Origin: Gemmatimonadaceae bacterium
Lineage (GTDB): Bacteria; Gemmatimonadota; Gemmatimonadetes; Gemmatimonadales; Gemmatimonadaceae
DNA: 31,817 nucleotides
Assembly: GCA_036565945.1 (NCBI GenBank)
Contig: DATCXG010000577.1
Location: forward strand, 1 to 31,817
Direction: 5' to 3'
A program made the translations under genes and the position numbers. The notes under the pieces are model-generated. The model had not been told where the DNA came from. It ran no database searches and saw nothing but the letters and a program-made list of their open reading frames with translations. Shown in pieces: positions 1 through 31,817 of this stretch. Each line of letters starts with the position of its first letter. Positions within the stretch are counted from its first letter, which is position 1.

Positions 1-293
1 CTCGCGGCCGCCGTCTCGCTACTGACCGAACCGGTCGCTACCCCGGCCGAGTCGGCCGCCTGGGAGGGGACGGCGCTCGATGGAGCGGTATCGACGACAG
101 AAGGAGTAGAAGCAGCCGGTACGGCCGCGGTGTCAGCTGCGTCGCTGGTATTTTCAGCGTTATTTGGCGAGCAAGCCAGTGCGGTCAAGCTCAGGACGCA
201 CGCGCAGAAGAAACCGATTCCAGCGAGACGGCTGGTGTCCGACGAGTGATTTGCCGGTGGGAAATTCTTCGACAAGCTCATGTTCCAGCTCAT
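1..293 (-). CDS. Lipoprotein, only the N-terminal part is in the window (runs off the left edge); probable membrane-anchored cytochrome c (XoxG-like)
   Basis: Not in the ORF track; translated by hand from ATG at 293 (alternative ATG at 281): MSWNMSLSKNFPPANHSSDTSRLAGIGFFCACVLSLTALAC|SPNNAENTSDAADTAAVPAASTPSVVDTAPSSAVPSQAADSAGVATGSVSSETAAA..., open to base 1. It has a hydrophobic stretch, a lipobox-like ALA-C and an Ala/Ser/Thr/Pro linker. The XoxG identity is inferred only from its position after xoxF-xoxJ; no CxxCH is visible. Confidence 0.55.
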   Translation of the reverse strand, partial: MSWNMSLSKNFPPANHSSDTSRLAGIGFFCACVLSLTALACSPNNAENTSDAADTAAVPAASTPSVVDTAPSSAVPSQAADSAGVATGSVSSETAAA

Positions 294-388
294 GTTCCGA
301 AGTTAGTCGGCTTCGGGTTCTCATGATTTCGGCCGACCGAGAGGTGAATGATGCGAGATTGTTGCAGTCGCATCGCGGATCCGGACCG

Positions 389-1270
389 TCAGTGCGGCGC
401 CATCACGGTGGGGATATTGTACTCGCGCAAGATCTTCTGGATCTCGCCGCGGTTCTTTTCGAGAGCTGCTTCCAACAGGTCCCTGAGCTCCCGATCGGCA
501 TGACGCACGCCGATTGCAAAGTCGTACGAAAATGGCAGCCCCGTGCTGTCGGAATCCGGCAGCGCCACCAGCTTCAGGGGCACTGGTGAGCTCTTCGCGT
601 AGTACCCAGCGAGCGGTCCCCAGACGAGGGCGACGTCCACATCTCCCTTGATGACGGCGTCAATGATCTCGCGCGGCTGGTGGTCCTGACCGTAGAACGT
701 GCTGTACCACTTCAGATTCTTGGACACGCCGCGCGCGGCCAGCGCCTCCGCGGGTGGAGTGTTGGTATAGTCGTTCCCTATGAGGTTGAGACCGATAGTC
801 AGCCCCTTGAGGGCTGGATCGTCGAGACTGGAGATGTCGATGCCGCGATCGGCACGCGACACGACGTAGTAAGTGGAGCGGTAATACGGTTTCGTGGTGA
901 GTACCATATCCAACTGCGCGGGGATGCCGACGATCACATCACATTCGGCCGACCGCAGGGTGTTGCTCACGAAGCCGCGCCGGTGGGGCCACCAGAGGTA
1001 TGATACCGAGTCTCCCAGCTCCCTGGCGAGAAGCTCGGCGATCTTGTTCTCGAAGCCTTCCTGCTTCCAGTTCGAGAAGGGGAGGTTGTCGGGATCCCCG
1101 CAGACGCGGAGAACCTTCATGGTCTTCCAGGCCTGCGTGACAGGCAAGGTCCCCGGGCGAATGCCAATCTGTGGTCTCTCGGGTTCCTGCTGAGCCAGGC
1201 CGGGGTACGCCGCGAGCGGCAGCGCGAACAGCGTCGCGAGAGCCACGCGGAGTAACGACGGATACGACAT
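389..1270 (-). CDS. xoxJ: XoxJ/MoxJ-family periplasmic substrate-binding protein of quinoprotein alcohol dehydrogenase systems
   Basis: Signal peptide ending LAQQ; family motifs LRVCGDPDNLPFSN and EGFENKIAELLARELG; later DVALVWGPLAGYYA; GAGGG RBS upstream; directly downstream of xoxF. Confidence 0.9.
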   Translation of the reverse strand: MSYPSLLRVALATLFALPLAAYPGLAQQEPERPQIGIRPGTLPVTQAWKTMKVLRVCGDPDNLPFSNWKQEGFENKIAELLARELGDSVSYLWWPHRRGFVSNTLRSAECDVIVGIPAQLDMVLTTKPYYRSTYYVVSRADRGIDISSLDDPALKGLTIGLNLIGNDYTNTPPAEALAARGVSKNLKWYSTFYGQDHQPREIIDAVIKGDVDVALVWGPLAGYYAKSSPVPLKLVALPDSDSTGLPFSYDFAIGVRHADRELRDLLEAALEKNRGEIQKILREYNIPTVMAPH

Positions 1271-1306
1271 CTACGCCCTCACGGCGATTTCTGCGGGTTG
1301 GAACAA

Positions 1307-1352
1307 AGCCGCGTCCGGAGCCAGAGCGGATGCTCCGCCTCCGGACGCGGCT
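1307..1352. repeat. Perfect 14-bp inverted repeat (hairpin) in the xoxF-xoxJ spacer
   Basis: AGCCGCGTCCGGAG (1307-1320) and CTCCGGACGCGGCT (1339-1352); no U-tract on either side. Confidence 0.85.
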
Positions 1353-1389
1353 GAACACAATCTACTACACTTTCCGAGTATATACGTGC

Positions 1390-1448
1390 CCAAGATACCG
1401 GTCGCTGTGGCACGCAACGCGCCGACACTTCAGCGACCGGTATCCTGG
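1390..1448 (-). repeat. 18-bp inverted repeat (hairpin) just 3' of the xoxF stop
   Basis: CCAAGATACCGGTCGCTG (1390-1407) and CAGCGACCGGTATCCTGG (1431-1448); the single DNA mismatch is a G-U pair in the - strand RNA. Confidence 0.85.
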
Positions 1449-1458
1449 TTGGTACGGC

Positions 1459-3255
1459 TTACTTCTTGTCGAGCGCGAATACCGTGAGCACGCCACCCTG
1501 GTTGCTGTAGGAGCCAACGTCGCCGAAGGCGCCGAGGGCACCGAGGCCGGCGGTCGGGTCTTCAGCCCCGATCCCAGCGGCCACGCCGATTCCGGCCCAG
1601 CCACCAATACCAGAGAGGACGGCGACGTACTGCCGGCCATCGGGGCCGGTGTAGGTCATCGGGCTACCGATGATTCCCGACGGGGTCTTGAACTTCCACA
1701 GCTCCTTACCCGTCTTGCCGTCGACAGCCTTGAGCCAGCCTTCCATCGTGCCGTAGAACACGACGCCGCCGGAAGTGTTCAGCGTGCCGCCGTAGGCCGC
1801 CAGGTTCTCCTTCGCCGTCCACACGATCTTCCCCTTCATGGGATCCCATGCGATGACCGCACCGCGGTTCCCACCGGGGCCGGGGTACATGCGCACGATG
1901 GCGCCAACGTACGGCTGGCCAGCGGCGTACTTCACCTCGACGCCCTCGTAGTCCATGCAGATGTTGTTCGTGGGGACGTAGAACAGCCCGGTCTCCGGGG
2001 AGTACGATGCCGGCTGCTGATCCTTGAAGCCGATAGCGGCGGGGCAGATCCCCTCGGTGTTACGCGCGGCCGTGGTACGCTTGGCCGGGTTCTCGATCGG
2101 GCGACCGCTGGTCAGGTCGATCTTGGTAGCCCAGTTCACGGGGCCGTAAGGCTCGGCGACAATCACCTTGCCCGTCGTGCGGTCGAGCGTGTAGCCGAAG
2201 CCGTTACGGTCGAAGTGAGCGAGGAGCTTCTGGCCGTTACGGTCGAAGAGGATGTTCTCGTTGACGCCATCGTAGTCCCACGCATCGTGGGGCGTCATCT
2301 GATAGACCCACTTCACTTCACCCGTCTGCGGGTTACGCGCGAAGAGCGACATCGACCACTTGTTGTCGCCGGGGCGCTGATCGGGGTTCCAGACACCCGG
2401 GTTGCCGGTGCCGTAGTAGAACAGGTTCAGCGCGGGATCGTAGGAGTACCAACCCCAGGTCGTGCCGCCGCCGCGCTTCCACTCATCGCCTTGCCATGAG
2501 GAGACGCCGAGGTCCTTGCCCTGTGCCGAAGGGTACGGCGACTTGAGCGTGTTGCCGGTGATCATCACATCGGCGTCGGGCCCGGTGCTCCAGCCGCGCC
2601 AGATCTGCTTGCCATCGTTGGCGCTGTAGGCCGTCACGTGGCCACGCACGCCGAACTCACCACCAGAGACGCCGACGATCACCACGTCACCCACTACCAG
2701 TGGGGCGTTCGTCATCGTCTCGCCCTTCTTGTAGTCGGCGTTCTTCACCCGATACACCTGCTTGCCGGTCTTCGCGTCGAGCGCAAGGAGATCGCCTTCC
2801 AGCAGCTGGATGTAGAGGCGGTTGTGCTTCGGGCTGTACGCCAGGCCGCGGTTCACGATATCGCAGCAGGCGATGGGGATCGCGTCGGCTGGCTGCTCCG
2901 GCGTGAACTGCCAGATCTGCGGCGCGCCGTCCTTGGTGAGGTCGAGAGCGTAGACCTTGTTCGGGAACGCGGTCTGTACGTACATCACGTTGCCGATGAC
3001 CAGCGGGCTCCCTTCGTGTCCACGCAGAACACCGGTGGAGAACGTCCACTGTACATGCAGGTCCTTCACGTTGGCCGTGGTGATCTGCTTGAGTGGGCTG
3101 TGGCGCTGCAGGTCCCAGGTTCTCCCAGCCATGACCCACTGGTTGGGATTCTTGGTCATCTCCGTAAGCTCCTGCTGCGCCACCACCGGTGGCGCGAAGG
3201 CAGCGAGCGATCCGGCGACCATTGCCCAGGACGAGAGGCGGGTGATGCGATTCAT
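1459..3255 (-). CDS. xoxF: Lanthanide-dependent PQQ methanol dehydrogenase XoxF (598 aa)
   Basis: Start trimmed to MNRITRL (ATG at 3255, AAGGGG RBS). Sec signal peptide; WTFSTGVLRGHEGSPL; vicinal cysteines ACCDIVNRG; GGEFGVRG (metal-binding Glu); GTGNPG (metal-binding Asn); WDYDGVNE with the catalytic Asp plus the second, lanthanide-coordinating Asp (Ca-type MxaF has D-x-A). Confidence 0.95.
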   Translation of the reverse strand: MNRITRLSSWAMVAGSLAAFAPPVVAQQELTEMTKNPNQWVMAGRTWDLQRHSPLKQITTANVKDLHVQWTFSTGVLRGHEGSPLVIGNVMYVQTAFPNKVYALDLTKDGAPQIWQFTPEQPADAIPIACCDIVNRGLAYSPKHNRLYIQLLEGDLLALDAKTGKQVYRVKNADYKKGETMTNAPLVVGDVVIVGVSGGEFGVRGHVTAYSANDGKQIWRGWSTGPDADVMITGNTLKSPYPSAQGKDLGVSSWQGDEWKRGGGTTWGWYSYDPALNLFYYGTGNPGVWNPDQRPGDNKWSMSLFARNPQTGEVKWVYQMTPHDAWDYDGVNENILFDRNGQKLLAHFDRNGFGYTLDRTTGKVIVAEPYGPVNWATKIDLTSGRPIENPAKRTTAARNTEGICPAAIGFKDQQPASYSPETGLFYVPTNNICMDYEGVEVKYAAGQPYVGAIVRMYPGPGGNRGAVIAWDPMKGKIVWTAKENLAAYGGTLNTSGGVVFYGTMEGWLKAVDGKTGKELWKFKTPSGIIGSPMTYTGPDGRQYVAVLSGIGGWAGIGVAAGIGAEDPTAGLGALGAFGDVGSYSNQGGVLTVFALDKK

Positions 3256-3675
3256 AGAGTTCGGCCCCTTGGATGGAGAGTGAGGATAGAGCAGAACCGC
3301 GCATGATCCGCACGCTGTGCCACAGGCCTCGCGGTCGAGGGTCGTCCTGTGGCTAGTCCGGCTGCTAGTGCAGCTGGACAGCATGCCTAGCAAAAGGGAG
3401 GACTTCGTGCGCTACAGTCCATACAGCCCATCGCAACCTCACGGTCCCGGGGCAACGCCATGAATCGAGTACAGTCTTCTACAAGAAAGTGCTCTATCAC
3501 AATGAACTACCGCGATATGCGGTGCGCCGCCTAGCGAGCGATCCCTCGCCCGAATGGACAAGTTGCATCCTTATCCTGCACCACTGACGCAGGATAGGCA
3601 AGCCCTCGCGCAGAATCTCTCCCGACCACCCTGAGGAGCAGTGGCCGGGGGAGAATACTGGCACATCGGCTGCGA

Positions 3676-3700
3676 TCGGCACTGGTAGCGGCAGTGCCGA
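3676..3700 (-). terminator. 9-bp stem hairpin immediately 3' of the porin stop (terminator or RNA-stabilising stem)
   Basis: TCGGCACTG-GTAGCGG-CAGTGCCGA, 3 nt from the stop codon; no U-tract, so it is not a canonical intrinsic terminator. Confidence 0.5.
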
Positions 3701-3703
3701 GAA

Positions 3704-4960
3704 TCAGAAGAACAGCATGAAGCCCGTAGCTACCTGGTTGGACTTCACCTTGTTGTCGGAGAACGACTCGGAAGTGGCCCAGGTGTACTCACCCACCCAC
3801 TTGAGAGCCTTCGTCCACTGGTAGGCCACCAGCCCGTCGATCGAGCGGTTGCTCTTCACGAGGTCGTTGTCGACGTCGGCAGGATCGTTGTCGGTCGTCT
3901 TGAGCCTGCTGTCGCCGTAGCTCGCGCCGATCATCCACTTGGTGCCGGGCGCCTGGAAAGTGGCCTGGCCTATGTAGCCGTATGACTTGCGCTTGTCGCC
4001 CGCGTTGTCGAGCGCACCGGTGCCCTGTCCGAACATGAAGGTGGTACCGACGCCATCGGCGTAGTAACCCGAGCCCATGAGGGAGAACCCGGAGACGTCG
4101 AGCTTGAGGCCGCCGGCCCCACCGGTGGAGGTGATGCTGGGGTTGTCGCCCGCTACGTCCAGGGGCGAGGCATCGGTCTTCTGAACCATCCCGCTCGCCC
4201 AGAAGAGCACCTTGTTGGCGCTGGCCGCCTCGTCGCTAGCTTCGCCAAAATTCCCAGTCCAGGTGAACTCCGCCTCGACACGGGGAATCTTGGTACCGGA
4301 GTAAGCCGCAGTACCCGCAGTACCGCAGCCATCCTGCGGGCAGACGACGCTCGGGTCGAAGACTCCGATCGAGATCTGCGCCGGCCGGCCGGCGGGGCTG
4401 CTGTAGGTGATCTGCCCGTTGAAGTTCGGGTAGATGTAGCCGAGCCCGATACGGCCCAGCGTGGTGCCTCCAGCTCCCACGACGCCGCCACTCGCGCCGG
4501 TGCCGGAGAGGGTCATGTCGGTGAGGATGTTCTGCCGCTGATAGAGCCCGATCGCACGGCCGGCGAGGATCTGTCCCCAGGAGCCGCCAGCAGTGAGGTA
4601 GACCTCACGCATGTCGATCTGGGCGCCGAAGTTGTCGTGCAGGCTGTTGCTCTGGATCTGTGGGGCAAAACTGAAGTGCACGCCCAGATCCACCCCACCC
4701 TCTTTCCCCGAGGCGGAGAAGGTTGCGTATGCGGGGAGGAGGCCGGTACGCACGCGGCTTGCCTTCTCTGCTGTGATGAGGCCACCGGTGATGGGTCCGG
4801 CCTGGTCCACCGAACCATCGTTGTAGACGGCAAATGCGTTCACGTTTCCGGAGAACGAGAACATCCAGCCGCTGCTGGTTTGCATCGTGAGTCCCTGCGC
4901 CCCAAGGCCACTAGCTGTGGCGAACGACAGGGCAACACACCAAAGCGCGGATCGTTTCAT
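3704..4960 (-). CDS. Outer-membrane beta-barrel porin (418 aa)
   Basis: Start trimmed to MKRSALWCVALS (ATG at 4960, GGAGAG RBS). Signal peptide, alternating amphipathic strands rich in G/S/T/aromatic residues, C-terminal GFMLFF ending in Phe (BAM-type signal); no TonB box or plug domain recognised. Confidence 0.8.
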   Translation of the reverse strand: MKRSALWCVALSFATASGLGAQGLTMQTSSGWMFSFSGNVNAFAVYNDGSVDQAGPITGGLITAEKASRVRTGLLPAYATFSASGKEGGVDLGVHFSFAPQIQSNSLHDNFGAQIDMREVYLTAGGSWGQILAGRAIGLYQRQNILTDMTLSGTGASGGVVGAGGTTLGRIGLGYIYPNFNGQITYSSPAGRPAQISIGVFDPSVVCPQDGCGTAGTAAYSGTKIPRVEAEFTWTGNFGEASDEAASANKVLFWASGMVQKTDASPLDVAGDNPSITSTGGAGGLKLDVSGFSLMGSGYYADGVGTTFMFGQGTGALDNAGDKRKSYGYIGQATFQAPGTKWMIGASYGDSRLKTTDNDPADVDNDLVKSNRSIDGLVAYQWTKALKWVGEYTWATSESFSDNKVKSNQVATGFMLFF

Positions 4961-5324
4961 ACCTGCTCTCCCAGACCAAGAGAATACCTGAAAGGGAACC
5001 ACTGGAGTCCGAGAAATCGTAGCACGCGAGCGAACGGATACTCTTGAGTAGCGCCGCGAGGAACGTCGCAAGCTACGTATGCGTGATGGTCACCTCCGGA
5101 AATGGCCTATGCGGCGCACGAGCAGCACCCGTCACCGGGCACCAAGAAGAGACAACGACGGCAGCAAGATATGAGCAACAGTATCGAACAACCACCAGAA
5201 AACATATAGCACTCCAATGTGTAGCGGACACAACGCTTCGCGCAAGCAGGCATCGAGACCGGCACGGGAAGCCGGCGAGAGGGCCAATATATATTTAGTA
5301 TCAATATGTTGCTAATCGCGCGCG

Positions 5325-5936
5325 CTACCTGGATCCCGGTTCGAAGAGGAGGACCAGCGGGACCTTCACCGATTCGGCCAGGACGTACTTCCACTGGTAC
5401 ATCGGGCTCCGCGAGATGGGGCTAGTACGCGTGGGAGATGTGAGTGGTGTCATGCCCAGGCGCCGCGCGAGGATCGAGAGCCGCAGCATGTGGAACGGGT
5501 CGCTCACCAGAAGCACGGACCGCCCGGGAAGCGCGTCGAGCATCGCCCGCACGGCGTGCAACGATTGACTCGTCGTGAGGCCACGCGCTTCCATTATGAT
5601 CGCGCTGTCGGGAAGCCCGTTCCGACGCAGGTAGTTGCGACCCACCATCGCTTCGCTGGTCGTGTCGCCCACGCCAATTCCGCCGGTTACTATGACGACC
5701 GGCGCCAGGTCGCGACGCCAGAGATCGAGAGCGTGATCGAGCCGCGCGCGCAGCACCGGGGACGGGCGCCCCTCGTACTGCGCCGCCCCGAGAACCACTA
5801 TGGCGTCCGCCGGCTGCGCCTCATCGCGCCACCCCACGAACAGCACGGCTAGCACCATGCCTATCCAGGCAAGAAGGACGAGCACCGCGAGCCCGAGCGC
5901 GAGGCGCGGCGCCCCGGTGTGCTTCGGGCGCTCCAT
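5325..5936 (-). CDS. YdcF/DUF218 (ElyC/SanA-like) family membrane-anchored protein
   Basis: N-terminal TM helix; ADAIVVLGA, RARLDHALDLW, IVTGG, SEA, LLVSDPFHMLR and final E motifs typical of the family. Confidence 0.85.
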   Translation of the reverse strand: MERPKHTGAPRLALGLAVLVLLAWIGMVLAVLFVGWRDEAQPADAIVVLGAAQYEGRPSPVLRARLDHALDLWRRDLAPVVIVTGGIGVGDTTSEAMVGRNYLRRNGLPDSAIIMEARGLTTSQSLHAVRAMLDALPGRSVLLVSDPFHMLRLSILARRLGMTPLTSPTRTSPISRSPMYQWKYVLAESVKVPLVLLFEPGSR

Positions 5937-5982
5937 GGCGGTGAAGTCGGCGGTGGTGATGGCGAGGTATGGAGAGGTGCAG

Positions 5983-6573
5983 CTACTCGGTGAGGTTCAG
6001 GAGAGAGAGCCAGAATACGTCGAATGATGCGCGCGCGTTGAATTCCACGTCGATCCCGGTCGCCACGGCCAGACCATCGATGAAGGGGATCACCACATCG
6101 GCCAGAAGCCCGGCCGGCACACGTGGGCGCATGGAGAGCAGCACGAAGAGTTGCTCGATGGAAGCGGCGGCCGCATCGCGACGTTCCAGGGTCGAGACCT
6201 GGATGGCACGCCGCACGAGAGGCCCACGCCACTGCGCCAGTTCGAGCAGCACGCGTACGTGGCCACGTTCCAGCTCCGCCGATAGCCAGGCCCAGAGGTC
6301 GTCGATCGCGTGGCGCGGCGTCGACTCGCCGAGCGCCGCGCGCTCACGTGCCACGAGGTTCCGCGTCATCCACTCGACCACGCGCGCGAGCAGGGTCTCC
6401 TTGTCGTGGAAGTGGTAGTGGATCAGCCCCTTGCTCACACCGGCCTCTTCCGCAACCTCGTGCATCGTGAGAGCGGTCGCGCCCGATGAGACGATGCAGC
6501 GCACCGCCGCACGGAGAATGCGTTCGGCGGCCTCCACGCGCGGCCGCCGCTCCGATGTGGCCGCGGCGGTCAT
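5983..6573 (-). CDS. TetR/AcrR-family transcriptional regulator
   Basis: N-terminal HTH: RILRAAVRCIVSSGATALTMHEVAEEAGVSKGLIHYHFHDKETLL. Confidence 0.92.
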   Translation of the reverse strand: MTAAATSERRPRVEAAERILRAAVRCIVSSGATALTMHEVAEEAGVSKGLIHYHFHDKETLLARVVEWMTRNLVARERAALGESTPRHAIDDLWAWLSAELERGHVRVLLELAQWRGPLVRRAIQVSTLERRDAAAASIEQLFVLLSMRPRVPAGLLADVVIPFIDGLAVATGIDVEFNARASFDVFWLSLLNLTE

Positions 6574-6727
6574 GGTCTGTTCTGGGAAAACTTCACACGC
6601 ATATGCGGCGTGGGGAAGGTCACCTGGTACCCCCTGGCCGCAAGCGCGGCCGCCTTCGATGATCGAAGGAGCTGGACATTGGAGAGGGCCCTGGTGACGA
6701 ACTCAATTTCCACTTACCAGGGCTGAC

Positions 6728-6919
6728 TCAGGATGGAGCATTGGCGAGTTCGCCGGTGGGCATGCGCTGGAACACGACCGTCAGCCGCTGCGAGTCCTGC
6801 GACATGAGCGCAGGTTCCCATCCAGCGCGGCTTCTCTCGTTCAGTAAATCGGTGAGCGCGTCCTCGTCATCCTGACTGCGGCGGGTGAGCCTCAGCAGGA
6901 CTGCCTGATATTCTTTCAT
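6728..6919 (-). CDS. Small DUF4177-like protein (63 aa)
   Basis: Pattern MKEYQAV...LTDLLNERSRAGWE...LTVVFQR resembles DUF4177 (EY..., LN..G..GWE, ..F.R); GGGAG upstream. Confidence 0.65.
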   Translation of the reverse strand: MKEYQAVLLRLTRRSQDDEDALTDLLNERSRAGWEPALMSQDSQRLTVVFQRMPTGELANAPS

Positions 6920-6988
6920 GTGGGCGAAGATACTCCCGTCGTCCCCATGCCCACCACCCCCGCGCCCGCTTGCGCGCGGCCGCCGCGT

Positions 6989-7642
6989 CTACCCGAACCA
7001 CTCGCGCGGGCAGTCGCGTTGCTGACGCGCGGCCTCGAGCACCCACTTCTGGCCCTGGCAGTCGGTGACCTCTTCCTCCACCCGGTTGAACCATCCGGCG
7101 GCACGCGTCACCTCGCCCACTCGCCGCCAGAGCTCGCCTACTAGATAGGTGAGCACCGGACGTTCCTCACGCTCCACACCATCAAAGGAGGCCAGCGCTC
7201 GCTCGAATGTCCAGGCGGCTTCGCGGCGGAAATAGCGCTCGGCCTCTATGTCTCCCTCGTCCACACAGCACCAGGCCGCTCGGAGCAGGAGATCGGCGAC
7301 GCGTCGCGGCTCCGCGCCCTGCCAGGTGGCCACCTTCGCCGCGAACTCGTACTTCTCCGAGCCTGGTATCACACCATCGGCCAGCTTGGGGGCCAGCTCG
7401 TCCCAGATGTGCTCCTTGAGCATCGGGCTGACGTCGGCCTCCTCGCCAAAATCGTGTTCGCTGCCCGCGTATCCGCAACGGGAGCAGACGTGGATGAAGT
7501 AGGGTAGGGGCTGGGCGCCGGCCGCACGTTCGTGGAAGTCGGTACGCTTTCCGCCGAACGAATTCGTGGAGAGCACCGCCTGCGATGTGAAGCGGTTACA
7601 GCATATGGGGCAGCTCAGTTCTATCTGCTTCAGGGTTGTCAT
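6989..7642 (-). CDS. DUF2225-family protein (Zn-ribbon plus TPR-like helices, 217 aa)
   Basis: Start trimmed to MTTLKQIEL (AGGAGG/GAGGA RBS). CPIC...RTDFH...P.PY.I.VCSRCGY, then LRAAW and YLVGELWRRVG...WF helical repeat. Confidence 0.8.
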   Translation of the reverse strand: MTTLKQIELSCPICCNRFTSQAVLSTNSFGGKRTDFHERAAGAQPLPYFIHVCSRCGYAGSEHDFGEEADVSPMLKEHIWDELAPKLADGVIPGSEKYEFAAKVATWQGAEPRRVADLLLRAAWCCVDEGDIEAERYFRREAAWTFERALASFDGVEREERPVLTYLVGELWRRVGEVTRAAGWFNRVEEEVTDCQGQKWVLEAARQQRDCPREWFG

Positions 7643-7900
7643 TCCTCGCCTCCTGCACCCTCCTCGCGAGGCGTACAGGGGAAGATGTGTGCCATGCGTT
7701 CGCTTCTCGCTGCCGTACCTCTCAGCCGCCACTATTCCCTCGGCACTGCCCGCCAGCCCCGAGGTCAGGAGCACGAGCCGGGGTGGGGGTGGGATCCGAG
7801 CCGCACGGCGTGCCGCGCCACGGCAACACTCCCGGGCCAGGAACGCCAGTCAGGGATGCCGTTGGAAAGTGGGGAGGCCACGCTGCGGGACACTCCCGGG

Positions 7901-9406
7901 TCACTTCCCGACGCAGAAGCTACTGAAGACGCGGTCGAGAACATCTTCCACATCGATGCCGCCGATGAGCGACTCGAGAGCGAGCGACGCGGCGTGCAGG
8001 TGTACCGCGGCCACGATGGCCGGGAGAGCCCCCTCGCGCCAGGCGCGGGCGAAGTCGGAGACCTCGTCGCGCGAGCGCTGTACGGCGATCCTGTGCCGCT
8101 CACGCGTGAGGAGTGGGGTGGCCGTATCGCTCTCCACGCCATCGCCCCCCTTCCCGTATCGCTCGGTGAGCAGCAGTGCCAGCGCGTCGATGAGGTCGCC
8201 GAGCCCAGCTCCGGTGGCGGCACTCACCCGAACCCCTCCACGCACGCAAGGCAGCTCGCCGCCGGCAGATGACACGTCTATTTCATCGCGATATGGTACT
8301 AATGTGCCATCAGATGATGATTCGATAAGGCTGTACGAATCGTGACTTAGTGCTACTAAATCGCTTTTCGTACTGACCTCGAGCACTGGCGCCGCGGTGA
8401 GGGAGCGCACGCGCGACGACGTGAGTGCCAGCGAGGTCGCGTCATCGCCGCACGCCAGCACGGCGTGGGCGGAACGCAGGTAGCGCTCACTCACTTCTAT
8501 ACCCAACCGCTCCACCACATCGGCGGTCTCGCGCAGCCCCGCCGTGTCCACCAGGCGCACGGGCCACGGCCCGATGTCGGCCACCGCCTCGATGGCATCA
8601 CGCGTGGTACCCGGTACATCGGTCACTATGGCGCGGGTGTTCCCCAGCAGTGCGTTGAAGAGCGAGGACTTCCCCGCGTTCGGCGCGCCGGCGATGACGA
8701 CCACCGCGCCCCTGCGTACCAGCTCGCCTGTGGCGGCCGTGGCGATCAGCGCGTCCAGTGCAGCCAGCAGCCCTTCGATCGCGCTCTCCACGCGCGCGGC
8801 CGGCACCGGGCCATCGTCCTCTTCGGGGAAGTCTATCTCGTAGGCGATGAGCGCCTCCAGGCCGATGATGGCTTCGCGCAACGACGCGATCCGGCGCGAG
8901 AGGCTCCCCTCGAGCTGGCCGATGGCGGCGTGGTGCATGGCGCGCGACTGGGCATCTATGAGGTCGCCCACGCCTTCCGCCTGCAGGATGTCCATCTTGC
9001 CGTTGGCCACCGCACGGCGCGTGAACTCACCTGGCAGTGCCTCGCGCGCGCCAGCGGCCATGAGCGCGGCCACGGCGAGCACGCCCACCAGCGCTCCCCC
9101 GTGGACGCTCAGTTCCACGAGGTCCTCGCCGGTGTAGGAGCGTGGTGCGGCATACACGGTGACCACCGGACGGTCGATCACAGCGTCGGTGCCTGGGCCG
9201 CGCAGCGTCGCCAGGTAGGCGGAGCGTGGAGTCGAACGCCAGGGCCGGAGTACGCGTGCGGCGATCGCGTGGGCTCGCGGGCCACTCAGGCGGATGACCG
9301 CCAGAGCTGCGCGGCCAGGCGCCGTGGCCAGCGCTACTATGGTATCGTCGGAGCCAGGGAGCGGCAGGGGCTCACCGGCTTCATGCGCAGAGAGAGGCGT
9401 CTTCAT
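7901..9406 (-). CDS. mnmE: tRNA modification GTPase MnmE (TrmE)
   Basis: DTIVALATAPGRAALAVIRLSG; GEFTRRAVANGKMD; G1 GAPNAGKSS; G2 PGTTRD; G3 DTAG; G4 TKSD; C-terminal FSSFCVGK; ATGA overlap with the upstream MBL gene. Confidence 0.96.
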   Translation of the reverse strand: MKTPLSAHEAGEPLPLPGSDDTIVALATAPGRAALAVIRLSGPRAHAIAARVLRPWRSTPRSAYLATLRGPGTDAVIDRPVVTVYAAPRSYTGEDLVELSVHGGALVGVLAVAALMAAGAREALPGEFTRRAVANGKMDILQAEGVGDLIDAQSRAMHHAAIGQLEGSLSRRIASLREAIIGLEALIAYEIDFPEEDDGPVPAARVESAIEGLLAALDALIATAATGELVRRGAVVVIAGAPNAGKSSLFNALLGNTRAIVTDVPGTTRDAIEAVADIGPWPVRLVDTAGLRETADVVERLGIEVSERYLRSAHAVLACGDDATSLALTSSRVRSLTAAPVLEVSTKSDLVALSHDSYSLIESSSDGTLVPYRDEIDVSSAGGELPCVRGGVRVSAATGAGLGDLIDALALLLTERYGKGGDGVESDTATPLLTRERHRIAVQRSRDEVSDFARAWREGALPAIVAAVHLHAASLALESLIGGIDVEDVLDRVFSSFCVGK

Positions 9407-10203
9407 TGCCCGGGGCCGTCGAGCTGGAACGAGGTACCTGGATCGAGGATCTTCACATCCGCACGGCGGTGGTGCGCCTCGATGTCGGCGCGTAACTCCT
9501 CGATAGCCTGGAATGCCCCCGAGGTGAGGTGCTGGAACGTACCCCAGTGGTAGGGGATGAAGTAGCGCGCGCCGAGCAATTCGAAGAGCGTCAGCGCGTC
9601 ACGCGGGGTGAGGTGGCCTCGGCGAAACGATGGTCGCTTCCACCAGGGAGCGTGACCGATGGGAAGGAGCGCGACGTCGAGCGAGCGCTGGTGGGGCACG
9701 AGTAGCCGGTCCCGCACCATGCCGCGCGCATCGGCCGAGAGCGCCGTGTCGCCCGCGAAGAAGCACGCAGAGACATGATCGTCGACCAGGTACATATTGG
9801 CTGTGCCACGCCAGCGGTCCACGGCGTAGCGCGCACCCAGGTGGCGGGCGGTGGAAGCGGTGATCTCGAGCGACCCGACAGTCACCGTCTCACCACTCGC
9901 GAGCGGCTCCGCGTTACGGTAGCCGCGGCGAGTGAGCCAGCGCGCGAGCGCGGGCGGCGCGAAAAGCGGTACGTCGCCGGGCAGGGCATCCAGCGATGCG
10001 AAGGAGAGGTGATCGGCGTGCGCGTGCGTGAGAAGCATGGCGTCGAGCCGCGGCAGCTCTCCGAGCGCGATCCCCGGAGGCGAGACACGCGGCAGGAACC
10101 CACCCAGCCGCGTATCGAAGTTGGGGTCGGTGAGGATCCGAGCCCCACTCAGCTCCAGCAGCAGCGTCGCATGCCCCACATAAGTAACACGCATCCTGCT
10201 CAT
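9403..10203 (-). CDS. Metallo-beta-lactamase-fold hydrolase (NAPE-PLD/UPF0173-like)
   Basis: MRVTYVGHAT...ILTDP; THAHADH (HxHxDH); FAGDT; LLPIG; IPYHWGTF. Alternative ATG at 10194. Confidence 0.9.
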   Translation of the reverse strand: MSRMRVTYVGHATLLLELSGARILTDPNFDTRLGGFLPRVSPPGIALGELPRLDAMLLTHAHADHLSFASLDALPGDVPLFAPPALARWLTRRGYRNAEPLASGETVTVGSLEITASTARHLGARYAVDRWRGTANMYLVDDHVSACFFAGDTALSADARGMVRDRLLVPHQRSLDVALLPIGHAPWWKRPSFRRGHLTPRDALTLFELLGARYFIPYHWGTFQHLTSGAFQAIEELRADIEAHHRRADVKILDPGTSFQLDGPGQ

Positions 10204-10239
10204 CGGTCCCCCCGGCAGCTTCCCCCTCCCGCTACGGTC

Positions 10240-11979
10240 TTACCCCGTCCTCGCCCCCGTCCTGGTGGCGGTCGCGGGCGATGGTGGAGTGGATACCGGC
10301 CCGACCTTGGCCCGCTCGCGGGCGATGAGCCACTGCTGAGGAAGCGCGGCGATGTTCTGCACGGCGTAGTACAGATTGAGCCCGGCGGCAAGGTTCAGGA
10401 AGAACACCGTCATCATCACCGGGAAGAAGTAGGCCATCATCTTGGCCTGCGCGTTCGGCGGTGAGCTGCGCAACCCTATCCACGACAGCACGAACATCGA
10501 GATCCCCATCACTATCGGCAGGATGTAGTAGGGATCTTTCAGCGAGAGGTCCATCATCCAGAGAAAGGAGACGCCCCGGAACTCGATGGTATTCTGGAAC
10601 ACGAAGTACAGCGCGAACAGCACCGGCATGGGGATGAGCATGGGCAGGCACCCGGCCAACGGGCTGAACGGACTCATCCCGTGTTCCTTGTACAGCTTCA
10701 TTATCTCCGCCTGCTGCTTCTCCGGCGTGCCCTTGTACTTCTTCTGCAGTGCCTGCAGCTCCGGCTGGATGCGCTGCATCTTGAGGCTCGAGCGCATGGC
10801 ACTCTGGTTCAGCGGCCAGAGGATCAGCCGTACCACCACCCCGAAGATGACCAGCACCCAGCCGTAGTTGATCTGCAGGTGGTCATGAGTCCAGAGGAGG
10901 ATCCTCATGACGATCGTCGCGAACGGTTGCACGATGCGCTGGAAGAAGCCGCCGTACGGGTTCACGTGGTCGAAGTCGTTCCCGAGCGCCAGGAGTCGCC
11001 GCCACTCCTGGGGACCGGCGTAGACATCGAACGCAAAGTCCCCCTGTTGTCCGACGGGCTCGAGCACCACCGCCGTGGCATTGGTCTCCACCTTGCCCTC
11101 GTACGGTAGCCCACGCAGAACCACGCCGCTGAACGGACCAGTGGTACTATCGGTGAGCATGCCGAGCACGAAGTACTTGCTCTTGGTGGCAACCCAGTCG
11201 AGGGGCCCGTTCTCGGTGCGTACCTCGGTGGTGTCGAGCTTGTTGAACGGGGCGCTCTCCGCGTCCTCACCCGTCTGCTTCACCACGTAGGCGAGGTGTC
11301 GCTGGTCGTCCGTCGTATCGGCTTCCTGCGAGTTCAGTCCCCGGGGCAGCCGGACGAGCAGATACCTGGAGCCAGTACCGGGCTCTTCCACCTTCCCGCG
11401 CACCCTCACCAGATAGCTGTCCGGCGAGAACGTGTACGAGATGGCAACCGCGGTCCCTCCGGCATTCGTCCGGAAGGTGAGGGTCGGGAGCTCGTGTCCC
11501 GGCGCCGTGGTGCTGTCCACGGTGAACGGGAGCCGGTCCAACCGCACGGTATCGCCGCTCGCGCGCAGGAGCTCGTACTCCATGAGCGGCACCCCGGTAC
11601 GCGCCATCTGCACGGGGCCATCAGGCCCAGAGAGCGCCTGGTAGCCGTGCAACTCGACGCCGAGCGGGACCGCACCCACGGTGCTGAAACTATAGGTCGC
11701 CTTGGAGCCAACCACCTTGATGGTGTCGGCCTTGACCGCGGCTGCGCTGAGGGACTCGGCCACGGCGGCTGTCGGCGGCGTAGGCACCAGCGTCGTGGCA
11801 ACCGGGGTGTCTACCGCCCTAGCGCTGGCAGCCGCGCTCGATTCCGGCGAGGTAGCCACCAGGGCAGAGTCCGCGGTGGAACCGGCCGGCAGCGGTGCCA
11901 CGGGCGGTGGAAATAGCCTCGGCGTGATGATCAGGATGGCCGCGGCAAGGATTACGAAGATGATGAAGCGCTTATCCAT
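10240..11979 (-). CDS. yidC: Membrane protein insertase YidC
   Basis: N-terminal TM, large periplasmic domain, YGWVLVIFGVVVRLILWPL, MQRIQPELQALQKKYK, GCLPMLIPMPV, AGLNLYYAVQN; canonical position after yidD. Confidence 0.96.
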   Translation of the reverse strand: MDKRFIIFVILAAAILIITPRLFPPPVAPLPAGSTADSALVATSPESSAAASARAVDTPVATTLVPTPPTAAVAESLSAAAVKADTIKVVGSKATYSFSTVGAVPLGVELHGYQALSGPDGPVQMARTGVPLMEYELLRASGDTVRLDRLPFTVDSTTAPGHELPTLTFRTNAGGTAVAISYTFSPDSYLVRVRGKVEEPGTGSRYLLVRLPRGLNSQEADTTDDQRHLAYVVKQTGEDAESAPFNKLDTTEVRTENGPLDWVATKSKYFVLGMLTDSTTGPFSGVVLRGLPYEGKVETNATAVVLEPVGQQGDFAFDVYAGPQEWRRLLALGNDFDHVNPYGGFFQRIVQPFATIVMRILLWTHDHLQINYGWVLVIFGVVVRLILWPLNQSAMRSSLKMQRIQPELQALQKKYKGTPEKQQAEIMKLYKEHGMSPFSPLAGCLPMLIPMPVLFALYFVFQNTIEFRGVSFLWMMDLSLKDPYYILPIVMGISMFVLSWIGLRSSPPNAQAKMMAYFFPVMMTVFFLNLAAGLNLYYAVQNIAALPQQWLIARERAKVGPVSTPPSPATATRTGARTG

Positions 11980-11994
11980 TATTTGCTTGCTGGG

Positions 11995-12204
11995 TCACGG
12001 CACCGGGTCGTAGCCGCCTGGGTGAAACGGGTGGCAGCGCGCTAGCCGGCGTATGGTTAACCAGGAACCGCGCAGTGCGCCATGGCGCTGGAGCGCTTCG
12101 ACGGCATACGCCGAGCAACTCGGATAGAAGCGGCAAGAAGGAGGCAATAAGGGCGAGATGACTGCCTGGTAGCCGCGAATCAGAAAGATCAACAGCCAAC
12201 GCAT
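11995..12204 (-). CDS. yidD: Membrane protein insertion efficiency factor YidD
   Basis: [35 protein letters not shown]; TGATG overlap with rnpA. Confidence 0.96.
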
Positions 12205-12554
12205 CAGCGCCCCGTGAGGAGATTAGCCACACGCTCCGTGGAGCGGGTGAGCTGTTCGTGGAGGACGACAAATGGCGCATCGTATGCTTCACGACGCGCC
12301 CGCACCACGATATCCCCGCCTGGTAATTTTGGGAGCAGTTCCTGGCGTACGATCTCCCGAAGTCGTCGCTTGAGGCGATTCCGGGCGACGCTGCTCTGCC
12401 CATACTTCGGCACGATGAAGCCAACCCGCGGGTGAGGAAGAAGGGAAGCTGCCGTCCGGATCTCGAGGTGCTGGGTCCGGATGCGCTTTCCTTCGCGTGC
12501 CACCATGCGCAGATCGGCGCCCCGCGTCAGCCGGAAGCCGCGCGGGAAGCGCAA
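12204..12554 (-). CDS. rnpA: RNase P protein component
   Basis: TTG start 4 nt after the rpmH stop; RVGFIVPK...[14 protein letters not shown] (RNR motif). Confidence 0.93.
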
Positions 12555-12558
12555 GTCA

Positions 12559-12723
12559 TCAGGCGCCGGCGTACTTCGACGGCAACTGCACCGTCAGCCG
12601 CTGACGCCCCTTCTTCCGGCGCCGACTCAGAACTGCACGCCCCCATCTGGTGGACATACGCTCCCGGAATCCATGAGTCCGGATACGGCGCTTGTTGCGG
12701 GGACGGTACGTTGGCTTACCCAT
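12559..12723 (-). CDS. rpmH: 50S ribosomal protein L34 (54 aa)
   Basis: Start trimmed to [23 protein letters not shown]; GGAG RBS. Confidence 0.96.
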
Positions 12724-12770
12724 ATCTACTCCAGAAGCATATCTGAAAGGCGGCGAGGTACAGAACGATA

Positions 12771-12799
12771 AAGCTAGCGCATGCCAGAACATACGTCAA
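12771..12799 (-). promoter_or_regulatory. sigma70-type promoter for the rpmH operon
   Basis: On - strand TTGACG (12799-12794), 17 nt, TAGCTT (12776-12771); about 50 nt upstream of rpmH. Confidence 0.65.
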
Positions 12800-12919
12800 C
12801 ATCGTGTAGACCTCGGATAGTTCGGGAGCGAGTGCTGCGGCAACACCGAAGGAGGTGCGAGCGCTTTCACCCGCGCGCTCGTTGGTGACTCGTTGGTCGT
12901 CGCAACCCACTACCTTCGA

Positions 12920-12948
12920 TTGACTTTGCCACTCGCCCGGCCTACCTT
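12920..12948 (+). promoter_or_regulatory. sigma70-type promoter for dnaA
   Basis: TTGACT (12920-12925), 17 nt, TACCTT (12943-12948). Confidence 0.6.
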
Positions 12949-12963
12949 CGCGTCCCCGCCGAC

Positions 12964-12972
12964 TTTTCCACA
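12964..12972 (+). promoter_or_regulatory. DnaA box in the dnaA 5' UTR (autoregulation)
   Basis: TTTTCCACA matches TT(A/T)TNCACA exactly; 4 nt before the dnaA ATG. Confidence 0.75.
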
Positions 12973-12976
12973 TTAC

Positions 12977-14365
12977 ATGGCACTGACTCCTTCCGAAATC
13001 TGGTCGCGCCTTCTGGAGCGCGTACGACATGAGATACCAGAACAGAGCTTCCGTACGTGGCTCGAACCCACCGAGGCACTCGAAGTAACCGGTGACACGA
13101 TCTTTGTAGGCACTCCCGACCGCTTCGCCGCCGAGTGGAATGAGTCAAAACACGCACAGCTTCTGGCCAGTGCGGCGCCAGTAGCCCTCGGTCACCCGAT
13201 AAACGTCGTCTTCAAGGTTACCGAGGAGCGCCGCACCAGACCGCAGATGGACCTGTTCGTCGCGCCAGTCCCCGAACAGCGTTCCGCTGCCGGGCCCGTG
13301 GAAAACAGCACCGCGGGACTCAACACCCGCTACACCTTCGACAACTTCGTCATCGGAAAGTCCAACGAGCTGGCCGCTGCGGCTGCCCAGGCAGTGGCGG
13401 CATCGCCCGGCAAGGTGTACAACCCGTTTTTCATCTACGGCGCAACCGGGCTCGGCAAGACCCATCTCATGCAAGCTGTGGCGCACGAGATAGCGCAGCG
13501 GGTGCCCAATACACGCATCCGCTTCGTGAGCGGTGAGCAGTTCACCAACGAGATGGTCCTGTCGATCAGGAACCGTACGGCACCAGAATTCCGCCGGAAA
13601 TACCGCGAGACCGATCTCCTCCTGGCCGACGACGTACACTTTCTGAAAGGAAAGGAAGCTACCCAGGAAGAGTTCTTCCACACCTTCAACGCCCTCTACG
13701 AGGCTGGCCGGCAGATCATTCTCACCAGCGACCGGCCACCGTCGGAGATCCCAGGGCTCGAGGCACGCCTCGTGAGTCGTTTCCAGTGGGGCATGGTCGC
13801 CGATATCGAACTGCCAGAGCTGGAACACCGGATCGCCATCCTGCAGAACAAAGCACGCCTGGATCACCTGGAATCCAGCATCCCCGACGACGTCATTCTC
13901 TTCGTGGCGGAGCATGTCCGATCGAGCGTGCGAGAGCTGGAGGGAGCCATGATCCGGCTGCTAGCCTATGCCTCGCTCAAACACAGCGATGTAACCGTGG
14001 ACCTTGCACGCGAGGCTTTACGCGACAAGTTGCGTTTGAACGGTGACGCTCAGGAGCTCGACCGGTTGACTCTTTCTGCCGTCAGCATCCAGAATGCCGT
14101 GGCAAAGGACTGGAACGTTACCGTCGAGGGTCTCTGCTCCAAGAGCCGCACCAAGCAGCTCACTCTAGCGCGGCAGGTGGCCATGCATCTGATCCGCGAC
14201 TTGCTCGGCACGCAGCTCATAGAAATCGGCAACGCGTTCGGCGGTAGGGATCACTCGACGGTGATCCATAGTCTCGAGAAGATAGACCAGAAGATGAAGG
14301 ACGACCCAGCCTTCAGCGACCGTGTGAATGGCCTCAGGACCAGTCTGGAAAAGCTGCGCAAATGA
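12977..14365 (+). CDS. dnaA: Chromosomal replication initiator DnaA (462 aa)
   Basis: Start trimmed to MALTPSEIW; YTFDNFVIGKSN; YNPFFIYG; Walker A GATGLGKT; Walker B LLLADD; QEEFFHTFN; SRFQWG; domain IV GGRDHSTVIHS. Confidence 0.97.
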   Translation: MALTPSEIWSRLLERVRHEIPEQSFRTWLEPTEALEVTGDTIFVGTPDRFAAEWNESKHAQLLASAAPVALGHPINVVFKVTEERRTRPQMDLFVAPVPEQRSAAGPVENSTAGLNTRYTFDNFVIGKSNELAAAAAQAVAASPGKVYNPFFIYGATGLGKTHLMQAVAHEIAQRVPNTRIRFVSGEQFTNEMVLSIRNRTAPEFRRKYRETDLLLADDVHFLKGKEATQEEFFHTFNALYEAGRQIILTSDRPPSEIPGLEARLVSRFQWGMVADIELPELEHRIAILQNKARLDHLESSIPDDVILFVAEHVRSSVRELEGAMIRLLAYASLKHSDVTVDLAREALRDKLRLNGDAQELDRLTLSAVSIQNAVAKDWNVTVEGLCSKSRTKQLTLARQVAMHLIRDLLGTQLIEIGNAFGGRDHSTVIHSLEKIDQKMKDDPAFSDRVNGLRTSLEKLRK

Positions 14366-14594
14366 GGTGGATAACCACTGAAAGTGTCCACCCGGTGGTA
14401 GAATTCCAGAGAAGCATGTGGAATCAGCGGTACAACCACCACTCTTCCACATTCGCTAGCAATAGATAAGGCCTCTGAGTATCGTAACTTCCATCGTTTA
14501 CCCTCATTTCCACAGGCCCTACTACTACTTCTAGTTATAACTCTACTAGAGTAGAAGATCATAGACGGCCCAGAGTCAACAACGAGGAGCTCGA
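14366..14594. other. Replication origin oriC (dnaA-dnaN intergenic)
   Basis: DnaA-box-like 9-mers at 14366 (GGTGGATAA), 14417 (TGTGGAATC), 14443 (TCTTCCACA), 14498 (TTACCCTCA) and 14506 (ATTTCCACA); GGCC at 14515-14518; CTA trio repeats at 14519-14533; then AT-rich sequence. Confidence 0.9.
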
Positions 14595-15710
14595 ATGCGC
14601 TTCACGATCGCGCGCGAGAAGTTGCAGGACGGACTGACCGCGGTAACAGCAACCGTACCGGCCAAGACCACCCTTCCCGTGCTGGCGAATATCCTGGTGG
14701 AGACCACGGAGCGTGGTATTCGCCTGTCCGGAACGGATCTCGATATGGCGGTGAGTACTGACCTCACTGCCGACGTGGAATCGGAGGGCGCGATCACCAT
14801 TCCGGCGAAGAAGCTGGCGGAAATCGTGCGCGAGCTCCCGTCGGCACCGGTGAAGGTGAGCACCACCGGTGAGCAGCGCGTGGTCCTGGAATGCAGCCGA
14901 TCGCGGTTCCGTCTCCTCGGGCTTCCTCGAGACGAGTTCCCGAGCTTCCCAGCCGTGAAGTTCGCGGATAGCTGGCGCATTCGCTCCGGTGAGTTGCAGA
15001 AACTGATCTCACACACCGCGTTCGCCGTTTCCACGGAAGAGAGTCGGCCCATTCTCAATGGTGTGCTGTGGGAGCTGCGGCCCGACTACATGCGTATGGT
15101 GGCCACTAACGGGCACAGGCTGGCCAAGATGGAGCTTCCGATCACCAGTGCGTCGGAATCGTTGTCTGGGGATATGATTGTCCCTCCCAAGGCGCTGGAG
15201 CAGATTCGCCGACTCTTCCCCGCAGAGGAGGAGCTGGAGATCGCGCGTGGTGAGAATCACCTGGGCTTCCGTTCTCCGGTGACGGCGGTGTACACCAGGT
15301 TGATCGAGGGGCCGTATCCGAACTACGAGCAGGTGATCCCAAAGGACAACGACCGGATCGCACTCGCTGACAAGAACTCCCTCGTGAGTGCTCTCAAGCG
15401 TATGTCGGTGATAGCGTCGGACTCCACGCACAGGATCCGGCTCTCCTTCAATGCGGGGATGCTGAAGTTCAGCGTTCAGACTCCTGACCTCGGTGAGGCG
15501 CAGGACGAGCTGCCGATCAACTTCGACGGAGATCCGTTCGACATCGGCTTCAACGCCACCTACTTGCTCGAGATTCTGCGCTACATGCCCACCGACGAGG
15601 TGCGTATGGCGTTCAAGGCCCCTGAGCGCGCTGCTACCGTAGAGCCGGCTGGCTGGGATGATCCGGCGAAGTACATGTGCTTGATCATGCCCCTCCGCCT
15701 GATCGACTGA
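14595..15710 (+). CDS. dnaN: DNA polymerase III beta sliding clamp
   Basis: GTDLD, ATNGHRLA, YPNYEQVIP, IGFNATYL, LIMPLRL; 371 aa; GAGGAG RBS. Confidence 0.97.
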   Translation: MRFTIAREKLQDGLTAVTATVPAKTTLPVLANILVETTERGIRLSGTDLDMAVSTDLTADVESEGAITIPAKKLAEIVRELPSAPVKVSTTGEQRVVLECSRSRFRLLGLPRDEFPSFPAVKFADSWRIRSGELQKLISHTAFAVSTEESRPILNGVLWELRPDYMRMVATNGHRLAKMELPITSASESLSGDMIVPPKALEQIRRLFPAEEELEIARGENHLGFRSPVTAVYTRLIEGPYPNYEQVIPKDNDRIALADKNSLVSALKRMSVIASDSTHRIRLSFNAGMLKFSVQTPDLGEAQDELPINFDGDPFDIGFNATYLLEILRYMPTDEVRMAFKAPERAATVEPAGWDDPAKYMCLIMPLRLID

Positions 15711-15716
15711 TCCGGG

Positions 15717-16607
15717 TCACTGGATCAGAGTAATTGTCTCGCTCGCGTCTTGCCGGAAGGGAAGCACCGATTGACCAGTGGCGACAGTCAGTTGTGTGCT
15801 GCCCATGCTCGTGGCGCTGAACAGCAGGCCGGTGCTGGTGGCCACGTAAAGCGTTGCCGAGCCGTTACCGGAGCCATGGACAGTCAGCTCGGTGGATCCG
15901 GAATCCGGTCGACTCTCGACAGTCAGGCTGTCTACTCGGTAAATACGGAGAGCCGGCTGTGCCTGCCACAGTGTATCGCTGATGATCCTATAGTGGCGTA
16001 TGGCTGTCGTTGTAATGGGCACCCTACCGCGACATGTGACCGTGGAAACAGTATCCCTCCAGCTGGTTCCGATCGAGATGGTCGTGGGGAGAGGGACTAT
16101 CAGCGCCTGTAGGGCGGCGGTCAGAGGGTCGATTCCGTGGCGGCAACTGGTGATCGCATCGCTCCGAAGGTTCGTGAGCTGGCCTGCCGCTGAGAGTTCC
16201 GCACTGAAGTGTGGTGGAGCGTTGGTACCAGTGCTCGGCTGAGGGATCCTGTTGTTGGTTGATACCGCGACCGAGTCGACCTTGCCTGTGAGGTCGAAAT
16301 CTCCTTTCGAGCCGCTACTCCGCGCAGCCTGAGCCAGGGTTATGGTGTAGAGCGTGGTTCTGCCCACCTGCGTGTTACCTGGAGAGTTGCCAGGCAGACT
16401 CACCGTGGCCTTCGACTCGAGCTCGTAGCGCCAGGTGCCGACAGAACGCCGGGGCTTCCAGCCGTTCTCATCCTTCGGCGTCTGCGTGGAATCGACTCTG
16501 GCTCTCTCGGGTGCCGGGGTGTTGGTGGGAGTAGCAAGTGTGCAGCCGGCTAGGAGCATCGTGCACGTGCCGTACAACAGGAGCTGGCGGGAGGAGGGAA
16601 GCGACAC
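15717..16607 (-). CDS. Hypothetical lipoprotein (beta-strand-rich)
   Basis: GTG start with GGAG upstream; lipobox LLAG-C at about residue 22; Thr/Ser-rich; no family recognised. Confidence 0.65.
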   Translation of the reverse strand: MSLPSSRQLLLYGTCTMLLAGCTLATPTNTPAPERARVDSTQTPKDENGWKPRRSVGTWRYELESKATVSLPGNSPGNTQVGRTTLYTITLAQAARSSGSKGDFDLTGKVDSVAVSTNNRIPQPSTGTNAPPHFSAELSAAGQLTNLRSDAITSCRHGIDPLTAALQALIVPLPTTISIGTSWRDTVSTVTCRGRVPITTTAIRHYRIISDTLWQAQPALRIYRVDSLTVESRPDSGSTELTVHGSGNGSATLYVATSTGLLFSATSMGSTQLTVATGQSVLPFRQDASETITLIQ

Positions 16608-16682
16608 GTCAGGCGACTCCTTGGGAAACGGGTGGCACCGATGAATCCTGAAAGTCTATCCACCAACTGATTGTCGAAGCAG

Positions 16683-16718
16683 CCGGCCTCTCGCGATACT
16701 GAGCTCGCGAGAGGCCGG
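16683..16718 (-). terminator. Hairpin directly 3' of rnpB (probable terminator)
   Basis: CCGGCCTCTCGCGA, 8-nt loop, TCGCGAGAGGCCGG (14-bp perfect stem); only a weak U run follows. Confidence 0.65.
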
Positions 16719-16719
16719 G

Positions 16720-17108
16720 AGTTGGTATGACCGGCCTGTAAGCCGGGTTCTGTCGGACGTTGCCGTCCGGACGGTCATTTCTCTAGGGGCGCGATCGCTC
16801 GCGTCCTCGAGCAGCCTACCCGCGGCGTGTTGGTCGAGACGGGCCGTCTCTCGCCGCTTATTTGGCCTTGCTCCAGCCGGGGTTTACCCTGCCACACCTG
16901 TTGCCAGATGCGCGGTGGGCTCTTACCCCACCTTTTCACCCTTACCGGCTGAGTTACCGCCGGCGGTGTATTTTCTGTGGCACTTTCCGTCGCCTTCCAC
17001 CCGAAGGTGATCGACGCCCAGGCGTTACCTGGCGGCCTGCCCTGTGGAGCCCGGACTTTCCTCGCGGAGCGTGAGCCCCGCGCGACCATCCGGCCGATCA
17101 TACCAACT
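16720..17108 (-). ncRNA. rnpB: RNase P RNA, bacterial type A
   Basis: On - strand: GAGGAAAGUCCGGGCUC, GGAAAGUGCCACAGAAA, GGUAAACCCC..GGAGCAAGGCCAAAUA and 3' ACAGAACCCGGCUUA signatures; the ends AGUUGGUAUGAUCGGCC and GGCCGGUCAUACCAACU pair as P1. Exact termini uncertain by a few nt. Confidence 0.96.
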
Positions 17109-17384
17109 GGAAATATAACCGGCCGGGACCAGCACCGCATTTAGTATCAATGTGATAATAAGGTTCCGGACGGGCCTGATATTCCAGACTTGGCCCGCCT
17201 GACGAAGTCGACGCGACGCTGACACTGATCAGGGTGCGCATGACACGCCACTACCGCCTCGGCATCGATCAGCCCCTCCCCTGCTGACGGTTCTCTGACC
17301 CCGCGAATCATTCTACGCACGCGTGCAGCGTTCCGGTCGCACGTGGCAACCTGAAGGTACTTCCCCCATCGACGAGGGATCCCC

Positions 17385-18329
17385 ATGCAATCCACCACGT
17401 CTTCCCGGACCCCGCTCGCCTCCGTGGCGACCATGCTTCTCCCCGGTGAACGACCCAGAGTAGACGCCGCTGGAGAGGGGCTGTACCAGACACTGCATCG
17501 GGATTCGCTCGACGACGTCTTCAGGGATCTACACGAGCACCGGGTCAAAGCAGTGCTGGTGTCGGTAGCGCGCTGTTGCGAGCTCGACGTTGGGCGAGTG
17601 GCGCGGCTGGTGCGCGAGTTCCCACGCGTCCCTGCCGTGGCAGTCCTTTCGAACTTCGACGCCGAGACACCACAAGCCGTCCTCTCACTGGGGCAGTCAG
17701 GCGTGAGGTCGGTGATAGACATCCGCCAGCCAAGCGGGTGGCGGACGCTGCGTGAGGTACTCCTGGCCGACAGGGCGGCCGACATCGATCGCCTGGCCCT
17801 GGCGCAGCTCTCCCTCGATCTGGCGGGTGCCCCGTCTGACTGCTGGCGGTTCTTCGAGGCGCTCTTCAGGAACGTGCCGCGGGTGACGACCGTTCGAGCG
17901 CTCTCTCGGCGGCTGATGGTGGTACCGAGCACGCTCATGAGCCGCTTCTTCAGGGCTCGGCTCCCCACTCCCAAGCGATATCTGGCCATGGCGCGCCTGG
18001 TTCAGGCCGCCCGGGTCTTCGAGAACCCGGGACTCTCCGTGGCCAACGTGGCTAACCACCTGGAGTACTCGTCGCCGCAGAGCTTCGGACGGCACGTTCG
18101 TACCCTCCTCAACATGACGGCGGTGGGTTTCCGCCAACACTACGATGGCGAGGGGATGCTGCAGCGCTTCCGTGAGGAGCTGCTACTCCCCTACCTGGGC
18201 ATCCTGCGCCAGTTCACGCCGCTGTCGACGCAGTATTCGACGCCGATCGACCAGATGCCTGGCCGACTGCCTGAAGGAAGATCCGTTGTTCCTGGGTCTG
18301 GGAAAGCGAGGCCACGTCGAAGCGGCTGA
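17385..18329 (+). CDS. AraC/XylS-type HTH regulator with an N-terminal atypical receiver-like domain
   Basis: C-terminal double HTH (TVRALSRRL...STLMSRFFR...[44 protein letters not shown]); N-terminal beta/alpha pattern like REC; GAGGG RBS. Confidence 0.8.
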
Positions 18330-20028
18330 TGGAGAGGCGCAGCCGGCCTGCCGACTGCGAGAGCTGTCGAGCTGCCTGGGCCAGCCCGTCGATCGCCCCC
18401 GTCTGCTCCTCGGCAGTACCGGTGGCCTCGGCCGCTCGTGCGGCCGCGGTGGTAGCAAGGTCCTGGATGCTCTCGATCTTGACCGAGAGAGCCGCCAGGC
18501 CAGCAGCCTGCGTACGCGAGACGCCCGCGGATTCGGTGATCAACTGGGCCACCTGCTCGATTCCGGTGAGGATGGCGCTCACGGCGGTATCCGCCTCCGC
18601 GGCGATGTCGCCCACGTTCCGCACCTCGCGCTCACCGGCGGTCATGGCGTCTACCACGTTGGTGATATTCTCGCGGAGAGTCCCGATAGTACCGGCGATC
18701 TCCTTGGCCGCCAGACCGCTCTCCTCTGCCAGCTGTCGAACCTGCTCCGCGACCACGCCGAATCCCTTTCCCTGATCGCCGGCGCGGGCCGCCTCGATCG
18801 CGGCGTTCAGCGCTAGCAGGTTCGTCTGCCGCGCGATGCGGGAGATGGTGGTCACGAACTCGCCCACTCGCGCCGATGCGTCGCCCAGAGTGACCGCCGT
18901 GGCGGCCGTATCGCGCACGTCGGTGCCGATGGTCACGAGGGTCTGAGCCGCGCGCGAGATTGCACTCTGGCTCGATACGGCGGCCTGCACCAGCGATCGT
19001 GCGTTGGTCTCCATCTGCTCGGCGCGGTCGCGGATCGCTTCGGCCGCCGCGTGCGCGCCGGCTGTCTCGGCGGTGCCCGCTTCCGTATATCCACGCTGTT
19101 TCTCCAGCTCGCTCGAGAGCGAACGCGTGGTCTGGGTGAACTGGATACCGGCGCTGTTCAGCCCCTGGGTGGCCGAGGCCAACTGCGCCGACAGCGCTGC
19201 CACCTCGTCGGCCTCGCGTTGCACGGTGCCGATGATGCCACCGAGCTCCTCGAGCATCCGGTTGAAGCTACGCTCGAGAAACCCGAGCTCGTCGCAGTAC
19301 CGCGCCGGCGCTCGGACGAGGAGATTGCCGTGTTCGGCCTCTGCGATGCAGTCACGTGTGTCACGAACGCGGGCGGCGAGCCCGGTCGCTATGGGGACGA
19401 TGAGCCACGAAACGACGAGCAGGATCCCGACGCCAATCGCGATATCGACAACGCCGCCCCTGTCCCCGATGGGTCCGGGATGGAATTGCTGGTATCCCCA
19501 CGCGGCGAGCGCGTATCCCAGCGCCGCGCTGCCCACGGTGAATCTGCCAAGTCGCTGCCCGTGGTCGAATGAGCACGGAATGATCACGGCGAAGTACACC
19601 GCGATCAGGGCGCCGTGACCGAATGCCAGTACCAGAACGCTGGCCAGCACCACGTCGAAGAGCGCGAAGACATACCTGAACCACCGGCTATATGAGCGGG
19701 GCTGGTTGGCGAAGTAGGTGAGTGTCTCATTGGCCGACAGCGCGAGCGCGGCTCCTGCCACGATCAGCCAGAACGGAGCCGAGACGGCTCCCAGCAGGAC
19801 CGCAATGTAGAGCGCCAGCCCAACGACCAGTACCGTTACCCTTCGGCGTCTGGCGCCTCGCTGAAAGGTGACGAGGTCCTTCTGGCGCTCCTCGTCGGCT
19901 ACCTCCAGGGCACGCGTGGGCGTCCCTCTGCCGGTGCTCGGCCCTCGGAGTGGGGACGGCGGGGACTGGAAGCTGGGTGGAGAGTATTGAGCGAGCGACG
20001 ACCGCGCGGCGGTACTTTGAGCTGGCAC
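18214..20028 (-). CDS. Methyl-accepting chemotaxis protein with a multi-TM N-terminal sensor and HAMP (604 aa)
   Basis: Start trimmed to GTG at 20028 (GAGGA RBS). About 5-6 TM segments; HAMP ([25 protein letters not shown]); hairpin tip [40 protein letters not shown]. Confidence 0.9.
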
Positions 20029-20191
20029 AGCGATTCCTCGGTGGGTGTGCGTCCGGCGCGTTTCCGGCGCACGACGTCGGTACCCGGCACACCCATGACG
20101 AATTCGCGAGCCAGTCGTTTCTCGGAGTCGTCGGTAAAGGGGCACGCAGTCCGCGCTGCAGCCTCGGCGGGCTTTCCAGGCCCGGTCGTTT

Positions 20192-20770
20192 CTAGGAGTC
20201 GCCGCCGAGAGGGGGCTCTGAGAGGAGCGCGACTATCTCGGTGGCACGGGCCAGCACCAGAACGGGGGTCCCGGTGGCCTCGATCGCCTCTCGCCCGCCC
20301 TCCTCTCGGTCCACCAACGCCAGCACGCCGGCCACGATGCCGCCGGCGTTGCGCACGGCGTCCGCGGCCCTGAGGGCGGAGCCGCCGGTGGTGATCACGT
20401 CCTCGATTATCGCCACGCGATCGCCGGACTGGAAAGGCCCCTCGATGAGCTTTCCAGTGCCGTGCTCCTTGGCCTGCTTGCGCACGGTGAAGGCGCGCAG
20501 CGCTCGCGCGCCGGAGGCGCTGGCGTAGCTGATGGCGTAGGAGATCGGGTCGGCTCCGAGAGTGAGTCCTCCGATGGCCTGTACGTCCCAACCGCTTCCG
20601 GCCAGGGCGTTGACGCCCAGAGGGCCGATGGTGGCCAGTCCCTCGGGGCTCATTGTCGTGAGCCGCGCGTCGATGTAAAGTGTGGATTGCCGCCCGGATG
20701 CGAGGGTGAAATGTCCACGCCGCACCGAACGAGTGGCTAGTAGCTTCAGAAGGCGGTTGTGCTCGGTCAT
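20192..20770 (-). CDS. pyrE: Orotate phosphoribosyltransferase
   Basis: [14 protein letters not shown]; GGLTLGADP; VRKQAKEHG; PRPP-binding [11 protein letters not shown]. Confidence 0.95.
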
Positions 20771-20852
20771 GGCGGTAGGTTACCCATAGGCGACGGCGGC
20801 GTCAATCGAGCGCCATCTGCCTGGAGCATGCGCCACAACAACCCGGGGAACT

Positions 20853-22613
20853 GTGCAGTCATCGTACCCGCGTTCGCGACTCCGTCCCGCATCAATTGCG
20901 TTGGCGATCGCCCTTCTCTTTGCCCTGGCCGGCCTGTTCGCGGTTGATCGTACGATCGCGGAATCGAACCGCAACAGAGTGGAGATCGAGGCCCTGCAGT
21001 CAGGGGCTCTGGTTGAGGGGTTCCTCGCGGTCCACGCGGAGGGACTGCAGGCCATGCGCGGTCTGTATCTCGATACCACGCACGGGCCCAATCCCGCGCA
21101 TTTCAAGTTGCTGGTAACGTCGTTGAGCGAGTATGCTCCCGCGTTCCGCCGGATCTTTATCACCGATACCGCCGGTCGCATCACGGGTCAGCACCTGTTC
21201 GGGCGGCGGAGCGATCCGCTTCCGACTGGGTTGGCTGTGGACACGGCCCGTATCTTCGCGCTCGCTGACCTCGCGCGCGATGCTCGGCGTTCACGGCGGA
21301 CAGAGACGTCGTCGCCGGGCCCGCTCCTCACTGGCGAGCGCGGGCTGGTACTGCTCGAGCCGATCTACGTGGAGAACAGCTTCCGAGGATTCGTGGGGGG
21401 TACCGTGACGGCGCCGGCGATCCTCGAGCGCATCGGGCGTGGTCGTCACGGCATAGACAGCCGCCTGGTGATCACCACAGGGTCCGATACCATAGCGGTG
21501 CGGGCGCCGTCGCGTGCACATTCGAGCCGGCTGGTGAACAGCTCTTCGGCCAGTATATCCGTCCCCGGCGGCGACCAGTGGAAGCTGGTAGTCGAGCAGC
21601 CGTCCACCTATGCGGACGTGCGCTTCCTTCTCTGGGCGATCGGACTGGCCACGCTCGTATCGCTGATCGTCGTGCTACTGCACGAGCATCATCAGAACCA
21701 GCGCTTGGCGGAGCGCTCGACTGAGCTCGAGCGCCTCTCGACGGAGCTCCTGCGCGCCAACCGCGTGAAGAGCGAGTTTCTGGCCAATGTCTCGCACGAG
21801 CTCCGGACTCCGCTGAATGCCATAGTGGGTTTCGTGGAGCTGCTGCACGATGGAGTATACGGGGAGTTGGGCCAACGCCAGATCCAGCCTGTCGATCGGA
21901 TTGCCTCGTCGGCGAGCTATCTGAGGCAGCTGGTGGACCAGATCCTCGACCTGGCGAAGATGGCAGCGGGGCGGCTGGAGATGCACGTGGAGCTGCTCGA
22001 CCTGCGCGCCTTCGTGCTGGATGTGGCGAGCGAGGTAGAGGCTCTGGTGAACGAGCGGCATCTCAGCCTCTCGATTGCCGCGAGCGGCGCGCTGCCGAGA
22101 GTCCACACCGATCCGATGCATCTTCGGCAGATCATGCTGAATCTCCTGGGCAACGCGATCAAGTTCACCCCCGTCGGTGGTGGCGGGATCGCGATCCGTG
22201 CCAGTCTGGTAGCGAACCGGGAGGAGCGGCCGCAGATGTTCTCTCTCTCTCCAGCGGTCGCCGAGAGTCGGACGAGCGGTCTGCCCGCCTTCGCCCGGCA
22301 GGGGACCTGGATTGCACTGCAGGTGGCGGACAGCGGAATCGGCATCGCGCCCGCCGATCACGAGCGTATTTTTGATGAGTTCGAGCAGATAAACGCGGGC
22401 CCGCGCAGTGACTCGGCGCAGCGCGGCACGGGACTGGGTCTACCCATTTCCCGACGCCTGGCCCGTCTCATCGGCGGCGATATCACCGTGGTAAGCGATC
22501 TGGGGAAAGGAGCGGCGTTCACTGTGTGGATTCCCGTGGATTCCGACGATGGGTCAATCGCTGAAGAAGGGACAGCCACCACGAAGCGGCAACGGCCAGT
22601 CGGCGCCCATTGA
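20853..22613 (+). CDS. Sensor histidine kinase with a periplasmic CHASE-like domain
   Basis: Two TMs flanking about 230 aa; H-box EFLANVSHELRTPLNAIVGF; N-box NLLGNAIKFT; G1 DSGIGI; F-box IFDEFEQ; G2 GTGLGLPIS; no receiver domain. The CHASE call rests on the GP.L..G..G.V...PIY...F.GFV pattern and is less certain. Confidence 0.9.
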   Translation: MQSSYPRSRLRPASIALAIALLFALAGLFAVDRTIAESNRNRVEIEALQSGALVEGFLAVHAEGLQAMRGLYLDTTHGPNPAHFKLLVTSLSEYAPAFRRIFITDTAGRITGQHLFGRRSDPLPTGLAVDTARIFALADLARDARRSRRTETSSPGPLLTGERGLVLLEPIYVENSFRGFVGGTVTAPAILERIGRGRHGIDSRLVITTGSDTIAVRAPSRAHSSRLVNSSSASISVPGGDQWKLVVEQPSTYADVRFLLWAIGLATLVSLIVVLLHEHHQNQRLAERSTELERLSTELLRANRVKSEFLANVSHELRTPLNAIVGFVELLHDGVYGELGQRQIQPVDRIASSASYLRQLVDQILDLAKMAAGRLEMHVELLDLRAFVLDVASEVEALVNERHLSLSIAASGALPRVHTDPMHLRQIMLNLLGNAIKFTPVGGGGIAIRASLVANREERPQMFSLSPAVAESRTSGLPAFARQGTWIALQVADSGIGIAPADHERIFDEFEQINAGPRSDSAQRGTGLGLPISRRLARLIGGDITVVSDLGKGAAFTVWIPVDSDDGSIAEEGTATTKRQRPVGAH

Positions 22614-22630
22614 TACCGGCGCCGACAGTG

Positions 22631-23569
22631 CTACTCGGCGCCCCGGCGTAACAGCGACTTCACGCGAGCCAGCAGACCGTCGGGGCGCGGTGCGGGGAGT
22701 GGTGTCTCTACCGCGGTGCGCAGCTCTCGCGCGAAGGTGAGTGCGTCAGCGTATCGCTGGGCGGGGTCGCGCGAGAGTCCTTTCATCACGACAGCCTCCA
22801 CGGCGGGCCCGATCACCCATCCCTTGCGCGCTGTGGACAGCGGGATAGGCGGCTGCGAGAGGAGCTGGGTGAACATCTCGCGTTGGGATCGTGCCAGGTA
22901 GGGCAGCGATCCCGAGAGCAGGAAGTACGCGATGGTGGCCAGACTGTACTGGTCCGCGGCCGACGTGACGAGCTGGCCCGATAGCGCCTCGGGTGCCACG
23001 TACATGAGGGTGCCCACGAAGAAGCCCGCGCGCGTGAGCCTCTCCTCGGGGGCGAGGTCGGCTTGCGCCGCGATCCCGAAGTCGAGCAGTTTCACCCGCT
23101 TCGTGGTGGGATCGTACATCAGGTTGTCGGGCTTGAGATCGCGATGAATGATTCCGGCAACGTGTGCGGCGTGCACAGCGTCCGCGATCTGGTAGACGAT
23201 GTCGGCAGCCTCCGCGGCCGGGAGCGGCGCGTTACTTTTGGCGTACTTCTCGAGCAGCTCTCCCGGTGCCCACTCGGTGGCCAGGAAGTGCAGCCCGGGG
23301 CGCGCCTCACCTATCTCGATGGTGCGGATGACGTTGGGGTGGGTTACGCGCGTGCCGTACGTCGCCTCGCGCAGAAAGCGCGCGATGGCTGTCTGGTCGT
23401 TGCGCAACTTCTCTCGCAAGACCTTGACCGCTACGGTTCCGTGCTCGGGGTGATTGGCGCGATATACTACTGCCGTTCCCCCCTCACCAACCATATCGTG
23501 AAGTGTGTACCCGGCGAGTGTGGTTCCGGAGAGGTTTTCGCGATTCACGGGGCCGAAGCTAACGATCAT
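22631..23569 (-). CDS. Hanks-type Ser/Thr protein kinase (soluble, kinase domain only)
   Basis: GEGGTAVVY, VAVK, HRDLKPDN, DFG, GTLMYVAPE, ADQYSLA. Start trimmed to ATG at 23569; exact start uncertain because no SD is evident. Confidence 0.9.
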   Translation of the reverse strand: MIVSFGPVNRENLSGTTLAGYTLHDMVGEGGTAVVYRANHPEHGTVAVKVLREKLRNDQTAIARFLREATYGTRVTHPNVIRTIEIGEARPGLHFLATEWAPGELLEKYAKSNAPLPAAEAADIVYQIADAVHAAHVAGIIHRDLKPDNLMYDPTTKRVKLLDFGIAAQADLAPEERLTRAGFFVGTLMYVAPEALSGQLVTSAADQYSLATIAYFLLSGSLPYLARSQREMFTQLLSQPPIPLSTARKGWVIGPAVEAVVMKGLSRDPAQRYADALTFARELRTAVETPLPAPRPDGLLARVKSLLRRGAE

Positions 23570-23662
23570 CGGAGGAGTGGGCAAGCTGGCGGAAGTTGTC
23601 GCCGTGGCCCGACACGTCACATACAGATTCACCGGCCTCTTCCCGCTCTCCCGCGGTTCGGA

Positions 23663-25072
23663 TTGGTAGCGCATCGCCTCATCGGCGTCGCGGCCATTGC
23701 CGGAGTCGCTGTCTCGTGTGTGTGGGGCTGTTCGCCACGGCCGCGCTCCGGAGGCCCGGCTGGCGGCGGGTCGACGCCTGGCACTCCGGCGCCCGGAGAT
23801 ATCCGCACGCTCGATCCCTCGGGCGTCTATGGTGATGCTGGGTTGCTCGTGTCGAGAGGGTCGCTCGGCTTCATAGGCGACGTGCGCTACCTTGGCGGTG
23901 GCTCTCCCGACAGCACGCTGGCTCTCGTGACGATCTCCCTGGCCAACCGGTCGCTCAGCTTTCGCGCCGATGGGCCGGTGCAGCGGGCCGGCTACGCGGT
24001 GCTCGTCGAGCTCAGGCTCGCGGAGAGCGACTCCGTCGTAGTGCGCGCCGAGTCGCGCGAGACCGTGCGCGTGGGCACGCCCCGAGAGACCACGGCAATC
24101 GAGTCGGGCGTCGTGTTCCAGCGATTCGTGCGCGTCGCGCCTGGTGCGTACAAGTTGTGGCTCACTGTGCGCGACGAGGGAGGTGTTGGTTCGGGGTCGC
24201 TCGAAACGGCTCTCGTGGTGCCCCGCTTCGGTGGGGGGACGCTGTCGTCCCCGGTGTTGGTCTACAGAGCTGAGCCGCGCACGGACGCGGAGTCACTCCC
24301 CGATCTCATCGCCAACCCTCGCGCCACGGTTGTATTCGGGCAGGACTCGCTAGCGCTCGTGTACCTCGAGGGTTACCGACTGCCGCCGGCCGCTCGCGTC
24401 TCGCTCGAGGTGCTCGATGAGCGGCAGCGAGCGGTTCTGCGCGACACGGTGATGCTGCAGTGGCACGGCACGCTCTCCACGGCGGTGGAGCGTCTCCCGA
24501 TTTCACGAGTCGGCGTGGGGCGTCTTGCCGTGATGGCTTCGCTGGTGGGCTCTGGCGACACGGTTACCGCACCCTTGCTGGTGAGCTTCGGGAGCGAGCT
24601 CGGCGTCATGTCGTTCGAGGAGATGCTGAGCCGCCTTCGCTACTACGCCTCGCCGGAGCAGGTGCGCACACTGAGTGAGGCTGCGCCCGAGCAGCGCGCC
24701 GCTGCGTGGACGAAGTTCTGGGAGGAAAGTGATCCGTCCCCGGGCACTGCCGGGCACGAGGATCTGCGCGATTACTTCGAGCGCATCGAGGTGGCGAATC
24801 GTCGCTTCGGTCGAGAGGGTAGCCCCGGGTGGCTCACGGACCAGGGGAAGGTCTACGTGGCGCTGGGAGAGCCGACCCGGGTGCTGAGCGAGGGCTATCC
24901 GGAAACAGGTATGCGAGGTAGTGCGCAGCTCTGGGAGTACGACAGCTATGGAGTGCGACTCGTCTTCGTGGCCGACGACGCCGCCTTCGACCAGTGGCGA
25001 CTGACTCCGCGGAGCGAGCTCGATTTCGAGCGGGCCCTGGCGCGCGCACGATCACATTCACGGCCACATTGA
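23663..25072 (+). CDS. GWxTD-domain lipoprotein
   Basis: TTG start at 23663 gives a signal peptide with VWG-C lipobox; C-terminal YFERIEVANRRF...PGWLTDQGKVYVALGEP...W.Y matches the GWxTD domain. The longer 23063 start in the track overlaps the kinase and is rejected. Confidence 0.8.
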   Translation: MVAHRLIGVAAIAGVAVSCVWGCSPRPRSGGPAGGGSTPGTPAPGDIRTLDPSGVYGDAGLLVSRGSLGFIGDVRYLGGGSPDSTLALVTISLANRSLSFRADGPVQRAGYAVLVELRLAESDSVVVRAESRETVRVGTPRETTAIESGVVFQRFVRVAPGAYKLWLTVRDEGGVGSGSLETALVVPRFGGGTLSSPVLVYRAEPRTDAESLPDLIANPRATVVFGQDSLALVYLEGYRLPPAARVSLEVLDERQRAVLRDTVMLQWHGTLSTAVERLPISRVGVGRLAVMASLVGSGDTVTAPLLVSFGSELGVMSFEEMLSRLRYYASPEQVRTLSEAAPEQRAAAWTKFWEESDPSPGTAGHEDLRDYFERIEVANRRFGREGSPGWLTDQGKVYVALGEPTRVLSEGYPETGMRGSAQLWEYDSYGVRLVFVADDAAFDQWRLTPRSELDFERALARARSHSRPH

Positions 25073-25075
25073 TGT

Positions 25076-25702
25076 GTGCTCCACGATGATGCTGTTCTCG
25101 TGACAGGCCTCTCCGTACGGAGGGAAGTGGCGCGCAAGGCGCTCCACCTGCTCTTTGTGATCGTGCCGGTGTCCTACGCGGCTGGGCTCCCGCGCATACC
25201 GCTCGTGATCATGCTCGCCACCGCGGCGGTGTTGGCGCTCGTAGTGGAGGTGGCTCGTGCGTGGCATCCGGCCACTCGCGAGCGGTTCGGCCGGGCGGTG
25301 GGCATGCTGCTCCGTGAGCACGAGCAGGCGCGGTGGTCGGGCGCTACCTGGCTGGTGCTGGCCATGCTTGGTCTCGCGGCTCTGGCGCCGCCTGACGTGG
25401 CTATAGCCGGTATGTGGACGGTTTCGGCGGGCGATGCAGCTGCTGCGCTGGTGGGGCGGGCACTGGGCCGCCGCGGTGGGCCAGGCGGCGGAACCGGCAA
25501 GACCGTTCGCGGTAGCGCGGCGTGTTTCGTGGTATCGCTCTGCGGGGCTCTGGCTCTGGCGCATCTCTCGTTGGTGGAGGGAGTACTGGCCGCGTCGCTC
25601 GCGACGGCGGCCGAGCGGCCGAGCGGGTGGATGGACGACAACGCGCGGATCGCGATCGCGGTGGCTGGTGGTATCCTGTTGTGGCGTATGATGTTCTCTT
25701 GA
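25076..25702 (+). CDS. Phytol/dolichol/diacylglycerol kinase-like integral membrane protein (CTP-dependent family)
   Basis: RREVARKALH, AGDAAAALVGRALG, GKTVRGS, DDNARI motifs; multiple TMs; starts 3 nt after the GWxTD gene stop. Confidence 0.8.
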   Translation: MLHDDAVLVTGLSVRREVARKALHLLFVIVPVSYAAGLPRIPLVIMLATAAVLALVVEVARAWHPATRERFGRAVGMLLREHEQARWSGATWLVLAMLGLAALAPPDVAIAGMWTVSAGDAAAALVGRALGRRGGPGGGTGKTVRGSAACFVVSLCGALALAHLSLVEGVLAASLATAAERPSGWMDDNARIAIAVAGGILLWRMMFS

Positions 25703-25727
25703 CAAAAAAGCAAGTTGCTCCTATATA
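25699..25727 (+). promoter_or_regulatory. sigma70-type promoter of the cold-shock gene
   Basis: Perfect TTGACA (25699-25704, overlapping the upstream stop), 17 nt, TATATA (25722-25727). Confidence 0.7.
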
Positions 25728-25804
25728 GGCGCTCGCAGGCCGCCGACGGCCTGCCCCGCACAGCGTAGTGCAGGATCCGTTTCACCCCGTAGGAGGCAGC
25801 TCGA

Positions 25805-26008
25805 ATGGCCAGAGGGAAAGTGAAATGGTTCAATGACGCCAAGGGGTACGGTTTCATTGAACAGGAGAGCGGTGAGGACGTCTTCGTGCATTTCTCCGCG
25901 ATCACCATGGACGGCTTCAAGACGCTTGCCGAAGGACAGGAGGTGGAGTTCGAGATTCAGAACGGCGAGAAGGGGCTACACGCAGCCAACGTGCAGCGGG
26001 TTAGCTGA
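25805..26008 (+). CDS. Cold-shock protein (CspA family)
   Basis: [15 protein letters not shown] (RNP1), DVFVHFSAI (RNP2), 67 aa, AGGAGG RBS. Confidence 0.97.
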
Positions 26009-26102
26009 CCACCACCACCTCCCGGACGACGGGCCATTCGACGTAGCTGCGCTCTCCCGTATTGCGGGCGCTGAGCGTTGATGCATCATGACCTGGTTCG
26101 CC

Positions 26103-26140
26103 CGAACACGCCTCACTCTCGCGAGAGTGAGGCGTGTTCG
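26103..26140. repeat. Perfect 38-bp palindrome downstream of csp (probable terminator hairpin)
   Basis: CGAACACGCCTCACTCTCG|CGAGAGTGAGGCGTGTTCG with no spacer, followed by CTTTGTT. Confidence 0.85.
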
Positions 26141-26254
26141 CTTTGTTGGCGGTGGGGCGGGGAGAGAGGTAGGGGGGAGGGACTCGCGGTTCGGTGGAGG
26201 TGGATGTCTCACATCGCACTGGTGCCCTTCCCAGCGTGGGGCGAACTTTCATGC

Positions 26255-29223
<2,969 letters not shown>

Positions 29224-29224
<1 letters not shown>

Positions 29225-29670
29225 TGGGCGACACGCGTGGGGGCCGCCGTCTCGCTTTCTCGCTTGTGGAGCTTCTCGCTGTTCTCCTCGTGATCGGCGT
29301 GCTAGTTGGGTTCGCCATTCCGCGATTCCATCGCTACAAGCTGAAGGCTCACACGGCGGCCATGGTGAGTGACCTTCGCGACCTGGCCGCGTCAGAGGAG
29401 GACTACTGGAACATGGTCCGGGGTTACACCTCCGATACCACGGTCCTGGACATCACCAACTCGCCCGGAGTGACGGTTACTCTGGTGAGCGCTGATAGTA
29501 TGGGCTGGTCGGCCCGTGCCACCTACATCAGCGACCCGGCTGTCTGCGCGATCTACTACGGCGCCGCCCCACCCCTGCCACCAGCAACCGTGAAGAACGT
29601 CATCGGCTGCGTAACTACGGGGGGCAGGGTTCAGGGTTCAGGAGGTGAGGGAACTGACGGGGGGCAGTGA
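29224..29670 (+). CDS. Type IV pilin-like protein 1 (148 aa precursor)
   Basis: ATG overlaps the polA stop (TGATG); basic leader RRLA|FSLVELL (A at -1, E at +5); hydrophobic helix to IPRF; SDLR..L; GWSA; two C-terminal-region Cys; Gly-rich tail encoded by the repeat element. Confidence 0.85.
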
Positions 29671-29758
29671 ACGGCTCCTGGCGCGGAGCTCTCAACCCCG
29701 AGGCAGTTCCTGCCCCCTGAACCCTGAACCCTGCCCCCCGTAGTTCCCCCCGTAGTTC
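29613..29758. repeat. G-rich REP/MITE-like element with perfect 30-bp inverted repeats and CAGGGTT heptamers
   Basis: AACTACGGGGGGCAGGGTTCAGGGTTCAGG (29613-29642) and its exact reverse complement (29716-29745); extra CCCCCCGTAGTTC (29746-29758); degenerate GAACTGACGGGGGGCAG (29651-29667). Confidence 0.9.
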
Positions 29759-29866
29759 TTGCAGAGTGCCACACGCCTTGCAAATCAAGCGGGCAGAATG
29801 ACCGAGCGGAGAAGAGCGAAAGCGGTAATGCGTTGTAGGTCAACGACTTCTCTTGGCGCGCCTGGG

Positions 29867-29882
29867 CGGCACTGGCATTGCC
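29867..29882 (+). promoter_or_regulatory. sigma54 (-24/-12) promoter for pilin 2
   Basis: CGGCAC-TGGCA-TTGCC with exact GG-N10-GC spacing, about 65 nt upstream of the pilin ATG; type IV pilin genes are commonly sigma54/PilR-dependent. Confidence 0.7.
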
Positions 29883-29948
29883 TTGCAAGGTGGACTGTGG
29901 CCGGAGCATTGGTGGGGCCGCAATCACCTTCAGACTGGGGATCATCCC

Positions 29949-30335
29949 ATGCGCCGATCGCGACAAGCTGGCTTCACGCTGATCGAGCTATTGATCGTCG
30001 TGGTCATCATCGGCATCCTGGCATCGATCGCGATTCCGAAGTTCTCGAACACGAAGGGAAAGGCATACGCGGCCTCGATGCGATCCGATCTGCGTAACTT
30101 GGCCACCGCTGAGGAGGGATATTATTACTCCTACGACATGTACACGGACGATATCACGAAATTGGACTTCACTCCGTCCTCGGGGGTGGTGATCACCTTC
30201 GGTGTAGCCACTGCTAGTGGCTGGTCGGCCAAGTCATCGCATCCGAGCGCTTCGCCCCTCGTCTGTGCCATGTTCGTGGGCGGAGTCGGGAGTTTTGCGC
30301 CAGCGGTTTCGGAGGGGACGATCGCGTGCGAGTAA
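29949..30335 (+). CDS. Type IV pilin 2, probable major pilin (128 aa precursor)
   Basis: Start trimmed to MRRSRQAG|FTLIELLIVVVIIGILASIAIPKF (canonical G|F, E+5); KAY..SDLRNL; C98/C119 pair; GGGGA RBS. Confidence 0.93.
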   Translation: MRRSRQAGFTLIELLIVVVIIGILASIAIPKFSNTKGKAYAASMRSDLRNLATAEEGYYYSYDMYTDDITKLDFTPSSGVVITFGVATASGWSAKSSHPSASPLVCAMFVGGVGSFAPAVSEGTIACE

Positions 30336-30338
30336 TGG

Positions 30339-30659
30339 GTGAGCGGTACTGCATCGCGTAGAGCACCGGAGTGCGAGGAGGAACGAGGCAGCGCTGTTCG
30401 CTACCTGGAATTCACCCGACGCCGGGAAGGGATGATCCACGCCATGGACGGTGGGCTCTGGCTGCACCGCCACGTCTGGCGCGGTGAACCCATGGCGCAC
30501 CTGGTTTCCACCGATCGCGCGCTCCTTCTGGAGTACGGACGCGAGGTGGGGCTTCCCGAGCAACGCCTGCAGTTCAAGCCGCTGAAGGACCCGCGAACAG
30601 GCGCACGGCGCGCGGCGTGGCACTGGGATCTCGTGCGAGAGTTCCTGCCGCCTCGGTAG
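30339..30659 (+). CDS. Small conserved hypothetical protein, DUF4031-like
   Basis: AHLVSTD...LLEYGREVGL...LQ...HWDL resembles the DUF4031 pattern (HL.SD...L..FA..LGL...Q...HYDL); GTG start uncertain. Confidence 0.6.
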   Translation: MSGTASRRAPECEEERGSAVRYLEFTRRREGMIHAMDGGLWLHRHVWRGEPMAHLVSTDRALLLEYGREVGLPEQRLQFKPLKDPRTGARRAAWHWDLVREFLPPR

Positions 30660-30703
30660 CCCGTGCGTTGACGCACGTGGCAGTGGTGGTAAAGATTGCT
30701 CCG

Positions 30704-31726
30704 ATGCACTCCCTTCACTCCGGCCCCTGCCTTTTCCGGCGGCGCTTGCCCACGTCCGATATCGGCCGCAGTCGACGACGGACTCGAGCTGCGTTGCACG
30801 TCATCGTGCTCAGCGTCCTGCTCGTCTCATGCGAGCGGTCGCGCACGGCGGTACCAGCGGACACCGCTGGTGCATCATTGCGGGGGGCGGCCGGTCCAAT
30901 GACTGGGCCTCCGCCTGCGCCTCCCGCACCGCCGGCGTGGGACGCGGCCGCGGGTCCGGTGATGCTGGTTCGCGGCGACGCCCCCAACAGTGCGTATGTC
31001 GTCTTTCCTCAGTACGGCGACAGCATACTCCCCGATTCCGTGAGCTTCGACCTTACCGCGGTTCGGAACGCCGACGTCGACCTCTATGGGCACGCAGGTG
31101 GCGTGGGTTCGGCACGCGTGGCCTCGGTGGCTGGCCGGCCATGGCGCGCGGGTAGGTGCATGGAATGGCCCGCCGCCAGGCTCGCACTGGCTGGCGATAG
31201 CGTTGCGGCCGGCTGGAGCGTGGCGTTCCTGCCAGGTCGCATCGCGCCAGTCGCCCTCGATTCGATCGAGGGGCTGGCGTCGCTCGATTCCGCGCGGCTC
31301 GCGGCCGACATCACTCGTCTGGTATCCGCGCTGCCGATCGATTCCACTAATGTCTTCCGCGGGATCCCGTTCTCGGTACGCAACGCATACCGGTTCACGT
31401 CCGCCGCTGGCGTCGCGGCGATCGCCGCCGACGTGGTGCGCAATCTCAATCAGGAGGCGATGCCGCTCGAGGAGCACACTTTTCTGATAGCCGAGCAGCG
31501 CGGCGCTGATCGCCGTTACGATGTCGTGTACCACGATCGCTCGGCGGGTACCGAAGAAGCGCTGGTGACGACCGAGGTCCTGGCCGCGGTGAGGCTGCCG
31601 AGTCCTGAGCGGGTAGCGCTCGTGCTGTTGCGCGAGGGCTTCGAGACCAGCGCCTACGCTCTCCTGGAGAGGAGCCCCGACGCCCGGTGGCGCGTGCGCT
31701 GGACCAGCGTGCGAACGGGATGCTGA
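30704..31726 (+). CDS. Hypothetical lipoprotein (about 340 aa)
   Basis: ATG at 30704; Arg-rich n-region, hydrophobic h-region and LVS-C lipobox; Pro/Ala linker; ends in RTGC. No family recognised. Confidence 0.65.
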   Translation: MHSLHSGPCLFRRRLPTSDIGRSRRRTRAALHVIVLSVLLVSCERSRTAVPADTAGASLRGAAGPMTGPPPAPPAPPAWDAAAGPVMLVRGDAPNSAYVVFPQYGDSILPDSVSFDLTAVRNADVDLYGHAGGVGSARVASVAGRPWRAGRCMEWPAARLALAGDSVAAGWSVAFLPGRIAPVALDSIEGLASLDSARLAADITRLVSALPIDSTNVFRGIPFSVRNAYRFTSAAGVAAIAADVVRNLNQEAMPLEEHTFLIAEQRGADRRYDVVYHDRSAGTEEALVTTEVLAAVRLPSPERVALVLLREGFETSAYALLERSPDARWRVRWTSVRTGC

Positions 31727-31817
31727 CTACGGGGTTCAGGGGGCAGGGTTCAGGGTTCAGGAACTACCTCGGGGGCGGGACCTCTTCCCAGAGGCAGGTC
31801 CTGCTCCCTGTCAGTTC
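31727..31817. repeat. Second copy of the G-rich repeat family, probably cut by the window edge
   Basis: Starts directly after the TGA stop: CTACGGGGTTCAGG; GGGGGCAGGGTTCAGGGTTCAGG (31739-31761) is identical to 29620-29642; GAACTAC; GAGGCAGGTCCTGCTCCCTG resembles GAGGCAGTTCCTGCCCCCTG at 29700. Confidence 0.85.

What the first reader, a model, noticed from the sequence alone, without database searches (positions are those of the whole stretch)
1..4960. Porin-xoxF-xoxJ-lipoprotein module: candidate lanthanide/PQQ uptake and methanol oxidation system in a probable Gemmatimonadota chromosome
Seen: four co-oriented genes, porin, xoxF with the D-Y-D lanthanide motif, xoxJ and a lipoprotein. The window has no pqq genes, TonB-dependent receptor, lanmodulin, ABC transporter or mxa genes. 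Established: XoxF needs PQQ and a lanthanide and passes electrons to cytochrome XoxG; characterised methylotrophs import lanthanides with TonB-dependent receptors plus ABC systems; XoxF has been reported in soil Gemmatimonadota genomes. Inference: a plain porin heading the operon may be an energy-independent entry route for Ln3+, scavenged PQQ or methanol, a route I do not know to be characterised. From memory, and needing a check, porins also sit in Pseudomonas PQQ-alcohol-dehydrogenase clusters (PA1974, PP_2662), so this may be a recurring but unstudied accessory.
Basis: partly seen in the sequence, partly recalled or inferred. Interest (0 to 1): 0.8.

Follow-up and report, generated by a model that had tools for sequence, protein, structure and literature searches.

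The report
Porin gene beside methanol-dehydrogenase operon
A soil Gemmatimonadaceae genome has an outer-membrane porin gene just upstream of a lanthanide-type methanol dehydrogenase operon, and because relatives of this porin sit beside several unrelated kinds of alcohol dehydrogenase in other phyla, it most likely lets small alcohols in rather than lanthanides or the PQQ cofactor.

Summary
Four minus-strand genes encode a porin (3704-4960), XoxF with WDYDG and a Cys-Cys pair (1459-3255), a XoxJ-type binding protein (389-1270) and a lipoprotein start (1-293). The lipoprotein is the N-terminus of a lipid-anchored XoxG cytochrome c: contig C614 overlaps the window start by 24 bases and continues the frame into a CxxCH domain.

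The link between porin and alcohol dehydrogenase is real and recurs.
- In 44 of 60 Gemmatimonadota loci the porin lies within 9 kb of a PQQ dehydrogenase.
- Its usual partner there is a different lanthanide-type enzyme (here "ADH2") plus a small unknown protein, both upstream. This window lacks both.
- In Gammaproteobacteria the same porin family follows xoxF-xoxJ-xoxG.
- In Desulfuromonadota and relatives it lies next to iron-type alcohol dehydrogenases, behind sigma-54 promoters.
- The Pseudomonas lead is correct, and PP_2662 is already proposed as a short-chain-alcohol porin.

PQQ scavenging is very unlikely. 71 of 80 porin-bearing genomes encode pqqC, this genome has pqqB and the start of pqqC, and the many PQQ-dehydrogenase genomes without pqqC lack the porin. 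Lanthanide entry is not excluded. Co-transcription with xoxF is doubtful: the spacer is 451 bp with three hairpins.

Verdict: a new member of a known but barely studied kind, of moderate interest.

The parts
3704..4960 (-). Porin gene: 418 aa, Sec signal peptide, C-terminal Phe, Gly-rich L3-like loop at residues 138-179.
   Evidence: It is the only Porin_4-like gene detected at this level in G000 (two copies), G276, G219, G272 and G351.
3560..3703 (-). Three strong RNA hairpins directly after the porin stop codon. They may act as a terminator or as a stabiliser of the mRNA 3' end.
   Evidence: MFE -69.1 kcal/mol, z = -3.5, and 0 of 200 shuffles fold as well. Sequence.
3256..3703 (-). Spacer of about 450 bp between porin and xoxF, long enough to hold a separate xoxF promoter.
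   Evidence: In relatives the same gap is 311-4566 bp and sometimes holds opposite-strand genes.
1459..3255 (-). xoxF: lanthanide-type PQQ methanol dehydrogenase (598 aa including signal peptide; WDYDG and a vicinal Cys-Cys).
389..1270 (-). xoxJ-type periplasmic binding protein (MoxJ_2 family, TIGR03871).
1..293 (-). 5' part of xoxG: signal peptide, lipobox Cys and an Ala/Ser/Thr/Pro linker. The gene continues on contig C614 (locus L147:2-538) into a CxxCH cytochrome c domain.
   Evidence: exact 24-bp overlap and the frame continues (the window protein ends '...SSETAAA' and C614 begins 'SSETAAASV...'); orthologues all carry CxxCH; best family hits are TIGR03874 and PedF, below cut-off.
5286..5315 (-). 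Sigma-70-like promoter match in an AT-rich patch about 325 nt upstream of the porin ATG. No sigma-54 motif occurs here.
   Evidence: a consensus match only; no TGGCAC-N5-TTGC motif in 1-7000.
5325..6573 (-). DUF218 (5325-5936) and TetR-family regulator (5983-6573): conserved upstream neighbours of the porin module in this family of Gemmatimonadota.
   Evidence: Synteny TetR-DUF218-(ADH2-c8)-porin in L001-L007 and L011.

Best explanation
The porin is an accessory outer-membrane diffusion channel that has been co-selected with alcohol oxidation. Its most likely job is to raise the flux of small neutral alcohols, here methanol, from outside the cell into the periplasm.

In the periplasm, XoxF (lanthanide plus PQQ) oxidises methanol, helped by XoxJ, and passes electrons to a lipid-anchored XoxG cytochrome c. 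Formaldehyde then goes to a tetrahydromethanopterin-linked pathway, whose cofactor-synthesis genes follow on the adjoining contig.

Shown: the porin fold, the XoxF/XoxJ/XoxG identities, the contig join, and the statistical and syntenic link of this porin family to alcohol dehydrogenases of several cofactor classes.

Inferred: the cargo, and any co-regulation in this genome.

Inferred evolutionary history: in Gemmatimonadota the porin belongs to an older module of ADH2 (a second lanthanide-type PQQ dehydrogenase), a small unknown protein 'c8' and the porin. The xoxFJG cassette was added downstream in one family. This lineage then lost ADH2 and c8 from the locus.
For: 1. 16-18-stranded porin fold.

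2. Gemmatimonadota:
- 44 of 60 porin loci have a PQQ dehydrogenase within 9 kb.
- 41 loci have a co-oriented upstream ADH2 (WDLDA, CC), and 9 loci counting this window and C581 have a downstream XoxF.
- Across 401 genomes, 68 have both porin and ADH2, 12 the porin only, 13 ADH2 only and 308 neither.
- The ADH2-c8-porin core stays intact although its flanks differ between genera.

3. Independent re-association elsewhere:
- In a sample of 360 Gammaproteobacteria, 31 genomes have the family, and 5-6 of the 28 loci where it was detected have a PQQ dehydrogenase within 9 kb.
- Two of these genomes have xoxF(WDYDG)-xoxJ-xoxG(CxxCH)-porin, a different gene order from the one here.
- A Myxococcales locus (L068) and a Thiotrichaceae locus (L071) also pair the porin with a PQQ dehydrogenase.

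4. The common denominator is the substrate, not the cofactor:
- 39 of 80 loci from Desulfuromonadota, Myxococcota and Proteobacteria carry an Fe-type alcohol dehydrogenase (in 33, divergent from the porin), together with a sigma-54 regulator pair, an AmiS/UreI-type inner-membrane channel and an aldehyde dehydrogenase.
- All 33 loci where the Fe-ADH is divergent from the porin have a TGGCAC-N5-TTGCA promoter upstream of the porin. The background expectation is 0.035 per region.
- One homologue sits inside a mycofactocin/Fe-ADH cluster (L061).

5. Published analogue: PP_2662 in the P. putida ped cluster is induced by ethanol and methanol. Its truncation during evolution on ethylene glycol stopped glycolate accumulation (PMC12997753).

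6. Downstream genes on C614 include beta-RFAP synthase (TIGR00144, 179.6 bits against a cut-off of 113.5). There are also below-cut-off matches to a dihydropteroate-synthase-like protein and to (5-formylfuran-3-yl)methyl phosphate synthase. This fits C1 metabolism.
Against: - No transport or expression data exist for this protein. No RNA runs hold the locus.
- Small alcohols cross general porins, and to some degree membranes, so the need for a dedicated channel is not self-evident.
- In this window the porin is separated from xoxF by 451 bp with hairpins, and probably has its own promoter.
- 13 Gemmatimonadota loci keep the porin with no dehydrogenase within 9 kb, and 12 porin-bearing genomes have no ADH2 orthologue by my query.
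- It is the only Porin_4-like gene in the genomes I checked, which also fits a general porin.
- Genomes within a phylum are kin, so the co-occurrence counts overstate the number of independent events.
- Every porin-linked PQQ dehydrogenase seen has the lanthanide-type Asp. A lanthanide role for the PQQ-linked subfamilies is therefore not excluded.
- Many loci in other phyla (those with only the porin and a ~300-aa partner gene) have no dehydrogenase nearby.
Confidence: 0.55

Rival explanations
1. It is the cell's housekeeping general diffusion porin. Its position next to dehydrogenase genes in Gemmatimonadota is inherited gene order with no functional meaning, and xoxFJG happened to insert beside it.
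For: - One copy per genome, and the only Porin_4-like hit in five genomes checked.
- It keeps its place when ADH2 is absent from the locus (13 loci).
- It has its own promoter-like site and strong hairpins after the stop codon, as is typical of abundant monocistronic outer-membrane-protein genes.
- Its conserved charged residues are balanced (3 Arg, 5 Asp/Glu), as in general porins.
- The porin tree broadly follows taxonomy.
Against: - It was not found in 321 of 401 genomes of the phylum, which must still have general channels.
- Its distribution nearly matches that of ADH2 and pqqC.
- The family has independently become linked to xoxFJG in Gammaproteobacteria, in a different gene order.
- It is also linked to Fe-ADH behind sigma-54 promoters in Desulfuromonadota.
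- The chance expectation of a dehydrogenase within 9 kb is about 1% (my estimate).
Confidence: 0.2
2. It is an energy-independent entry route for Ln3+ into the periplasm, supplying the lanthanide-type dehydrogenases.
For: - Every PQQ dehydrogenase found next to a member of this family has the lanthanide-type Asp: WDYDG, WDFDG or WDLDA.
- The mature porin is mildly acidic, with 33 Asp+Glu against 26 Lys+Arg.
- Porin-mediated lanthanide uptake has been postulated for Beijerinckiaceae RH AL1 and listed as a possibility for P. putida, but never shown (PMC8316094; PMC12997753).
Against: - Half of the sampled loci from other phyla pair the porin with Fe-type alcohol dehydrogenases that need no lanthanide.
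- At least 138 Gemmatimonadota genomes have a PQQ alcohol dehydrogenase over the family cut-off but no such porin (218 against 80).
- No acidic ring or metal-binding motif is conserved.
- G000 has about 18 TonB-receptor matches. One (contig C216) is the orthologue of a receptor that sits directly upstream of ADH2 or the porin in other genera, so a receptor route in the usual manner is available.
- At soil pH, free Ln3+ is scarce and is usually taken up as a chelate (established knowledge).
Confidence: 0.1
3. It is an entry route for PQQ scavenged from the environment.
For: - The window has no pqq genes.
- A receptor whose best family hit is PqqU sits next to the porin or ADH2 in a few genera. 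This shows that cofactor or metal uptake genes can join the locus.
Against: - G000 encodes pqqB (354 bits against a cut-off of 245), followed by the start of pqqC at a contig end.
- Three of four congeners have pqqC and pqqE over their cut-offs.
- 71 of 80 porin-bearing genomes have pqqC, whereas PQQ-dehydrogenase genomes without pqqC, the real candidate scavengers, mostly lack the porin.
- There is no OprP-like arginine ladder for a trianion.
- Known PQQ import uses the TonB-dependent PqqU (abstract; cited in PMC10875860).
Confidence: 0.03

Closest known systems
PP_2662 of Pseudomonas putida KT2440 and its homologue PA1974 of P. aeruginosa (porin-domain protein at the edge of the ped/exa PQQ-alcohol-dehydrogenase cluster)
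   Same: Both are outer-membrane porin-domain proteins encoded beside PQQ alcohol dehydrogenases. PP_2662 is proposed to admit short-chain alcohols and is co-induced with ped genes by ethanol and methanol. Its truncation lowers flux through periplasmic oxidation (PMC12997753).
   Different: - Different phylum.
- Sequence relatedness was not tested here, because I had no PP_2662 sequence.
- The partner here is XoxF methanol dehydrogenase with XoxJ and a lipid-anchored XoxG.
- The conserved partner across Gemmatimonadota is a different enzyme (ADH2) plus an unknown small protein.
- The ped cluster also has a lanthanide ABC importer, which is absent here.
Classical trimeric porins with solved structures (DcaP of Acinetobacter baumannii 6eus, Omp32 2fgq, PorB 3a2s, OprP 2o4v, OmpF)
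   Same: The predicted fold is the same: a beta-barrel of about 16 strands with an inward-folded loop. Foldseek E-values run from 1e-19 to 1e-13, with target-normalised TM up to 0.78. It also has a signal peptide and a C-terminal Phe.
   Different: - Only 9-15% sequence identity.
- A family profile finds no PDB chain by sequence.
- The protein is longer (395 aa mature) and has a Gly-rich L3-like motif.
- There is no OprP-type arginine ladder.
- Trimer state is unknown.
xoxF-xoxJ-xoxG operons of methylotrophs (Methylorubrum extorquens XoxF1 6oc5, Methylacidiphilum XoxF 4mae) and XoxF3 clusters reported in Gemmatimonadetes/Acidobacteria MAGs (PMC10875860)
   Same: Same enzyme trio and the same lanthanide ligand signature. 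XoxF in Gemmatimonadetes is already published.
   Different: - That paper lists XoxG, XoxJ, NRAMP, a YncE-like propeller and a TonB receptor as neighbours, and never mentions a porin (0 occurrences).
- XoxG here is lipid-anchored on a linker of roughly 170 residues.
LutH/LanA-type TonB-dependent lanthanide uptake and PqqU TonB-dependent PQQ uptake
   Same: They serve the same enzymes by bringing metal or cofactor across the outer membrane.
   Different: Those are energised, plug-containing 22-strand receptors. This protein is a plain porin with no plug or TonB box, so it is not a member of either.

Membership tests
Gram-negative porin superfamily (Porin_4, PF13609-like) | Sequence match to the family HMM | tested here: inconclusive
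   The window protein has no Pfam hit at E <= 0.1. 16 of 49 aligned homologues hit PF13609, with a best E-value of 1.7e-21. Orthologues in G219 and G276 score 28-29 bits, just over the cut-off of 27.
Gram-negative porin superfamily (Porin_4, PF13609-like) | Beta-barrel of about 16 strands with an inward-folded constriction loop | tested here: met
   AF2 model with pLDDT 88.1. DSSP lists 18 strand segments (17 of six or more residues) and short helices in loop 138-179. The top 50 Foldseek PDB hits are all porins.
Gram-negative porin superfamily (Porin_4, PF13609-like) | Sec signal peptide and C-terminal aromatic residue for BAM recognition | tested here: met
   MKRSALWCVALSFATASGLGAQG at the N-terminus and ...MLFF at the C-terminus. 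This was read directly from the sequence; no signal-peptide predictor was run.
Gram-negative porin superfamily (Porin_4, PF13609-like) | Trimeric assembly and measured channel conductance | not testable with these tools
   Needs a multimer model or biochemistry.
Alcohol-cluster porins (PP_2662/PA1974 type) | Porin gene encoded next to a PQQ alcohol dehydrogenase cluster | tested here: met
   Window. 44 of 60 Gemmatimonadota loci. Gammaproteobacterial xoxFJG-porin loci.
Alcohol-cluster porins (PP_2662/PA1974 type) | Sequence homology to PP_2662/PA1974 | not tested
   None of the collections I could query gave me a PP_2662 sequence. From its UniProt name 'Porin domain-containing protein' I infer only a shared porin domain.
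Alcohol-cluster porins (PP_2662/PA1974 type) | Induction by alcohols together with the dehydrogenase genes | not testable with these tools
   No RNA runs hold the locus. Indirect support from other members: sigma-54 promoters upstream of the porin beside a sigma-54 regulator and Fe-ADH.
XoxF lanthanide-dependent methanol dehydrogenase | PQQ methanol/ethanol-family propeller over the family cut-off | tested here: met
   TIGR03075 scores 690.7 bits against a cut-off of 480.
XoxF lanthanide-dependent methanol dehydrogenase | Extra Asp two residues after the catalytic Asp (D-x-D), and the vicinal Cys-Cys | tested here: met
   WDYDG aligns with WDFDG of XoxF1 (6oc5). IACCD is present.
XoxF lanthanide-dependent methanol dehydrogenase | Closer to XoxF than to ethanol-type enzymes, with XoxJ and XoxG partners | tested here: met
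   XoxF structures score 713-740 bits against 379-387 for PedH. XoxJ matches TIGR03871 over its cut-off. XoxG was completed through the C614 join and carries CxxCH. Clade (XoxF1-5) was not assigned.
TonB-dependent lanthanide or PQQ receptors (LutH, PqqU) | Plug domain plus 22-strand barrel | tested here: not met
   The porin has no Plug or TonB_dep_Rec hit, and the model is a small plug-less barrel. Such receptors exist elsewhere in G000.

The most novel reading that the evidence does not exclude
The subfamilies of this porin that travel with lanthanide-type PQQ dehydrogenases (XoxF, ADH2) are passive, cation-selective entry channels for Ln3+ or a small Ln complex. That would be an energy-independent lanthanide route, distinct from the TonB/ABC route known from characterised methylotrophs. 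The evidence does not exclude this for the PQQ-linked members, because every linked PQQ enzyme seen carries the lanthanide Asp.
Probability: 0.1. Interest if true: 0.75.

Novelty: new member of a known kind. Interest (0 to 1): 0.45.

Why it matters
Outer-membrane entry is the least understood step of periplasmic alcohol oxidation and of lanthanide biology. This work gives a concrete, widely distributed porin family: 2,543 hits among the 8,000 candidates scored in a 90%-identity protein collection, and 637 clusters at 50% identity. It occurs in Gemmatimonadota, Myxococcota, Desulfuromonadota, Gamma- and Alphaproteobacteria. It repeatedly and independently sits with alcohol dehydrogenases of three cofactor types.

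If it is a real alcohol channel, three things follow:
- It would help explain how oligotrophic soil bacteria capture trace methanol.
- It would give a marker gene for such metabolism in metagenomes.
- It would give metabolic engineers a handle on substrate flux, as the PP_2662 truncation already hints.

The work also corrects the picture of this locus. The enzyme's cytochrome partner is present, the organism makes its own PQQ, and the porin's conserved partner across this phylum is a second, uncharacterised lanthanide-type dehydrogenase plus an unknown small protein.

Tried and rejected
- A profile of the porin family against PDB sequences found nothing, so only fold comparison could classify it.
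- The AlphaFold DB cluster search and the ESM Atlas search returned only generic 'porin' labels. They could not tell me whether PP_2662 is a relative.
- A 24-sequence alignment of distant homologues was too diverse for the search for related loci. A 7-sequence alignment worked.
- Public-run search found only soil DNA assemblies and no RNA. I therefore did not use read laying, and co-transcription stays untested.
- A look-up of earlier scan findings by sequence found no look-alike.
- The careful maximum-likelihood tree did not finish in the time allowed, so the quick tree (SH-aLRT only) was used.
- I considered the second porin-xoxFJG copy on contig C581 as a true paralogue. Its porin is sister to that of another genus (G244), and the MAG has 5.2% contamination, so I treat it as possibly foreign.
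- I looked for a sigma-54 promoter upstream of the porin or xoxF in the window and found none.
Only conserved-charge counts were made.
- The tallies include one unpublished genome (G157). No specific claim rests on it.

Full report
**What is in the window**

The region 1-4960 carries four genes on the minus strand.
- The first is a 418-aa protein (CDS 3704-4960) with a signal peptide and a C-terminal Phe.
- It has no Pfam or NCBIfam hit of its own, but 16 of 49 aligned homologues match PF13609 Porin_4.
- An AlphaFold model built on that alignment is confident (pLDDT 88.1, pTM 0.87). It is a beta-barrel with an inward loop at residues 138-179.
- All top Foldseek hits in the PDB are porins: DcaP, Omp32, PorB, OprP/OprO, OmpF.
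- The database gene call for this protein starts 25 codons too late and omits the signal peptide.

The second gene (1459-3255) is a PQQ dehydrogenase.
- TIGR03075 scores 690.7 bits against a cut-off of 480.
- It carries WDYDG and a vicinal Cys-Cys.
- It is much closer to solved XoxF enzymes (6oc5 at 740 bits, 6dam, 4mae) than to PedH (386 bits).

The third gene (389-1270) is a MoxJ_2/XoxJ-type binding protein (TIGR03871, 286.8 bits against 212).

The fourth (1-293) is the start of a lipoprotein cut by the contig end. The rest of the window holds DUF218, TetR, DUF2225, mnmE, yidC, dnaA, dnaN, a chemoreceptor, kinases and polA. No pqq gene, TonB receptor or ABC transporter was seen.

**The 'lipoprotein' is XoxG**

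The window is a whole contig (C543) of a 644-contig MAG that is 77% complete.
- The reverse complement of the start of contig C614 overlaps the window start by 24 exact bases.
- The reading frame continues from the Ala/Ser/Thr/Pro linker into a cytochrome c domain with CYRCH.
- That domain's best family hit is 'c-type cytochrome, methanol metabolism-related', below cut-off.
- Orthologues after xoxJ in seven related loci all have the same build: lipobox, long linker, CxxCH.
- This agrees with a separate first-reader note (e1-5315104).

C614 then carries a beta-RFAP synthase gene (over its subfamily cut-off). It also carries pabA/pabC-like genes, a dihydropteroate-synthase-like gene and an MfnB-like gene, all below cut-off. 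These are cofactor genes of the tetrahydromethanopterin/methanofuran formaldehyde pathway.

**Linkage of the porin to PQQ dehydrogenases in Gemmatimonadota**

The family is large: 2,543 hits among the 8,000 candidates scored, and 637 clusters at 50% identity. In 401 genomes of the phylum it occurs in 80, confined to two families, mostly as a single copy.

I fetched 60 of these loci.
- 44 have a PQQ dehydrogenase within 9 kb.
- 13 do not, and 3 are cut by contig ends on the upstream side.
- The usual partner is not XoxF. It is an upstream, co-oriented enzyme only 33-36% identical to XoxF, which I call ADH2. It also has the lanthanide signature (WDLDA) and Cys-Cys (41 loci).
- ADH2 is followed by a ~130-aa protein with a conserved DDFYWW motif and no family match ('c8'), and then by the porin.
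- XoxF-XoxJ-XoxG lies downstream of the porin only in the window's own family: 9 loci counting the window and C581. Gaps run from 311 to 4566 bp and sometimes hold opposite-strand genes.
- The window and its nearest relative G272 have lost ADH2 and c8 from the locus. G272 has also lost xoxF and xoxJ, so its porin is followed directly by the cytochrome gene.
- Across the 401 genomes, porin and ADH2 co-occur: 68 both, 12 porin only, 13 ADH2 only, 308 neither.
- The genomes are kin, so this is not 68 independent events. Even so, the three-gene core persists while its flanks differ between genera.

**Linkage outside the phylum**

A scan of one genome per species found 409 relatives of a distant subfamily. 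The best 80 come from Myxococcota, Desulfuromonadota, Gamma- and Alphaproteobacteria.
- 39 of the 80 loci have an Fe-type alcohol dehydrogenase within 6 kb; in 33 it is divergent from the porin.
- These loci usually also have a sigma-54 response regulator and kinase, and downstream an SCO4226-like protein, an AmiS/UreI-type channel and often an aldehyde dehydrogenase.
- All 33 loci with a divergent Fe-ADH have a canonical TGGCAC-N5-TTGCA promoter on the porin strand. The background is 0.035 per region.
- One homologue lies inside a mycofactocin/Fe-ADH cluster.
- Two loci pair the porin with PQQ dehydrogenases (L068, L071).

In an even sample of 360 Gammaproteobacteria, 31 genomes have the family.
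- 5-6 of the 28 loci where it was detected have a PQQ dehydrogenase within 9 kb.
- Two genomes have xoxF(WDYDG)-xoxJ-xoxG(CxxCH)-porin, the same four genes as here but with the porin last.
- I estimate the chance expectation for such a neighbour at about 1%. That is my estimate, not a computed value.

**The Pseudomonas lead**

A 2026 review lists PP_2662 as a 'porin domain-containing protein' at the edge of the ped cluster, with PA1974 as its homologue at 72% identity.
- It is induced with ped genes by ethanol and methanol.
- It was truncated during laboratory evolution on ethylene glycol, with loss of glycolate accumulation (PMC12997753).

The lead is correct, and the accessory is not wholly unstudied. 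I could not test sequence homology to PP_2662.

**Which cargo?**

PQQ is very unlikely.
- G000 has pqqB over its cut-off, followed by the start of pqqC at a contig end.
- Three of four congeners have pqqC and pqqE.
- 71 of 80 porin-bearing genomes have pqqC.
- By contrast, 218 genomes have a PQQ alcohol dehydrogenase over the cut-off but only 87 have pqqC. The probable PQQ scavengers are therefore mostly genomes without this porin.

Ln3+ has no positive support.
- The family also accompanies PQQ- and lanthanide-independent Fe-ADHs.
- At least 138 genomes with a PQQ alcohol dehydrogenase lack it.
- No acidic ring is conserved.
- G000 has many TonB receptors. One (contig C216) is orthologous to a receptor that sits directly upstream of ADH2 or the porin in other genera.
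- Still, every PQQ enzyme linked to the family is lanthanide-type, so I leave 10% for this reading. Porin-mediated lanthanide uptake has only been postulated in the literature.

The feature shared by all the partners (XoxF, ADH2, Fe-ADH, the mycofactocin system, aldehyde dehydrogenase, an AmiS/UreI-type channel) is a small alcohol substrate. That is why I favour a substrate channel.

**Is it an operon head?**

Probably not in a strict sense.
- The porin-xoxF spacer is 451 bp.
- The first 150 nt after the porin stop fold into three strong hairpins (z = -3.5; 0 of 200 shuffles fold as well).
- A sigma-70-like match lies upstream of the porin.
- No sigma-54 motif is present.
- No RNA data exist for the locus.

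**Main rival**

The main rival is a housekeeping general porin with inherited gene order.
- It is supported by the single copy per genome, by its being the only Porin_4-like gene in five genomes, and by its persistence where ADH2 is not adjacent.
- It is weakened by absence from 80% of the phylum's sampled genomes and by the independent associations in other phyla.

**Verdict**

This is a new member of a known but thinly studied kind: porins that accompany alcohol-oxidation gene clusters. The most useful new facts are:
- the cross-phylum recurrence with several dehydrogenase classes;
- the ADH2-c8-porin core module in Gemmatimonadota;
- the completed, lipid-anchored XoxG;
- the evidence against PQQ scavenging.

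Noticed in passing
window 1-24 and L147 (G000:C614) 1-538: Contigs C614 (reverse complement) and C543 overlap by 24 exact bases inside the low-complexity linker of xoxG. The assembly broke there, and joining the contigs completes the gene. C614 continues with tetrahydromethanopterin/methanofuran cofactor genes: beta-RFAP synthase, pabA/pabC-like, dihydropteroate-synthase-like and MfnB-like.
   Followed up: yes
L002:10466-10882 (-), L017:10301-10732 (-), L148 (G000:C581) 7039-7557 (-): A conserved ~130-aa exported protein ('c8', motif DDFYWW) with no Pfam or NCBIfam match sits between ADH2 and the porin in about 25 Gemmatimonadota loci. Function unknown.
   Followed up: partly
L148 = G000:C581:1-7557: The MAG holds a second c8-porin-(209-aa gene)-xoxF-xoxJ-xoxG copy. 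Its porin is 58-59% and its XoxF 83% identical to the window's. Its porin is sister to that of another genus (G244), so with 5.2% contamination the contig may be foreign.
   Followed up: partly
phylum-wide searches: 218 of 401 Gemmatimonadota genomes have a PQQ alcohol dehydrogenase over the family cut-off but only 87 have pqqC. Dependence on external PQQ therefore looks common in the phylum, and it occurs mostly in genomes without this porin.
   Followed up: partly
L005:10319-12820 (-), L044:12357-14492 (-); G000:C216:3180-5492 (-): A TonB-dependent receptor whose best family hit is PqqU (350-373 bits, far below the cut-off of 1200) lies directly upstream of the porin or of ADH2 in several genera, and has a 57%-identical copy in G000. 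It is a candidate cofactor or lanthanide receptor.
   Followed up: partly
L001 (G272:C139) 8202-10263: In the closest relative the porin is followed after 146 bp by the XoxG-like cytochrome gene, with xoxF and xoxJ missing. That genome also shows no pqqC. This looks like recent loss of the methanol dehydrogenase while the porin is kept.
   Followed up: partly
L090-L146 (for example L105, L111, L128): Conserved Desulfuromonadota locus. On one side: radical-SAM, sigma-54 regulator, kinase and Fe-ADH. Divergent from these: porin, SCO4226-like, AmiS/UreI-like channel, a ~300-aa protein and aldehyde dehydrogenase, with a canonical sigma-54 promoter before the porin. It looks like an inducible small-alcohol uptake and oxidation unit.
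   Followed up: partly
L061:4128-8889: A homologous porin sits between an Fe-ADH and mftA-mftB-mftC (mycofactocin maturation) in a Myxococcota-like metagenome contig.
   Followed up: no
L010 (G278:C1) 6944-8675: The xoxF downstream of the porin matches in two overlapping pieces in different frames (residues 28-319 and 319-596). This suggests a frameshift or pseudogene.
   Followed up: no
window 3704-5071: The public gene call for the porin (393 aa) begins 25 codons downstream of the likely ATG at 4960 and so lacks the signal peptide. Orthologues of 419-423 aa include it.
   Followed up: yes
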